Shown here: positions 1 to 64,000 of the stretch, piece after piece
Layout: each line of letters starts with the position of its first letter
Position numbering within the stretch: position 1 is the first letter of the stretch
Origin: Desulfobacterales bacterium
Lineage (GTDB): Bacteria > Desulfobacterota > Desulfobacteria > Desulfobacterales > UBA5852
Assembly: GCA_963674755.2 (NCBI GenBank)
Contig: CAXXVS010000003.1
Span: forward strand, 1,376,001 to 1,440,000
Direction of reading: 5' to 3'
Length of the DNA stretch: 64,000 nt
Notes under the pieces: generated by a model
Databases searched by the model: none
Told to the model about the DNA's origin: nothing
The model's input: only the letters and a program-made list of their open reading frames with translations
Position numbers and translations under genes: made by a program

Positions 1-425
1 TCCATCATCGGTGCCGTATAGCCTGTGCAAGAGCCGATTTTGATGTTCCGGGCCTGCATGGCCTCCACAAAGGGCAGCAGCCCCGGGATGGGGTCGGCGT
101 GGCTGACAATCGATGCCACCATCATGGGTTCGGTTTTTCCGTAGAGCCTGGCCACGTCGTCTTCGTCCGGCAATCGGCCGTATCGTTCCTGCCATTGTTG
201 GCCAACCCCGGGCAGCTGGCACATGCTGCGGATATGGTCTTTTTTGGCGATCCCCATGAACTGCCGGGCTTCGGCCGAAGTGACCGTGATGTCGAAGGCC
301 GCGAACACGCGCACGAAGACGTCGGCCGGTCCCATGCAGCCATAGTCGACTGCCGTCCCGGCCCAGTCCAGAACGACGGCCTTCAGCGGCCCGGTATAAG
401 GATATTGCGGAATGAAGGCGGACAT
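1..425 (-). CDS. phnX: Phosphonoacetaldehyde hydrolase (phosphonatase), runs off the window edge
   Basis: Manual translation from ATG at 425 gives MSAFIPQYPYTGPLKAVVLDWAGTAVDYGCMGP; DWAGT is the phosphonatase HAD motif I. Not in the ORF track because it lacks a stop in the window. Confidence 0.88.
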   Translation of the reverse strand, partial: MSAFIPQYPYTGPLKAVVLDWAGTAVDYGCMGPADVFVRVFAAFDITVTSAEARQFMGIAKKDHIRSMCQLPGVGQQWQERYGRLPDEDDVARLYGKTEPMMVASIVSHADPIPGLLPFVEAMQARNIKIGSCTGYTAPMM

Positions 426-892
426 AACAGGAATTTCCTTTCAGCAGGGTCCGTTTCAACCTTTGAAGGAAGCGGAGTTGTTAATGGATTCACCCACTCA
501 ATTTACGGGCTTGACCGGTAGCCGTTTGGCCGATCCTGCGGCGACACGAACATTGTCTATATTGCCGGTCAAGTCGGAAAAAGTCCGTCTCATGAGGACC
601 GGTTCGAATTCCGGCCAGCCAGCCATCTCGTGACAGGCGGGCGGATCTGTCGACAATTTACAAAAAGGGGTTCGGAAATAAATAGGTCCGTGTTGGAATT
701 GAATGAGCGCAATTTCGTACACTATATCGAACGTGTTGACTTCTGTGCTTTTATTGGCCTTTGGCGATGCGGTCTTTGCCAAAGGGCGTATCCCGCATCA
801 TACCCGACAGGCCGAAATGTTCCAGCGCATGGCGGCCCGAATACCGGGCGCGTAAAATGAACTCCCTCGCGAACCAGGCCTCCCTGCGCAGA

Positions 893-921
893 TTAACACG
901 TTTCTAACATGACCCTAACAA
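893..921 (+). promoter_or_regulatory. Three TAACA direct repeats at 11-bp spacing (PhoB/OmpR-type box)
   Basis: TAACA at 894, 905 and 916, between divergent phnX and ORF 1054. Confidence 0.45.
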
Positions 922-1053
922 AAAGGGCATAGAGCATTCGTGCAGGGCATCGATCCGGTGCTTCTTACGGCATTCGCGCCTCGAATTGGATATCCCGGCG
1001 CCACGCCAAGATGGCTGCAGACCTTGTTCCAGAAGCTGTCAAGGGGAGGGAAA

Positions 1054-1359
1054 ATGATCTCAGACCGCTGTGATTTCGAAGAGTTTGTATCGATTGCGGA
1101 TAAATGGGAATATCAGGACATCATCACCAGGGCCGACCGCGAGGCCACGGAAGCCGAGCGGCGGTACTACCATTCAACCACCCCGGAAAACGAGAAGGCG
1201 CACTGCGGACAGGAATATGCGGAGCGTCTCAAGGGATTCATCGCGTTCATGCGTTACGGCGTCAAACCATCCCGCCTCAACCCGGAAGTCCTGTTGCACT
1301 TTGGCCGCATCCGGGAGGAAGCCCGGCAGATGATGCCACGGCCGCACGTGGTCCATTAG
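1054..1359 (+). CDS. Hypothetical protein
   Basis: GGAGG RBS before ATG 1054; MISDRCDFEEF... Confidence 0.7.
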   Translation: MISDRCDFEEFVSIADKWEYQDIITRADREATEAERRYYHSTTPENEKAHCGQEYAERLKGFIAFMRYGVKPSRLNPEVLLHFGRIREEARQMMPRPHVVH

Positions 1360-1440
1360 GCCCCGACCTCAGGTATCCTTTCTAAGAATCGCCCCGATAC
1401 GATCCGACGCCCGCCGGCTGGTTCCCCGCTGGTGAGACCG

Positions 1441-2379
1441 TCACGAGGGCTTGCCACCCGCCGGGGAGGCGGTTTGCCCGGCGCTGGCCACGGTCCAGGC
1501 GCTGAAGGTGGCCTCGGGCTTGAACCCCACCCCCACCGCACCGTCCTGCATATAGAGTACCCAGGCGTAGCGGCGTTCATAGGCGCTGGTGGTGGCGGAC
1601 CAGTACCCCTCCTGGGCATCCCGGAAAGGATGCGACGCCGGAAGGGCGGGGGAGTGGCGGGCCAGGTCCACCAGGCTCTCCAGCTCGCGGATGTTGGGCA
1701 GCCGCCAGTCGGTACGCCCGCCGTATTTGTCCCGATTCAAGGCGGACGGCGCCCGCAGGGCATCCTCCCAGGTCATTTGTGCGCAGCCGGTGCGGGCGCT
1801 TGGTGTCCACCACAGTTCCGTCAGACGATCTTCCACCGCTAGACCCTGGACGCGAAAGCGCTGCGCGGGCGGTAGCGGATGCCACCCGGAACCGGCGACC
1901 GGCCACACCAGGCAGGCCCCTTGCTGCCTGCCCCGGTAGACCCGGCCGCCGCCCAGATGAATATACCAGGCCTGATCCGACAGGCGCGCACAGGGCGTCG
2001 CCGTCCAATAGTAGCCGTGGAATACATTGCGAAAGGGATGACCCTGCGGGAGAGCAGGATTGATGAGGCGGTGGCTGATGAGGGAGAACAGCTCCCGCCG
2101 GGAGGGCAGACGCCAGTCCTCCCGGCCATGCGTCCGGGACCGGTTCAGACCGGCGATCAGATCGAAGGCCTCCTCCCAGGAATAGGGAAATTCAAAGGGA
2201 TTGGCGTCCCGGCTCCAGCGCAGGCCGGTGAGGGTATCGAGGACCATCGCGCCGCGAACCTCGAAGCGCTTGGCAGGGGGCTGCCCGGCTGCCCGCCCGG
2301 AGGACGCGCAGGGCATTGCTTCCCCCGGGGCGTCGAAGCACGCTTGCTGGTCGGTGGTGAGGGGCCATGGATAGCGCAT
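1441..2379 (-). CDS. DUF1566 (Lcl C-terminal) repeat protein, two domains
   Basis: Two copies of D.LT.L.W...W.(E/D)A...DWRLP..REL.SL...YW(T/S)AT. Confidence 0.85.
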   Translation of the reverse strand: MRYPWPLTTDQQACFDAPGEAMPCASSGRAAGQPPAKRFEVRGAMVLDTLTGLRWSRDANPFEFPYSWEEAFDLIAGLNRSRTHGREDWRLPSRRELFSLISHRLINPALPQGHPFRNVFHGYYWTATPCARLSDQAWYIHLGGGRVYRGRQQGACLVWPVAGSGWHPLPPAQRFRVQGLAVEDRLTELWWTPSARTGCAQMTWEDALRAPSALNRDKYGGRTDWRLPNIRELESLVDLARHSPALPASHPFRDAQEGYWSATTSAYERRYAWVLYMQDGAVGVGFKPEATFSAWTVASAGQTASPAGGKPS

Positions 2380-2463
2380 GGTGTCCGCTGCCGGCCGTTG
2401 CGGCCCGGTTTTGTGGACCGGTGCGACCGCAATGGTTAGGGGCGCTTTCGCCTTACCTTGCCG

Positions 2464-2727
2464 TTACGACAACACGTGGGCCGGCAGAAGATCTTCGATT
2501 ACCGACCAGCCCGGTGCATCCACCACCACTGCCGGGTCGGCACCGGCAAAGGGGTAGGTCTCGCAAAACGTGCCGATTTCCGGATGGGCCTTCACGAGGT
2601 TATGCCACACCTGTTCAGGCTGCTTGGCGGCACACAGGGCCTGGATGGCATCCACCACAGACACCTTTCCTTCGGGGGTGAAGCGGATATCGGTTCCGCC
2701 CAGGTCGACAAGATAAGTCTTGGCCAT
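2464..2727 (-). CDS. Small hypothetical protein
   Basis: GGAGG RBS upstream; 87 aa ORF. Confidence 0.65.
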   Translation of the reverse strand: MAKTYLVDLGGTDIRFTPEGKVSVVDAIQALCAAKQPEQVWHNLVKAHPEIGTFCETYPFAGADPAVVVDAPGWSVIEDLLPAHVLS

Positions 2728-3165
2728 AGCGCCTCCTTTGGATTCCCGTAAATGACGATTGGGCTGGGAAGCCCATGCCCCGCACGCTTTGTGCGGCTTG
2801 ATGGGGGCGTCTGCAGGTACTGTTCCGGATCGTGATGGTCATTTACCACATCGCCTCCGGTGAGCGTGCAAGCACCCGTTCATACGTCAGGGGCAACCCC
2901 AGATGGCCTGGACGTTAGCCGACCGGCTGACCGGACGCTATAATGGAAAGGGATTATTCAGGATAGGAAAAGGCTTTATTCCGCGGCCGGCTGGCCCTGA
3001 GTCCGGACTGAAAAAAATCCATTTACATCCCGGCTGGTTTGGCTTAGTCTCTCAGCAACCAGTACCAGTACCTCGAAGGGGCAGGATGGCCGCCGCCCTC
3101 CCCACACGGCTGCACGAAGAGGGCCGTGAACGCGATGATCACTTTTCCCAGGAGAAACCATTATC

Positions 3166-3831
3166 ATGGAGAAGCAAATAAAAGTCGTCATTGCCGAAGA
3201 TCATCAATTGTTTCGAGAGGGCCTCAAGGCCATGCTCATGGCCCGGGGCGATCTGGAACTCGTCGGAGAAGCCGGTGACGGGCTGGACGCCATTCGCATG
3301 GTGCAGCGCCTGCAGCCCGAGCTTCTGTTGCTCGATCTTTCCATGCCGCGCTTGAGCGGCATCAGCGTCATGAAAGACGTCAAACGCCAGTTTCCGGAAA
3401 CGATCATTCTGGCGCTCACCATTCACGAATCCGACCAGTATGTCCTGGAAGCCTTCGATGCCGGTGCTAACGGGTACTGCATCAAGGACGCCAGCCGCAA
3501 GGAGTTGATGATGGCCATCGACAGTGTCCTGGCCGGTAAAACTTACATCAGCCCGGGCGTGGCCGACAATGTTATGGAAGGCTATCTGGAAGGGCGCAAA
3601 CGTCTCAAGGAAAAAACGTCCTGGGACACCATCACCCAGCGTGAGCGGGAAGTTTTGAAGCTGCTGGCCGAAGGCCACACCAACAAGGAAATCGCCGATT
3701 TCCTCAATATCAGCGTGAAGACCGTGGAGAAGCACCGGGCCAACATTATGCAAAAAACCGATTTGCACAATGCCTCCGCCCTGACAGCCTACGCCATCGA
3801 AAAAGGCTTGGTCAGCCCTCAAAAGGCCTGA
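3166..3831 (+). CDS. NarL/LuxR-family response regulator
   Basis: Receiver domain (AEDH, LLDLSMP) plus LuxR HTH (TQREREVLKLLAEG...SVKTVEKHRANI). Confidence 0.95.
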   Translation: MEKQIKVVIAEDHQLFREGLKAMLMARGDLELVGEAGDGLDAIRMVQRLQPELLLLDLSMPRLSGISVMKDVKRQFPETIILALTIHESDQYVLEAFDAGANGYCIKDASRKELMMAIDSVLAGKTYISPGVADNVMEGYLEGRKRLKEKTSWDTITQREREVLKLLAEGHTNKEIADFLNISVKTVEKHRANIMQKTDLHNASALTAYAIEKGLVSPQKA

Positions 3832-4036
3832 GGGCGCATCGGTTCTTCCGCCACCATCCCGGGTCCCCGTTTACGCCCCCGTGGTGGAAACGCCCCATAC
3901 CCAACCGCTACACCTCTTCCGGTCGCCCTCTACCGGATCTCCCCCATTTCCGTTCGGTCGTTCGCGGCCGTGCGTGGCACGGCCGACTTCCTGCAAGCGC
4001 GCCGACGGGCGATTCCGCGTGCGTCTATTTCTTTTT

Positions 4037-5191
4037 TTAGGCGGGCAGAAAAGCGCGAACGAGCGTCCCCTGGCCTTCACGGGAGCGAATCGCAAAGCAG
4101 CCGTTGCAGATTTCGATGCGTTCACGCATGCTGTTGAGGCCGAAACCGCCGAGCGTATTTTCAGCGTCCAGGGCATGCTCTAGATCGAAACCGCAACCAT
4201 CGTCGCGCACGGACATCTCGAGGTAGTCCCCCGAGCGGGTGATACGGACCTGAATATCTTTCGCCCCGCTGTGCTTGGCGGCATTGTTGAGGGCTTCCTG
4301 CATGACGCGATAGAAGACGATCTTGTGGGCTTCCTGGATATCCTCTTCGTCTACTTCGAAACGGGATATGATGCGGATGCCGGTGTAGCGTTCGGCAAGA
4401 TCGCGGCAGAACCACCGGGCCGTGGCCAGAAATCCCAGATCGTCGAGGGTCGAGGGACGCAGGTCGGCGGATATGCGTTTGGTTTCTTTGATCGTCTCCA
4501 CAATGTGGGCGATGATGCGCTCGAAAGAGATTTCGCGTGACGGCAACCGGTTTCCATAAACTTCCAGCCATCCTTCCAAAGAAAACTTGATGGCCGCCAG
4601 GCTTGCGCCGATGCTGTCATGCAGTTCCTTGGCAATCACCTGGCGGTCGCTTTCCAGCAATTCCAGCGTTTTCCGGCTCAAAACGCACAACTGCCGGCGG
4701 GACAGGCGCAATTCATTCGCGATACCGCGGCCTTCTTCGATTTCCACCGGCCCGTCCTTCGCGCTTCGATCCTGGGGGGTGTCCTGTGAGCCGGCGTTGC
4801 GCTCCCGGATGCGTTCCGCACGGTCCGGGGAGGACTCCCCGGGGTTTGCTTCCCTGAAGGTCAGCGCCACCCAGGCATGGTCGGCGTTATTGGGGTGAAG
4901 GAGGGAGAGGGCCATGCGAACCGGTATCGGACGGGCGTCCCGGGTCTCCAACTCCGAGGCGGCGGTCACGACACACTCGCCCCGCAGGCAGGCTTGCAGC
5001 CACTGGGTCTGTTCCCGGCGTCGATGGGCCGGCACCAAGTGGTCTAAATCGAGGCGCTCCGCCTCCTCCGCGCTGTAGTCCAGGAGATGGCGCAAGGCCG
5101 GATTGGCCAGGACCAGGCGGCCCTTGGGGTCGGCAATGGCCACCGGCTCCCGAAGCGTATTGCAGAATCTGATGAGGCCGTCTACCGACAT
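4037..5191 (-). CDS. PAS-domain sensor histidine kinase (NarX/HisKA_3 type)
   Basis: IAKELHDSIG H-box, QEALNNAAKH N-box, DDGCGF, GFGL. Confidence 0.92.
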   Translation of the reverse strand: MSVDGLIRFCNTLREPVAIADPKGRLVLANPALRHLLDYSAEEAERLDLDHLVPAHRRREQTQWLQACLRGECVVTAASELETRDARPIPVRMALSLLHPNNADHAWVALTFREANPGESSPDRAERIRERNAGSQDTPQDRSAKDGPVEIEEGRGIANELRLSRRQLCVLSRKTLELLESDRQVIAKELHDSIGASLAAIKFSLEGWLEVYGNRLPSREISFERIIAHIVETIKETKRISADLRPSTLDDLGFLATARWFCRDLAERYTGIRIISRFEVDEEDIQEAHKIVFYRVMQEALNNAAKHSGAKDIQVRITRSGDYLEMSVRDDGCGFDLEHALDAENTLGGFGLNSMRERIEICNGCFAIRSREGQGTLVRAFLPA

Positions 5192-5703
5192 GGCATCCTC
5201 TCCAATGCCTGCTCAGGTCGAGAGCGATGGGGACCCTCAGGCCGCCGCCAAACCGAGTCATAACTCAAATCAGGGCCAACCTGTGTGCGGTGCTGGGTTC
5301 GTTGCGATGCTGCGCACCCGCCGGCTAGTGAATCCAATGGAGCGCGCCCCGGTTTTGCAGCCGCTGGAGGGTTCCCTTTTCATCCTTTTTCCTGGAGAGG
5401 AAACATATGTTGCCTGGTCGAGGACTGCCTATGGGGTGCAGACCCTATATTCATCCACGGTCCTCGTGAAATTTTTCCTGAAACCATGTGATTCAGCATC
5501 GTGAGGGCGGCCGTGCGGTATCGCTTTCCGCGGTTTCGGCGGCACGGGGAGCGGAATACAGGCGATGGCGGCGGTAAATAGGGACAGGACCATATTTCAG
5601 GCCGGACCATACGGGCGCAGAATTATGCCCAACACCGGCCGTTGGGGAGGAGGCGCTGTATCTCTTGGACGCCCGGGAACACACGCTGGAAGGAGCGACC
5701 ACC

Positions 5704-5991
5704 ATGACAGATAGGGACGCGACCCGGGCGGATATCGAAGCCCGCCTGGTGACGCTCGGTCAGATCCTTGCCACGCTGCGGATCAAAGCCGGGCAGCATC
5801 AGGAAAAATTCGCGGCACCGCTGGGCAGAACGCTGGATGTCATCGAAAGCAAACGGGGCGAGGTCGAAAGCCGGCTGGGGGAATTGACGGCCTTGGACGA
5901 CAATTCCTGGTCGGCCGCCATCGCCAAACTGAACAGCCATCTCGATGATATCGACGCCGGGCTTCGCAAGGCACTGGCCCATTTCGGATAG
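5704..5991 (+). CDS. Hypothetical coiled-coil protein
   Basis: AAGGAG RBS, ATG 5704. Confidence 0.65.
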   Translation: MTDRDATRADIEARLVTLGQILATLRIKAGQHQEKFAAPLGRTLDVIESKRGEVESRLGELTALDDNSWSAAIAKLNSHLDDIDAGLRKALAHFG

Positions 5992-6068
5992 TGGGCTCTA
6001 TACAACGCAGCGGATCGACGGCTTCGCCGCGACAAGGGTTCGTCCGCCGTTGCTGAAAGTGGTCTGGT

Positions 6069-6464
6069 ATGCCAACGCCTCCAAGGATATTGCTGGTGGA
6101 CAGCGACACGACTTTTCGCCACATGGTCAACGTGCTGATACGGCGTCATTATCCACATGCCATCGTCCGTGAGGCGTCCAACCAACAGGATGCGCTGCGG
6201 CAGATCGGGTGTTTTTCGCCATGTTTGATTCTGACGGAAGTCGATTTGTCCGGCCGCCGTTGCATGGACCTGCCGCGCAAGATGCTCGCCATTCATCCCG
6301 AAAGCGTCGTCGTGGTCCTGACCAGCTACGATCTTCCGGAATACCGTGAAGCGCTTTTTCAGGCCGGGACGCACCATTTCATCTCCAAGTCCCTGCCCAG
6401 CGCCCCGGCCATCCTGGCCATTGTCGGAGAGGAGCTGAACGCATCCCATCCCGCCCCATGCTAA
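6069..6464 (+). CDS. Single-domain response regulator with an atypical phosphoacceptor
   Basis: RILLVDS...LILTEVDL...FISK; Glu appears at the usual Asp position. Confidence 0.75.
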   Translation: MPTPPRILLVDSDTTFRHMVNVLIRRHYPHAIVREASNQQDALRQIGCFSPCLILTEVDLSGRRCMDLPRKMLAIHPESVVVVLTSYDLPEYREALFQAGTHHFISKSLPSAPAILAIVGEELNASHPAPC

Positions 6465-6642
6465 GAAAAGCGCCAACGATGGGCCCAGGGAATGGAAACC
6501 ATCCGCGAGGCGATGGCGCTACGACTCGGAGCATGTCCCCGGAGTGCCGCCCCTTGGCCACCGGTCCTGCCCCAGGCCGTCCCGTCAACCGGGGGGGGTA
6601 TGGAGGGGTTGCCGGCCCCAGCCCCGAGACCTACCTTGGGCT

Positions 6643-8769
6643 GTGAAAACGCTATTCCAGCCATCGCAAAATTGCTTCCGTGTCGCGCCGGCCCATCGGG
6701 CGGCCGTTATCATCGACGGCGAGGCCTATTTCCGGGCGCTGCACGAGGCCTTGCGCCGCGCCCGTCGATCCATTTTCATCATTGGCTGGGATTTGCACAG
6801 CGAAGTTCGTCTGGTGCGCAACCGTGACGAGGAAGATTATCCTACCCGCCTGGGCGCGCTTCTCGACGCCTTGGTGGATCGACGGCCCCGCCTGGAAGCC
6901 TATCTCCTGAGTTGGGATTTCGCCATGATTTACGCCATGGAGCGGGAATTCTTCCCTCGCTACAAGCTCAAGTGGCGCACCAACAGGCGCGTGCATTTCA
7001 GCCTCGACGGCCACCACCCCGTGGGCGGCTCCCAACACCAGAAGCTGGTGGTCATCGATGACATCCTCGCCTTTGTCGGTGGTCTCGACGTAAGCCAGTG
7101 GCGCTGGGACACCCGCCGGCACAGGGTGCGCGACGATCGCCGCACCGATCCGGGGGGCAAGCCCTACCCGCCGTTTCATGACGTTCAGATGGCTGTAGAC
7201 GGGCCGGCCGCCGCCGCTTTGGGCGAACTGGCCCGCGAGCGCTGGCGGCGCTGTGAAGGGACACGACCGGGTGCTGATGCGCTGGCCGTGGATTCAGATC
7301 CCTGGCCGTCCAGCGTTGTCCCCGATTTCCGCGAGGTGCCGGTGGCCATCGCCCGCACGCTGCCGGCGTATCAATCCCAACCCCCGGTCAGCGAGGTCGA
7401 GCAGCTATATCAGGACAGCATCGCCGCCGCGCGGCGCTATATATACATCGAAAATCAATACCTGAGCGCCCATCGCATTGGCGAGGCCCTGGCAACCCGT
7501 TTGCAGGAGAAAGACGGCCCCGAGGTCGTCATCGTCATGCCGGAGAAAACTGGCGGCTGGCTGGAACAGCACACCATGGACGTGCTGCGGGGCCGCCTGG
7601 TGGACCGTCTTCAGGAGGCCGACGTCCACGACCGCCTGCGCATCTGCTACCCCCGACTCGCCAAGGATCCCCACACGTCCCTTATGGTGCATGCCAAGGT
7701 GATGGTGATCGACGACGCTTTCCTGCGTGTGGGATCGTCCAACCTGAGCAATCGCTCCATGGGGCTCGATTCGGAATGCGACCTGGTCATAGCCGTCCAA
7801 CCCGGTAAAGAGGGGCTGCAGAAAACGATCGCCGGGATCCGGTCGCGGCTGCTGGCCGAACACCTGGGCTGCACGGTCGAGGAGGTGGCCCGGGCTATGG
7901 AAGATCATGATGGCCTCATCGCGGCCGTGGAAGCCCTGTGCGGGGGCGAACGCACACTGATGCCGCTTGCGGTGGAGATCTCCCCGGAAGTCGACAACTG
8001 GGTGCCGGATGCCGAGATCCTCGATCCGGAAAAGCCGGTCTCCCCTGAGAAACTGTTGAATCTCTTCGTAAGTCCCCGGGAGCAGCCCGCGGCCTTCCGC
8101 CACGCCGTAAAAATCATTGCGCTCGTGGCCGTCGTGGCGGGGCTGGCCGCGCTGTGGCGCTGGACCCCCCTGGGCGACCAGGTCGATCTGGATTCCGCCC
8201 GCGCCGTGGCCGGCTGGATTCAGCAGCAGCCCCTGGCGCCGCTGCTGGTGGCGGTGGCATACGTTCTGGGCGGCATTGTCGCCTTGCCGGTCACCCTGAT
8301 GATGATCGCCACGGTCCTGGTTTTCGACACCTGGCTGGGCCTGCTGTACGCCCTGGCGGGGTCCTGGCTGAGCGCCCTGGCCGTTTTCGGCCTCGGCCGC
8401 TGGATGGGCCGCGCGACCGTGCGACGTTTCGCCGGCAGCCTGATCAACCGATTGAGCCGCCGGCTTTCCGAAAAAGGCCTGCTAGCGGTGATCACGTTAC
8501 GCATCGTCCCGGTGGCGCCCTTCTCGGTCATCAACCTCATCGCGGGCGTTTCCGAAATCCGCTGGCGCGATTTTGCCCTGGGATCCCTGGTGGGGATGCT
8601 GCCCGGTGTGATCGCCGTGGTCCTGCTGGCGGATCGCATTGCCGCCTCCCTGCGCAACCCCGAACCCGGGCAGGTGTTCCTCCTTCTCGGGACGATTGCT
8701 TTGGTGGGGCTTGGGCTGGTGGGACTGCGGCGCTGGCTCCAGCGTAAGCCTTCCGCGGCATCGTCCTGA
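6643..8769 (+). CDS. Phospholipase D/cardiolipin synthase-like protein fused to a VTT/DedA membrane domain
   Basis: Two HKD motifs (HQKLVVID, HAKVMVID); C-terminal TM helices with LRIVPVAPF. GTG start inferred. Confidence 0.9.
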   Translation: MKTLFQPSQNCFRVAPAHRAAVIIDGEAYFRALHEALRRARRSIFIIGWDLHSEVRLVRNRDEEDYPTRLGALLDALVDRRPRLEAYLLSWDFAMIYAMEREFFPRYKLKWRTNRRVHFSLDGHHPVGGSQHQKLVVIDDILAFVGGLDVSQWRWDTRRHRVRDDRRTDPGGKPYPPFHDVQMAVDGPAAAALGELARERWRRCEGTRPGADALAVDSDPWPSSVVPDFREVPVAIARTLPAYQSQPPVSEVEQLYQDSIAAARRYIYIENQYLSAHRIGEALATRLQEKDGPEVVIVMPEKTGGWLEQHTMDVLRGRLVDRLQEADVHDRLRICYPRLAKDPHTSLMVHAKVMVIDDAFLRVGSSNLSNRSMGLDSECDLVIAVQPGKEGLQKTIAGIRSRLLAEHLGCTVEEVARAMEDHDGLIAAVEALCGGERTLMPLAVEISPEVDNWVPDAEILDPEKPVSPEKLLNLFVSPREQPAAFRHAVKIIALVAVVAGLAALWRWTPLGDQVDLDSARAVAGWIQQQPLAPLLVAVAYVLGGIVALPVTLMMIATVLVFDTWLGLLYALAGSWLSALAVFGLGRWMGRATVRRFAGSLINRLSRRLSEKGLLAVITLRIVPVAPFSVINLIAGVSEIRWRDFALGSLVGMLPGVIAVVLLADRIAASLRNPEPGQVFLLLGTIALVGLGLVGLRRWLQRKPSAASS

Positions 8770-8782
8770 GCGGAGTCCGGCC

Positions 8783-9469
8783 ATGGGATTTCGCATCGCC
8801 ACCTACAACATTCATCGCTGCATCGGCCGCGACGGCATCGCCAACCCCCGGCGCATCGCCGGCGTACTGCAGGCCCTGAACGCCGATCTGGTGGCTCTCC
8901 AGGAGCTGGCTTTCAATCCTGGCGCGTCCGGCAACGTGCTGCAAATTCTGGCCGAAGCCGTAGACGCCCGCGCCATCGCGGGACCGACCCTGCTCGATGC
9001 CGGAGGGCGCTACGGCAATGCCGTGCTGTCCCGGATCGCGCCGCGCGAGGTGCGACGGATGGATATCAGCGTACCGGGGCGCGAGCCGCGCGGGGTCCTC
9101 CAAGTGGTACTGGAGACTTCCGCCATCTCGGTCGCGGTGCTGGCCACCCACCTGGGGCTGTCCATTGAAGAACGGCGCCGCCAGATGGTTCGCATTGCTC
9201 TGCTTCTGGAAAAGCAGGCGGCCGAAGTCACGGTCCTTTTGGGGGATTTCAACGAATGGCGGCCCTGGGGGCGTTCACTGCGCTCACTGAAACGCGGCTT
9301 CGCCCCTGGGGCGGCACCGCCCACCTTTCCCAGCCGCCGCCCGTTGCTGGCTCTCGACCGGATTTGGGTCCGTCCGGCCCACCGATTGAAGTCTCTCCAG
9401 GTATTCCAAGGCGCCCAAGCCCGGCTGGCCTCCGACCATCTGCCGCTGGTGGCCGAACTGGCCCTCTGA
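8783..9469 (+). CDS. Endonuclease/exonuclease/phosphatase family protein (YbhP-like)
   Basis: ATYNIH, LQE, GDFNEW, LDRIW, SDHLP motifs. Confidence 0.92.
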   Translation: MGFRIATYNIHRCIGRDGIANPRRIAGVLQALNADLVALQELAFNPGASGNVLQILAEAVDARAIAGPTLLDAGGRYGNAVLSRIAPREVRRMDISVPGREPRGVLQVVLETSAISVAVLATHLGLSIEERRRQMVRIALLLEKQAAEVTVLLGDFNEWRPWGRSLRSLKRGFAPGAAPPTFPSRRPLLALDRIWVRPAHRLKSLQVFQGAQARLASDHLPLVAELAL

Positions 9470-9839
9470 GGGCCGTGCGGGGGATGCCGCCCCTTGCCAA
9501 GATCGGAATCCGGTGCTTATTTTCCCTGTAAGTGGTGCGCGGCACCGCAGCGGCCCGGCGAACCCTGATCCCCAGTGGTGGATTGCGGGATGTCTTGGCG
9601 AGCGCTTCGGGCGGCGGCGTTTGGGGTCTATGGCTTTTCTTCAATATTATCCGGCCCGAAGGACCAAACCCCCGCTTCCACGGCATACCGGTCTGCCGTG
9701 TGCGATTTGCCTGATGGACCTTATTGTCACCGAGCGCCCGGTTCCTTACCCTAAGGTTCGAATCGCAAGCCACTCATCAGCGGCACCAAATGGGGGAATG
9801 CCCGCCGGGTGCCGCGGCCGCGCTCGAAAGGAGCTCATC

Positions 9840-10586
9840 ATGATACACAGTGTAAACGCCATCCTGAATGCCAATCTGCAGGCCACGGACGGCAAGATCG
9901 GCCGTTGCGCGGATTTTCTCTTCGACGACAAGTTCTGGACCCTCCGCTACATGGTGGCCGACACCCATAAATGGCTTCCGGGACGCAAGGTCTTGATTTC
10001 TCCCAGTGCCTTACAGGACTGGGATTGGCGCGCCGATATGCTTCCCGTCAATCTCAGCCGGGACGAGATCCGGCAAAGCCCGTCCCTTTCCAGCCACATG
10101 CCGGTCTCCCGGCAGTACGAGACGCAACTGGTGGAGTATTACAACTGGTATCCCTACTGGGAGGGGCCCCATGCCTGGGGACCGGTCATGACGCCCTTTG
10201 CGACGGCGGCGGTCCGGACCGAACCCATCCAGGCCATCGAGGCCGGGGGGAAGAGCCACCTGCGCTCCGTCCGGGAGGTGGACGGCTACCATCTTCAAGC
10301 CCTGGATGACACGATCGGCCATGTGGACGACTTTCTGCTGGAGGCCATGACCTGGGCGATTCGCTATCTGGTCGTGGATACGCGCAATTGGCTGCCCGGA
10401 CGCAAGGTGCTCATTCCGCCGGCCTGGGCCAGCAACATCGACTGGAAACGATCCCGCCTGCAGGTTCAGGTGGCCCGCCGGACGATTGAAAACAGCCCGG
10501 TCTACGACAAGGAACGTCCGCTGACCCGTGAGGATGAAATGGCCCTTTACGAGCATTACGACGTGAAACCTTACTGGTTGGCATAA
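9840..10586 (+). CDS. Tandem PRC-barrel domain protein
   Basis: Two repeats of A.D..IG...DFL.....W..RY.V.DT..WLPGRKVLI; AAGGAG RBS. Confidence 0.88.
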   Translation: MIHSVNAILNANLQATDGKIGRCADFLFDDKFWTLRYMVADTHKWLPGRKVLISPSALQDWDWRADMLPVNLSRDEIRQSPSLSSHMPVSRQYETQLVEYYNWYPYWEGPHAWGPVMTPFATAAVRTEPIQAIEAGGKSHLRSVREVDGYHLQALDDTIGHVDDFLLEAMTWAIRYLVVDTRNWLPGRKVLIPPAWASNIDWKRSRLQVQVARRTIENSPVYDKERPLTREDEMALYEHYDVKPYWLA

Positions 10587-10792
10587 AAGAGCGGCAACGG
10601 TGTGCGCGGTGCAGGAATGCTGCCCGGGATTCGCCGGAGGCAGGGAATTGCCGGACGCAGAGGGGAGGCAGGGGATCGACCGGAAAGGGATGGCCTGAAC
10701 CCGGCCCCCCTATCCCGCGACATCGCGCAGGACAACGGCCGCCACGCGCATGAGGAGTATCACCCCGAACAGGATGTTGAGGGAGAATAGCG

Positions 10793-11266
10793 ATGAGCGG
10801 CAGCCCACACAAGGAAGGCATGCATCGATCCTCTTGCCAATCCCGGGAGGGATTTCTATCGGTGCAGGACGCCTTGATCGTTTTGGCCATCCGGATGATA
10901 GGCGGCGATATCCGCCGAAATCCATCGGCTCGGCAGCATATCATCGCCCTGGCGCGGGCCACGCCCCTGTTTCTGATGGAGGACTACGATGAGACCAAGG
11001 GGCGCCTTGATGGCTTCCTCAGCCGAGCCGGAACGACGGCCATGGACGATATCTTCGCCCGTGCGTTGGACCGACTCAAAGGGGCCTGTCGCCGCGAGGC
11101 GCTGGCATGGTCTGCCAGCAATGCGGTCATCCAGCAACCCACGGATGAAAAGAGCGCCATGCTGTATCATATCGGCAAAGCCCTCGGGTTCTCCATCTCC
11201 GAGGTGGAGGAAAGCCTGGTGCAGGCACGGCGGAAGCCCGCCGGCCCTGCGGCGGCGGATGACTGA
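10793..11266 (+). CDS. Hypothetical protein, possibly TerB-like
   Basis: Helical protein with C-terminal TDEKSAMLYHIGKALG pattern. Confidence 0.5.
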   Translation: MSGSPHKEGMHRSSCQSREGFLSVQDALIVLAIRMIGGDIRRNPSARQHIIALARATPLFLMEDYDETKGRLDGFLSRAGTTAMDDIFARALDRLKGACRREALAWSASNAVIQQPTDEKSAMLYHIGKALGFSISEVEESLVQARRKPAGPAAADD

Positions 11267-11353
11267 GCCGCCCGCTGGGGAGCGGCGGGGCAGAAGCTCG
11301 CCGTCCCCGGGCGGTGGTGCCCCCGGACCCACGACGGAAGAAAGGAGATCGCC

Positions 11354-12079
11354 ATGCAAAGACGTGTAGCGCTTGTGACCGGCGCCAACCGCGGACTGGG
11401 ATTTGAAATTGCCCGCCAGCTGGCCGACTTCGGGATCACGGTGGTGATCGGGGCACGTGATGCGGCCCAGGGTGAGGCGGCGGCCCAATCTCTTCTGAAT
11501 GACCGCCGCAGCGTTTACAGCCGGATGCTCGACGTGACCAGAGCCGTCACGATTCAGGCGGCCGTCGCCGATATCATCGATCGTTACGGCCGTCTCGATG
11601 TTCTGGTCAACAATGCCGGGATCATGATCGATGCCGAAACTTCCATTCTGGAGCTCGATCCCACGCTGTTCCAGAACACGCTGGAAACCAACGCCCTGGG
11701 GCCGCTTCTGCTGAGTCAGGCCTGCATCCCTTACATGCGCGACAACCAGTATGGACGCATCGTCAATATCTCCAGCACCCTGGGATCCCTCAACGATATT
11801 GCCACACCGGATTCCGAATACGCCGTCATGCTGTCGCCGGCCTACCGGCTTTCCAAAAGCCTGCTGAACGGCCTGACCGTTCTGCTGGCCAAGGAACTGC
11901 GGGGAACCAATATCCTGGTGAATTCGGCCTGCCCGGGCTGGGTGCGCACCCGGCTGGGGGGCGAGCGGGCGCCGCTCATGCCGGCCCAGGGGGCGGAAAC
12001 CCCCGTTTGGCTGGCCACCCTGCCGGACGACGGCCCTACCGGCGGTTTTTTCCGCGAGAAACGTCCTATCCCCTGGTAG
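11354..12079 (+). CDS. SDR family oxidoreductase (carbonyl reductase-like)
   Basis: TGANRGLG, NNAG, YRLSK, ACPGWVRT. Confidence 0.95.
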   Translation: MQRRVALVTGANRGLGFEIARQLADFGITVVIGARDAAQGEAAAQSLLNDRRSVYSRMLDVTRAVTIQAAVADIIDRYGRLDVLVNNAGIMIDAETSILELDPTLFQNTLETNALGPLLLSQACIPYMRDNQYGRIVNISSTLGSLNDIATPDSEYAVMLSPAYRLSKSLLNGLTVLLAKELRGTNILVNSACPGWVRTRLGGERAPLMPAQGAETPVWLATLPDDGPTGGFFREKRPIPW

Positions 12080-12127
12080 CCAGGCATCTTGACAGCGTTG
12101 CTATCGGGCGATACACCCACCAACGCG

Positions 12128-12172
12128 ACCCCCCTTGCCGCCCATGCGGCCGAGGGGGTTTTCGTTTTTTTT
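12128..12172 (+). terminator. Rho-independent terminator
   Basis: GC-rich hairpin CCCCCTTGCCGC-CCAT-GCGGCCGAGGGGG followed by a T-tract. Confidence 0.65.
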
Positions 12173-12202
12173 TACCGCCACCGATCAGAAAGGGGGGTAT
12201 CC

Positions 12203-13129
12203 TTGCCGATTCATTTGCCGGAAAGGGTCAAGCGTCGGCTGGCCCTGCCGCCCGGGGCCATGATCGCGCGTTTTGGCTGGCAGCAGTTCATGATTTCCCT
12301 GGGCGCTGTGATATCGGCCCTGGCGTACGTCGTCTTCCAGCTGCCTTACAATATCGCGGCCGGCGGGGTCAGCGGCCTGGGGATCATCGTCCACCACTGG
12401 ACGGGGTTTCCGGTGGGGCTGTTTTTCCTGCTGTTGAACATCCCCTTGTTCGGGCTGGGATTTTTCGTGCTGGGGCGCTGGCGTTTTCTCTGGTCGAGTA
12501 CCCTTGCCGTGCTGGTCTTTTCGGTCGCCACCGACTATCTGGTTCATGCCCTGCCGGGATGGCTGGACCCTTATCCGGTGACGTCCGAACCGTTGCTGGC
12601 CTGCATCTATGCCGGTATCCTCTACGGCCTGGGAACCGGACTCGTCTACCGCTACGGCGGCACCATCGGGGGCACGTCGATTCCGGCCCGCATCATTTAC
12701 AACAAGACCGGCTTTCCCCTGAGCCAGTCCTACCTGTTTACCGACCTGGCAATCATTGCCCTGGCCGGTGTGGTCTTCACGCTGGAAACCGCTCTCCTGG
12801 CGGTGCTGACCCTCCTTCTGGTGGGGCTCTTTTCCGATTTCGTGCTCGAAGGCAGCAGCCAGATGCGCACCCTGATGATCATCACCGAGAAGCCCGGCCC
12901 CATCTGCGATGCCATCATGTACGAGCTTCAGCGAGGGGTGACCCACTGGGAGGTCACGGGGGGCTATTCCCGGAAAAAGCGCACCATGCTTTACCTGACG
13001 GCCCTGCGTTCGCGCATCTACGACGTGAAGTACATCATCGCCCGCATCGATCCTGAGGCGTTCATGGTGGTGGGTGTCTCCCAGCAGACCTGGGGCGGCT
13101 ACAACGCCCCCAAAATAGACCGGCGCTGA
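12203..13129 (+). CDS. YitT family membrane protein (DUF161/DUF2179)
   Basis: IAAGGVSGLG, LLNIPLF, GGTIGGT, RGVT..TGGYS, IDPEAF. TTG start inferred. Confidence 0.88.
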   Translation: MPIHLPERVKRRLALPPGAMIARFGWQQFMISLGAVISALAYVVFQLPYNIAAGGVSGLGIIVHHWTGFPVGLFFLLLNIPLFGLGFFVLGRWRFLWSSTLAVLVFSVATDYLVHALPGWLDPYPVTSEPLLACIYAGILYGLGTGLVYRYGGTIGGTSIPARIIYNKTGFPLSQSYLFTDLAIIALAGVVFTLETALLAVLTLLLVGLFSDFVLEGSSQMRTLMIITEKPGPICDAIMYELQRGVTHWEVTGGYSRKKRTMLYLTALRSRIYDVKYIIARIDPEAFMVVGVSQQTWGGYNAPKIDRR

Positions 13130-13157
13130 GGGGCGATCCGGACGGATTTGCGATGGC

Positions 13158-14294
13158 CTAACGGCGCAGCCGGGTGACCGCTTCGATGAGGACCGGCAGG
13201 GCTGCGTCGATCTCTTCCCGGGTCGTGGTCCGCCCGACGCTGAAGCGCACCGTGCCACGGGCACGGTCCTGGGGGAGCTGCATGGCGGCCAGCACGTGGG
13301 AGACGGCCACGCTGTCGGCGTGGCAGGCAGCCCCGGCCGAGGCGGCGAGGGTGCCCTGGACGGCGGTCAGCAGGTCGTTGGCATCGATGCCCGCAAAGGC
13401 CAGACTGAGGGTGTTGGGCAGCCGTTGGTCCGGGTGGCCGTTCAGGGTCACGCCTTCCAGGCGGTCGGCCAATCCCCGGTGCAGGCGCTCGCGCATCGCC
13501 TGCATGTGTCCGCGGTGCTGTTCGAGTTCCCGGGCGGCGATTTCGCAAGCCTTCCCCAGCCCCGCGATCAAGGCCACATTTTCGGTGCCGGCCCGGCGGC
13601 CGTTCTCCTGCCCGGCCCCGTGGCAGAAATTCTCAAGAGTGATTCCCGCGCGTACATATAAAGCCCCAACGCCCTTGGGAGCGTAGAGCTTGTGGCCGGC
13701 CAGGGAGAGCAGATCCACGCCCAGCTCGTCCACCCGGGTGGGCACCTTGCCCACGGATTGGGCCGCATCCGTATGAAAAGGGATGCCGTAAGACCGGGCG
13801 ATGGCGCCAATCTCAGCAATGGGCTGGAGGGTGCCCACTTCGTTGTTGGCATGCATGATGGAGATCAGGCGGGTGTCCGGCCGGATCGCAGCCCCCACCG
13901 TGGCCGGGTCCACCCGACAGGCCGCATCCACCGGCAGAACGGTCAGCTCCACCCCGAAGCGCATCAGGAAAAGACAGACCTCCAGCACGGCCGAATGCTC
14001 CACGGCGCTCGTGATGATGTGCCCGCCGCGGTGGTCGGCCATCAGGATGCCCTTGAGGGCATGGTTGTTGGCTTCGGTGCCGCCGCTGGTGAAGATGATT
14101 TCTTCAGGGTGGCATCCCAGCAAATCAGCCACCTGCTGCCGTGCTTCGGCCACGGCGGCCCGGGGGCGGCGGCCGTAGACATGGCCGCTGGAGGGGTTGC
14201 CGAAGGCATCGCCCCAGTAAGGCTGCATGGTCCGGACCACTTCGGGATCCAGGGGGGTGGTACCGTTATAATCGAAATAAATGGGTTCTGGCAT
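13158..14294 (-). CDS. Cysteine desulfurase (IscS/NifS group I)
   Basis: YFDYNGTTP, GNPSS, FTSGGTE, HTDAAQ, GHKLYAPKG, SAGAACH. Confidence 0.93.
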   Translation of the reverse strand: MPEPIYFDYNGTTPLDPEVVRTMQPYWGDAFGNPSSGHVYGRRPRAAVAEARQQVADLLGCHPEEIIFTSGGTEANNHALKGILMADHRGGHIITSAVEHSAVLEVCLFLMRFGVELTVLPVDAACRVDPATVGAAIRPDTRLISIMHANNEVGTLQPIAEIGAIARSYGIPFHTDAAQSVGKVPTRVDELGVDLLSLAGHKLYAPKGVGALYVRAGITLENFCHGAGQENGRRAGTENVALIAGLGKACEIAARELEQHRGHMQAMRERLHRGLADRLEGVTLNGHPDQRLPNTLSLAFAGIDANDLLTAVQGTLAASAGAACHADSVAVSHVLAAMQLPQDRARGTVRFSVGRTTTREEIDAALPVLIEAVTRLRR

Positions 14295-14683
14295 GGCGTG
14301 ACGCACGGCCTCCTTTGTCGCGATACAGACGGGAACAGAAGCATCGCATCGCTACGGTCATGGGTGAGGTCTGCCGGAGCGCTTTTGGCAATGCTCCGGT
14401 AATGGGAAGAAATCGAATTTGCGCTCGTTTCTCTTTTTTACGCATCTCCGCAGCGCTCGTCAAATGGGGTCCTTCTCGCAAGACCGATGCGGGCACGGCT
14501 GATGCCGTCATGGGGATTCTTGACTTCCAAGAGAGGATGCCATAGGCTCATAATCACTTATCATTTCACCGGATTGCCGCCCAAACGCGCATTGTCGCGC
14601 AGGTGAGTGCGGATTTTCTTCCGGATTCCCGATCGAGCGTTCCAACCCCGGCGGGGCTTGCCGGAGGAGATAGGACAAACGCC

Positions 14684-15691
14684 ATGGCGACAGCCCATGC
14701 ACACGGCAGCGGACCACAGCGCGGGGCTTTTGGGCTGGGGCTGGCGCTTGCGTTATGCCTGGTGGCAGGCGCCACCCTGGGCGGCTGCGGCCTCTACCGA
14801 TCCGATGACTATATCATTTGCCAGCTGAAAAGCGATACCACCTCCGAGGCCCTGGCCGAACGTTTTCTCCAGGATCCCCGGCGGTCATGGGTGATCGAAG
14901 AGGCCAATCCCGGGGCCGTCTTCCAGAAAGGCAAGACGGTGATCATCCCCCTCCAAGACGACAACCGCGCCGGGCTGTTCCGGGAAGGGTTCCAGGTGGT
15001 GCCGATCCTCTGTTATCATCGTTTCGCGGCCGCCTGTCGATCCGCCCTGTGCGTATCGGAATCCGCCTTCCGCGCGCAGCTGGCCTATCTCAAAGAAAAC
15101 GGTTATCGCACCATTCGTCTGGAAGACCTCTACGCCTTCCTCTCCTATCGGCGGGCGATCCCGCTGCGCTCGGTGGTCATCACCATCGATGACGGCTATC
15201 GCTCCAGCTACGACACGGCCTTTCCGCTGCTCAAGGAATACGGATTCACGGCCACGCTTTTCATTTATACGGATTTTGTGGAAGCCACACCCCTGTCCAT
15301 CTCCTGGGACCAGTTGCGGGAAATGAAGGCCGCCGGGTTCGAAGTCGCATCCCACAGCGTCAGCCACTGCGATCTGACTATGAGGCAGGCCGGCGAGTCC
15401 GAGACGGCCTATGAAGCGCGCATCATGGGGGAGCTGACGGCGTCCAAGGCCATTCTGGACCGGGAGCTCCAGCAGGACACCCGTTTTCTGGCCTATCCCT
15501 TCAGTAAATACGACCGCTGGGTCCTGGGCCAGGTCGAAGCGGCAGGCTACGATCTGGGACTTACCCTGGAACGGGGCGCCATCCCCTTTTTTGCGGATCC
15601 CCTGGTCCTTAAGCGTATCACGGTCCAGGAGGAAGGCCTTCATGATTTCGGCCGCCGCATTTCCACCCTAACGCCTGTTTTGCTGGAGTGA
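14684..15691 (+). CDS. Polysaccharide deacetylase lipoprotein with LysM-like N-terminus
   Basis: Lipobox LGGC; PILCYH, ITIDDG, ASHSVSH, AYPF. Confidence 0.88.
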   Translation: MATAHAHGSGPQRGAFGLGLALALCLVAGATLGGCGLYRSDDYIICQLKSDTTSEALAERFLQDPRRSWVIEEANPGAVFQKGKTVIIPLQDDNRAGLFREGFQVVPILCYHRFAAACRSALCVSESAFRAQLAYLKENGYRTIRLEDLYAFLSYRRAIPLRSVVITIDDGYRSSYDTAFPLLKEYGFTATLFIYTDFVEATPLSISWDQLREMKAAGFEVASHSVSHCDLTMRQAGESETAYEARIMGELTASKAILDRELQQDTRFLAYPFSKYDRWVLGQVEAAGYDLGLTLERGAIPFFADPLVLKRITVQEEGLHDFGRRISTLTPVLLE

Positions 15692-15695
15692 GACC

Positions 15696-16808
15696 ATGAA
15701 AACGATCCTGCGACCACTTGGCATCGGCCTTGTCATGGTGTTGCTGGCGGCGGGATGCGCCGCCGCGGGTCAGTCGGTCGGCGAGGATCCCGCCGGACCG
15801 GCCCAGGCCTATTACGCGGAGGGTCAAGCCCAGGAAGCGGCCGGTCATGTGGTGGAGGCCGCGCGTATGTACAAACTGGCGCTCACCCTGACCCCGGGAT
15901 CCAGTGAAATCGTCTCCGCTCTGGAACACGTGGAAAGCCGGCGGCGACAGATGGCGGAAGAACGCTATCAGATCGGTGAGCGGGACTATGCGGCCGGACG
16001 GTTCCTGGAGAGCAAGATCGCCTACCTGGCCGCTTTGCGGCTGTGGCCGGAGCATGCCGGTGCCCTGGAGCGGTTGCGTTCCCGGGAGAAAATAACGGCC
16101 GTCCACCAAACCCGGCATGTTGTCCAGAAAGGCGAAACCCTGACCAATATTGCCGAGAAGTATTACGGCGATTATAAGAAGTTTAAGTTGCTGGCCGCCT
16201 ATAATCAGCTGGCCGACCCCACCCGGATCAAGATCGGACAACTGATTTTGATCCCCGCCGTCGGTGCGGGAACGGCGACCGCGGCCGGCGGTCCAGCGCC
16301 CGCCGGAGACGACCGGCACTTCACGGCAACCGTCGAGGCACGCATTTTCGAAACGGCGCAGATTCAGGTGGCCAACTACCGCAATGACGGGCAAGAGATG
16401 CTTCAGGCGGGTGATTATGAGGCCGCCATCGTATCATTCGGCAAAGTCTTGAAGGCCGTTCCCAAAGATACGAAGGCCCGCCTCGCCATCGTCAGGGCCC
16501 ACGATGCCTATGGGCGCCAGTTGTGGGACCGGCAGGAAATCGAGCCGGCCCGCAAGCAATTCCAGGCCTGCCTTGCCTTCCGGGAAGGTTGCCGGTCCTG
16601 CGGTAAGGCGGTGGCCGCCTGTGAAAACAGCTACAAGACGCGCCTTTACAATCGCGGCATCGTTTTCTTCAAAGCCGGGGACGCTGCCGCGGCTTTAGGG
16701 GAATGGGAAATCCTGCAGGCCATGGATCCCGGCTATCGCAACGTTCAGGGCTATATCCGAAAAGCTAAAACAATGGATGCGCCGCCTGCCGGAATGGACA
16801 ATCAATAG
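15696..16808 (+). CDS. LysM/TPR lipoprotein
   Basis: Lipobox AAGC; HVVQKGETLTNIA LysM; TPR-like helices. Confidence 0.85.
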   Translation: MKTILRPLGIGLVMVLLAAGCAAAGQSVGEDPAGPAQAYYAEGQAQEAAGHVVEAARMYKLALTLTPGSSEIVSALEHVESRRRQMAEERYQIGERDYAAGRFLESKIAYLAALRLWPEHAGALERLRSREKITAVHQTRHVVQKGETLTNIAEKYYGDYKKFKLLAAYNQLADPTRIKIGQLILIPAVGAGTATAAGGPAPAGDDRHFTATVEARIFETAQIQVANYRNDGQEMLQAGDYEAAIVSFGKVLKAVPKDTKARLAIVRAHDAYGRQLWDRQEIEPARKQFQACLAFREGCRSCGKAVAACENSYKTRLYNRGIVFFKAGDAAAALGEWEILQAMDPGYRNVQGYIRKAKTMDAPPAGMDNQ

Positions 16809-16816
16809 AGAACGCC

Positions 16817-17764
16817 ATGAAGCATGCGTGTGAGGTCCTCGTTATCGGCCGCAGCTGCGTCGATCACATCGCTGTGGTGGAGACTTTCCCCCTTGAAAAC
16901 ACCAAAGCGGCCATTACCCATCGGCTGGTGGAGGGCGGCGGACAGGGGGGGACGGCCGCGGCCTGTATCGCCGGGTTAGGGGGGCGGGTCTGCTATGTGG
17001 GACGTTTGGGAGACGATGCGTCCAGCCGGATTTGCCTGCAGCGTTTGGCCGCCTTCGGCGTGGACACCCGCCATGTCCAGATCCTTCCCGGTGGCCGGAC
17101 CCCGGATGCGTTTATTTTTGTTACGGCCGCCACTGGTGATCGCACCATTTTTTACGAACCCAACCGCCTGCCGCGCCTGGAAGCCTGTGACCTGCCCGAG
17201 GGGCTGTTCGCCCGGGCGTCGGTCCTGCTCCTGGACCCCGAAACCACTTACCTGGCCGATCTGCTACCGGAAAAGGGCGGATTGCAGGTGGTCTATGATG
17301 CCGAACGCTGGCGGGATGGAATGGACGCCATGATGCAACGGGCCGATTATTTCATCCCCAGCCGGGATTTTTTGGACGACGCGCACGCCGGCTGCGGTGC
17401 TGGTCCGCTGACGGACCGTCTGAACACCCTGCAGGCACGGGTCGGGGGCCGGCTGGTGGTCACGGACGGGTCCCGGGGGGCCTATTACGTCCAGCAGGGA
17501 CGACTGATGCAGATTCCGGCCCCGGTGATCACGGTGCGTGACACCATCGGCGCAGGGGACAATTTCCACGCGGCCTTTGCCCTGGCCTTGAGCCGGGGGG
17601 CCGATCTGCCGGAGGCCGTCCGGCTGGCGGTGGCCGTGGCCTCCCTCTCCTGCCGGGCCTTTGGCGGCCGCAACGGCATCCCGTCCCTGGCCGAAGCCCA
17701 TCGCCTGGCGGCCACCCTGATCCCGCGACCGCTCTCCCCCGGCCATCCGCCGCACGCTTCCTGA
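16817..17764 (+). CDS. PfkB family carbohydrate kinase
   Basis: GGGQGG and DTIGAGDNF signatures. Confidence 0.92.
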   Translation: MKHACEVLVIGRSCVDHIAVVETFPLENTKAAITHRLVEGGGQGGTAAACIAGLGGRVCYVGRLGDDASSRICLQRLAAFGVDTRHVQILPGGRTPDAFIFVTAATGDRTIFYEPNRLPRLEACDLPEGLFARASVLLLDPETTYLADLLPEKGGLQVVYDAERWRDGMDAMMQRADYFIPSRDFLDDAHAGCGAGPLTDRLNTLQARVGGRLVVTDGSRGAYYVQQGRLMQIPAPVITVRDTIGAGDNFHAAFALALSRGADLPEAVRLAVAVASLSCRAFGGRNGIPSLAEAHRLAATLIPRPLSPGHPPHAS

Positions 17765-17913
17765 GACCAGGCGCCGGCATCCCCTTGTTGCCTGCCGGCC
17801 GCCAATCCCATACCGAATCATAAGCGCCTAAGGTTTTCGATAAAAACGCCGAAAAAAGAGACAGGTCCGGCGCCGATCGGCCGCAGGCCATTTACAGGGG
17901 GAACAATTCGCGC

Positions 17914-19146
17914 ATGGTGTTCAACGACAATCATCACCTGATCGACATCGGGCGGCTATTCGAGTACATGCCCTCGCTGTTCATCGGGCTCGGGGACGAA
18001 GACCGCGTCCTTTTATGGAATGCCCGGGCCGAGCAGATTCTGGGCTGCCGCGCCGCGGATGCGGTGGGATTCCCGCTGGAAGCCTGCCCGCTGCCATGGG
18101 ACCGGAAGCGGATGGCCGAGGGACTTGTCCGCTGCGGCCGGTCGGGCGAACCGGTCCGTATCGACGGCATGCTTTGCAACGGTCCCGGCGATGGTCGGAA
18201 GGAGCTGGGGCTGACGCTGATCCCCCTTGGCGACAGCCCCCTGTATGGCTTGCGAACGCTCATCAACGGGGCTGATATCACCACGCGGCGTCTGCTGGAA
18301 GAGCAACTGGCCCGGGCCCAGAAGATGCAGGCCATCGGCCACCTGGCGGCCGGTATCGCCCACGAAATCAGCACCCCGGCCCAGTTCGTGGGAGACAACA
18401 CCCATTTTCTGCGGGAAGCCTTTGACGACCTCCATCAGATTTTAAACCGGTTTCAGGCCGTGGCATCGGCGGTGCAGGAAGGCAAAGCCCCGGCCGAAGC
18501 GCTGGCGGCGGCCGAGGCCGCGGTCCGGGACATGGATCTGGCCTATCTGGAAACGGAAATCCCCCTGGCCATTGCCCATATCTTGGACGGGGTGGGGCGC
18601 ATCTCTAAAATCGTGCGTTCCATGAAGTTTTTCGCCCATCCCGGCGATACGGCCAAGACGCCCCTGGACCTCAATGAAGCCATCGAGAGCACGATCATCA
18701 TCTCGCGCAATGCCTGGAAATACGTGGCCGATGTCGAAACGGACCTGGACCCGGACCTGCCCCCGGTACCCGGACAGCGCGGTGAGATCAATCAGGTGCT
18801 CCTGAACCTGATCACCAACGCCGCCCATGCCATTGCCGAAAAATTGGGCCCCGGCGCCACGGACAAGGGGCGCATCCGGATCGCCTCCGGCCGGCGGGAG
18901 GGCTGGGCCGAAATACGCATCCGGGATTCCGGGGCCGGCATCCCGGAGGCCATCCGGCACCAGGTGTTCGACCTGTTTTTCACCACCAAGGAAGAGGGGC
19001 TGGGCTCCGGCCAGGGGCTGGCCATCGCCCATTCCGTGATCGTCGAAAAGCATGGCGGTGTACTGACCTTCGACAGTGCGCCGGGGGCGGGCACCACCTT
19101 TATCATCCGGCTGCCCGTAAACGGGGAGGCCTTGTCCAATGGATAG
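17914..19146 (+). CDS. PAS sensor histidine kinase (NtrB/HisKA type)
   Basis: GIAHEISTP, NLITNA, DSGAGI, FFTTK, GSGQGL. Confidence 0.93.
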   Translation: MVFNDNHHLIDIGRLFEYMPSLFIGLGDEDRVLLWNARAEQILGCRAADAVGFPLEACPLPWDRKRMAEGLVRCGRSGEPVRIDGMLCNGPGDGRKELGLTLIPLGDSPLYGLRTLINGADITTRRLLEEQLARAQKMQAIGHLAAGIAHEISTPAQFVGDNTHFLREAFDDLHQILNRFQAVASAVQEGKAPAEALAAAEAAVRDMDLAYLETEIPLAIAHILDGVGRISKIVRSMKFFAHPGDTAKTPLDLNEAIESTIIISRNAWKYVADVETDLDPDLPPVPGQRGEINQVLLNLITNAAHAIAEKLGPGATDKGRIRIASGRREGWAEIRIRDSGAGIPEAIRHQVFDLFFTTKEEGLGSGQGLAIAHSVIVEKHGGVLTFDSAPGAGTTFIIRLPVNGEALSNG

Positions 19147-20347
19147 AAAACGCCTGCTTTTCGTGGATGACGATGCCATGGTGCTGCAGGGCCTCCGGCG
19201 TTCCCTGCGCAAAATGCGCGACGAATGGGATGTATATTATGCCGAGAGCGGCGCGGCGGCCCTGGCCCAACTGGCATCCCGTCCGGTGGACGTGGTGATT
19301 TCCGATATGCGCATGCCGGGCATGGATGGCGTGGCGCTGCTCTCCGCGGTGAAGGAGCGCTTCCCCCAGATCATACGCATTATTCTGAGCGGCCAACTGG
19401 ATCGGGACATGACGTTGAAGTCCGTCACCGTGGCCCACCAGTTGCTGGCCAAACCCTGCGATGTGGGCGTGCTGCGTAAGATCCTGCACAAAACCCTGGC
19501 CCTCAACCAGGTCCTGGCCGACGATGCCATCCGGCGCGTGGTGGCGCGCATCGACACCCTGCCCAGCATGCCCGCCAGCTGCCTGGCGATCATGGCGGAA
19601 CTGCAGTCCGAGGAGGCCTCGATTCAGCAGGTGGCCGGCCTGATCGCCGGGGATCTGGGAATGGCGGCCAAAATTCTGCAGATGGTCAACTCGGCCTTTT
19701 TCGGGCTTTACCGTCGGGTGAACGACGTGAAGGATGCGGTGATGCTGCTGGGCCTGGATGCCATCAAAGCCCTGGTGCTCTCCATCAACGTGTTCTCCGC
19801 GTTCAATCCCCGGCAAATGCCGTTTCTGGATGTGGGGCTGCTCTGGGAGCACAGCCTGGCCACAGGCGGGTATGCCAAGCAGATCGTGACATATCGCCGG
19901 CTGGGGCGCGAACAGGCCACGGCGGCCTTTCTGGCCGGCATGCTGCACGACATCGGTAAACTGGTCCTGGCGGTCAACTTCAGCGATGTTTACCGCCGAT
20001 TCCTCGGGACGGCCCCGGCGGCGCCGGACCAACGGCTGGCAAGGGAGCGTGAAGCGATCGGGACCAGCCACGCCGAAATCGGGGCCTACCTCATGGGGCT
20101 GTGGGGGCTGGAACCGACGATTCTTAGCGCCATTGCCTTCCACCATCGCCCCCTGGACAGTCAGACGGCCTCCTTCGGACCGCTGACGGCCGTGCATGTC
20201 GCCAACGGATTCGATCATGGCCTGCGGGCATCCTCCACCGACGGCGGGGAATTTCTCGAAACGGCCTACCTGACCGCCCTCCAACTCGCCGATCAGGTTC
20301 CGGCCTGGCGGCAGGCCTGCGCGGCTATGGAGGCCGCGGTGCCATGA
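19139..20347 (+). CDS. Response regulator with HDOD domain
   Basis: REC (FVDDD, SDMRMP) plus HDOD (KILQMVNSAFF, WEHS, LHDIGKL). Confidence 0.93.
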   Translation: MDRKRLLFVDDDAMVLQGLRRSLRKMRDEWDVYYAESGAAALAQLASRPVDVVISDMRMPGMDGVALLSAVKERFPQIIRIILSGQLDRDMTLKSVTVAHQLLAKPCDVGVLRKILHKTLALNQVLADDAIRRVVARIDTLPSMPASCLAIMAELQSEEASIQQVAGLIAGDLGMAAKILQMVNSAFFGLYRRVNDVKDAVMLLGLDAIKALVLSINVFSAFNPRQMPFLDVGLLWEHSLATGGYAKQIVTYRRLGREQATAAFLAGMLHDIGKLVLAVNFSDVYRRFLGTAPAAPDQRLAREREAIGTSHAEIGAYLMGLWGLEPTILSAIAFHHRPLDSQTASFGPLTAVHVANGFDHGLRASSTDGGEFLETAYLTALQLADQVPAWRQACAAMEAAVP

Positions 20348-21492
20348 AACCCCGAATCCTTCTGGTGGACGACGACCCTCTGCTTCTGGCCGGCCTTAGA
20401 CGCCAACTCCGGCGGCAATTCCATATCGAAACGGCGCCGGGAGCCGGGGAGGCGCTGCAGATGGTGACGGGCCATGATCCCTATACGGTGGTGGTGTCCG
20501 ATTTCCGGATGCCGGGGATGAACGGCATCGACCTGCTGGCCCGCATCAAGGCGCTGCAGCCCGACACGGTGCGCATGATGCTGACCGGCTCCACCGACCT
20601 GGCCACGGCGGTCAAGGCGGTGAACGAGGGCCACATCTTCCAGTTCCACCTCAAGCCCTGTCCGGCCGATGCCCTGGCCCGGGCCATTCAGGAGGGCGTG
20701 GCCCACTACGAGGAAGCCGCGACCCGGACCTCCCAGATCCGGGCCATGGAAAAAACCATGGCCCAGGCCAGCGAAGTGCAGCGCAATTTGATGCCCAGGG
20801 ATCATTTTGCGGCCGAAGGGTTGGAAGTCGCCGGGCAAAGCCAGTGGTGCGATGAAACCGGGGGCGACTACTACGACTTCTTCCCCCGCCAGGTGGATGG
20901 ACAGGCCCGTACGGGCATCGTGATCGGCGACGTGACCGGCCACGGGATTCCCTCGGCCCTTTTGATGACCACCGCCCGGGCCTTCCTGCGGGAGCGGATC
21001 AAGGCCCCGGGCTCGACGGCGGACATCATGACGGACGTCAACCGGCACCTGGCCCGCGACGTGGAAGGGACCAACCGCTTCATGAGCATGTTCTACTGTG
21101 AGATCGAAGCGGTCCGCCGGCGTATTTGCTGGACCCGCGCCGGTCACGATCCGGCCCTGATCTACACCCCCGGATCGGAAGCCGTGGACGAATTGGCGGG
21201 CCCCGGATTCCCGCTGCCCCTGGGCGTTATGGAAAGCGCCGTCTACGAGGAGGGCGGCCGCGATCTGCAGGCCGGCCAGGTGGTTGTGATCGGCACCGAC
21301 GGCATCTGGGAGGCCCGCAACCCCCGCGGGGAGTATTTCGGCAAGAACCGCCTGATGGACCTGATCAAAACCCGGGCGGATCGATCCGCCCGGGAAATGG
21401 CCCACGCCCTTGTCGAGGCGCTGGACGCCTTTCGCCATCCCCACCCCCCGGAGGACGATGCCACCCTGGTGGTGATCAAGATGACGGATTGA
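20344..21492 (+). CDS. Response regulator with SpoIIE/PP2C phosphatase domain
   Basis: REC plus GGDYYD, GDVTGHG, TDG, EDDAT. Confidence 0.93.
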   Translation: MKPRILLVDDDPLLLAGLRRQLRRQFHIETAPGAGEALQMVTGHDPYTVVVSDFRMPGMNGIDLLARIKALQPDTVRMMLTGSTDLATAVKAVNEGHIFQFHLKPCPADALARAIQEGVAHYEEAATRTSQIRAMEKTMAQASEVQRNLMPRDHFAAEGLEVAGQSQWCDETGGDYYDFFPRQVDGQARTGIVIGDVTGHGIPSALLMTTARAFLRERIKAPGSTADIMTDVNRHLARDVEGTNRFMSMFYCEIEAVRRRICWTRAGHDPALIYTPGSEAVDELAGPGFPLPLGVMESAVYEEGGRDLQAGQVVVIGTDGIWEARNPRGEYFGKNRLMDLIKTRADRSAREMAHALVEALDAFRHPHPPEDDATLVVIKMTD

Positions 21493-21687
21493 GAGAGATT
21501 GGCCGCGGCGCGAGGCCGCGTTTTTCGCGGGGGATTACGGCGGAAGGCGCATATCCCTTTTAAGGCGGGGATGAGGCGCCCTTCGACGGCCTGGGGCTGG
21601 ATTGGTTTGGCGATGCTGCCCGGGGGTGGGTTCTTCCCCAGGGGGTTCGGCAGGCTAGCGGTTTTCCGCGCAGGAAACCCTGCCGCA

Positions 21688-22227
21688 TCATTCCGGCATT
21701 GTGCCGGCCGAGATGGCTTTTGCGCGATGGCGCTTTCCGGCGGGCGTCTTTGCCGATGCGGCCGCCGGTTCCTGATGACGCAACCAGGGGAAGCGGCGCA
21801 CCGCTGCGGGCTGCAGCAGGGTTTGCAACGTCGGGCGGGCCGGGTGCCACAGCATGACGGCAGCCAGGGCGGCCACTACGGTTTCCGGCGCGAGGGTGCC
21901 CAGGTGGTCCACCGGCCCATAGATCAAGCGGCAGGCGGCAGCTACCTCGTCCTTGCGCCCCCAGGCCAGGCAAGTCTGCATGAGTCTGCGGCCCACGGCG
22001 GCCGTGAGCGCGCACTGACCCTTGCACAGGGCCCCCACCAGGGCGCGCACCGGGCGCCCGCCCAAGCCGACCCATTGGTGGAAGTCCGTGACCGTCAATT
22101 CCGGTGATCGCCCGCTGCGGGGATCACGGGCCATGTGACCGTCCATCAGGACCACCAGTCCACGGCAGCAGATGATGGTCTCCCGGTCGCTAAGGGCGGT
22201 GATGGTTTCGCGCAGGTCGGCTTGCAT
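21688..22227 (-). CDS. Hypothetical protein
   Basis: Most plausible ORF in the gap; no recognisable motif. Confidence 0.4.
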   Translation of the reverse strand: MQADLRETITALSDRETIICCRGLVVLMDGHMARDPRSGRSPELTVTDFHQWVGLGGRPVRALVGALCKGQCALTAAVGRRLMQTCLAWGRKDEVAAACRLIYGPVDHLGTLAPETVVAALAAVMLWHPARPTLQTLLQPAAVRRFPWLRHQEPAAASAKTPAGKRHRAKAISAGTMPE

Positions 22228-22240
22228 AGAGGTATCTAAC

Positions 22241-22256
22241 GCACAAGACGTGCCAA
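22241..22256 (-). promoter_or_regulatory. Possible sigma-54 (-24/-12) promoter
   Basis: Minus strand TTGGCACGTCTTGTGC resembles TGGCAC-N5-TTGC. Confidence 0.35.
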
Positions 22257-22440
22257 TAGAACCGCGCCACTCCCCGGAAAATGAGCATGCTCCCATTTCC
22301 CTATGTCCGCCGGGTGGGACGGCTTTATAGAATCTTCTTCCCGGGCAAAGCGGTGAGGCCCTGTTTGTTAATCTTCTTGGCGGTTGATCGTTAAGATGAT
22401 TGACACCCGGGCATCCGGCGAAGACGTTCTTCTCCTGTCT

Positions 22441-23652
22441 TCATTCCGGCACGATACCAGGCAGGGCCCGGCGCATCTGCCGCAGGGCCTGGCGAATGCG
22501 GTGCTCGTTTTCCACCAGGGCCAGGCGCAGGTAGCCTTCCCCCTCCTCGCCGAAGCCGATGCCCGGTGCGACCGCCACGTTGCCTTCTTCCATCAAGCGC
22601 AGAGCGAATTCCATGGAGCCCATGGCATCGTAAGGCGCCGGCAGTTTGGCCCACACGAACATGCCGGCCCGGGGGCGGGTGATCTCCCATCCCATTTTCT
22701 GCAACCCTTCACAGAGGATGTCCCGCCGCAGTTGGTACTTCTCTACCTGTTCCTCGATTTCAGCATCGCAGTGGCGCAGGGCCATGATCCCCGCCACCTG
22801 AATGGCGGAAAAAATGCCGTAATCATAGTACCCTTTGATCTTGGCCAGTCCTGCAATAATCTGTCGATTGCCGACGCAATACCCCAGACGCCAGCCGGCC
22901 ATGTTGTAGGTCTTGGAGAAGCTGCCGAACTCGACACCCACCTCCCGGGCTCCGGGAACTTCCAGGAAGCTGGGCGGCTGATAGCCGTCGAAGGCGATCT
23001 TGGCATAGGCGAAATCATGGATGACCATGAAGTCGTAGCGTTGGGCCAGGCGCACGATCTCCCGGAAGAGATCCCGGCTGCCGAGCATGGCGGTGGGGTT
23101 GTGGGGGTAGTTGAGGATCAGCAGTTTGGGCCGCGGGGAGACATTGCGGCACATGTCGGCGATGCGGCGCACGAAGACCTCGTCTTCATCCAGCATGATG
23201 CGGATCACGCTGCCCCCGGCAATGATGGCGGCGTAGATGTGCACCGGAAAGGCCGGGGCCGGGACCAGGACGGTGTCCCCCGGTCCCACCAGGGCCAGGC
23301 AGAGGTGGGAGATGCCCTCCTTGGAGCCGATGGTGCAGATGACTTCGGCATCGCTGTCCAATTCGACGCCGTAATCGGCCTGGTAGCGCAGGGCGATTTC
23401 CCGGCGCAGGCTGCGCAGGCCGTCGGCGGCCGGGTAGCGGTGGGTCTTGGGATCCCGGGCCACCTCGCTCAGTTTTTCGCTCACTGTGGTGGGGGCCGGA
23501 TCGATGGGGTTGCCCATGCCGAGATCGATGACGTCGTCCCCCCGCCGGCGTTTTTCCATTTTCGATTTGTTGATCATGCCGAAGAGGTAGGGCGGGAGCT
23601 GGCTCATGCGTTGGGCGAAACGGATGGTGGGCGGGTGATCGTTCATGGCCAT
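22441..23652 (-). CDS. alaC: Class I/II PLP aminotransferase, AlaC (glutamate-pyruvate) type
   Basis: LPPYLF, KRRRGDDVIDLGMGNP, TIGSKEG, NYPHNPT, HDFAY, SFSKTYNMAGWR, ALVENEHRIRQA closely follow E. coli AlaC/YfdZ; the upstream Ala-rich leader supports this. Confidence 0.8.
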   Translation of the reverse strand: MAMNDHPPTIRFAQRMSQLPPYLFGMINKSKMEKRRRGDDVIDLGMGNPIDPAPTTVSEKLSEVARDPKTHRYPAADGLRSLRREIALRYQADYGVELDSDAEVICTIGSKEGISHLCLALVGPGDTVLVPAPAFPVHIYAAIIAGGSVIRIMLDEDEVFVRRIADMCRNVSPRPKLLILNYPHNPTAMLGSRDLFREIVRLAQRYDFMVIHDFAYAKIAFDGYQPPSFLEVPGAREVGVEFGSFSKTYNMAGWRLGYCVGNRQIIAGLAKIKGYYDYGIFSAIQVAGIMALRHCDAEIEEQVEKYQLRRDILCEGLQKMGWEITRPRAGMFVWAKLPAPYDAMGSMEFALRLMEEGNVAVAPGIGFGEEGEGYLRLALVENEHRIRQALRQMRRALPGIVPE

Positions 23653-23694
23653 TTTCCTTTTTTGATAAGGGTGAGTGTTTCCCGATCGTCCAAT

Positions 23695-23766
23695 AAAAAA
23701 CCCCGGGCCGTTCATGCTCGGCCCGGGGTTTAAAAAAAGCCATGGGCCGATTGGCCAGCCCATGGC
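23695..23766 (-). terminator. Two tandem intrinsic terminators in the alaC leader (attenuator)
   Basis: Minus strand GCCATGGGCTGG-CCAA-TCGGCCCATGGC-T7, then CCCCGGGCCG-loop-CGGCCCGGGG-T6. Confidence 0.85.
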
Positions 23767-23790
23767 GACGGTTACAGCATCTATGCTTGT

Positions 23791-23868
23791 TTAGCTGCTG
23801 TCGACCGCATCAAGGGCTGGCACCCCGGCTGCGGCCGCTGCAGCTGATGTCAACATCAGCGTTGTCAT
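23791..23868 (-). CDS. Alanine-rich leader peptide MTTLMLTSAAAAAAGVPALDAVDSS (25 aa)
   Basis: AAAGGAAA RBS, ATG 23868, six consecutive Ala codons GCT GCA GCG GCC GCA GCC, TAA at 23793-23791. Confidence 0.8.
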   Translation of the reverse strand: MTTLMLTSAAAAAAGVPALDAVDSS

Positions 23869-23901
23869 TGGATGGATTTCCTTTTTGAACGAAACGCCGT
23901 C

Positions 23902-23930
23902 ACCTTAAGGAAATTCGTCCATCCTGTCAA
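23902..23930 (-). promoter_or_regulatory. Sigma-70 promoter of leader-alaC
   Basis: TTGACA-17 bp-TAAGGT on the minus strand. Confidence 0.7.
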
Positions 23931-24418
23931 ATGCAAACTTGTTGCCAGCCCTTCGGCAGGTCGCTTGCGGCCAGCCCTAACGTTTCAGCGAAGGCCTTCA
24001 GTTGGTAGGCCGTGCAATTGACGGCGCCGGGTGGTCGCCCGTGGGCCACGTCATCGGTTTCAACCGCCAGGAACCTCGCCAGGGCTTGGGCCGCCGCCTG
24101 ACGGTGGGGTGTGGTATCACGGCCTTCCCGTTCGCAGAAGCGGGTCAGGCGCTGCCAGTTCGCGATGGCTCGGGCCAACCCCCGATAGATGGAACGGTCG
24201 CGGAAGCGCGGGTTGAGATCCCGCAGGAGGATGCGCTGATAGCGCTGCTCCACGGCATCCTTCAGCGACGCGATGTCTTCCGGCGTCAGATCCAGACAGG
24301 GCCCGCCACGATCCTCCTGGAGATCGTAGAGCGCGGTATGCAGGGCGACTTCGGGCATTTCCCCCGAGTGGTGAATGGCGAAAACTTCCTCTTCGATCAA
24401 ACTGTGGTGATCCGTCAT
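23927..24418 (-). CDS. Hypothetical protein
   Basis: GGAGG RBS; 163 aa; host-like codon usage. Confidence 0.75.
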   Translation of the reverse strand: MTDHHSLIEEEVFAIHHSGEMPEVALHTALYDLQEDRGGPCLDLTPEDIASLKDAVEQRYQRILLRDLNPRFRDRSIYRGLARAIANWQRLTRFCEREGRDTTPHRQAAAQALARFLAVETDDVAHGRPPGAVNCTAYQLKAFAETLGLAASDLPKGWQQVCI

Positions 24419-24742
24419 GGTGCGATAGGCCTCCTGAGGGGATGACGGCCAAGGTGCCGCGCGGATAGAGCCCCAAATGGCTTGAAACTTGCAAATTTTA
24501 CAGTGCAGGACAAAAGCAATGCCCGGTATGTTGTAGGAAAGCGATATGATTACAGTATGTTGGTGTTATCAATAAAAGAGCTCGGGTGAACAGACGAACA
24601 CCCCGACAGGCGTGTTCTGTATCTTTTATAATACGGCCTGTCAATCCGGCTTTGCCGCACCAAGGGCAGCGCCCGTATTGAGTGTCTATCCAAAGATGCC
24701 ATTGATGGATGCGCACTATGCATCGCGAAAGGGTGGAGTACC

Positions 24743-25684
24743 ATGCTGGTCCATGTCATCGGGAATGCATCGCCAACCCAACTGGAAACGCCGCTCAAGG
24801 CCAAGGGGGACGCCCCTGTTCTGCGGGAAAAGGTTTTCGGCCTGCCGGTGGACCGCGATATCCTGTTCGCCGACGAACACAACATCTACCAGCCCGCCAT
24901 CGAAAAACGGCAGCGCAAATGGATCGTGAAACTGTCCTTTTTAAAACCGTTTCTGCTGTCCGGCGAACGCATCCTGCGCATTACCCCGGCCCGTTCGCCC
25001 ATCCGCTGGCGCGAACAGCTGGTCACCGGCGGCTTGTTCCTGAACCTCGAACGGGCTTTCCTCATTTTTACCAGCTATCGCATTCTGCACATTCCCACCG
25101 GCAGTGACTTCGCCTACCGTCAGTGCATCGCCCAGGTCCGCTACAGGGATATCCGCAGCATCCGCCTGGGCTGGCAGGGCCTTGTCATGGATTACAAAAA
25201 CGGCCGCCGGGAGTGCTTCGGCGGAATTCCCCGGCGCGAAAAAAAGAAAATCCGCCAGCTGCTGCCGGCCCTGCCCCTGGTCAAACAGACGCTCCAGCCG
25301 GTGGGCCGCCGGCACCTTTGCCCCCGTTGCACCGCTGTCCTCTCGGAGCGCACCATGCGCTGCCGGCGGTGTGCCCTTCCCTTCAAGTCCCGCAAAATCG
25401 CCGCCCTGATGGCAGTCCTCTTCCCTGGCGGGGGCTATGTCTATCTACGCTTGATTTTCCCGGCCATCGTTCTCGGCCTTCTCGAAGTATTGGTGCTGGC
25501 GGCCTTCGTGGCGACCGAGGCGCATGTCGTGCCGGTAGAAGCGAACCGCTTTCTGATATTGGCCGGCCTGGGCCTGATCTGGGTTGCCATCAAGACGGCC
25601 GGATGGCTGCACGCCGGTCATTTCATCAAGCAGTATATTCCTCGCAAGGTCCGCCTGGGCCATTGGTCGCCATCCGGATCCTGA
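24743..25684 (+). CDS. Membrane protein with Cys-rich Zn-ribbon and C-terminal TM helices
   Basis: CPRC...CRRC, then LFPGGGY and hydrophobic helices. Confidence 0.75.
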   Translation: MLVHVIGNASPTQLETPLKAKGDAPVLREKVFGLPVDRDILFADEHNIYQPAIEKRQRKWIVKLSFLKPFLLSGERILRITPARSPIRWREQLVTGGLFLNLERAFLIFTSYRILHIPTGSDFAYRQCIAQVRYRDIRSIRLGWQGLVMDYKNGRRECFGGIPRREKKKIRQLLPALPLVKQTLQPVGRRHLCPRCTAVLSERTMRCRRCALPFKSRKIAALMAVLFPGGGYVYLRLIFPAIVLGLLEVLVLAAFVATEAHVVPVEANRFLILAGLGLIWVAIKTAGWLHAGHFIKQYIPRKVRLGHWSPSGS

Positions 25685-25903
25685 ACTTAACCGTTTGTGC
25701 CGCTGGCATGGCGCGCGGGATGGGGGGGGTGCTGAAAAGGGAGGTTCCCCGGCTGCGGCAGAACAGCCGGGGAACGGGCTTCGATGACGGAGGCGAATGC
25801 CTCGTCGGCAGAAATTTGGGCAATGTCTCCTGTGGGGTGTATCGACACAACCACTCGGTGATCCCAGCCAATATCGGGATCAATCGCATCCTATTTTTAT
25901 CCG

Positions 25904-26075
25904 TTGTTCATTTTCTTTCGCGTGAAAGAAAACGGAACCAAAAGAAAACGCCCGTGCTCCGCTTTTTCCTGCGCGTCGTCGCCACAACCGGAGCACGCGG
26001 AAACTCGCTTCGCTCAAACAGTCCGCGCGCTTTTTTCCGGTTGCATCGCCGATGCTCGGCGCGGAGCAAAGGGAT
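25904..26075. repeat. Dispersed REP/MITE-like repeat, copy A
   Basis: Shares blocks TTGTTCATTTTCTT, TCCTGCGCGTCGTCGC, CCGGAGCACGCGGAAAC, ACAGTCCGCGCGCTTT and GCCGATGCTCGGCGCGG with 29079-29293. Confidence 0.8.
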
Positions 26076-26192
26076 AAACCCACTAACTTCTTACAGAGTT
26101 CCCACCTGAATTGAAGGTATAAAGTATGCCGATTTTGTAGTGAGAGACTCGCTCAGAGAAGAAATAAAAGGGCTTTAAGGTTCGCATTGATA

Positions 26193-26224
26193 CTCGAATC
26201 CTCGACCCCTTGGCCCCTGGAACC
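26193..26224. repeat. Degenerate octamer tandem repeat
   Basis: CTCGAATC CTCGACCC CTTGGCCC CTGGAACC; a similar run lies at 28529-28560. Confidence 0.55.
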
Positions 26225-26233
26225 CTTTCCTTC

Positions 26234-26617
26234 TCAAGCCGCCTTTTTGTCTTCTCCCGATGCGGCCTTGCGGGGTTTGCGCCGGACTTCTCCCTGCAGA
26301 ATCAGCTCTTCGCGGACGATTGCCGGGCGTCGGTAGACCGTCTCCTGCCGGAGGCAGCTCTTGGGGCAGGCGGCCACACAGATGCCGCAGCCGATGCAGG
26401 CCATGGGGTCCAGAGTCCAGGTGGCAGCGGCCTTGTCCACCGAAATGCATTGGGACGGGCATTTACGGGCGCAGGCCCCGCAAAAGATGCAGTCTTCCAC
26501 CGCATTGGCCAGTTCGCCCCGGGCGCGTTCAAACGGCTCGCGCTGCTCGATGGGGTAGAGACGGGTGGCGCTTTTGCTGAACAAATTTTTCAGGATGTGG
26601 GGCGTCATGAACATCAT
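26234..26617 (-). CDS. echF: Ech hydrogenase subunit F (2x[4Fe-4S])
   Basis: CIFCGACARKCP and CIGCGICVAACP; operon position. Confidence 0.9.
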   Translation of the reverse strand: MMFMTPHILKNLFSKSATRLYPIEQREPFERARGELANAVEDCIFCGACARKCPSQCISVDKAAATWTLDPMACIGCGICVAACPKSCLRQETVYRRPAIVREELILQGEVRRKPRKAASGEDKKAA

Positions 26618-26629
26618 GGTGGCGTTCTC

Positions 26630-27706
26630 CTATCGTTCGGTGCAGCTGATGCAGGGGTCAATGGACAGGACGATCACCGGCACGTCCGCCAGCTGGCAGC
26701 CGGGCAGCATGGCCAGCAGGGGGGCGATATTGGCGAAGGTGGGCGTGCGGATGCGCAGGCGCTCCAGGTGTTTGGACCCGTCGCACTTCATGTAGTAGAG
26801 CAGTTCCCCCCGGGGCTGCTCCACACGGCTGACCATCTCCCCTTCGGGGAAGCCCTTGACCTTGACGTTGATTTCGCCGGCCGGCAGCTTGTCGATGGCC
26901 TGGCGCACCAGGTCGATAGACTGCAGGGTTTCCCGGAAGCGCACTGCCCCTCGGGCGTAGGCATCCCCGTCGGTTTCCACCACCGGTTCGAAATCCAGCT
27001 CGTCGAAGGCAGCGTAGCGCAGCTGGCGCATGTCCTGGGCCCAGCCGCTGGCCCGCAGGGTGGGACCGGCCGCGCCCAATTCATAGGCTTGAGCCTTGTC
27101 GAGCACCCCCTTGCCCACCGTGCGCTTCTTGACGGTGTAGTCATTGAGCATGGTGGTCTGGATGGCCTTCAATTCTTTTTCCACGAGGTCCAGCTCCTTC
27201 AGGATCCACTGCTGTTGTTCGACGGGAATGTCGTAGCGCACGCCGCCGATGACGTTTACCGAAACGATCACCCGGTTGCCGCTGGTAGCCTCGTTGATGT
27301 CCATGATGCGTTCGCGGATTTTCCACAGCTGCATGAACAGGCTCTCGAAGCCGAAGGCATCGGCATAGAGTCCCAGCCAGAGGAGGTGGCTGTGCATGCG
27401 GTGCAGCTCGGACCAGACGACTCGCAGGAGACGGGCCCGGGGAGGCGCTGTCACGTCCATTTGTTTCTCGATGGCCTGGCAATAGCACATGGCGTGAATC
27501 ATGGAGCAGATGCCGCAGACCCGTTCCACCACCTGGATCATCTGGTGGATGTCGCGGATTTCGCAAAGTTTTTCCAGGCCGCGATGTACGAATCCGATCT
27601 GGGGGATGGCTTCGGTAACGATTTCGTCTTCCATCACCAGTTTCAAGTGCAGCGGTTCCGGTAGAACGGGATGCTGAGGGCCGAAAGGGATCGTCATTTT
27701 GGACAT
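26630..27706 (-). CDS. echE: Ech [NiFe]-hydrogenase large subunit (group 4e)
   Basis: GPQHP, L1 RVCGIC, L2 DPCISCTER with no C-terminal extension. Confidence 0.95.
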   Translation of the reverse strand: MSKMTIPFGPQHPVLPEPLHLKLVMEDEIVTEAIPQIGFVHRGLEKLCEIRDIHQMIQVVERVCGICSMIHAMCYCQAIEKQMDVTAPPRARLLRVVWSELHRMHSHLLWLGLYADAFGFESLFMQLWKIRERIMDINEATSGNRVIVSVNVIGGVRYDIPVEQQQWILKELDLVEKELKAIQTTMLNDYTVKKRTVGKGVLDKAQAYELGAAGPTLRASGWAQDMRQLRYAAFDELDFEPVVETDGDAYARGAVRFRETLQSIDLVRQAIDKLPAGEINVKVKGFPEGEMVSRVEQPRGELLYYMKCDGSKHLERLRIRTPTFANIAPLLAMLPGCQLADVPVIVLSIDPCISCTER

Positions 27707-27991
27707 GCGTCTACCTCGTCTGGGGGGTGAAGGCGGCCGGCGTGTCCTGGCGAAGACGACGCCGGCCGCGTTCGGGTATAACGGACGGCCGTGGGGCCGC
27801 TGTTGTGTGGAACATTTCGCATGGACGGGCTTGCGCCGCGGTGTTTTGGGAACAAAGGAGGCGGTCCCGCCGGCCGTCCGTTAATCGGTGTTGACTTCAT
27901 GCTGAATCGCTCGTTGTCGCCTTTGCAAAAGCGTTCACCACGAAGGGCACGAAGAGAGAAAAGAATCTTTGTACGGTTTCGTGGCATTTTT

Positions 27992-28384
27992 CTATCGGCC
28001 CTGCTTGGCCGATGAGGACCGGGTAGCTTTGACGACGCCATATTTGCAAAAGGGCGTCCGCCCGACCTCCTCTTCCAGGTAGAGGCCGGCCTCGTAGTCC
28101 AGGGCCAGGCCATCGAAGCGCAGGCCGAACTGATCCTGGATCTCGTTTTCCACCAGAACAGCAGCGAAATAGGCCCCGGAAATGCTGGGAACCGGGCGAT
28201 TCTTGCTGACATTCACCCGGAAGTGCTGCAAGGTGATCTCCCGGTCGAAGTGATAGATCAGGTCCACCTCGTGCGCGTTGAGATCCACTGCCGTCAGGGT
28301 CACCAGGCGGTAGCCGGCCTGTTTCATCCGTTTGGCGGCAGGGATGATTTCGTCGGTGGTGATGGAAGACATGTTGTCGATCAT
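27992..28384 (-). CDS. echD: Ech hydrogenase subunit D (NuoC-like)
   Basis: LIYHF, VPSIS, ENEIQDQFG. Confidence 0.88.
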   Translation of the reverse strand: MIDNMSSITTDEIIPAAKRMKQAGYRLVTLTAVDLNAHEVDLIYHFDREITLQHFRVNVSKNRPVPSISGAYFAAVLVENEIQDQFGLRFDGLALDYEAGLYLEEEVGRTPFCKYGVVKATRSSSAKQGR

Positions 28385-28567
28385 GTTCGGTTTTTCCTTT
28401 TTAGGATTCTTCGCGCGTTGTTTCGGGGCGCCGTGGGATTCAGGGCATAAAGACCGGAATAGCGGAGTGCTTCATCCAAATTACTTGGGTGGAAAGGCTT
28501 TACAACCCACCTTCCTGTCTGTCTTTCACCCGATCCCCTGGGGCCTTGAACCCTCGGCCCCCTGAAG

Positions 28568-29011
28568 TCACGCCGCCTCCCGGGCCTTGCTCTTGAAGAC
28601 TTCGATGGCCTGCACCACGCCGTCGATGATGGCCTCCGGTTTGGGGGGGCAGCCGTAGACATAGACGTCCACCGGGATCACCTTGTCGATGCCCCCCACC
28701 ACATTGTAGGCCTCCCGGAAGATGCCGCCGGACAACCCGCAGGCCCCGATGGCGATGACGGCCTTGGGGTCCGGAATCTGGTCGTAGATCTTCTTCAGGA
28801 CATGCTTGTTGCGGTGGTTCACCGTGCCGGTCACCATGAGGATGTCGGCGTGCTTGGGGTTGCCCACGTTGACCACCCCGAAGCGCTCCACGTCGTAGAC
28901 GGGTGTCAGGCAGGCCAGCGTCTCGATGTCGCACCCGTTGCAGCTGCCGCAGTCGAAGTGCACGATCCAGGGTGACTTGGCGCGCGCTTTTTCGATAAAG
29001 TCTTTAATCAT
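28568..29011 (-). CDS. echC: Ech hydrogenase small subunit C
   Basis: SPW..CGSCNGCDIE, GACG, GCPPKPE; GGAGG RBS. Confidence 0.93.
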   Translation of the reverse strand: MIKDFIEKARAKSPWIVHFDCGSCNGCDIETLACLTPVYDVERFGVVNVGNPKHADILMVTGTVNHRNKHVLKKIYDQIPDPKAVIAIGACGLSGGIFREAYNVVGGIDKVIPVDVYVYGCPPKPEAIIDGVVQAIEVFKSKAREAA

Positions 29012-29078
29012 GATATATCTTTTATCCTCCCGGACGCTAAAATTTCCGTATCGTATTGCCAATCTTGCGACGTTTTGT

Positions 29079-29293
29079 TTGTTCATTTTCTTCCACGTGG
29101 AAGAAAACGAACCAATCACGCCACGGCGTGACAGGCTTCAGACGCCCGTGTCCCGCTTCATCCTGCGCGTCGTCGCGTCGGCCGGAGCACGCGGAAACAC
29201 GCTCCGCCTTCGCTCTGGCTACGGCAGAGCTCAGACAGTCCGCGCGCTTTATTCCGTCCGCCCAGCCGATGCTCGGCGCGGGACAAATGGGAT
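29079..29293. repeat. Dispersed REP/MITE-like repeat, copy B
   Basis: Homologous to 25904-26075, with two small hairpin insertions. Confidence 0.8.
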
Positions 29294-29351
29294 CAAATCA
29301 AAAATCGTGAACAGCATTTTTTAACCAGGACAAAACCATATCCAATCTTAT

Positions 29352-29496
29352 AGGGTCGATGCAGAAAAGAGGATTTTTGATCCTGATCAAGGCCGCACAA
29401 GGGTTTTGCTGTGAGGCGTACATCGGTACGCCGCAGCAGGAAAACCCGCTGCGACCGGCCGAGCAGGCTCATAAAGACCTTTTCTGGTCGGCTCCT
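29352..29496. repeat. Long imperfect hairpin element (REP-like)
   Basis: Nested inverted repeats CAGAAAAG/CTTTTCTG, GGGTTTT/AAAACCC, GGCGTAC/GTACGCC. Confidence 0.55.
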
Positions 29497-30347
29497 CATT
29501 TGGTGTAGAGCCATATGATATTGATGATTGACATGGCCAATCCCACGCTCCACACGTAGCCCAGCATCCAGCGCCAGGTCATGCGCGCCATGGCATTGTC
29601 CACGATCAACTCCGCAAAATAGGTTATGCCGACGAGCAGCAGCATGCCCGCCGCGCTGGTGGCCCAAAACAGGGCGCACAGTCCCAAAATCAAAACGGTT
29701 TCGTACCAGTGGCCGATTTCGATCAGGCCAAGAATGGGGCCGGAATGTTCGGTCAAAACGCCCTTGACGATTTCCTGGTGCCCGTGGTGCGAAGTCGAAA
29801 AGTCGAAGGGTGACTTGCGCAGCTTGATGGTGAGCGCATAGGTCAGGACCAAGAAGATCAGTGGCAGCTCCTTGAGCAACGGCGTAGCATGGCCGTAGAC
29901 GGCGGAGATCTTGAAGCTGCCGGTCACCGAGTAGATGGTGACGAACACCAGAATAAGAAGGGGTTCGTAGGTCAGCACCTGGATCAGCTCCCGCTGAGCG
30001 CCCACCTGGGCGTAGGGCGAGGGCACGGCCATGCCCCCCAGCACCAGGAAGACCGCACCCACGGCCTGCACGAAAAAGATCAGCAGGAGGTCCGATTGCA
30101 GAAAGAAGAGCACCACCGAGAGCACCGCCCCCACCAGGTAGACATAGGCGCAGAAGACCTGCCAGGCATTGGGCACGATCATCTGTTTGCCGAAGAGTTT
30201 GGCCACGTCGTAAAAGGGCTGCAGGATAGGCGGGCCGAAGCGGGCCTGCAGGCGGGCCGTGATGCGGCGGTCGATGCCGGCGATAAGCCCGCCCAACAGC
30301 GGCGCGCCCCCCAGGGCGAACAGAATCAGCAGGGTATCCTTGATCAC
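29496..30347 (-). CDS. echB: Ech hydrogenase membrane subunit B (NuoH-like)
   Basis: GIDRRITARLQARFGPPILQPFYD, KSPFD; GTG start overlaps the echA stop. Confidence 0.93.
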   Translation of the reverse strand: MIKDTLLILFALGGAPLLGGLIAGIDRRITARLQARFGPPILQPFYDVAKLFGKQMIVPNAWQVFCAYVYLVGAVLSVVLFFLQSDLLLIFFVQAVGAVFLVLGGMAVPSPYAQVGAQRELIQVLTYEPLLILVFVTIYSVTGSFKISAVYGHATPLLKELPLIFLVLTYALTIKLRKSPFDFSTSHHGHQEIVKGVLTEHSGPILGLIEIGHWYETVLILGLCALFWATSAAGMLLLVGITYFAELIVDNAMARMTWRWMLGYVWSVGLAMSIINIIWLYTK

Positions 30348-32248
30348 AGGGCACCTCCCATCATCAGTACCAGCAACGCCACGGCCACGTTGTTGACCCA
30401 GAAGGTCAGGCGCTCTTCCCCGAAGAGCCGGGTCAGATAGTAGTTGCCGGTTTCGATCCGGACGATCCGGTTCATGGGGCCGCGGAAGGTTTCGTCGTCC
30501 GGTCCGCCGCTGTGGAGCCCGGACATGTACATGGGGGCCACGTGACGGGCGCGGGTCTTCTGGGCCTGCTTCAGGGCGGCCACGAAGCCCAGGGCCAGGA
30601 TGATGAAGATGGGGATGACGGTAAACCCGCCGATGGGGCTGTCGAGGCTTCCGAAGCTCACCTGATACGGCGCAAAAGCCAGCATAGGGCGCACCAGCAG
30701 GCTGTAAATCCAGGGCAGGACCAGGCTGAAGAGGACCGCGCCGCCGGCCAGCACGTTCAAGGGCCCGATGGTGAAGGCGGACATGGGCTCCGGCGTGAGC
30801 CCCTTTTTGTAGGAGGCACTCATCAGGATACCCGCCCAGCGGCCCCAGACCACGAACCCCAGGGCACTGCCCATGGCGATCATCCCCACCGCGGGCAGGT
30901 TGTTGGAGGCGGCCTCGATAGCCATCCATTTGCTGATCAGCACGCCGAAGGGCGGCAGCAGCATGGTCATGATGCCGATCACGGTGATGACCGCGATGCG
31001 GGGCTTGATGGCGAACAGCCCCCGCATATCCTCGATGTCGCGGCTGCCGATCTCCTGTTCGATGGTGCCGACGCACAGAAACAGCAGGGCCTTGGAGACG
31101 GCGTGGAAGATGATCAGCAGGATGCCGGCCGTGAGCGCGGTGGGCGTGTTGATGCCGGCGCAGGCGATGATCAGGCCCAGGTTGGAAATGGTGGAATAGG
31201 CCAGGATCTTCTTGGCGTTGCGCTGGCCCAGGGCCAGGGCGATGGTTACCAGGAAGGTGAAGGCCCCCACGATGGCCAGCCCCTGGCTGAAAAAGGTACC
31301 GGCAAAGACAGGTGCAAAGCGGAAGATGACGTAGACGCCGGCCTTGACCATGGTACTCGAGTGCAGCAGGGCGCTGACCGGGGTGGGCGCCACCATGGCG
31401 CCCAACAGCCAGCTCTGGAAGGGCACCTGGGCCGACTTGGTGAACCCGGCCAGGCAGAACAGGGCCATGGGCACCAGCAGGGCGGCGGCCGGGCCGGCGG
31501 CCACGATCTGCTGGATGTCGGTGGTGCCGGTGATCTGGTGGACGCCGATCATGCCGGCGACAAAGGCCACGCCGCCCAGGGCGTTCATCCACAGGGCCCG
31601 CAGCGCGTTTTGGACGGCCAATTCGGTGCCGTCATGGCCGATCAGCAGGAAGGAGCACAGGGTGGTGACCTCGAAAAAGAAGTAGAGCCAGACGATGTCA
31701 TTGGAAAGTGCCAGCCCGTTCATGGCGCCCAGGAAAGCCAGCAGCAGGAAGAAAAAGCGTGGCTGTCGGGAGTGAGCCGGCTTCTGGTGATCTTCGTGGC
31801 GCTGCATGTAGGGCAGGGCGAACACACAGATCAGCGATCCCACGATGGAGACTATCAGGGTGATGATAAGCGAAAGGTTGTCGCCGTAGAAGCCGGCCGC
31901 CGGAGCTTTGTGATCGATCAGAAAGAGTTCGAAGAACATCAGGGGCAGGGCCTGCAGGGCCACCAGGACCATGATGAGTTTATGGCGGTGCCGGCGAGCG
32001 ATCTGGAACATGATGCCCAGCAAGGCAAAGTCGGCCAGGGAGACGGCCGCATTGATCAGGCCGCCCCAGGGGGCGGGCGGGGTATAGTGGAAGGTGCCGT
32101 GGCCCAGCAGCATCAGGGCCCCTGCGGTCAGTACGGCGCCCGTGACCAGCACGGTAAACGTGCGCACAAAGGCCATCCGCACGCTGAAACAGACCACCCC
32201 GGCGATCAGGGGGACTCCGATGCACATGAAGAGCAGCAAGGAGGGCAT
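30344..32248 (-). CDS. echA: Ech hydrogenase antiporter-like subunit A (NuoL-like)
   Basis: FFEVTTLCS, TKSAQVPF, AMVAPTPVSALLHSSTMVKAG, LAYSTISNLG. Confidence 0.95.
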   Translation of the reverse strand: MPSLLLFMCIGVPLIAGVVCFSVRMAFVRTFTVLVTGAVLTAGALMLLGHGTFHYTPPAPWGGLINAAVSLADFALLGIMFQIARRHRHKLIMVLVALQALPLMFFELFLIDHKAPAAGFYGDNLSLIITLIVSIVGSLICVFALPYMQRHEDHQKPAHSRQPRFFFLLLAFLGAMNGLALSNDIVWLYFFFEVTTLCSFLLIGHDGTELAVQNALRALWMNALGGVAFVAGMIGVHQITGTTDIQQIVAAGPAAALLVPMALFCLAGFTKSAQVPFQSWLLGAMVAPTPVSALLHSSTMVKAGVYVIFRFAPVFAGTFFSQGLAIVGAFTFLVTIALALGQRNAKKILAYSTISNLGLIIACAGINTPTALTAGILLIIFHAVSKALLFLCVGTIEQEIGSRDIEDMRGLFAIKPRIAVITVIGIMTMLLPPFGVLISKWMAIEAASNNLPAVGMIAMGSALGFVVWGRWAGILMSASYKKGLTPEPMSAFTIGPLNVLAGGAVLFSLVLPWIYSLLVRPMLAFAPYQVSFGSLDSPIGGFTVIPIFIILALGFVAALKQAQKTRARHVAPMYMSGLHSGGPDDETFRGPMNRIVRIETGNYYLTRLFGEERLTFWVNNVAVALLVLMMGGAL

Positions 32249-32326
32249 GGCGTTACTTTCGTAATCGTTTTCGGATCAAGCGTTGCTATTTAGTGTTCTT
32301 CAAAAGATGCCATTTATGGATGAACA

Positions 32327-32725
32327 CTATTTAAGGATCCGGCGCATCGTCGTTTCGCTGATGGTCTTGCCGGTCAACGCCGCGAACTTGTTTTTCACGG
32401 TGCGGCTGGAATGGGGATAACGCCGCACCAGGCGGCGCACCAGCTCGCGTTCGGCTTCGCCAATGATCCGGGGTGCGCCGCTGCGCGGGCGGTCCTGCAA
32501 TCCCTTGAAGCCGTCTTTCTCCCAGCGGTCGATCCAGCCGGATACCGTGTCGCGGCTGACATCGTAAAAGGCGGCGATCACGTCGATGGCCATCCTGCGG
32601 TGGCTCAGCAGGATGCTGTGGGCCCGCATCCGCACCCGCGCCGAAGGGTCCTGCTTCATCCGCTGTTCCAGTTCGGCGATGGTTTGTTCCGAAAGGGGCG
32701 ACACAAATTTTCGGGGGTGATGCAC
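32327..32725 (-). CDS. Helix-turn-helix protein resembling the N-terminal DNA-binding part of IS630 transposases (no DDE domain)
   Basis: RMRAHSILLS, VSRDTVSGWIDRW, GLQDRPRSGAP, ISETTMRRILK. Confidence 0.65.
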   Translation of the reverse strand: MHHPRKFVSPLSEQTIAELEQRMKQDPSARVRMRAHSILLSHRRMAIDVIAAFYDVSRDTVSGWIDRWEKDGFKGLQDRPRSGAPRIIGEAERELVRRLVRRYPHSSRTVKNKFAALTGKTISETTMRRILK

Positions 32726-33376
32726 AACCGCGTCCTGACCGCTTTCCAGCCGATTTCCGTGTTTTCCCGGGGAGATAAGAATCGCGATCCATATCTCATT
32801 TTGAAGGTTGTCCGGGAAAACTTGTGGCAGGGGTACTACAAGGGGTGTGCCAGGGGCTTGGGCCGCCAATTGTGGAGACAGGTTAACTGCTTAAAATGGA
32901 TCGTTAAATATTTTTTGGATGACCATCTGAAAGGCAGTTCGGAAAATCAAGAATGGGACCGTCTCTGCGACATAAATGGCGTACAATAAGGTGTCGTATA
33001 ACAATATCCATAACAATAATAAACAATTACCAAGTGTTACCGTATGGGGCGCGATATGCGACAGATATGACGTATCATTTTATTCAGCCATTCACATGCC
33101 TTGTGGTTGGGGATATCTCTATCGGCGGGAAAGATTCGCGGACGCACAGATAGTTGTGCAGTGCGTTGCCTGAACTGTGCGCCGGCCGTTCTGCGGATTG
33201 CCGTACGTTAGGATAAGCCACTCCTCCATATCCAAAAAGCAGTTCTATTTCAACCTCTTATGATCGGGTGGGTCACCTGAAGGCATTGAGCTCGGATTGG
33301 CATGAAAAATGCCAATATCTGTTAGAGCGGCAATTGTGAACGACAACCACTGGCCCTGACCCTTACCGCATCCGAT

Positions 33377-33616
33377 ATGAAACCTGCCCCTGCTCAAAAG
33401 CCGAAACTTCTCGACCGGCTGCGCGAAGCGATCCATAAAAAAGTAGGCTGTCACACCTTGCGGCACTCCTTTGCAACCCACCTGATCGAGCAAGGATACG
33501 ACATTCGGACGGTTCAGGAGCTTTTAGGGCACAAAAGCATCAAGACCACCCAGATTTACACGCACGTTCTTAACCGAGGGGGACAAGGGGTTGTGAGTCC
33601 CGCCGACAGTCTTTAG
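33377..33616 (+). pseudogene. intI: Integron integrase with a large internal deletion
   Basis: IntI-type N-terminus [12 protein letters not shown] fused in frame to the C-terminus [49 protein letters not shown]; 79 aa versus about 320-450 aa for intact IntI. Confidence 0.88.
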
Positions 33617-33968
33617 CGGTACCCGATCAGGGGGCTGGTCGAGTATAAGGATATCATTGAAATTCAACCTCTTTCCTGTTATATAGTAAAACGTTTGCCC
33701 TCAAATTAAGCCGGTCAATCCTGCCTTGCCGCGCCAGCGGTTGTTGATTGAAGAGAAAAGTACCGTCGAAGGCGTTTGCCCGAAGCTCGGTGCTATAGGT
33801 CGGTGGCATGTAAACCTGTCCGTTGGTTGTGCCCATCGAGATATCCATCCGATTATGATTCGGGATGGATAGGATGATGCTCCCCCGGCGTCAAACAGGT
33901 TTACGGTCCCCCCACCCCCAACCCGGGTTTTCTGTTATGAAATTATATGATTCAGCGCATTACTAACG

Positions 33969-34148
33969 GGATGGTTAGGCGTCATTTCATGACATATAAC
34001 CAGCTGCGCCGAAATGCGCCGATTGGTAGCATAACAATCTGTATTAATTGGGTTTAAAATTTATAATCTTATAGAAAATTGAGGATGGTTAGGCGTCAAA
34101 AGGTGACGCATTTACTAAAATCATTAGGACATCTAATCTATGTTGGGC
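33969..34148 (+). other. attI-like region
   Basis: 16-bp direct repeat GGATGGTTAGGCGTCA (33969, 34083). Crossover core GTTGGGC at 34142 is complementary to R'' GCCCAAC of the first attC. Confidence 0.65.
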
Positions 34149-34163
34149 TTTTGATCTGAAGTT

Positions 34164-34664
34164 ATGAAATCATTGATTGCCACGCTATCGATTATTGTTT
34201 CGTTTTTAATTTTCATTTGTCCAGCACTAGCTGAACAAGTCGATCATTCGGGGATAATCGGCCATGAATATCAAGCTAAAACCCCTCTTAAGGCGGGTGA
34301 TATTGGTCCTGATGGAAACCTTGTTATTTATTCATGGCGTGACAGATACAGAACTCTTGATGGCAATTACGGACTTATGATCTGGTATAATCAATATCAA
34401 GAGAGTTCTGTGCCTGAATATGAATTATTTAATCAAGCCCAAAAGACTATTGATAGAACAAAAAATTTATCGGAATTCCTTAAATTGTTGTCACAAATAC
34501 CAAAAGGGGCTTCGGTATACTTTTATGATTTATGTTCTGCCGGTTCGCACTATGGGCTCGATCACAAGATACTAAAAAGGGTAAAAGAGCACATAAAGAA
34601 TCAAGGTGCCCAATTGTTTGATCCTGGCAATGGAGGATATGTAATCTGTACTTGCCCATTTTAA
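34164..34664 (+). CDS. Cassette: secreted hypothetical protein
   Basis: Signal peptide ending ALA; bounded by attI-like site and attC. Confidence 0.8.
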   Translation: MKSLIATLSIIVSFLIFICPALAEQVDHSGIIGHEYQAKTPLKAGDIGPDGNLVIYSWRDRYRTLDGNYGLMIWYNQYQESSVPEYELFNQAQKTIDRTKNLSEFLKLLSQIPKGASVYFYDLCSAGSHYGLDHKILKRVKEHIKNQGAQLFDPGNGGYVICTCPF

Positions 34665-34678
34665 ATTAGATATTTGAG

Positions 34679-34739
34679 GCCCAACCAGTTACTGGTAGGG
34701 ACGGCGAAGACCATGCCGCCCCACAGCACAGCGTTCGGC
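34679..34739 (+). other. attC site 1
   Basis: GCCCAAC...GTTCGGC, 61 bp, internal hairpin. Confidence 0.88.
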
Positions 34740-34759
34740 TTCTTTTGAAGGAATAGGTT

Positions 34760-37048
34760 ATGAAAACAATTGAAAGCGGCAAGACGCGACTCCTCTTCCT
34801 CATTATTTATATTGGGCTACTTTTCGTAGCGAACCGAATAGCATTCAACTCTTGGGTACCCACTAGAGACGAAAACAGCCTTTGGTTTGGAGCTGGTGTT
34901 CTTAGCCTACTCTTAAGCAGCTTTCTCGTTACACCTTACTTCGAGCGACCTGCGAATCACATTGCCTCAGCCGCTGCGGCCTTCGTTGCATGCTGGTTTG
35001 CGTTTGATTGGCCTTCGTTTAAAGATGCTGAATCATTCATAGCTGGTGCTGTTCTGGTTTACCTAACTCTTGTAATAATCTTATCAGCATGTGCCTTGTT
35101 GCTTCGATCTCGGATGGAAGGAGCAGGACTTCGAGTTGGTACAATCGCTAAGGAGTTTTCTGACCAATTCGGTAACGATAGAATACTCTTCAGTATAGTA
35201 ATTATTAGTGCTGTTGGTTTATACCATCGTGATAATGCATTGCAGGTTTTCACGATACTATCTGTACTGATCTTTATAGTCTTGCTTCGTCCAGAAAATC
35301 ACTTCATTGTATTCTTAAAAAGAATTAGCGCTATCTGGAAAAGTAGGGAGGTTTCAGGCATTGCTGGAGAGATTGCTGGTTTTGATGAGCCAGGCATTGT
35401 TTTGATACGCCAGCCCGCTAAGAATTCAAAATTCGGCGACTATCTTCTGATCAATGATATTGGGACAAAACCTCAGCTTTCACAAGTTCTAGGGTATTTT
35501 GGAAGGGATTCCGGCATGCTTTTGCGGGCAAAGCTGCTTGAGCTACCTATCCATGCGCAGAATACGGTAGAACTATTTGCAAAGACCATTCCTCCGGGAT
35601 GCGCTGCGAGAATTCTACCCGATGGAGATCTTAAAAGGATTCTGGACGAAGAAACATACGCCCAAAGGGCAGATAAGCTTGCGGGTTTGGTCGCTGAAAA
35701 TACATCTATAAATAAACTATACGTTGAAGTCATAAAAGAAACCACTGTAAGTGAAGGTGCAGTTTTGGAAGCATCAATCAAAGGGACTCCAGTTTTATAC
35801 CAGATTACTGATGGACTGACTCGCGAGGAAATAGTTTTCCATCGAAACACGCGAGGTTTCGCTCGTGCCGAGGCCCGTAAGATAGGTCGTTGGGACTCCA
35901 ATAAAGGAAGTTTTAAACTGGTCAAATGGATCCCTGCAATGCACTCACCAGTTTTTCAAAGCGTAGGTCCATTTGAAGAAATAGACGAGACAGCAGTAGG
36001 TTGCCTTCCCTCTACAAAGTATCCGATCAGGATAAAGAATATCCACGAGCTTGTTACTCACAACACTGCAATTCTTGGAATTTTAGGTGTTGGGAAATCA
36101 TTCCTCGCTATTGAACTTATCGAGCGCATGTTTGCAGATTGTGTTAAGGTAGTCTGCCTTGATTTAACCAATCAATATGCCCAAGAGCTTGCTCCTTTCT
36201 ATGATTCTGAAGGTGAGGCTAAGTGCCTTGAAAAGATTCGACTCGCTGCTAATAAAGATCGTAATAAAGTGGAAGATTCAAAGGTTAAAGGAGGCAGCTT
36301 TGAAAATCTCAAAACAGCTATTTATGAGGATCTCGCTGCTTTCCTATATGAAAACTGCGAGTCAATGCTTAAAATCTATAATCCAGCCCAACTAAATGCC
36401 TCCATTCAGGCTGGTGACCTGCGCAACAAGAAGATTGGACCCGGTCCAAATGATTGGGCTCAGGTAGCAGCTTTCCGGGAAACCACACCAGCTGAGATTA
36501 CGCGTATGGTTACTGAATCATGCTTAGCACTCTCCCAAGATAAAATGCGCGATACAGCAAATGTTTGTCTTGTATTCGAAGAAGCCCATTCGCTAGTTCC
36601 CGAGTTTAACAACCTTACTGTCGATTCGGATAAACATGCCGTAGCAGGAACGGCTAGAGCAATATTGCAAGGTCGCAAGTATGGCTTAGGCTGTCTTTTG
36701 ATCTCCCAAAGAACTGCAAATGTAACCAAAACAATATTAAATCAGTGCAACACAGTATTGGCTTTTCGCACGTTTGATGACACGGGCATGGCCTTTCTTG
36801 AAAATTATTTGGGCACTGATTATGCACATGTACTACCAAGCCTTGAAGAAAGGCACGTTGTTTTTTTTGGGAAGGCCTCCAGCTGTGAAAATCCAGTCTT
36901 GATGAAGGTCAATGATCGAAATGATTTTGTCGCCCGATTTCGCGCCAAACACCCCCCACCGGACAATCCTCCAGTTGCATGCATCCCAGGAGTCATAGAC
37001 GAAGTTCAGGTAAAAGAAGAAGAGGAAGATGATGATATCCCCTTCTAA
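34760..37048 (+). CDS. Cassette: membrane-anchored HerA/FtsK-like (DUF87) ATPase
   Basis: About 6 N-terminal TM helices; Walker A GILGVGKS; Walker B LVFEEAH; GRKYG..ISQR; C-terminus EEEEDDDIPF. Confidence 0.85.
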   Translation: MKTIESGKTRLLFLIIYIGLLFVANRIAFNSWVPTRDENSLWFGAGVLSLLLSSFLVTPYFERPANHIASAAAAFVACWFAFDWPSFKDAESFIAGAVLVYLTLVIILSACALLLRSRMEGAGLRVGTIAKEFSDQFGNDRILFSIVIISAVGLYHRDNALQVFTILSVLIFIVLLRPENHFIVFLKRISAIWKSREVSGIAGEIAGFDEPGIVLIRQPAKNSKFGDYLLINDIGTKPQLSQVLGYFGRDSGMLLRAKLLELPIHAQNTVELFAKTIPPGCAARILPDGDLKRILDEETYAQRADKLAGLVAENTSINKLYVEVIKETTVSEGAVLEASIKGTPVLYQITDGLTREEIVFHRNTRGFARAEARKIGRWDSNKGSFKLVKWIPAMHSPVFQSVGPFEEIDETAVGCLPSTKYPIRIKNIHELVTHNTAILGILGVGKSFLAIELIERMFADCVKVVCLDLTNQYAQELAPFYDSEGEAKCLEKIRLAANKDRNKVEDSKVKGGSFENLKTAIYEDLAAFLYENCESMLKIYNPAQLNASIQAGDLRNKKIGPGPNDWAQVAAFRETTPAEITRMVTESCLALSQDKMRDTANVCLVFEEAHSLVPEFNNLTVDSDKHAVAGTARAILQGRKYGLGCLLISQRTANVTKTILNQCNTVLAFRTFDDTGMAFLENYLGTDYAHVLPSLEERHVVFFGKASSCENPVLMKVNDRNDFVARFRAKHPPPDNPPVACIPGVIDEVQVKEEEEDDDIPF

Positions 37049-37163
37049 TAATGTCAAGCGAATCGCTGATTAATTTATATAAAAAGAGTGGGTTCTGAAA
37101 AAATAATTAAAAATGTACTGAGTTTTTTAGATAGAATGCTCTTAAATATGAAGCAATAACTTT

Positions 37164-37223
37164 GCCGAACCACAAAATGCACAGGACGCAAAACAGCATG
37201 CGCCTGTGATTTTAGCGTTCGGC
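37164..37223 (+). other. attC site 2
   Basis: GCCGAAC...GTTCGGC, 60 bp; R'' complementary to the cassette's starting core GTTCGGC; arms CACAGG/CCTGTG. Confidence 0.9.
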
Positions 37224-37401
37224 GACACTTGAGCACTTGAAGTCGTAGTTTGAATTACCTCGACATTCAATAATTAACGTTCGGAAATATTGCTAAACCG
37301 TACATTCAGCACCCTAAATAAAGAACGGTTACCCATTTTTCTGGCGGCTATGGAACAGTGAATGCGTCGGCGGTTACCCCCAGGGCTGTCAAGTACTCCT
37401 G

Positions 37402-37800
37402 TTGAAACGGTTTCAATGGTTTTGCCAACTGGCGGTGCCGGCCAATCGTAATGAACTAATAACCTTTAATCGGGACAACATCGCTCCAAACTCGATCATC
37501 GCAACGGATCGATGGGCCAGCTATAATGACATTGGCAAAGAACAATATCTACATGAAAGGACCGATCTCAGTAAAAGCAAAGATTACGACAAACTCTATG
37601 GTGCCCATCTGGTCATGATATTAGTCAAACGCCTAATCAGAGGCACTTTCCAGGGACGCTTCGAACCGAAATACCTTCAGAATTACCTGGACGAGTATGT
37701 ATTTCGGTTCAACTGCCGAAAGTCACGGAACATCGGGAAGAAATTCATTCGTATCGTTCAACAGGCGTTAACGTCTATCCCTATTGCCCGGGGCTATTGA
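37402..37800 (+). pseudogene. IS1595 (ISXO2-like) transposase C-terminal remnant
   Basis: IATDRWASY, LVKRLIRGTF, YLQNYLDEYVFRFN; N-terminus absent. Confidence 0.78.
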
Positions 37801-37922
37801 TACAATTTCAGAAGCACTCGTTGTCACTTGAGCTTGATAGAGAACCGGGTATTGTTATTAGATTTTATAAGATATTGATTAAAAAGATGTTCACTATAAT
37901 TTTTATGAATTATATCTACTTA

Positions 37923-39619
37923 GGGCCTCCTGAATAACAAATAAGTCATTGAATAAATTATCAATATATGTCATAAATATTCGGAAAAGTGAAAAGCAAT
38001 CCCCTTCATTTTACCCAAAACCCTTGCACTTTTTCCGGACTTTCCCATGTATCGACACAATCAACGGCAATTGGAATTCGAAGATTTCGCCCTGCCTTTC
38101 GACGGTCGGCTGCGCAGCGACAATCGCTGGGTGAAGATGGCTAAGTTCATCCCTTGGGCGGAGTTTGAAAAAGCCTACCGCAAAAGCTTTAGAAATTCAC
38201 GTTTGGGGCCACCGGCCAAATCAGTGCGGGTGGCCTTAGGCGCGCTGATCATCAAAGAGCGGTTGGGCACCAGCGACGAGGAAACCGTGGAGCAGATCCG
38301 GGAGAATCCGTATCTGCAGTACTTTCTGGGCTACAAGGCTTACCGGGACGAGAAACCGTTCGATCCGTCGCTGTTCGTTTACTTCAGAAAACGCTTCGGA
38401 AAGAAGCGCTTCGCCAAGATCAACGAAAGGATTGCCGGCAAGGCCCTCGAATCCGAAAAGAAAGCAGCGCCATCCAAGGACTCTGATGACGATAATGATC
38501 CGGCAGGAGGGGCCTCAGATAATCGTGGCAAGCTGCTTGTGGATGCCACCTGCACGCCGGCGGACATTACCTTTCCAACCGATCTGAAAATGCTGAACAC
38601 GACCCGCGAGAAAAGCGAAGAAATCATCGATATCCTGCACAAGCCACTCAAGGGAAAACAGAACAAGCCGCGCACTTACCGTAAAGTGGCCCGCAAAGCG
38701 TTTCTTGCCGCCGCCAAGAGCAAACGTTTATCAAAGAACAAGATGAGAAAGGCGCTGCGAAAGCAGTTAGGCTATCTTAAACGTAACCTGAAGACGATTG
38801 AGAAATTGTCCCGTCAAACGCCACTTACGGTTCTCAAGCCGCGCCATTACAAGAACCTGCTGGTCATCCATGAAGTCTATCGCCAGCAGCAATGGCTTTA
38901 TGATCACCGTGAGACTCGAATCGATGATCGCATCGTGAGCGTCTCACAGCCCCACGTCCGACCTATCAAGCGCGGAAAGGCCGGAGCGGCCACTGAGTTT
39001 GGAGCCAAGATATCGGCCAGTCTGATTGACGGCTTCTCCTTTGTGGATCGCATCAGTTGGGATGCCTTCAACGAGTCCGGCGATCTGATCGATCAGATCG
39101 AGGCGTACCGCACACGTTTTGGCCATTATCCGGAATCGGTCCACGCCGATACGATCTACCGCACCCGGGACAACCGCAAGTTTTGCAAGAAGCACGGCAT
39201 TCGGCTTTCCGGTCCGCCATTGGGCCGGCCACCGGCTGATGTCACAAAGCGACAGGCTATCGCCAAGCAAGCCCGCCAAGACGAGTTGGATCGGATACCG
39301 ATCGAAGGCAAATTCGGGCAAGGCAAGCGGCGCTTCAGCCTATCTCGGATCATGTGCAAGCTCGATATCACCTCCGAGGCGGCGATCCTGGTGGCCTTCG
39401 TGGTGATGAATCTGGAGAAGTGGCTCAAGAGCCATTTTTTTGCGCTCTTTTCGTGCCTCACATCTACTATCTGGGCTCCCAGCCGCTGGATTAAGCCTCC
39501 TGCAAGGCGATATTGCCGTATTTGTCTCGGTGGTGACATTGGTCTCGTTGGCTTCTGCAGGCCGTAAAACCTCAGTAGCGATAGGATATACGGCGCAAAA
39601 GACATTATTCAGGAAACCC
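37923..39619 (+). mobile_element. IS5-family insertion sequence with terminal IRs and 6-bp target duplication
   Basis: IRL GGGCCTCCTGAATAAC and IRR (rc) GGGTTTCCTGAATAAT; TACTTA duplicated at 37917-37922 and 39620-39625. Confidence 0.9.
38047..39567 (+). CDS. IS5 family DDE transposase
   Basis: SDEETVEQIRENPYLQYF, LLVDAT, EFGAK, HADTIY, RIPIEGKFG. Confidence 0.92.
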   Translation: MYRHNQRQLEFEDFALPFDGRLRSDNRWVKMAKFIPWAEFEKAYRKSFRNSRLGPPAKSVRVALGALIIKERLGTSDEETVEQIRENPYLQYFLGYKAYRDEKPFDPSLFVYFRKRFGKKRFAKINERIAGKALESEKKAAPSKDSDDDNDPAGGASDNRGKLLVDATCTPADITFPTDLKMLNTTREKSEEIIDILHKPLKGKQNKPRTYRKVARKAFLAAAKSKRLSKNKMRKALRKQLGYLKRNLKTIEKLSRQTPLTVLKPRHYKNLLVIHEVYRQQQWLYDHRETRIDDRIVSVSQPHVRPIKRGKAGAATEFGAKISASLIDGFSFVDRISWDAFNESGDLIDQIEAYRTRFGHYPESVHADTIYRTRDNRKFCKKHGIRLSGPPLGRPPADVTKRQAIAKQARQDELDRIPIEGKFGQGKRRFSLSRIMCKLDITSEAAILVAFVVMNLEKWLKSHFFALFSCLTSTIWAPSRWIKPPARRYCRICLGGDIGLVGFCRP

Positions 39620-39642
39620 TACTTAAACTTTATAAATAATTA

Positions 39643-40065
39643 ATGCATATGAAAGATGGACTAAATATTACAACAATTCTTCTAAGTTTGTCTACCTATA
39701 TCAATCTCATGATTGCTATCCTTATGTGGAGATCGACCAAAGCTACTGAGAGAATAATGAAAAATTCACGAAGACCGATATTTAATGTTGCCTTTGAGGG
39801 AAAAGAAAAAGATAATATTATTGTTGCGGTTTCAAACAAGTCTGATTTTTCGGCTATTGAAATAAGCATAAAATACCATTTATTTTACAAAGCCAAAAGG
39901 TTTTCTATCATAGATTCAGGCAAGAAGGAACGATTTTTAGTGTCTAATAAATTGATGAAAAATAAAACGTATTTTAATATGCTAATTAAGTACTTTAATG
40001 AGGATAGCATAAGATATAAAAGCAAACTTATTCTTAAAATACCTGAAACTTTTAGGAGGTCTTAG
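39643..40065 (+). CDS. Hypothetical protein with N-terminal TM helix
   Basis: Very AT-rich ORF; stop overlaps the next GTG. Confidence 0.6.
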   Translation: MHMKDGLNITTILLSLSTYINLMIAILMWRSTKATERIMKNSRRPIFNVAFEGKEKDNIIVAVSNKSDFSAIEISIKYHLFYKAKRFSIIDSGKKERFLVSNKLMKNKTYFNMLIKYFNEDSIRYKSKLILKIPETFRRS

Positions 40066-41873
40066 TGCGTCTAATTGATGATCCCGATTTTTATCATAAA
40101 CGAGTCCGCCCTATATCTTATTGGGATACTTTTGGCAATTGGTTTTCAAAAGCTTTAGGTGATATTTACAATGATCAAACAATGCTTCAAAACTGTTATG
40201 CTACATGTAGGTCACACCCTTACGATGAAACCGAATTTGCATCCGTAATAAAGGACTACGTTTTAGATTTTGATAGTATAACAAAACCTAGTTCTCCTTT
40301 TATCGTTTATGGACCACCTGGGATAGGGAAAACAACGTATATCTCACATTTGCTTAATATAAAAATACCTAAAGATTATAATTTAAAAATATTTCCTCTT
40401 TTCTTTGATTTTAGAAGCAATGCAGACTTTTCAAAAATTTCAGATGAATTTTATAAGAAAATCAAAGAGGATTTCTTTCAAATTGATGAAATTAACATTT
40501 TTAAAGGTAAATCGATCAATGAAAAGGTTATCTTAAATATTAAAATATTTAAAGAATTACTTAACCAAGACGTTATCGATTTCGATATAAACAATATAGA
40601 TCAAATCATTAATGACTCTAAAAGATTAGATAGAATAGTTACCATAATTCAAGACAGGTATTTAAGTGATATTAGCTTAACATTGGCAAAAATGATTAAA
40701 TATATTAGAAAGTTAATTGATGTTAGAATTGTATTTATATTAGATAACTTTGATCATCTAGAGAACCACAACAAAATACATCAAATGGTTTATAGTTTGA
40801 GCAGAGAAATTATTTCTAAATTTGGTTGCCCTGTTTTCTTGCCGATGAGGAATTATACATTTAAAGATAGCTATAATTTATATGGTTTTGTAGAAGCTGA
40901 TAAACCCAGAAACAAATCTTTATCAGCACCAATACATAAATCTGTATTAAAGAAGAGGAAAGACTATATATTGTCTACTTTGGAGGAAAGAGTTGAACTG
41001 AATGAAATCACGAGCATAAGTTCCGAAAATCTTATAGAACCAATTACCCAAGTATTCAACGGTATTTATCAGAATAAAAAAATTATAGATTATATAGTTG
41101 GGGTCTCAGGTTCTAATATTAGGACATTTCTCGATATAATTGCATTAGCTTTGCAATCTGGACATTTAAGATACGCAAAAACAGACAATAATAATACAAT
41201 TTTAACTTATGAGTCTTTTATAAGAGCAAGTATATATTGCAATAATGTGATTTATCGTCCAAATGATAGAAGGTGTCCTATTATTAATTTGTTTGACAAT
41301 AGAGAAAGTATTGGAAGTAGAAATACGCTAGTCAGAATTAGAATATTGCAAAGATTGAAATATATTAGTTCTCATGAAAAGGCGGAACATTTATCAGAAA
41401 ATTTAAGAAACCTTGGATATCGTGAAGAAAATATTTTACAGGCACTTCCAGTATTGTTGAAGGCTGGCTTAATTGAAGAAGTCCCGTATTTAAAAAGCAG
41501 CATCAAGATAAGCCCAGACCGAAGGTTTAAAATTTCTTCAGTAGGATCATTCTATATTGAAAAACTATTATATGATTTTAACTATTTTGAAGCTATGGCT
41601 CCATCACTAAATTTACCACCAAGCTATAAACAAAATATGTTACATATATTGGATTATGAAAAAAAATCTAAAAGAGAGAGGGAAATAAGGCACAATTCAT
41701 TAGATAGAATTATATCACTTATTGCTCAATATGAAAGTGAAGAATATAAAATTATATCTGAGTCCAATTGTATACCTACAGAACAATATACAATCATAAA
41801 TCCATTTTTAAAAGATTGTCTTATGAGAACTTTTCCTGAAATTAGACCAAATGTTCAATATCACGGACTATGA
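40065..41873 (+). CDS. P-loop ATPase with probable C-terminal winged helix (STAND/ORC-Cdc6-like)
   Basis: Walker A GPPGIGKT, Walker B VFILDNFD, NIRTFL sensor-like segment, ..LLKAGLIEE..FKISSVG. Confidence 0.72.
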   Translation: MRLIDDPDFYHKRVRPISYWDTFGNWFSKALGDIYNDQTMLQNCYATCRSHPYDETEFASVIKDYVLDFDSITKPSSPFIVYGPPGIGKTTYISHLLNIKIPKDYNLKIFPLFFDFRSNADFSKISDEFYKKIKEDFFQIDEINIFKGKSINEKVILNIKIFKELLNQDVIDFDINNIDQIINDSKRLDRIVTIIQDRYLSDISLTLAKMIKYIRKLIDVRIVFILDNFDHLENHNKIHQMVYSLSREIISKFGCPVFLPMRNYTFKDSYNLYGFVEADKPRNKSLSAPIHKSVLKKRKDYILSTLEERVELNEITSISSENLIEPITQVFNGIYQNKKIIDYIVGVSGSNIRTFLDIIALALQSGHLRYAKTDNNNTILTYESFIRASIYCNNVIYRPNDRRCPIINLFDNRESIGSRNTLVRIRILQRLKYISSHEKAEHLSENLRNLGYREENILQALPVLLKAGLIEEVPYLKSSIKISPDRRFKISSVGSFYIEKLLYDFNYFEAMAPSLNLPPSYKQNMLHILDYEKKSKREREIRHNSLDRIISLIAQYESEEYKIISESNCIPTEQYTIINPFLKDCLMRTFPEIRPNVQYHGL

Positions 41874-42138
41874 GATAACTTATGGAACAAAAACGAAGGT
41901 CACGAAATCCGTTATTTTAGATTTCGAAGATTTAAATGCAATCTAATAGACAACCGGGTTCATAAATACGGTGGCATTCGATTTCCGATGCATCCCGGCT
42001 CGCTGCGTTGCTCGGAGCGTTAATAGAAAACAAAATTCAAATTTGAGAAAAAAGATATTGCAACGCCGAGTCATAGAATTGGGTATAAAATAGGAAATTT
42101 TTTTGGCGGGATGTTCAAAAATACATAAATAGAAGAGG

Positions 42139-42261
42139 TTATAACCTCACCATTCACTGGATTCGCAGGGGCGGGCCGCCTTGGCTTTAGCAAATTTTGG
42201 TGTTGAGCCCTCTTTTGCGAAGTCCGTAGACCCTGCTCACCTGTGACGGTGGGCGTTAGCG
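42139..42261 (+). other. attC site 3
   Basis: TTATAAC CTCACC..TCAC...GTGA CGGTGGG C GTTAGCG, 123 bp. Confidence 0.8.
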
Positions 42262-42268
42262 TGATACC

Positions 42269-42772
42269 ATGAAAAAAATTATAGTTATCGGAAATTCTGG
42301 TTCTGGAAAAACTTGGCTGGGGAAGAAATTGGCAACTATTTTAAGAATACCCCATATCGAATTAGATGGAATTTTCTGGGAGCCTGGTGGCTACAACAAG
42401 AAAAGGATGGGCGAGGAGGTTGAAGCAGACATAAAGAGAATTCAAGAGTCCAAGTGTTGGGTTGTAGAAGGAGTATTCGGACATCTTGTTGATAATTTTC
42501 TTTCTTTTGCCGATATTCTCATTCATCTCGATCTACCATGGGAGGAATGTGAAAAGAATCTTTTAATTCGAGGCTCAGAAAGCTCCAAGCAACTGGATCA
42601 TAAAAAAGCTGAGGAAAATTTTCAAGCACTTCTTGAATGGGCTTCAGAATACGACACACGGAATAGCAAAGCATCGAAAAACTATCACAGTTCGCTTTTT
42701 AACTGTTTTTCAGGAAAAAAACATCGGGTTTGCAATCGCGATGAAATTAATCAGTTGTTGAATAAGTGCTAA
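42269..42772 (+). CDS. Cassette: adenylate kinase-like/FlaR-like P-loop protein
   Basis: IGNSGSGKT, HIELD.IFW.PG, WVVEG. Confidence 0.85.
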   Translation: MKKIIVIGNSGSGKTWLGKKLATILRIPHIELDGIFWEPGGYNKKRMGEEVEADIKRIQESKCWVVEGVFGHLVDNFLSFADILIHLDLPWEECEKNLLIRGSESSKQLDHKKAEENFQALLEWASEYDTRNSKASKNYHSSLFNCFSGKKHRVCNRDEINQLLNKC

Positions 42773-42904
42773 CCACAAAATGCAGTCGATCCAAAAAGCC
42801 GAGCGCCTTTTTTCGCATTTTTATATGCCTTCATGAGTTCACATGGTTCACTATTTATCATCGTTTCATTCGGCTTTTTGGTTGTCTGATTTTGACCGTT
42901 ATAC
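42767..42904 (+). other. attC site 4
   Basis: TGCTAAC (overlaps stop)...GTTATAC; arms CCAAAAAGCCGA/TCGGCTTTTTGG. Confidence 0.85.
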
Positions 42905-42912
42905 CGAGGTAC

Positions 42913-43416
42913 ATGATGTGGATTTGGATCGTTCCTATTGTCCCGCTTCTGGTTTTATTAAAGTGGTGGCTTCGCAGGCCTATTCTACACCGAGCCGCCT
43001 CAGATGAGTTCGAGCGTTATATTGATGGCCTAAATATGCAGGGGGCCTCCACAAGCAAACTATTGATTGAGGATCCTACATGTAGCTATGGCCTTTGGAT
43101 TCTTATACATCGGATAAGAAATAGAAATCCAAGCTTATTTTTCGAAATACCAACGTTTCATTGGCCTCAAGAAACAACGGAATCTCTTAAAATAATGTGC
43201 GAAAAGTGGAACCTCGAATTTACTTCTAAACTGCAAAAGTCATCCAACTCTGAAAAATATTTCTCAGTCCGAATACCAAATGGCAGCCCAGTTCGCGCAG
43301 CGGAGTTAGCGAGAGTCGCTTTTCGTTCTGTTGGTGGATCAAATGATTCAATATATAGACTACGGTATGAAGGGAACCTTGATTTAGAAGCTATTAAAAA
43401 AGCTTATAAAAATTAG
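42913..43416 (+). CDS. Cassette: hypothetical protein with N-terminal TM helix
   Basis: GAGG RBS right after attC4; its own attC is missing and a palindrome sits in its place. Confidence 0.75.
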   Translation: MMWIWIVPIVPLLVLLKWWLRRPILHRAASDEFERYIDGLNMQGASTSKLLIEDPTCSYGLWILIHRIRNRNPSLFFEIPTFHWPQETTESLKIMCEKWNLEFTSKLQKSSNSEKYFSVRIPNGSPVRAAELARVAFRSVGGSNDSIYRLRYEGNLDLEAIKKAYKN

Positions 43417-43426
43417 GTGTCTGAAT

Positions 43427-43488
43427 GGGGTCAAGTCTGCCCATGACCCAATTAAATTTCAAGATGAGTCATGAGCAGACTTGACCCC
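43427..43488. repeat. 62-bp palindromic element, copy 1
   Basis: GGGGTCAAGTCTGCCCATGAC-20 nt-GTCATGAGCAGACTTGACCCC (1 mismatch versus copies 2 and 3). Confidence 0.95.
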
Positions 43489-43574
43489 AAGGACTGCACC
43501 TGATGCTAAATCGTCATATTTGCAGATAAAAGATATAAAATTAATGTCTTGTGACAGCAAAGCGGAATTGGTGA

Positions 43575-43643
43575 ATTGCGGCATATAGAACATTTTGTGT
43601 TCTATATGCCGCAATCGAAATGTTCTATAATACTATGTTCGCT
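43575..43643 (+). other. Perfect 18-bp-arm hairpin plus non-attC crossover core (second attI-like site)
   Basis: ATTGCGGCATATAGAACA-TTTTG-TGTTCTATATGCCGCAAT, then TAATACTAT-GTTCGCT (core complementary to R'' AGCGAAC of attC5). Confidence 0.5.
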
Positions 43644-43663
43644 TCAAGCAGAAAAGATATGCT

Positions 43664-44278
43664 ATGTCTGTCAAAATAGGAATCACCATTTTAATTGTTT
43701 GCACCGCAATTGGTGTTTGTTGGTTCACATATAAGAAATTTATTGCAAAAAAGGCAGGAATGATCGGAGTTGAAATCTATACTGTATGGGCTGCACAGGG
43801 CCCATTTGAAAATAGCGAAGATTCAGCAAAGGCCATGCGCCGTGCAATTATAGTTGTCCGAGGAAAGGATGCTCTGGAGGACAATAAATTCAATGAGGCT
43901 ATAATACGCCATGCAGATGCGTACAATTCTGATACACAGCGATGGGAAAGGTTACGTGTGAAATCCCTTTCTGTGAATAAGTCAAAGGATTTCGGTAAAT
44001 ATGTGGAAATGGTAAAGCAGATGGCTTCTAATGATATAGCATTATCTAATTTTGGTGAAAGATTAGCGAAAGATACATCGGCGGAGGGAAAAGAGTTACT
44101 TCGGTTTATAAAAGCATCTTATGAAAGCAGATTTAATAAAAAAATTGAAACAGTTGAGGAAGTCGGGGTAATTTACGCTCAAATATATTCTGAAAGTTTC
44201 GGGCATTCCGATGAGGAATTCTACAAACTGTTTCTTGATCTCAACTCAAAATGGAAAGAGAGCGAACAACGGCATTGA
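43664..44278 (+). CDS. Cassette: hypothetical protein with N-terminal TM helix
   Basis: Lies between the GTTCGCT core and attC5. Confidence 0.8.
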   Translation: MSVKIGITILIVCTAIGVCWFTYKKFIAKKAGMIGVEIYTVWAAQGPFENSEDSAKAMRRAIIVVRGKDALEDNKFNEAIIRHADAYNSDTQRWERLRVKSLSVNKSKDFGKYVEMVKQMASNDIALSNFGERLAKDTSAEGKELLRFIKASYESRFNKKIETVEEVGVIYAQIYSESFGHSDEEFYKLFLDLNSKWKESEQRH

Positions 44279-44323
44279 AAGGACGCGCAAAAAGCCGCGC
44301 GTCTCTCATGCCGGGCGTTCAAC
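44261..44323 (+). other. attC site 5
   Basis: AGCGAAC AA CGGCAT..GACGCGC..GCGCGTC..ATGCCG GGC GTTCAAC, 63 bp. Confidence 0.9.
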
Positions 44324-44917
44324 ATGATTAATTTGCATAAAACTGAAACAGACGATGCTAATTTCTTAAACCTTGTTTTAATGTTGGTAGAGTATCTATA
44401 TCAAAAATATGCTCCCAAAAATATTCATGCCATTCATATCGATAATTGGTTTGGTGATAAATGGCTTGGTTTCAGAGGAAAAATTTTAGGTGCTGCTGGT
44501 GTTAGAGATAAAGATTTTGATTCAAAATTAGTATTACCGCCATTTAATCCATCACGCGTATTAGACACAACAACCTATGATATTAAAAACAATATTGTGT
44601 CTGATATTCATAAAAGAGATCTTCATGTTTACCAGATAAGCGAAAATAATATCGACAATTATGCATATGGTTTTGGGCTATTTGTATGGTACAGCGCTAA
44701 AACAAAAATTAACTCTCAAGGCTCAATTATGATTCACTATAAGGAGAACCCCCTTAGAAAAATTTCAAATAGCGAAGATGGTTATATGCGCGTAAGGCCG
44801 AAATACGCTGCATTTTACATTATGCTTGAGAGAAAGACTAAGTGGGAATTATCTAAAATTATAGGTTCCGATCATGAAGATATTAAAGAGTTGCTCACAA
44901 ATTCGAATGGAAAATAA
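44324..44917 (+). CDS. Cassette: hypothetical protein
   Basis: ATG immediately after the attC5 core; IHIDNWFGDKWLGF. Confidence 0.8.
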   Translation: MINLHKTETDDANFLNLVLMLVEYLYQKYAPKNIHAIHIDNWFGDKWLGFRGKILGAAGVRDKDFDSKLVLPPFNPSRVLDTTTYDIKNNIVSDIHKRDLHVYQISENNIDNYAYGFGLFVWYSAKTKINSQGSIMIHYKENPLRKISNSEDGYMRVRPKYAAFYIMLERKTKWELSKIIGSDHEDIKELLTNSNGK

Positions 44918-44918
44918 A

Positions 44919-44980
44919 ATATAACCTTCTGCTGGTTGGGATGCGCGAAAACCGCGCGCCCCACATCAAAGACGTTAGAT
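44919..44980 (+). other. attC site 6
   Basis: ATATAAC...TGGGATGCGCG AAAAC CGCGCGCCCCA...GTTAGAT, 62 bp. Confidence 0.85.
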
Positions 44981-44991
44981 AAATTTCTATA

Positions 44992-45543
44992 ATGGAACCA
45001 ATGGAAAAAGAGTTTAAATATCATAAATCATATATTTTGTTATTTTTGATAAGTGTACCGTTTCTTTATTTGATCGTTAATGGGTTCGTATACGAATTAC
45101 GATCTACAGGAAACTGGATGTACACAATTTTAACAATTTCCCTTTTATTATTTTTATCTATTTTATTAATTCGGCGGTGGTACCATTACCAAACAGTTGT
45201 CAAAACGACACCGGAAAAAATAATCATTCGTAAACCATTTAAATCTCAACAATTGAGATGGAACGATGTTTTTGAAGTTGGTAAATTCAAGAAATTAGGA
45301 TTCAAACGATATTATTGGTGTTTTTATATAAAAGGTCGAGAAATTGACGCTAAGAAAATTATTTTTGCCACTGAAGATATAAGGGAAATAAAATCACTAA
45401 TTGCACTCATCTTTCATAAAGCCCAAAATGCCAAATTTGTAGCTATTCAAAATGTACCACTTTTTATATTTTTGAACAAAAAAATAAAAACCAGTTGGGA
45501 TAAAAACGAAGATTTAGAACAATATGGACATGTTTTATATTAA
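44992..45543 (+). CDS. Cassette: membrane protein, 2 TM helices plus PH-like domain
   Basis: Two hydrophobic helices, then IIIRKPFKSQQLRWNDV. Confidence 0.75.
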   Translation: MEPMEKEFKYHKSYILLFLISVPFLYLIVNGFVYELRSTGNWMYTILTISLLLFLSILLIRRWYHYQTVVKTTPEKIIIRKPFKSQQLRWNDVFEVGKFKKLGFKRYYWCFYIKGREIDAKKIIFATEDIREIKSLIALIFHKAQNAKFVAIQNVPLFIFLNKKIKTSWDKNEDLEQYGHVLY

Positions 45544-45593
45544 CCTTATTAGTGGCATCCATTCAGTTACAGCAAATTCGGTAAAAATTTTTT

Positions 45594-45630
45594 TTCTAAC
45601 CTGAAGCTGGAGATATCGACACACAAATGG
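45594..45630 (+). other. Probable truncated attC (left half only)
   Basis: TTCTAAC (near-complement of this cassette's GTTAGAT core) followed by CTGAAGCTGG, then cut by palindrome copy 2. Confidence 0.45.
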
Positions 45631-45637
45631 GTCTAAT

Positions 45638-45699
45638 GGGGTCAAGTCTGCCCATGACCCAATTAAATTTCAAGATGAGTCATGGGCAGACTTGACCCC
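45638..45699. repeat. 62-bp palindromic element, copy 2
   Basis: Perfect 21-bp arms; identical to copy 3. Confidence 0.95.
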
Positions 45700-45704
45700 A
45701 AGGA

Positions 45705-46124
45705 TTGCACGACGTGGATCACTTCAAGCAATTCAATGACACCCATGGTCATGAAATGGGTGACCGGGTGCTCAAGGCCATCGGGGCGCTGCTGATGCGT
45801 GGCATCCGGGCGCAGGATGTGCCCTGTCGCTTCGGCGGCGAGGAGTTCGTCCTGATCCTGCCGGGGGCGTCCCTGGAAGATACATGCCGAAAGGCTGATG
45901 AATTGCGGGAGCAGGTGCGCGATACGGCATTGGACCGAACCCCGGGTCCGGGCCTGACCGTGACGATCAGCGCCGGTGTGGCCGCCTATCCCCAGAGCGG
46001 CGGCCAGGCCGATCATATTCTGGCGGCGGCCGATACGGCCCTTTACCAGGCGAAGGCCCAGGGCCGGGATCGGGTGGTGGTGGCCGGAACGTTCAATAAC
46101 ACGGGCACTGATCCGCAATCGTGA
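45705..46124 (+). pseudogene. 5'-truncated GGDEF diguanylate cyclase
   Basis: Begins at DVDHFKQFND; RAQD I-site; GGEEF; first part of the domain and the sensor are absent. Confidence 0.85.
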
Positions 46125-46475
46125 GAAGGTCTTCTCTCATCTGTAGAGCCCCGGCAGAACAGATATCCGTTCATGGATCGGAAGCATTTCTGATAGCCGC
46201 CCTAAATGATGGGAAGGGGGCATTTGACAGCGTCGATTCCGGGCTCACCTTATAGAACCGATCAGGAGGGCTTCAATCAGCAGGTGGTTTATATCCACTA
46301 TAATCCGAATAGAAGCATCTCAACATCCTGATTTTGGGATGGCGTCGAAACACGGCAATGGGCAGCGCGTTTCAGACGGGCCGCAGCTGCCTTTTCCATC
46401 GATCTGTCGGGTTGGCAGGGATTGGCGACATAAGGCATTCCGGGGAATTGGCGACTCGGGGTGGGGAAGATTCGA

Positions 46476-48446
46476 ATGATGCGCTTCCTTCGTCAGCACA
46501 TTCTATGGACTGCTTCCAGGCCCTTCAACCCGCTCACGTTAGCTTTCACCCACCAGTGGGCAGGTCTGGAAGCGGAATTTCGGGACTACAATTTTAAGGA
46601 ATCCCTGGTCCGCGTCCGCATTGCCATTTCGGTGGCCCTTTTTTTTTACGGCATTTTCGGCATCCTGGATTATGTCATGGTGCCGGATAAAAAGGCGATT
46701 TTCTGGACCATCCGCTACCTTGTCGTTATCCCGCTGGCGCTGGGCGTGCTGGCCTTCTCATTCCGCCCGCAATTCAAATCGTATGCCCAGCCCCTTTTAT
46801 TTATCATGTGCCTGACCGGCGGCCTGGGCATCGTGCTGATGGTCATCCTGGCGGGCCCGCCCGCTACCTATTCCTATTATGCCGGCATTATCCTTATTTT
46901 CATCACCATCCACACCTTTTTGAACATGCGGCTCCTTTGGGCAAGCGCCTGCTCCTGGACTATAGTGGCCGTCTATGAAATAGCGGCCCTCGGGGTCATG
47001 GACACCCCTTTCATCATCCTGGTCAACAACAACTTTTTTTTCATCTCCGCCGTGGCCATCTGCATGCTGGCCGGGTATACCATGGAGCTCAACGCCCGCT
47101 ACCGGTTCCTGTCCGCCCATATGCTGGCGCTGGAAAAGGACAAGGTCGTCCAGGCCAATAAAACCCTGGATCAGCGGGTCCGGGAGAGGACCCGCGCCCT
47201 GTCCGAAGCCAACCGCCGCCTCAAGGAGGAAATGGCTGAACGGATGAAAACCCAGGCCCGCCAGCTCAAACTTGAAAAGGAGCTGAGCAGGCAACGGAAA
47301 ATGGAAGCCATCGGCACGCTTGCCGGCGGGATCGCCCATGACTTCAATAACATTCTTTCCGCCATCATCGGGTATACGGAACTGGCCATGGAGGATGACG
47401 ATCCTAAAGAACGCCGCGGTGACCAGGACGAAGTCCTGAAAGCGGCACGGAGGGCCAAGGCGCTCATCGCCCAGATTCGGACCTTCAGCCGCCAGAGCGA
47501 ACAGGAGGCCGGTCCCATTAAGCTCGGACCGGTAGTGGAAGAGGCCTTGAAGCTGCTCAAAGTCTCCATTCCATCCAGTGTGATGATCCTCAGCCGCCTG
47601 GCGTCAAAGCGCCGGGTCATCGCCGATTCCACCCAGATCCACCGCATCATGGTCAACCTGTGCACCAATGCGGTCCAAGCCATGGACCATCAGCGCGGTA
47701 CCTTGGAAATCGTACTGGAAGATATTGAATTGGATGCCCTGTTCGAAACGAACAAGGAAGGGCTTGATCCCGGTCCCTATGTCAAACTGAGCATCAGCGA
47801 CACCGGCCGGGGCATGACCGAGGAAGTCCGGGAAAAGATCTTCGATCCCTTTTTTACCACCAAAGCCGTAGACGAGGGAACCGGCATGGGACTTTCCGTG
47901 GTTCACGGCATTGTGAAGCAGTACCGGGGATCCATCAGGGTATACAGCGAGCCGGAAAAAGGCACCACCTTTAACATTCTTTTCCCCGCCACCCCAATTG
48001 AAGAAGGAAAAGCCCCCCAGCCGGCCAGCCCGATTACCGGGGGGAATGAGTCCATCGTGGTGCTGGATGATGAACCCACCCTGGCCCGCATGTTGGACGT
48101 ATCCCTGTCGGCGCTGGGGTACCGGGTAGCCGCCTTCTCCGATGCCGACCAGGCTTTGGCATACGTTAAATCGAACGGCCGAAGCATCGACCTTGTGCTA
48201 ACGGACTATTCCATGCCCAAAATGAACGGCATTGAATTCGCGGAACAGATCCTCTCCCTGACCCGTGGCTGCCCGGTGATTCTATGCACCGGCTACAGTG
48301 AAAATGTCACCCGGGAGAAAATGAACCCTGCCAATATCCGGGGATTTTTAATGAAACCCTTGATACGGCACAGTTTGGCAACCACTGTCCGGCGGGTCTT
48401 GGATCAGGATGAAACAGGGGGGCATGATATCGTGTCCGACCAATGA
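46476..48446 (+). CDS. Membrane-bound hybrid sensor kinase/response regulator
   Basis: About 6 TM helices, [22 protein letters not shown]-terminal receiver. Confidence 0.93.
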
Positions 48447-48531
48447 GGGTAGGCATTTCAAAAAAGTTTTTCGCCCGATTGAAAGGCTTTCAATCACAAC
48501 GATTGCAATATATGCGGCCAAAGAGGACAGA

Positions 48532-49398
48532 ATGAAATTAGAATCCATTAGCATCAAACGTTCAAGCATGCTTACGGAAAAGTGGGTACAAAATCAGATC
48601 GCGGAGGATCCTTCAATCCTTGGGCTTGGCGATCTCGTACTCAAGGACAAAGAGCGCATTCAACAAAATGCAGGCCGTCTTGATCTTCTCTTGCAGGATC
48701 CAGAAACCTTAAAACGCTATGAAGTTGAAATTCAGCTGGGCGCAACTGACGAAAGCCATATTATCCGGACCATAGAATACTGGGATATAGAGCGTAAACG
48801 ATATCCTCAGTATGAGCACGCAGCTGTTATAATTGCAGAGGATATAACATCACGTTTTTTAAACGTGATACAATTGTTTAATGGCACTATTCCACTAATT
48901 GCTATGAAAATGACCGCTTATAAGATCGGCGACGAGTATGCGTTGACGTTCGTAAAGGTTCTCGATGAAATGATTCTTGGACTGGTGGATGACGATGAGC
49001 CGGTGGCTGAACCAACGGACCGAGCATTTTGGGAGACGAAACGCGGAACAAAGAAAACTTTGCAGGTGACGGATTCGTTGTTGACGCTCGTAAAAGAGAT
49101 CGAACCACGGGCAGCATTGAAATACAATAAGCATTATATCGGTATAGAAGTGGAAGGCACAGCTCGAAACTTTGTAAGCTTTATGCCGCGCAAGGCCCAT
49201 GTAATTATGACTATTAAGCTTCCAAAGACAGGCGAAACAGATGAAGTTTTGGAAGAATCAGGTTTAGAGACACTCAGCTACGAAACTCAGTGGCGGCAAT
49301 ACAGACTCAGAATAGATTCCGCAATAGATGAAAAACAAAAAGAGACAATACTCGGACTCGTTAAGCAGGCAATTGATACTTTCGGCAAGAGCGCATAA
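48532..49398 (+). CDS. PD-(D/E)xK nuclease-like (NucS/DUF5655-type) protein
   Basis: EKWVQNQIAEDPSILGLG, GRLDLL, YEVEIQLG; lower GC than neighbours. Confidence 0.65.
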   Translation: MKLESISIKRSSMLTEKWVQNQIAEDPSILGLGDLVLKDKERIQQNAGRLDLLLQDPETLKRYEVEIQLGATDESHIIRTIEYWDIERKRYPQYEHAAVIIAEDITSRFLNVIQLFNGTIPLIAMKMTAYKIGDEYALTFVKVLDEMILGLVDDDEPVAEPTDRAFWETKRGTKKTLQVTDSLLTLVKEIEPRAALKYNKHYIGIEVEGTARNFVSFMPRKAHVIMTIKLPKTGETDEVLEESGLETLSYETQWRQYRLRIDSAIDEKQKETILGLVKQAIDTFGKSA

Positions 49399-49558
49399 AC
49401 CCAATGAGATGATAACGGGATGATGGCGATATGATCTTCACAATTCTATAATAAGCTAAATGCCAAAGGCAATCCGTCGCTTCTGGATTAATCGCTAACC
49501 CCCCAGACAAAGAGTTCGTGATGAAAATCAATATAAGAAATGGACAGGAGGAGGCGTG

Positions 49559-49831
49559 ATGAACGGACCGCAAGGGCCATTTTGTCAGAGCTGCGCCATG
49601 CCGATGGCGAAACCGGAAATCTTCGGGACCGAGGCGGACGGGTCGCAATCCGAAGCATACTGTACGTATTGTTTCCAGAACGGTTGTTTCACAGCTCCTG
49701 ATATCTCCATGCAGGAGATGATCGACAAGTGTGTGACGATCATGAAGCAACGAAACATTATGCCGGAAGATCAGGCGCGGGAGCTGATGACAAAAACCAT
49801 TCCATCGCTCCAACGGTGGAAAACCGTTTAA
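49559..49831 (+). CDS. Zinc-ribbon (Zn_ribbon_2-type) protein
   Basis: FCQSCAMPM, GTEADGS, YCTYCF, IPSLQRW. Confidence 0.85.
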   Translation: MNGPQGPFCQSCAMPMAKPEIFGTEADGSQSEAYCTYCFQNGCFTAPDISMQEMIDKCVTIMKQRNIMPEDQARELMTKTIPSLQRWKTV

Positions 49832-49942
49832 TCAAACGACGCCATGTTGCATGGGGAAGCTAATTTTTATTCTGCTGCGTGCCATTTGTGTTTTTCAACC
49901 TAATCGCCATGTCTACAACATATTGAGGGATAAATCGGGCAC

Positions 49943-50093
49943 GAGGATTTCCTGGAAATCATTCGTCAATTTCATGCATCGCGTAAAATCATCGCATCGA
50001 TTTGCGTCGGCGCCTTACCGCTCGGGAAAAGCGGCATTTTGCAAAACAGAAAGGCCACGACATACCACCTCTCGGACGGGAAAAAAACGCCAA
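49943..50093 (+). pseudogene. DJ-1/PfpI family fragment
   Basis: Manual translation EDFLEIIRQFHASRKIIASICVGALPLGKSGILQNRKATTYHL; no start codon and no complete domain. Confidence 0.7.
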
Positions 50094-50165
50094 TGGGTTT
50101 TTTGTAAGAGCCGGGCGAAGAACGCATTGCGAAGTGCAATGGACGTCACCCGGCATCTCCTCTGA

Positions 50166-52187
50166 TTAATCGCCGAAGGCCTTTTCCACCACGTCTTCCA
50201 CCAATCCCTCGTCAGGCAGGTACGGCAGGGTAATGTGGTCGGAGCTGTTGGCATTGTGCTCGATAGCGGTCTGGATTGAATTTTCGTTGCGGGCCCAGGC
50301 CCGCCGGGCCACACCGCCCATCACATCCCAGGTCATGGCCGAACGGATGATGGCATCCGTTTCCGGCCGCCCGTCGAGCACCAGACCGAACCCGCCGTTG
50401 ATTGCCCGGCCGATCCCCACGCCGCCGCCGTTGTGCAGGGTGACCAGGGTCATTCCCCGGGCGGCATTGCCGGCAAAGCATTGGGTGGCCATATCGGCCA
50501 TTACGTTGCTGCCGTCTTTGATATTGGCCGTTTCACGGAAGGGAGAGTCGGTGCCGCCGGTGTCGTGATGGTCCCGTCCGAGCATCACCGGGCCTATTTT
50601 GCCCTCGCGAACCAATTGGTTGAAACGCAAGGCGATCTTTACTCGTCCCTGGGCGTCCTGATACAAAATCCGGGCCTGGGTTCCGACCACCATCCGGTGC
50701 TTTTCCGCATCCCGGATCCAGATGTAATTGTCCCGGTCCTGGGAACGACGATCCGGATCGATGCATGCCATGGCGGCCTGGTCGGTCCGCATCAGATCCT
50801 CGTGGCGCCCGCTCAGGCAGACCCAGCGGAAGGGCCCGTAGCCGAAGTCGAAAATCTGGGGGCCCATGATGTCTTCCACGTAGGAGGGGAAGATAAAGCC
50901 GTCTTTTTCATCGACCCCGTTGCGGGATATTTCCGAGACGCCGGCATCGTAGACCGCTTTCATAAAGGAATTGCCGTAGTCGAAAAAATAGACCCCGCGT
51001 TCGACAAGCGTCTTGATCAGCTCAAACTGGCGTCTGAGGCTCTGATCGATCAAGGCTGCGAAGCGCTGACGATCTTCTTTAAGCATCCGGGTGCGCTCGG
51101 CGAAATCGATTCCCTGGGGGCAGTAGCCGCCACTGTAGGGAACATGGCAGGACGTTTGGTCCGAGAGCAGATCCACGTGGATTTTCTTTGCCACGATATA
51201 TTCGAGCAGGTCGACGATATTGCCGGCATAGGCAATGGAAACCGGCTTTCTGGCTTGCAAATAGTCATTGGCGATCCGAAATACTTCCTCCAGATCCCCG
51301 GACATCTTGCTCACCCATCCCTGGTTGTGGCGGGTTTTAATCCGGGATTCGTCCACCTCGGCAATGATACCCACGGCACCGGCGATTTCCACCGCCTTGC
51401 CCTGGGCGCCGCTCATCCCCCCCAGGCCGGAGGAGACGAACAGCCGGCCGGCCAGGTCCTCGTCGGCGGGTACGCCAAGCTCCAGGCGCCCGGCACTGAG
51501 GATCGTGTTGTAGGTGCCGTGCACAATTCCCTGGGGCCCGATATACATCCATCCGCCGGCGGTCATTTGCCCATAGTTGGCCACCCCCATTTGCTCGGCG
51601 ATTTCCCAGTCTTGCGGATTGTCAAACATGCCGATCATCAGGGCGTTGGTTAAAATCACTCGCGGGCTGTCCGGTTTGGAACGGAAGAGTCCCACCGGGT
51701 GGCCGGACTCCAGCACCAGGGTTTGATCCTCAGTCATCATCTCGAGATACTTCTTGATCAGGCGGTACTGCATCCAGTTCTGGCACACGCTGCCGGTTTC
51801 ACCATAGGTCACCAGCTCATAGGGATAAAGGGCCACATCAAAATCCAGATTGTTATCGATCTGGACCTGCAGGGCTTTTCCGGCTAGGCACTTGCCCTTG
51901 TACGTATCGATGGGGCGCCCCTGAATAGGGCCGGCCGGCCGAAAGCGGTAGCCGTAAATCCGACCCCGGGTACGCAGTTCCTCCATAAATTCCGGCGCCA
52001 GGCGGGCGTGGTGGGATTCGGGTATGTAGCGCAACGCATTCTTCAGCGCGATCTGGGTCTGCGCTTTGGTCAGCCGGAACCCGCGGTCCGGCGCCCGGCG
52101 GATCCCCTCGACGAACGCCGGCAGTTCCGGCAATTCTTCATCCATCTTAATGGTCATGGCATTAGAAATGATCTTGTTGTCCAACAT
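50166..52187 (-). CDS. hutU: Urocanate hydratase (long form)
   Basis: NNLDFDVA, YGQMTAGGWMYIGPQGIVHGT, GLGGMSGAQ, SDQTSCH, GRDHHD, HNGGGVG. Confidence 0.96.
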   Translation of the reverse strand: MLDNKIISNAMTIKMDEELPELPAFVEGIRRAPDRGFRLTKAQTQIALKNALRYIPESHHARLAPEFMEELRTRGRIYGYRFRPAGPIQGRPIDTYKGKCLAGKALQVQIDNNLDFDVALYPYELVTYGETGSVCQNWMQYRLIKKYLEMMTEDQTLVLESGHPVGLFRSKPDSPRVILTNALMIGMFDNPQDWEIAEQMGVANYGQMTAGGWMYIGPQGIVHGTYNTILSAGRLELGVPADEDLAGRLFVSSGLGGMSGAQGKAVEIAGAVGIIAEVDESRIKTRHNQGWVSKMSGDLEEVFRIANDYLQARKPVSIAYAGNIVDLLEYIVAKKIHVDLLSDQTSCHVPYSGGYCPQGIDFAERTRMLKEDRQRFAALIDQSLRRQFELIKTLVERGVYFFDYGNSFMKAVYDAGVSEISRNGVDEKDGFIFPSYVEDIMGPQIFDFGYGPFRWVCLSGRHEDLMRTDQAAMACIDPDRRSQDRDNYIWIRDAEKHRMVVGTQARILYQDAQGRVKIALRFNQLVREGKIGPVMLGRDHHDTGGTDSPFRETANIKDGSNVMADMATQCFAGNAARGMTLVTLHNGGGVGIGRAINGGFGLVLDGRPETDAIIRSAMTWDVMGGVARRAWARNENSIQTAIEHNANSSDHITLPYLPDEGLVEDVVEKAFGD

Positions 52188-52256
52188 GGTTCGTTCCCTC
52201 TCCCGTATTTCCTTTAACCCTATGATTCCGGCACCGGCTGTCGGCCGGGCCGTGTC

Positions 52257-53654
52257 CTAGTGACCGTGCAATTCAGTTATGATCTGGGCCATACTCCGCT
52301 CGCCCGGATCGTCTTCGATAGTTTTCAGAAAACGTTTCGCGTTTTTGCCACCGACTATCGGGGCCGCGAGTTTCATGAATTTGTCCTGGATTTCGCTCAT
52401 CGTAAAAGGGTTCTCGGGGCTTCCCTTGACGAAGCTGACCTCTTTTTCATAGCGTGTATCGCCAACCCAGACGGCGGCTTTACCCAGCAAGCGGTCCTGG
52501 TCATCAAGAAGCTGCTGAAGTCCCTCATCCAGGTGAACTTCGATCTTGTCGGCAATGCGCCGGTAGGCTTCGTTTTCCAGATACTGGTCGAAGGCCAGGT
52601 ACCAGTCCGGCCCGGGGTCTTCGGTGAGCAGATACATGGCCGTCAGGTATTTTACGCTGGAGGCCGTATCCACGGATGTGCCCGGCGGATAATAGCTGAA
52701 ATTTTTTCCCAGCTTCGTCGGTGCGAAGAGATCGATCTTTTTCACGTCGTCGACCTTGAGATCGTTTTCCTCCAGCGCCAGGCGTACAGCTTCGATGCAG
52801 GGCTGGTTGAAGTAGCAGCTCGGAATCTGCTTATAGGTGATGGAATCGATGACGAACGTGCGGCCCCAGTCTGCGAACAGCTTGTCGGGGTCGTAGTGTG
52901 CCGAGCCGGCGATTTTGAAGAACTCCGTCTCCTTTTCCAGCAACAGATGGCTAGCCTTGAAGGGCGTCCGGGCAAACAGGGCGGCGGTGATGCCGGCGAA
53001 ACAGGCATGGCCGGGCATGTCCCGATGCCAGGAAGCGGGGCGCTGGTCTTCGCGAAAGCCCCACATGGCCATGGTAACCGGCAGCGGCGCCAGCGTGCCG
53101 GCAATGCCAAGCGCGTTAACGGTTTCGGCTTCGTCAAAACCGAGCACCCGGGCGCAGGCAACTGCGGCTGCCAGGGCGTAATGGGTCGAAAAGCTGTAGA
53201 CTTCCGGCCGCCGGGGTTCAATCGCCAGTGCATAACGACCGGCCATTTCGTACCCCAAAATGGTGGCGGCGAAAACCTTTTGCAAACTGGCATCCACTTT
53301 TTCCGCCACCGCCAGAACCGCCGGGACGATGCCCTCGCCGGGGTGGCTGATGATAATCGTCCCCGGTTTGAAATTGTCGCTCAGATCGGGGCCGACACAG
53401 CACTGTCCGGTGATGTAGGCCGCAATGGGAGCGGGCAGTTTGCGGCCATCACCGAGGACTGTGGCTTCCGGCAGGCCGCCGAAACTACCGAAGACCTCGA
53501 TGGCGGCCCTTCCCACCGGCGAACGGGCCCCGGCGATCATACAACCAACCGTATCGATAATCGCCTTCTTGGTTTCCGTGATCGTTTTTTCCGGAAAAGA
53601 TTCCGTACCCACAACCTGCTGGACAAACTGTTGTGTCACACCTTCCATTCTCAC
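52257..53654 (-). CDS. MmgE/PrpD family protein
   Basis: IIDTVGC, SHPG, GYE, YKQIPSC, KGSPENP, KF. Confidence 0.85.
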   Translation of the reverse strand: MRMEGVTQQFVQQVVGTESFPEKTITETKKAIIDTVGCMIAGARSPVGRAAIEVFGSFGGLPEATVLGDGRKLPAPIAAYITGQCCVGPDLSDNFKPGTIIISHPGEGIVPAVLAVAEKVDASLQKVFAATILGYEMAGRYALAIEPRRPEVYSFSTHYALAAAVACARVLGFDEAETVNALGIAGTLAPLPVTMAMWGFREDQRPASWHRDMPGHACFAGITAALFARTPFKASHLLLEKETEFFKIAGSAHYDPDKLFADWGRTFVIDSITYKQIPSCYFNQPCIEAVRLALEENDLKVDDVKKIDLFAPTKLGKNFSYYPPGTSVDTASSVKYLTAMYLLTEDPGPDWYLAFDQYLENEAYRRIADKIEVHLDEGLQQLLDDQDRLLGKAAVWVGDTRYEKEVSFVKGSPENPFTMSEIQDKFMKLAAPIVGGKNAKRFLKTIEDDPGERSMAQIITELHGH

Positions 53655-53672
53655 ATCCTTTCTTTACGGTCT

Positions 53673-55049
53673 TTACGCAAATAACTGGATCAGCTCAGCT
53701 ATATCCGTACACGCTTCCAGGTGGTCGATGCTTTCGATAACGTGTCTTACGCGGTTTTCTCCGATGGACTTTACAGCGTTGTCGCGGAATTTGTCTTCAA
53801 AGTCCTTTCGGGAAAAGGGTTTTTGGGGATGGCCTTTGGCGCAGTACTCTTGCTTTTCGTAAACGCGTCCGCTTTTAGCCCGGAGGCGCACCTTCGGGCT
53901 AAGCACGCTTTCCTCCGCTCGCCGCCGTTCCACCGCTTCATCAGCAATGAGCTTGATGTTCCGGCTGATCCGGCGGATTTCCGGGCTGGTCAGGTTCTCC
54001 GGCGAATACCAGTCCGGCGAAGGCGCAACCCCCTTCAAGATCATCGCCGCGGCATAGGGCAGGCTGAACTGGGCATCGATCATGGAGACCGGTTCGGTGA
54101 CGTTAAAAACCTTGGCCAGATAGGGGGTCAGGTACACTTCCACGGTTTCGATGTCGGCGGGTGTCAGCGCCGTCTCGGCCAGCAGCATGACCAGCGAATC
54201 AAGGCTGGACTGCATGAAGCGGCAGGTGGGGTAGGGCTTGAAACTGAGCTGGTCGAACAGGTAGTCTTCCCCGAAACCCTTCAAGATTTCCCTGTCTTTG
54301 TAATCGGAAGAACCGCACAGCAGATAATAGCCGCTCCGGGCATCGAGTGCGTTCTGGCAGCCGAACAGACCGTTGCGGGCCAGCAGCGCACTCATCAATC
54401 CGGTTGAGGCCGCAAAGCCGACCCCGTCCTTGACCCAGGACATGGGCCGTGATTCAAGTCCCCACATCATATTCGTGTTCGGTACCGGCGCTGAGGCGGC
54501 GGCGATGCCCAGGGCATTGACCAGCGCCCTGGCGGGCAGGTCCAGGACCACCGCCGAAGCGGCCGCCGCTCCCATCACCTGGGTATTGCCGAATCCCCAG
54601 AAATCGTCACGCCGGGGTTCGATGGCCTTGGCAAGCCGGGCCGCGACCTCGTAGCCCATAACAATGGCGCGTATGAGCGCTTTCCCGGTGCATTTGCCGA
54701 TCTCGGCCGCGGCCACCGCCGCCGGTACAATGGCCGGGCCCGGATGGGAGACCGCCAGCGATCCGATCTCGACCGTATCGTCGAAATCGAGCACCTGGCA
54801 CAAAAAGGCATTGATGAAAGCGGCTTCCATCATGGCGGCCCGGCCGGCCCCGCCCCAAATCGTGCAGCCCCCATCGGCGGATGGAGAGCGGGATTTCAGA
54901 AAGATGCCTCCGACCTCTGTTTCCAGGGCCCCCAGGGCATTGCCGACATTGTCCATGATGGCCATTTTGGCCTGAAGGACAGTCGTTTCCGGCAAATCGC
55001 CGAATCCGATCCGGCCGATCCGTTCGGCTAGTGTGCTTGTGATCTTCAT
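53673..55049 (-). CDS. MmgE/PrpD family protein
   Basis: LDFDD, SHPG, GYEV, FKPYPTC, AQFSLPY, KGHPQKP. Confidence 0.9.
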   Translation of the reverse strand: MKITSTLAERIGRIGFGDLPETTVLQAKMAIMDNVGNALGALETEVGGIFLKSRSPSADGGCTIWGGAGRAAMMEAAFINAFLCQVLDFDDTVEIGSLAVSHPGPAIVPAAVAAAEIGKCTGKALIRAIVMGYEVAARLAKAIEPRRDDFWGFGNTQVMGAAAASAVVLDLPARALVNALGIAAASAPVPNTNMMWGLESRPMSWVKDGVGFAASTGLMSALLARNGLFGCQNALDARSGYYLLCGSSDYKDREILKGFGEDYLFDQLSFKPYPTCRFMQSSLDSLVMLLAETALTPADIETVEVYLTPYLAKVFNVTEPVSMIDAQFSLPYAAAMILKGVAPSPDWYSPENLTSPEIRRISRNIKLIADEAVERRRAEESVLSPKVRLRAKSGRVYEKQEYCAKGHPQKPFSRKDFEDKFRDNAVKSIGENRVRHVIESIDHLEACTDIAELIQLFA

Positions 55050-55085
55050 ATTGCGTAACTTTTCCCCGTACCCGTCCGGCAGACC

Positions 55086-55775
55086 TTAAAGCTGCTTTTG
55101 CGTCAATTTGAGGCCCGGGATTTCCATTTTCTTTTCAAAGGCGTTAATCAGACGGCTGGCGAACGTCACCAACACCCAGTAAATCACGCCTGCCATGATA
55201 AAAATCTCGATCGGCTTGAAATAGCGGCTTGTCAGGACCTTGGCCTCGGTCATCAGTTCGGGTACCGTGACCATATAGGCCAGTGAAGAGTACTTGATCA
55301 GGTAGGTGATCTCATTAGAGCAGGAGGGAATGGCCTTGCGCAGGGCCTGCGGCAGCACGATAAACACGATCGCCTGCCATTTGCTCATGGCCAGGGAACG
55401 GGCGGCCATCACCTGGGTGGCGGCGATGGAATTGATGGCCCCACGAATGTATTCGGCGTGATAGGCGCCGCTGCAGATGCTGAATGCCGTGATGGCGCAA
55501 AAAAACGGCGTGAGACGCAGCCCCCATGCTGCCAGAACATAAAAAAGAATAAACAATTGCACCAATAGCGGAATGCCGCGGAAGATGATTTGGTGCAGCA
55601 GACACAGGTGCCGGATTCCCGGCCGTCCGTAAACCCGCCCCACGGCGGACAAAATACCCACCAGAAGACCAATGGGCGCCGAGGCAACAATCAATTCCAA
55701 AGAGACGATGGTGCCTTTAATCAGCGGGGGCAGCACCGTGTGGTACAAAAAATTAATTTCTCCCATTGGATTCAA
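55086..55775 (-). CDS. Polar amino acid ABC transporter permease
   Basis: FRGIPLLVQL, AEYIRG, LPQA. Confidence 0.93.
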   Translation of the reverse strand: MNPMGEINFLYHTVLPPLIKGTIVSLELIVASAPIGLLVGILSAVGRVYGRPGIRHLCLLHQIIFRGIPLLVQLFILFYVLAAWGLRLTPFFCAITAFSICSGAYHAEYIRGAINSIAATQVMAARSLAMSKWQAIVFIVLPQALRKAIPSCSNEITYLIKYSSLAYMVTVPELMTEAKVLTSRYFKPIEIFIMAGVIYWVLVTFASRLINAFEKKMEIPGLKLTQKQL

Positions 55776-56533
55776 CCCTTGCCGTAAAGCTCTTCGAGTT
55801 TGTGAAGAAATTCGCCCGTCCGTTTCTCGCGGGGATTTGAAAACATCTGGGTTATCGGCCCGCTTTCGAGAATTTTGCCGCCCTCCATGAAAAACATCCG
55901 GTCCCCGGCCGAACGGGCAAACCCCATTTCATGGGTCACCACCATCATGGTCATTTGGCGCTGCGCCAGCTTTTTCATAATTTCAAGCACTTCTCCGATC
56001 AATTCCGGATCCAGGGCCGAGGTCGGTTCGTCGAACAGGATCAACTCCGGCTCCATGGCCAGGGCCCGGGCAATGCCCACCCGTTGTTTTTGCCCTCCCG
56101 AGAGTTCCCCCGGATAGACGTTCATCCATCGGTCCAGCCCCACATCGGTCAGCTTTTCCGAAGCGATTTCCCGCGCGGCGATCTTGTCCATATTTTTCCC
56201 TTTGATCAAACCGATGGTGACATTCGAGAGCACCGTCAAATGATCGAAAAGGGCGAAATCCTGAAATACCATGCTCATTTTCTGCCGGATCTCGTTAACG
56301 TTTTTCCTGGCCACCTCTTTTCCGTTGAACCAAATGCGACCTGTTTCCGGGGGAACCAGATGGTTGATGCAGCGCAAAAGGGTGCTTTTTCCTGTTCCTG
56401 AAGGTCCCGCAATGATGATGCATTCTCCTCGTTCGACTTCAAACGAGATGCCATCCAGGATTTTGGTTTCACCGTAGGATTTGTGAATGTCTTCCGCCTT
56501 TAAGATGACATCCGGCTGCTCTTTTGTATTCAT
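55772..56533 (-). CDS. Polar amino acid ABC transporter ATP-binding protein
   Basis: GPSGTGKS, LSGGQKQR, FDEPTSALDPE, THEMGFA. Confidence 0.95.
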   Translation of the reverse strand: MNTKEQPDVILKAEDIHKSYGETKILDGISFEVERGECIIIAGPSGTGKSTLLRCINHLVPPETGRIWFNGKEVARKNVNEIRQKMSMVFQDFALFDHLTVLSNVTIGLIKGKNMDKIAAREIASEKLTDVGLDRWMNVYPGELSGGQKQRVGIARALAMEPELILFDEPTSALDPELIGEVLEIMKKLAQRQMTMMVVTHEMGFARSAGDRMFFMEGGKILESGPITQMFSNPREKRTGEFLHKLEELYGKG

Positions 56534-56534
56534 C

Positions 56535-57200
56535 TTAATGGTATCCAGGGATTTTGAATTTTTTTTCCGCGATGTGCAGCACCTTGATGCCGCCATAAGT
56601 CAGGCAAAGATAGATGCCGGCGATGGTCAGATAGATAGTGGTTGGATCGAAAGTGCGCTCGATAATGAAGCCGCCCCGGGTCACCAGCTCGGCCAGGCCG
56701 ATCGAGTAGGCCACTGCTGAATCCTTCAGCACGATGCTGTACTCGCTGGTAAAGCCCGGGATCGACAGCCGCAGGGTTTGCGGCAAGAGAATGTATACAA
56801 TGGACTTGTGCAGGCTCAGCCCCATGGAGCGCGCCGCCATCAGTTGACTGGAGCCGATGGCCTGGATGCTGCCCCGAAAAATTTGGGACTGGTAGGCCGC
56901 ACTGCGCAGCCCGAAGGCCAGCAGCGCCGCTCCGAAAGCGCCGACTTTGATCCCGACGGCGGGCAGCCCCAGCCAGAACAGCCACAGCAAAAGCAGTTCC
57001 GGTTGGCTTCGGAAAAAATTGACATATGTGTTGAGTGCGCGCTGGATGGCCTTACCACCGAACAATTGGCCGAAAGCAATCAAAAGGCCCAGGACCGCAC
57101 CGACCAAAAGGGCGCTCAACACGATGCCGATCGTGATCCCTGCTCCCGACAGCAGATAGGGCAACGATTTCAGTGCCAGCCCGACATCAAATCCCATCAT
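56535..57200 (-). CDS. Polar amino acid ABC transporter permease
   Basis: FRSQPEL, AYQSQIFRG, LKDS. Confidence 0.92.
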   Translation of the reverse strand: MMGFDVGLALKSLPYLLSGAGITIGIVLSALLVGAVLGLLIAFGQLFGGKAIQRALNTYVNFFRSQPELLLLWLFWLGLPAVGIKVGAFGAALLAFGLRSAAYQSQIFRGSIQAIGSSQLMAARSMGLSLHKSIVYILLPQTLRLSIPGFTSEYSIVLKDSAVAYSIGLAELVTRGGFIIERTFDPTTIYLTIAGIYLCLTYGGIKVLHIAEKKFKIPGYH

Positions 57201-57292
57201 TCGTCCTTTTCAGCATCAGAAAAACGATTTGCCTGAAGGAGCCGCAGATGACCAAGCCGCCAGCGGTCCTTCAGACAACATCGAAGAGAGGA

Positions 57293-58069
57293 TTACCGCA
57301 AATGGTACTTTGCAATGAGTTCATCCCACTCTGGGGAAGACTTGATCTTGGCCAATCCCGCATTTAATTTCGCCTTGAGATCTCCGTCACCTTTTCGTAC
57401 CCCGATGCCATAGCCGGACCCCCAGACGGTGGCACCAATGATTTTTAGAGACTTACCCTTGATGACCTCCCGGCCGGTGGACATGGCGCTGCAGAACGCC
57501 AAATCGGCCCGCTTGACCAGGACGGCCTGGACCGCCAGGGGAAAGGTATCGTACCAATCGAGTTTCAGATCGATCTTGGTGTTTTTCTTCAGTTGCTGGG
57601 CAAACCACTCGCCATTGGCAGATCCGCGCTGGACAGCGATGGTTCCTCCCGAGAACAAGGCGTTAACCAAGTCGTCCTGATAGCCCTCGGAGGCAATGAT
57701 CGGGGCCATACTTTTCCAGTAGATCTCGGTAAAATCGATGATTTTTTTTCGTTCCGCCGTGGCGGACATGCCCGAGGCAATAAAATCGATTTCACCCGCT
57801 TGAAGCGCCGGAATGATACTTTCCCACTTCAAGGGTTTGACAACGACCTTGAAGTTCTGATCTTTGGCGATCCAGGCGATCATGTCGATGTCAAATCCGC
57901 TGGCCTTGCCATTTTCGTCTACAAAGGTAAAAGGCGGATAGGCCGGATCCACCCCTTGAACGAGGGTCAGTTGTTCACCGGCCCGGACAGGGCCGACCCC
58001 GACGCCCACCATCATCAACAGAGAAACGGACAAAACAACAGACGCTACACGGCACAGATTCTGACTCAT
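57293..58069 (-). CDS. Polar amino acid ABC transporter substrate-binding protein
   Basis: Signal peptide, YPPF, GFDID, SGMSATAER. Confidence 0.93.
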   Translation of the reverse strand: MSQNLCRVASVVLSVSLLMMVGVGVGPVRAGEQLTLVQGVDPAYPPFTFVDENGKASGFDIDMIAWIAKDQNFKVVVKPLKWESIIPALQAGEIDFIASGMSATAERKKIIDFTEIYWKSMAPIIASEGYQDDLVNALFSGGTIAVQRGSANGEWFAQQLKKNTKIDLKLDWYDTFPLAVQAVLVKRADLAFCSAMSTGREVIKGKSLKIIGATVWGSGYGIGVRKGDGDLKAKLNAGLAKIKSSPEWDELIAKYHLR

Positions 58070-58192
58070 GGTTTTCTCCCTTTAGTTTTGGGCGACCTCG
58101 TCGCGTTTACTATCTCATTCCGTAGGCCCTTCTTTTTCGTCTCCTGGCATTCGCCGGCTTGAGCGCCAAGTCGGACCTCTGGCTTTAGCCGC

Positions 58193-58897
58193 TTACCTCA
58201 GCTGATCCAAAATACTTTGATAGTGTTTTCGAATGGCGGAACTAAACTGATGAAAGGATTTGCTCTTCAAGCCTTCGATGATATTTTTATGGCTCAGTAG
58301 ATGTTCTGGGATACGCCCTCCACTGTAATCCTCATGGATATCGCGGCTGATGGCCAGATTGGTCTCTTTCCAGAGGTATTCCATCAGATTTTCCAGGGGT
58401 TTGTTTTTCCGTTTCATCAGGATTTTGGATAAATCCGAATGGAACTCCTGACTGGCCTTGAGGTACCCTTTGTAATTTCCTTTTTCACCCGCCGCCTTCA
58501 TCTTCTCTAAGCATTTTTCCAGTGTATCGATGTCGTCTATAGTAACTTCTTCCAATTTTTCGGCCGCACACCCCAACTCGATAACCTGGCGCAATCCGAT
58601 GATCTCATCGATGTCGGCATTTCCCAGGATCCCAAATCTGCCTTCCGGGCTTGCTTGTTTTCGTGAGACATAGGTGCCGTTCCCCTGGTGAGATTCAACA
58701 ATACCTAATATAATCAATGCTTTAAGTGACTCGCGCAACGCGCCTCGGCTGACCCCCAGCGCTTCTGCCATCTGCCGCTCATTGGGCAGCTTGTCTCCCG
58801 GCTTGTAGGCACCGTTTTGGATCAACTCCATGATTTGATCGATAATCATGGAATACTTGGTCTTTGTCTCGATTTTGGCGAATCCTGTTTTTGCCAT
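58193..58897 (-). CDS. GntR/FadR family regulator
   Basis: PGDKLPNER, GVSRGALRE, GNGTYV. Confidence 0.92.
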   Translation of the reverse strand: MAKTGFAKIETKTKYSMIIDQIMELIQNGAYKPGDKLPNERQMAEALGVSRGALRESLKALIILGIVESHQGNGTYVSRKQASPEGRFGILGNADIDEIIGLRQVIELGCAAEKLEEVTIDDIDTLEKCLEKMKAAGEKGNYKGYLKASQEFHSDLSKILMKRKNKPLENLMEYLWKETNLAISRDIHEDYSGGRIPEHLLSHKNIIEGLKSKSFHQFSSAIRKHYQSILDQLR

Positions 58898-58936
58898 TCT
58901 GCGGTGAATTCCTTTAGAGGCTGAGGTGGAAGGATA

Positions 58937-58953
58937 AATTGGTAAAACCATTT
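58937..58953. promoter_or_regulatory. FadR/PdhR-type operator (likely autoregulatory)
   Basis: AATTGGTAAAACCATTT fits TGGT-N3-ACCA; TTGACA on the minus strand at 58992-58987. Confidence 0.6.
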
Positions 58954-59391
58954 GGCCAATTAACCATTAACATCGGTTGTGATCACTGTCAAGCTTCTTT
59001 TCATAGCCATCGGTGTGCCGGTCGATCAACTGGGGAGATATTGAAATGACGGGTGGAAAGGATACTTTCCAGGCGGGTTCAAAAGTGCTCCCGATCAAGG
59101 CGTGAAAGAAGATATCCCGCTGTTTTTAAATGACATCGAATTTAATCGATACAATAGGATCTAATCGCGCAATTTCAGGGCCACTGTCTTGAGAGATTTA
59201 AAAGAACTGCAGGAATTAAATTTGATAGTAAAACAAGGGCATCGCTATCGTGCAAATACGGGATTGTTAGGGGCGATGTTGCCCAGCAGAGAATCTGCGT
59301 CAGAAAGATCATGTTCAATAAGAATTGATCAACCTTTACAATGACAAGGTTCCCCTGACGCCACTTCTGGCAGTATTAACAGCCGTTTTCC

Positions 59392-60290
59392 TCAGATTCT
59401 CTTCCCGAACGCCTGTCGGGCCAATTTGCGGTTTCTCGGCCGGTAGGTGCCGTCGGCCTTTTCCCGCCGCATGACCTGCTCCATCAGCTTGAACATCTTC
59501 ATGCGCTGGGGCTCATCGTGGTAGAAGGTCCGCCAGGCATAGCCCAGCAGTTCCTGCAGTTTTTCCGGGGCCATCTGACGGGGCTGGTAGACCACCTTGT
59601 CGGCGGTGTACTGGTCCCAGTCGTAAGTCAGGATGCGTTTTTGCTCGTGCAGCTCCTCGTAAGCCAGGGTGTGGGGAAAGGGTGTCAGCACGGTGAACTC
59701 CGCCAGGTCCAGATCGATTTCCAGGAGAAAATCCACCAGGCGTTTGATGCTGTCCTCGGTGTGGCTGTCCAGGCCCAACAGGATGGTGCCCTCCACGCCG
59801 ATGCCGTGGTCGTGGTAGCGCCTGATGCGGTCCCGGATGGTGTCCGAGCAGTCGAAGACCGCCTGATAGACGTACCAGGCCCCGGCTTGGGCGGCCAGGT
59901 CGAGCACGTCCGGCTTGTCCTCGATGGGATGGCTGCACCACTTCTTCTTCAGCGGGATCATCTCCCGGAAGAGGTCCCGCTCCCACTGGGTGTCCTGGGC
60001 CAGGGAGTTGTCCACGATAAAGAGGCGGTTGTTGTCGATGGCGGCCATTTCGGCAATGGTCTTCTCGATGGGCCGGGGACGGAAATGCCGGCCTCCCAGG
60101 AAGGCCACGCAGCAGGGGTAACAGTTGAAGCGGCATCCCCGGGAGGCGTGCACCAGATCCACCATCTGGATGCCTTTGTAGTTGTAAAGGTCGCGGTTCA
60201 AGATATCCCGGCGGGCCGTGCCCACCCATTCGATGGGGGGGGGGCGGTCGTCCAGATAGTCGTAGACCGGCTTGAGGCGATCGTGTCGTG
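59392..60290 (-). pseudogene. 5'-truncated radical SAM protein (cobalamin-binding class-like)
   Basis: SRGCRFNCYPC motif only about 45 codons from the breakpoint; frame runs into palindrome copy 3. Confidence 0.8.
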
Positions 60291-60298
60291 GGTCTAAT

Positions 60299-60360
60299 GG
60301 GGTCAAGTCTGCCCATGACCCAATTAAATTTCAAGATGAGTCATGGGCAGACTTGACCCC
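60299..60360. repeat. 62-bp palindromic element, copy 3
   Basis: Identical to copy 2; followed by tandem end-like units AAGGATTGACTCC AAGGATTGACTAC. Confidence 0.95.
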
Positions 60361-60378
60361 AAGGATTGACTCCAAGGA

Positions 60379-60953
60379 TTGACTACCTAAAATACGAAAA
60401 TAATGGACGTCCTTTTTTCCTCGCAGGCCACAGCCAAGGCTCTATGATTCTGACCGATCTTATGCTTGAGCATTGGGGCGCCACCGGTGCAGAGAAGCAG
60501 CTTGTCGCTGCTATTCTTATCGGCTGGTCTTTGACGCCGGCCGACCTCGCAGCCCATCGGGCCGTGCGCATGTGCGAAGGGCCAAACCAGACGGGATGTG
60601 TCATTTCATATAATACCGTAGAAAATGGCAGGCAGTCTGTTGCGCCGACCCTCAAGGCCGGTGCTTTAGCGGTTAACCCCCTCTCCTGGACCACGGACGG
60701 GGCCTTCGTTCCGGCTAAAAAAAATCTGGGATCGGTCTTCTTCGATTCTGACGGTAAATCAAAAATATACCCGCATTTCACTTCAGCCCAGATCGTGGAC
60801 GGCGGGCTGGTTGTCCAGCCAGAAAATGTTGACTTGGTTACGATCAAAGGCGGCCATTTCCCTGAAGGCGTCTACCATGCTTTCGACTATTCGCTCTTTT
60901 TCATGAATCTCAAAGCCAATATTGCGGAGCGTATCGAGGCTTTTAGGCGATAG
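60379..60953 (+). pseudogene. 5'-truncated DUF3089-type alpha/beta hydrolase
   Basis: NNGRPFFLAGHSQG, GCVISYNT, VNPLSW, YH.FDY.LF..NL..N..ER; N-terminal half missing. Confidence 0.8.
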
Positions 60954-61219
60954 CCATGTGCGCCGTGGTCTATCAGATTGCCGTGGCGAGTTTGCCAGAT
61001 GCACAAAGCAGGAGGGCATTCCGGGAACAGCAGACTCAATTCTTATGAAGATCGGGTTCGGGGGCCCTTTTGCGTTATCGCCAAACGTTCTGGATATAAA
61101 ATCGGAATGCGTTTTGTAACCCTGGAACGCTCTTATAAAGGGGTTAAAACCCACTCGGTATGGAGAAATTCAAAATCCACTGTTGACGCTTAAAACGCGA
61201 AATACGTGTCGGGTGTGAA

Positions 61220-61552
61220 ATGACCCGATTCGTAACAGACCCGGACGCCGCCAACGCCCCTTTTCCTGACAAAGCGCTTGATCCTCCTATTCAGGGTGGC
61301 GCAATTGGTACCATTCTTGACCCAAAGAATCTCACAGTTCCATCGCCTGTTTTTGTAACCATCCTGCGTCTCGTTCGTTCCGTTTATGGCACCCTCCTTG
61401 ACCATGACAACGGTTTTGTGGACGAAACACTCATGCAATTGCACGAAGAGGAGTCGCCACGGCTGAGTGTCGCGCTAAACCTCAGCGATTACATCCAAAC
61501 ACATTTCCTGGGAGATGGCCAAGTCCGCGTCAGTGCGATAACAATTCAATGA
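61220..61552 (+). CDS. Hypothetical protein
   Basis: 110 aa ORF, no recognisable motif. Confidence 0.35.
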   Translation: MTRFVTDPDAANAPFPDKALDPPIQGGAIGTILDPKNLTVPSPVFVTILRLVRSVYGTLLDHDNGFVDETLMQLHEEESPRLSVALNLSDYIQTHFLGDGQVRVSAITIQ

Positions 61553-61707
61553 TCGGGACGTTGGGCTTCGGTCCCTCGCTGACGGGATTCTCAACTCCCG
61601 TATGGGTCAGGCACTGTCGCGTAGACTATCGCGTAAGGTGCTTTTAGACTTTGGCGGGTAATAACGGGTTGGGTCGAAAGGCCTGCCAGGGTTTATTCCG
61701 CCGACCT

Positions 61708-61740
61708 AAAAAGCCGCGCGGCTGATGAGCGGCGTTGCGC
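61708..61740 (+). other. attC-like right half (relic)
   Basis: AAAAAGCCGCGCG (identical to the attC5 centre) followed by GCTGATGAGCGGC GTTGCGC. Confidence 0.45.
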
Positions 61741-61769
61741 TCCACAACCCTCACCAAGGGAGGAAAGCC

Positions 61770-62315
61770 ATGAATCGCACCTCACGTCATGAGCACCAAA
61801 CGGTATGCATCGGTCGTCGGACGTTTCTGAAACTGGGTGTCCTGGGAGGCGGTGTCAGCCTCCTCGCGCTCACGTTTCCCGGTGGCCTGGCCCGGGCCGC
61901 AGGCCAGACCGAGGCCTTGCTTCTCAGCTGCATGGACTACCGCCTGATCGATGACACCGAGCGCTACATGTCGAGCCGGGGGCTTCAAAACAAGTACGAT
62001 CACGTCATCCTGGCCGGTGCCTCTCTGGGCGCCATCACCGACCAGTACCCGGCCTGGAACAAGACCTTCTGGGAGCATCTGGATATCGCCATACAATTGC
62101 ACCAGATTCACAAAGTCATCGTGCTCGACCACCGAGATTGTGGTGCCTACAAGGTCATCCTCGGTGAGGATTTCTCGCAGGATCCCGCGAAAGAGACGGC
62201 CATTCATTCCGAAGAACTCAAAACGCTTCGCAAACAAATCAACGAAAAGCACCCCAATCTGGAAGTTGAACTGCTGCTCATGAGTCTCGATGGGAAGGTC
62301 GAGCAGATCGCGTAG
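61770..62315 (+). CDS. Tat-exported beta-class-like carbonic anhydrase
   Basis: RRTFLK Tat signal; Zn ligands SCMDYR and HRDCG; GGAGG RBS. Confidence 0.85.
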   Translation: MNRTSRHEHQTVCIGRRTFLKLGVLGGGVSLLALTFPGGLARAAGQTEALLLSCMDYRLIDDTERYMSSRGLQNKYDHVILAGASLGAITDQYPAWNKTFWEHLDIAIQLHQIHKVIVLDHRDCGAYKVILGEDFSQDPAKETAIHSEELKTLRKQINEKHPNLEVELLLMSLDGKVEQIA

Positions 62316-62810
62316 ATTAGCGGCCGGCGGGAGTCGCCGCGCAAAGACGATGCGCGGCGCCGGCGGAGAATTGCCGGTATTGAAGGAGAATGAAGCGTAA
62401 GCCGGATAGGCTATTTGCGAATAGATTCAGACACCGCTGGATGCCCTCATTTTGAAACAAAAAACGTCGGGTTGGCAACCAGACGATGTGCGGGTGTTTG
62501 GGAACAAGGTTACGATTCTATTTCTTATCTTCCCATTCGGACGTTGAATCCGCGTGTTCCATGCTTCAAAAAGAGAGTCATAACGGCGCGCGTAGCTTGC
62601 GGTCCCTCCATCAAATTTTCTTGCCAAACGCCTGGCGGGCCAGTTTGCGATTGCGGGGGCGGTAGCTGCCGTCGGCTTTTTCCCCCGCATGACTTGCTCC
62701 ATCAGCTTGAGAATTTCATGCCTTGGGGTTCACCGTGTTATCTAGCTTTAAAACCTCCAGCTTCCCAAAGAGAATGCACCCCTTTCAGATAAGCTCGCCG
62801 GAGCACGGCA

Positions 62811-63518
62811 CTAACTTGCCTTTCCAGCCAGAAACTCCATGACGAATTTAATGTGATCGCGCATGATATCGTAGGCCAGCTGGGTGTCGTGTTGACGGAT
62901 GGCGTCCAGAACACCGGTGTGCTGATCTATAATAGTATCAAGATTGGACTTTTCTTCGTACAGATGTACGTGGCTGCGTTGAATTCCGTAGTAGAGCAGG
63001 TCGTAGAAGTTTTTCATCATGTGGATTTGAACGCGGTTCTTGGAAGCATAGGCAATGCCCATGTGAAAACGTACATCGGCCTCGTGCCCCATGTTGCCTT
63101 GGGCCACCAGCTCGGTCATTTCTTCCATGACACTGCTCAGGTAGGCAATGTCTTCGCTGGTGGCCTTGCGGGCCGCAAGCACGGCCGCGTTGCACTCCAG
63201 GCCGAGGCGGAATTCCAATAGCTCTTGAATGGAAATATCATCGCCAAGTACGGTTTTCAGCGGATTGTCTGACTGGCCGGGTTTGGGCAGGCGCACAAAA
63301 GTACCCATACCTTGGCGGTTTTCGATCAGGTTACGGTCAACCAGCTTGTTAATGGCCTCGCGTACCGAGTTGCGGCTGACATTGAAGGCCTCGGCCAGCT
63401 CGCGTTCGGGCAGCAGCTTTTCCCCGGGCCGCAGCTGTCCTCTGTATATAAGATCCTGAATCTGCTCAAAAACATGATCCGAGATTTTTCTGGGCCTGAT
63501 TTCTTTAAAAAGGTTCAT
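62811..63518 (-). CDS. GntR/FadR family regulator (LldR/PdhR-like)
   Basis: PGEKLLPEREL, VSRNSVREA, GMGTFV, FCD domain. Confidence 0.93.
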   Translation of the reverse strand: MNLFKEIRPRKISDHVFEQIQDLIYRGQLRPGEKLLPERELAEAFNVSRNSVREAINKLVDRNLIENRQGMGTFVRLPKPGQSDNPLKTVLGDDISIQELLEFRLGLECNAAVLAARKATSEDIAYLSSVMEEMTELVAQGNMGHEADVRFHMGIAYASKNRVQIHMMKNFYDLLYYGIQRSHVHLYEEKSNLDTIIDQHTGVLDAIRQHDTQLAYDIMRDHIKFVMEFLAGKAS

Positions 63519-63864
63519 TAAATCGTTTCCTATTGCGGGGTGTTTCGGGTCGATGCTGCCAGCAGCAGCACTATAGATGCGCACCTGAATAATTTCAAGC
63601 GACGGTGTGGCCGCAGATCCTTCGATGCACGTAGAAAAATTTAAAGTCCTACCATAGATCCCATTATTATAAATCAGATAACTATCTTAAAAAACATAAA
63701 ATATAAATTATTTAAAATTTATGATTGACATTAATTTAATTATTGATTTATTTAGGTTCTAAAAAAGAACCAATAAGTAAGAGGCCATTTTTAAATCCGA
63801 AGGCTGGCATAAATGCTTGGTGCTGCCGGTCTTTCAACGCAACAAAAAAGGGAGGTTCGCTATC

Positions 63865-64000
63865 ATGAAGAAAGCAATCACAGCCGGATTGGTCGTTTTG
63901 ATGTTCGCTGCCTTCACTGTTTCCAGTGGTTATGCCGCCCGGGAAAAATTCGGGGTGGATGACCGCCACAAAGTTGCCCAGCGGGTCAATTTCAAACCTT
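63865..64000 (+). CDS. Secreted/periplasmic protein, 5' part only
   Basis: GGAGG RBS; MKKAITAGLVVLMFAAFTVSSGYA signal peptide; runs off the window. Confidence 0.7.
   Translation, partial: MKKAITAGLVVLMFAAFTVSSGYAAREKFGVDDRHKVAQRVNFKP

Follow-up and report, generated by a model that had tools for sequence, protein, structure and literature searches.

A poly-alanine leader upstream of an aminotransferase gene

The window, by which we mean the whole 64,000-nucleotide stretch of DNA that was analysed, carries on its minus strand the gene of a class I PLP aminotransferase of 401 amino acids, P0001 (22441..23646, ATG at 23646), which belongs to an AlaC-paralogue subfamily. Upstream of it, on the same strand, we observe a putative sigma70 promoter with a -35 box TTGACA (23925..23930) and, after a 17-nt spacer, a -10 box TAAGGT (23902..23907). 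A consensus scanner listed 0 promoters here because TAAGGT matches the -10 consensus at 3/6 positions only; of the 48 leaders compared below, 46 have TTGAC no more than 150 nt before the Ala run and 28 show the complete pattern TTGACN-16..18-TAnnnT. A Shine-Dalgarno (SD)-like AAGGA (23879..23883) then precedes a leader ORF of 25 amino acids, MTTLMLTSAAAAAAGVPALDAVDSS (23791..23868), whose codons 9-14 are six consecutive Ala codons in the order GCT GCA GCG GCC GCA GCC, all four synonyms being used.

Six pairing segments lie over this leader. Segment A coincides with the Ala control codons (23827..23844) and can pair with B (23796..23821), which occupies the 3' half of the ORF and forms the 5' arm of an antiterminator, B:C. 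Segment C (23754..23779) pairs either with B in the read-through state or, through its core 23766-23755, with D in terminator 1. Segment D (23750-23739), which with its U7 tract covers 23732..23750, is the 3' arm of terminator 1 or the 5' arm of a D:E helix; E (23718..23731) is the partner of D (read-through) or F (terminator 2), and F with its U tract (23695..23710) gives the 3' arm of terminator 2. The two terminator-like hairpins thus span 23766-23739 and 23731-23698. The promoter, SD, ORF, six Ala codons and two U-tailed hairpins had all been pointed out in an earlier note made from the sequence, and each is found where that note placed it.

The leader folds with a z score of -7.5 relative to shuffles. 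Short ATG ORFs with at least five consecutive Ala codons number 13 in the entire 6.7-Mb genome, with an SD-like word in 5, and this leader is the only one of the 13 with both an SD-like word and a U-run after it. The upstream neighbour, given here as context, is a DUF7826 gene of 163 amino acids (23927..24418, minus strand; PF25159, 166 bits), which also adjoins seven same-genus loci. The -35 box contains the TGA stop of this gene, and terminator prediction found no terminator between the gene and the leader, so transcripts from upstream would also cross the attenuator. Elsewhere in the window, a minus-strand cluster at 26234-31592 was recognised by eye as resembling a membrane-bound energy-converting (Ech-type) hydrogenase.

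The aminotransferase is a diverged AlaC paralogue

The best NCBIfam model for P0001 is alanine transaminase PRK08175, at 504.8 against a cut-off of 647 and therefore below it. P0001 and E. coli AlaC (b2379) share 49% identity over 392 amino acids, and the best solved-structure match of P0001 is Pseudomonas 2x5d (E value, 9e-126). A quick, unrooted maximum-likelihood tree built from 100 rows places E. coli AlaC among leaderless housekeeping copies (SH-aLRT 95). P0001 sits apart from these, in a group of 80 rows on a long branch of its own (support 91); judged by its sequence, P0001 is thus an AlaC paralogue and not an orthologue of E. coli AlaC. The AlaC-type label of the earlier note therefore stands in that the enzyme is AlaC-like, and has to be narrowed in that it is a diverged paralogue under the PRK08175 cut-off.

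In the genome of P0001, a second AlaC-like gene, which scores 637 of the 647 cut-off, lies just upstream of an ORF recognised by eye as homoserine-dehydrogenase-like, and there are two alanine dehydrogenase (ald) genes; none of the three has a leader upstream. A close match to AlaA was not found in the genome. The second AlaC-like enzyme and the two alanine dehydrogenases are, by sequence, other possible routes to alanine.

By homology, P0001 probably forms alanine, most likely from pyruvate. The strongest rival, which we regard as unlikely though deserving of weight, is that the attenuator does sense alanine while the enzyme uses another donor/acceptor pair or is DapL-like. The PRK08175 shortfall speaks for it, as do the models next in rank, all named LL-DAP aminotransferase (475, 455, and 452 bits), the long branch that sets the clade apart from E. 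coli AlaC, and, close to the substrate pocket, substitutions specific to the clade; at invariant sites, e.g., with Y133F and S72P, P0001 departs from E. coli AlaC as well as from the housekeeping copy. Against this, alanine transaminase is still the top model, and each of the LL-DAP aminotransferase models stays below its own cut-off. P0001 keeps the same PLP motifs as E. coli AlaC. In the DapL motif GPEQG, the position of the Glu, which we take as typical of DapL, holds Ala, Ser, or Thr across the clade (60, 18, and 2 of 80), like in E. coli AlaC. A separate, true DapL is encoded elsewhere in the genome (TIGR03542, 585.9 against 364.7), and an AlaA-like family also carries an Ala leader (see below). 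The earlier note had named a DapL identity among the outcomes that would undo its reading; the model scores, the separate DapL and the missing Glu make it unlikely that P0001 is a DapL.

The leader is conserved in frame across orthologues

The P0001-type gene is present in 71/401 genomes of the order sample and in 10/401 of the phylum sample, where one is a 56% outlier without a leader. We inspected all 80 distinct loci of the orthologue set (64-100% identity) and observe a poly-Ala leader at 54, comprising 48/74 within the order and 6/6 beyond it. Another 24 of the 80 are leaderless, and two (L009 in G014 and L011 in G016) show a decayed leader in which the Ala ORF and U-tracts are gone and both hairpins remain; their sister locus L010 retains the full leader. 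Among paralogous alaC copies at 48-51% identity, 0/17 have a leader. As leaders are spread over the clade and absences are clustered, the distribution on the unrooted quick tree fits one ancestral leader with several losses.

Five core codons encode Ala in 41, 48, 46, 47, and 44 of the 48 leaders, and beyond them no residue of the leader peptide exceeds 25/48. Variation at these codons is mostly synonymous, with an entropy of 1.08-1.68 bits at the third position against 0-0.8 at positions 1-2, and 198 of the 246 Ala codons are GCC or GCG. An in-frame ATG is found in 47/48 leaders (6/48 and 5/48 in the other two frames) and is preceded by an SD-like word in 43/48 (0/48 in either other frame), counts that are partly circular since the 48 were chosen by their Ala ORF, and many of the rows are close kin. 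The N-terminal part varies in length and is always in frame, and a stop follows 10-18 codons past the first core Ala codon in 48/48. Seven held-out loci (L130-L135 and L154) have a full-length model score together with an in-frame ORF. Both hairpins carry U-tracts in 31 of the 48 leaders, only the first in 9, only the second in 8, and neither in 0.

Several individual loci depart from this pattern. In one genus (L083-L089) the U-tract is on the first hairpin only and the second hairpin is short, and in L010, L031, L034, L035, L038, L041, L043, and L048 it is on the second and not the first. Thr or Ser interrupts the Ala control run in L041, L042, and L072, where sensing is possibly weakened or broadened. 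At L154 (G110:C188), an intact Ala leader is followed by an internally deleted aminotransferase gene of 144 amino acids, the deletion being either real or an artefact of assembly in which a short repeat collapsed. At L002 (G004), a 175-nt repeated element stands in place of the promoter upstream of the leader; this MITE- or REP-like element has 81 BLAST matches in the genome of P0001.

A pattern scan of genome contigs returned seven loci, all from close relatives. In metagenomes the scan returned at least 119 loci, and among the matches listed 12 have the leader scaffold, 10 before a P0001-family gene and two ended by the contig edge; the remaining 107 listed loci were judged to be chance matches. 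A model search of the genome of P0001 itself found no second copy of the poly-Ala leader. Its two weaker matches there were a Phe leader before a DAHP synthase gene and a plain terminator, and an ORF with four Ala codons at C2:1679527 was set aside, with no same-direction gene downstream within the stretch examined.

Two mutually exclusive folds covary

The leader alignment yields six segments in which B:C, C:D, D:E, and E:F can form, each pair excluding its neighbours. The lettering follows the his attenuator, where A:B/C:D/E:F alternates with B:C/D:E. The complementarity between 23821-23804 and 23772-23754 that the earlier note had singled out is real and is part of a longer hairpin, 23821-23754 (-37.0 kcal/mol). 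That note left open how the second terminator is bypassed: it overlooked the D:E helix (23750-23718), which is the bypass. When B holds C, D is free for E, and both terminators are blocked in one cascade.

Both states are kept across the related leaders. In the read-through state (B:C and D:E), 83.4% of cells are paired and 90 cells show two-sided changes against 35.9 in shuffles (0/500); in the terminator state, 87.8% are paired, with 53 two-sided changes against 18.4. On these measures both states beat 500/500 shuffles, a test that is inflated by relatedness and by structures drawn from the same sequences. In slid controls, paired cells fall to 23-46% for the read-through state and 23-51% over both states. 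RNAalifold alone recovers only the two terminators, as expected because the folds are mutually exclusive, and finds no common A:B register across the leaders; in the window A:B folds with -33.8 kcal/mol. The mutual exclusion and the trp/his/thr-like geometry proposed in the earlier note are hence borne out, the latter specifically as his-type segments A-F. Its foremost check, whether the Ala run is conserved in orthologues, gives a conserved run, frame, spacing and antiterminator, with covariation.

The computed switch lies at the end of the Ala run

We computed the folds with a ribosome placed along the ORF. In the window transcript ending just before F, both P(B:C) and P(D:E) reach 0.99-1.0 when codon 11, 12, or 13 occupies the A site, and P(C:D) is at least 0.98 when the A site is at codon 14 or beyond. 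For ribosome footprints of 9-15 nt, the fold switches where the Ala run stops, the boundary shifting by one codon at 9 or 15. Up to 38 of the 48 leaders have D:E above 0.5 while the ribosome is inside the Ala run, and 33-40 have C:D above 0.5 after it has passed. D:E exceeds 0.5 in 35/48 leaders against 80/480 with B shuffled. By the joint criterion, 30/48 leaders switch and 18/48 fail, where the constraint itself imposes the loss of B:C after ribosome passage.

At the end of D, the equilibrium fold favours C:D at codons 11, 13, and 14. In full-length equilibrium folding, terminator 2 is kept whatever the ribosome position, so read-through must be kinetic.

The scaffold recurs with other control codons and targets

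The leader model also matches leaders of Desulfobacterota that share the two-hairpin scaffold and differ in control codons and target genes. We inspected 19 of 37 non-self matches in the phylum, a few of which are plain terminators. Trp runs stand before trpB-like genes and trpD, Phe/Tyr runs before genes for DAHP synthase (one in the genome of P0001) and ADH synthase, and a Leu/Val run before leuA. Lopatovskaya, Seliverstov and Lyubetsky are said to have predicted trp, phe, leu, and thr attenuators in delta-proteobacteria in 2010.

The own-genome case (L092, G000:C2:661350-661445) is a Phe-rich leader ORF on the same scaffold before the DAHP synthase gene, and several other genomes in the order keep leaders of this type (L156-L158 and L160-L165). 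The targets of the Trp, Phe/Tyr, and Leu/Val leaders (L094, L096-L098, L101-L103, L105-L110, L114, and L166) include ADH synthase, an aminotransferase of PRK06836 and, recognised by eye, a TRAP-like and an ABC-like binding protein, and the control codons hint at the substrates of these proteins.

One match of the leader model, L159, is a poly-Ala leader before a gene of an unrelated, AlaA-like aminotransferase family, PRK06855 (723.8 against a cut-off of 443). This protein is 23% identical to P0001, and its nearest structures are 1xi9 and E. coli AlaA 4cvq. A poly-Ala leader is present at 26 of the 60 PRK06855 loci inspected first. Within the order, where 30 loci of 60 matches were examined, it is found at 14/21 loci of at least 66% identity (two of the 21 being without upstream DNA) and at 0/9 loci of 52-55%. 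Beyond the order, an Ala run with a U-tailed hairpin occurs at 12 of the 30 loci inspected from 73 matches; several of these 12 have a single hairpin and one has just three consecutive Ala codons. Seven further PRK06855 loci showed no leader. The PRK06855 leader RNA differs in sequence and has the same design, B:C/D:E against C:D/E:F, with both states covarying and 92.9% and 93.6% of cells paired in the two states among 14 sequences.

Many PRK06855 leaders have a Gln/Arg-Ala-X motif, mostly Arg-Ala-Thr/Ile, directly before the Ala run (L182-L187, L189, L190, L193, L328, L341-L343, L346, L349, L351, L353, L355, and L356), a motif that might retard the ribosome or reflect a constraint on the RNA. 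In 11 genomes where the DNA upstream of both genes was inspected, the leader is on the AlaC paralogue only in eight, on PRK06855 only in one, on neither in two, and on both in none; as seven of the eight come from one genus, this pattern of one sensor per genome is weak.

Comparison with known leaders

A search against Rfam, which holds His, Trp, Leu, Thr, and Phe leaders, T-boxes and riboswitches, gave no match at the gathering threshold, and the weak matches were generic terminators; the known-leader search suggested in the earlier note thus returned no family. The alanine T-box riboswitches of Firmicutes (alaS, alaRT) read uncharged tRNA-Ala and control alanine genes via antitermination. 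They differ from the present leader, which has no T-box match, in that RNA and tRNA pair directly without a ribosome. E. coli alaC is controlled by SgrR and is not known to use attenuation.

The nearest design is that of hisL of Salmonella and E. coli, which likewise has a short leader ORF, a run of codons for a single amino acid and an additional hairpin, placed after the first one and ahead of the terminator, that is proposed to lower basal read-through (PMC1183508). Here the codons are for alanine and not histidine, a single aminotransferase gene follows, and the extra (first) hairpin is U-tailed in 40/48 leaders. The closest in specificity is the "Ala leader" of mycobacterial whiB7, where antitermination by an upstream ORF (uORF) is tuned to alanine starvation and ends in induction of the alanine aminotransferase aspC (PMC10274678). 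The whiB7 uORF is longer, mixed and Ala-enriched, responds to many stresses and acts indirectly via a transcription factor, whereas the present leader places a compact Ala run directly before the enzyme gene, in another phylum and with another architecture. The suggestion of the earlier note that such an element may be undescribed accordingly survives for the direct arrangement and not for alanine-tuned uORF attenuation as such, which is published for whiB7 (PMC10274678).

A literature search of main texts, mostly of openly accessible papers, found no published description of a poly-Ala leader directly on an aminotransferase gene. Alanine is not mentioned in the main text of PMC4833913, and its supplements could hold predicted leaders. 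The direct alanine case is very probably a new variant of classical attenuation.

The whiB7 parallel also raises the idea that the leader is a general sensor of translation stress or antibiotics, or an arrest peptide, and not an alanine gauge. The Ala-rich whiB7 uORF is reported to react to ribosome-directed drugs as well as to starvation of many kinds (PMC10274678), and by computation a stall at any of codons 8-13 in our leader would yield an equivalent fold. However, no non-Ala residue is conserved in or near the stall window, the computed switch comes just where the Ala run ends, and sister leaders carry cognate codon runs, which together make such a sensor very improbable.

A model for alanine-controlled attenuation

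We observe the anatomy of the leader, its conservation and frame and the covariation of both states directly, and the switch is computed. From the classical attenuation model we infer translation of the ORF, stalling, termination and the specificity of the enzyme. The element is, with high likelihood, a ribosome-mediated, his-type transcription attenuator tuned to charged tRNA-Ala. RNA polymerase would start at the sigma70-like promoter and a ribosome would load on the leader ORF. With alanine plentiful, the ribosome would clear the Ala run and cover B, C:D (terminator 1) and E:F (terminator 2) would form, and transcription would stop ahead of the gene. With Ala-tRNA scarce, it would stall on the GCN codons, covering A and leaving B open; B:C and then D:E would form in place of both terminators, and the aminotransferase gene would be transcribed. 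Alanine made from pyruvate by P0001 would close the feedback loop.

Control of enzyme translation by SD masking, in place of transcription, is a still slimmer prospect than a general stress sensor: some leaders do have a weak U-tract on one hairpin, yet not one of the 48 lacks both, and in the window the SD of the P0001 gene lies ~35 nt 3' of segment F, clear of the helices. That a GC-rich helix in an untranslated riboswitch or protein-bound RNA gives rise to the Ala run as a side effect, as the prevalence of GCC and GCG and the stable A:B pairing in the window might suggest, is hardly credible given the synonymous third positions, the SD and ATG in the Ala frame only, the variable N terminus that is always in frame, the stop 10-18 codons on in every leader and the lack of an Rfam family at gathering score.

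Implications

For the wider family, we lean towards a picture in which Desulfobacterota share a his-type scaffold with interchangeable codon cassettes, whose Ala version sits on the AlaC paralogue and on PRK06855 with at most one sensor per genome; both families would then be regulated alanine-forming enzymes, and alanine would be a widespread attenuation class. If the alanine-tuned attenuator is real, alanine joins the amino acids that classical attenuation senses directly. The comparative support is unusually full, with two covarying folds and a double terminator that a single cascade would disarm. As a functional label, the leader would mark two uncharacterised aminotransferase families, whose members are easily mistaken for DapL in annotation, as alanine-forming. 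Being compact and portable, the element lends itself to tests in E. coli and might be turned into an alanine biosensor. Within the organisms that carry it, the leader would show how these anaerobes may regulate their alanine supply.
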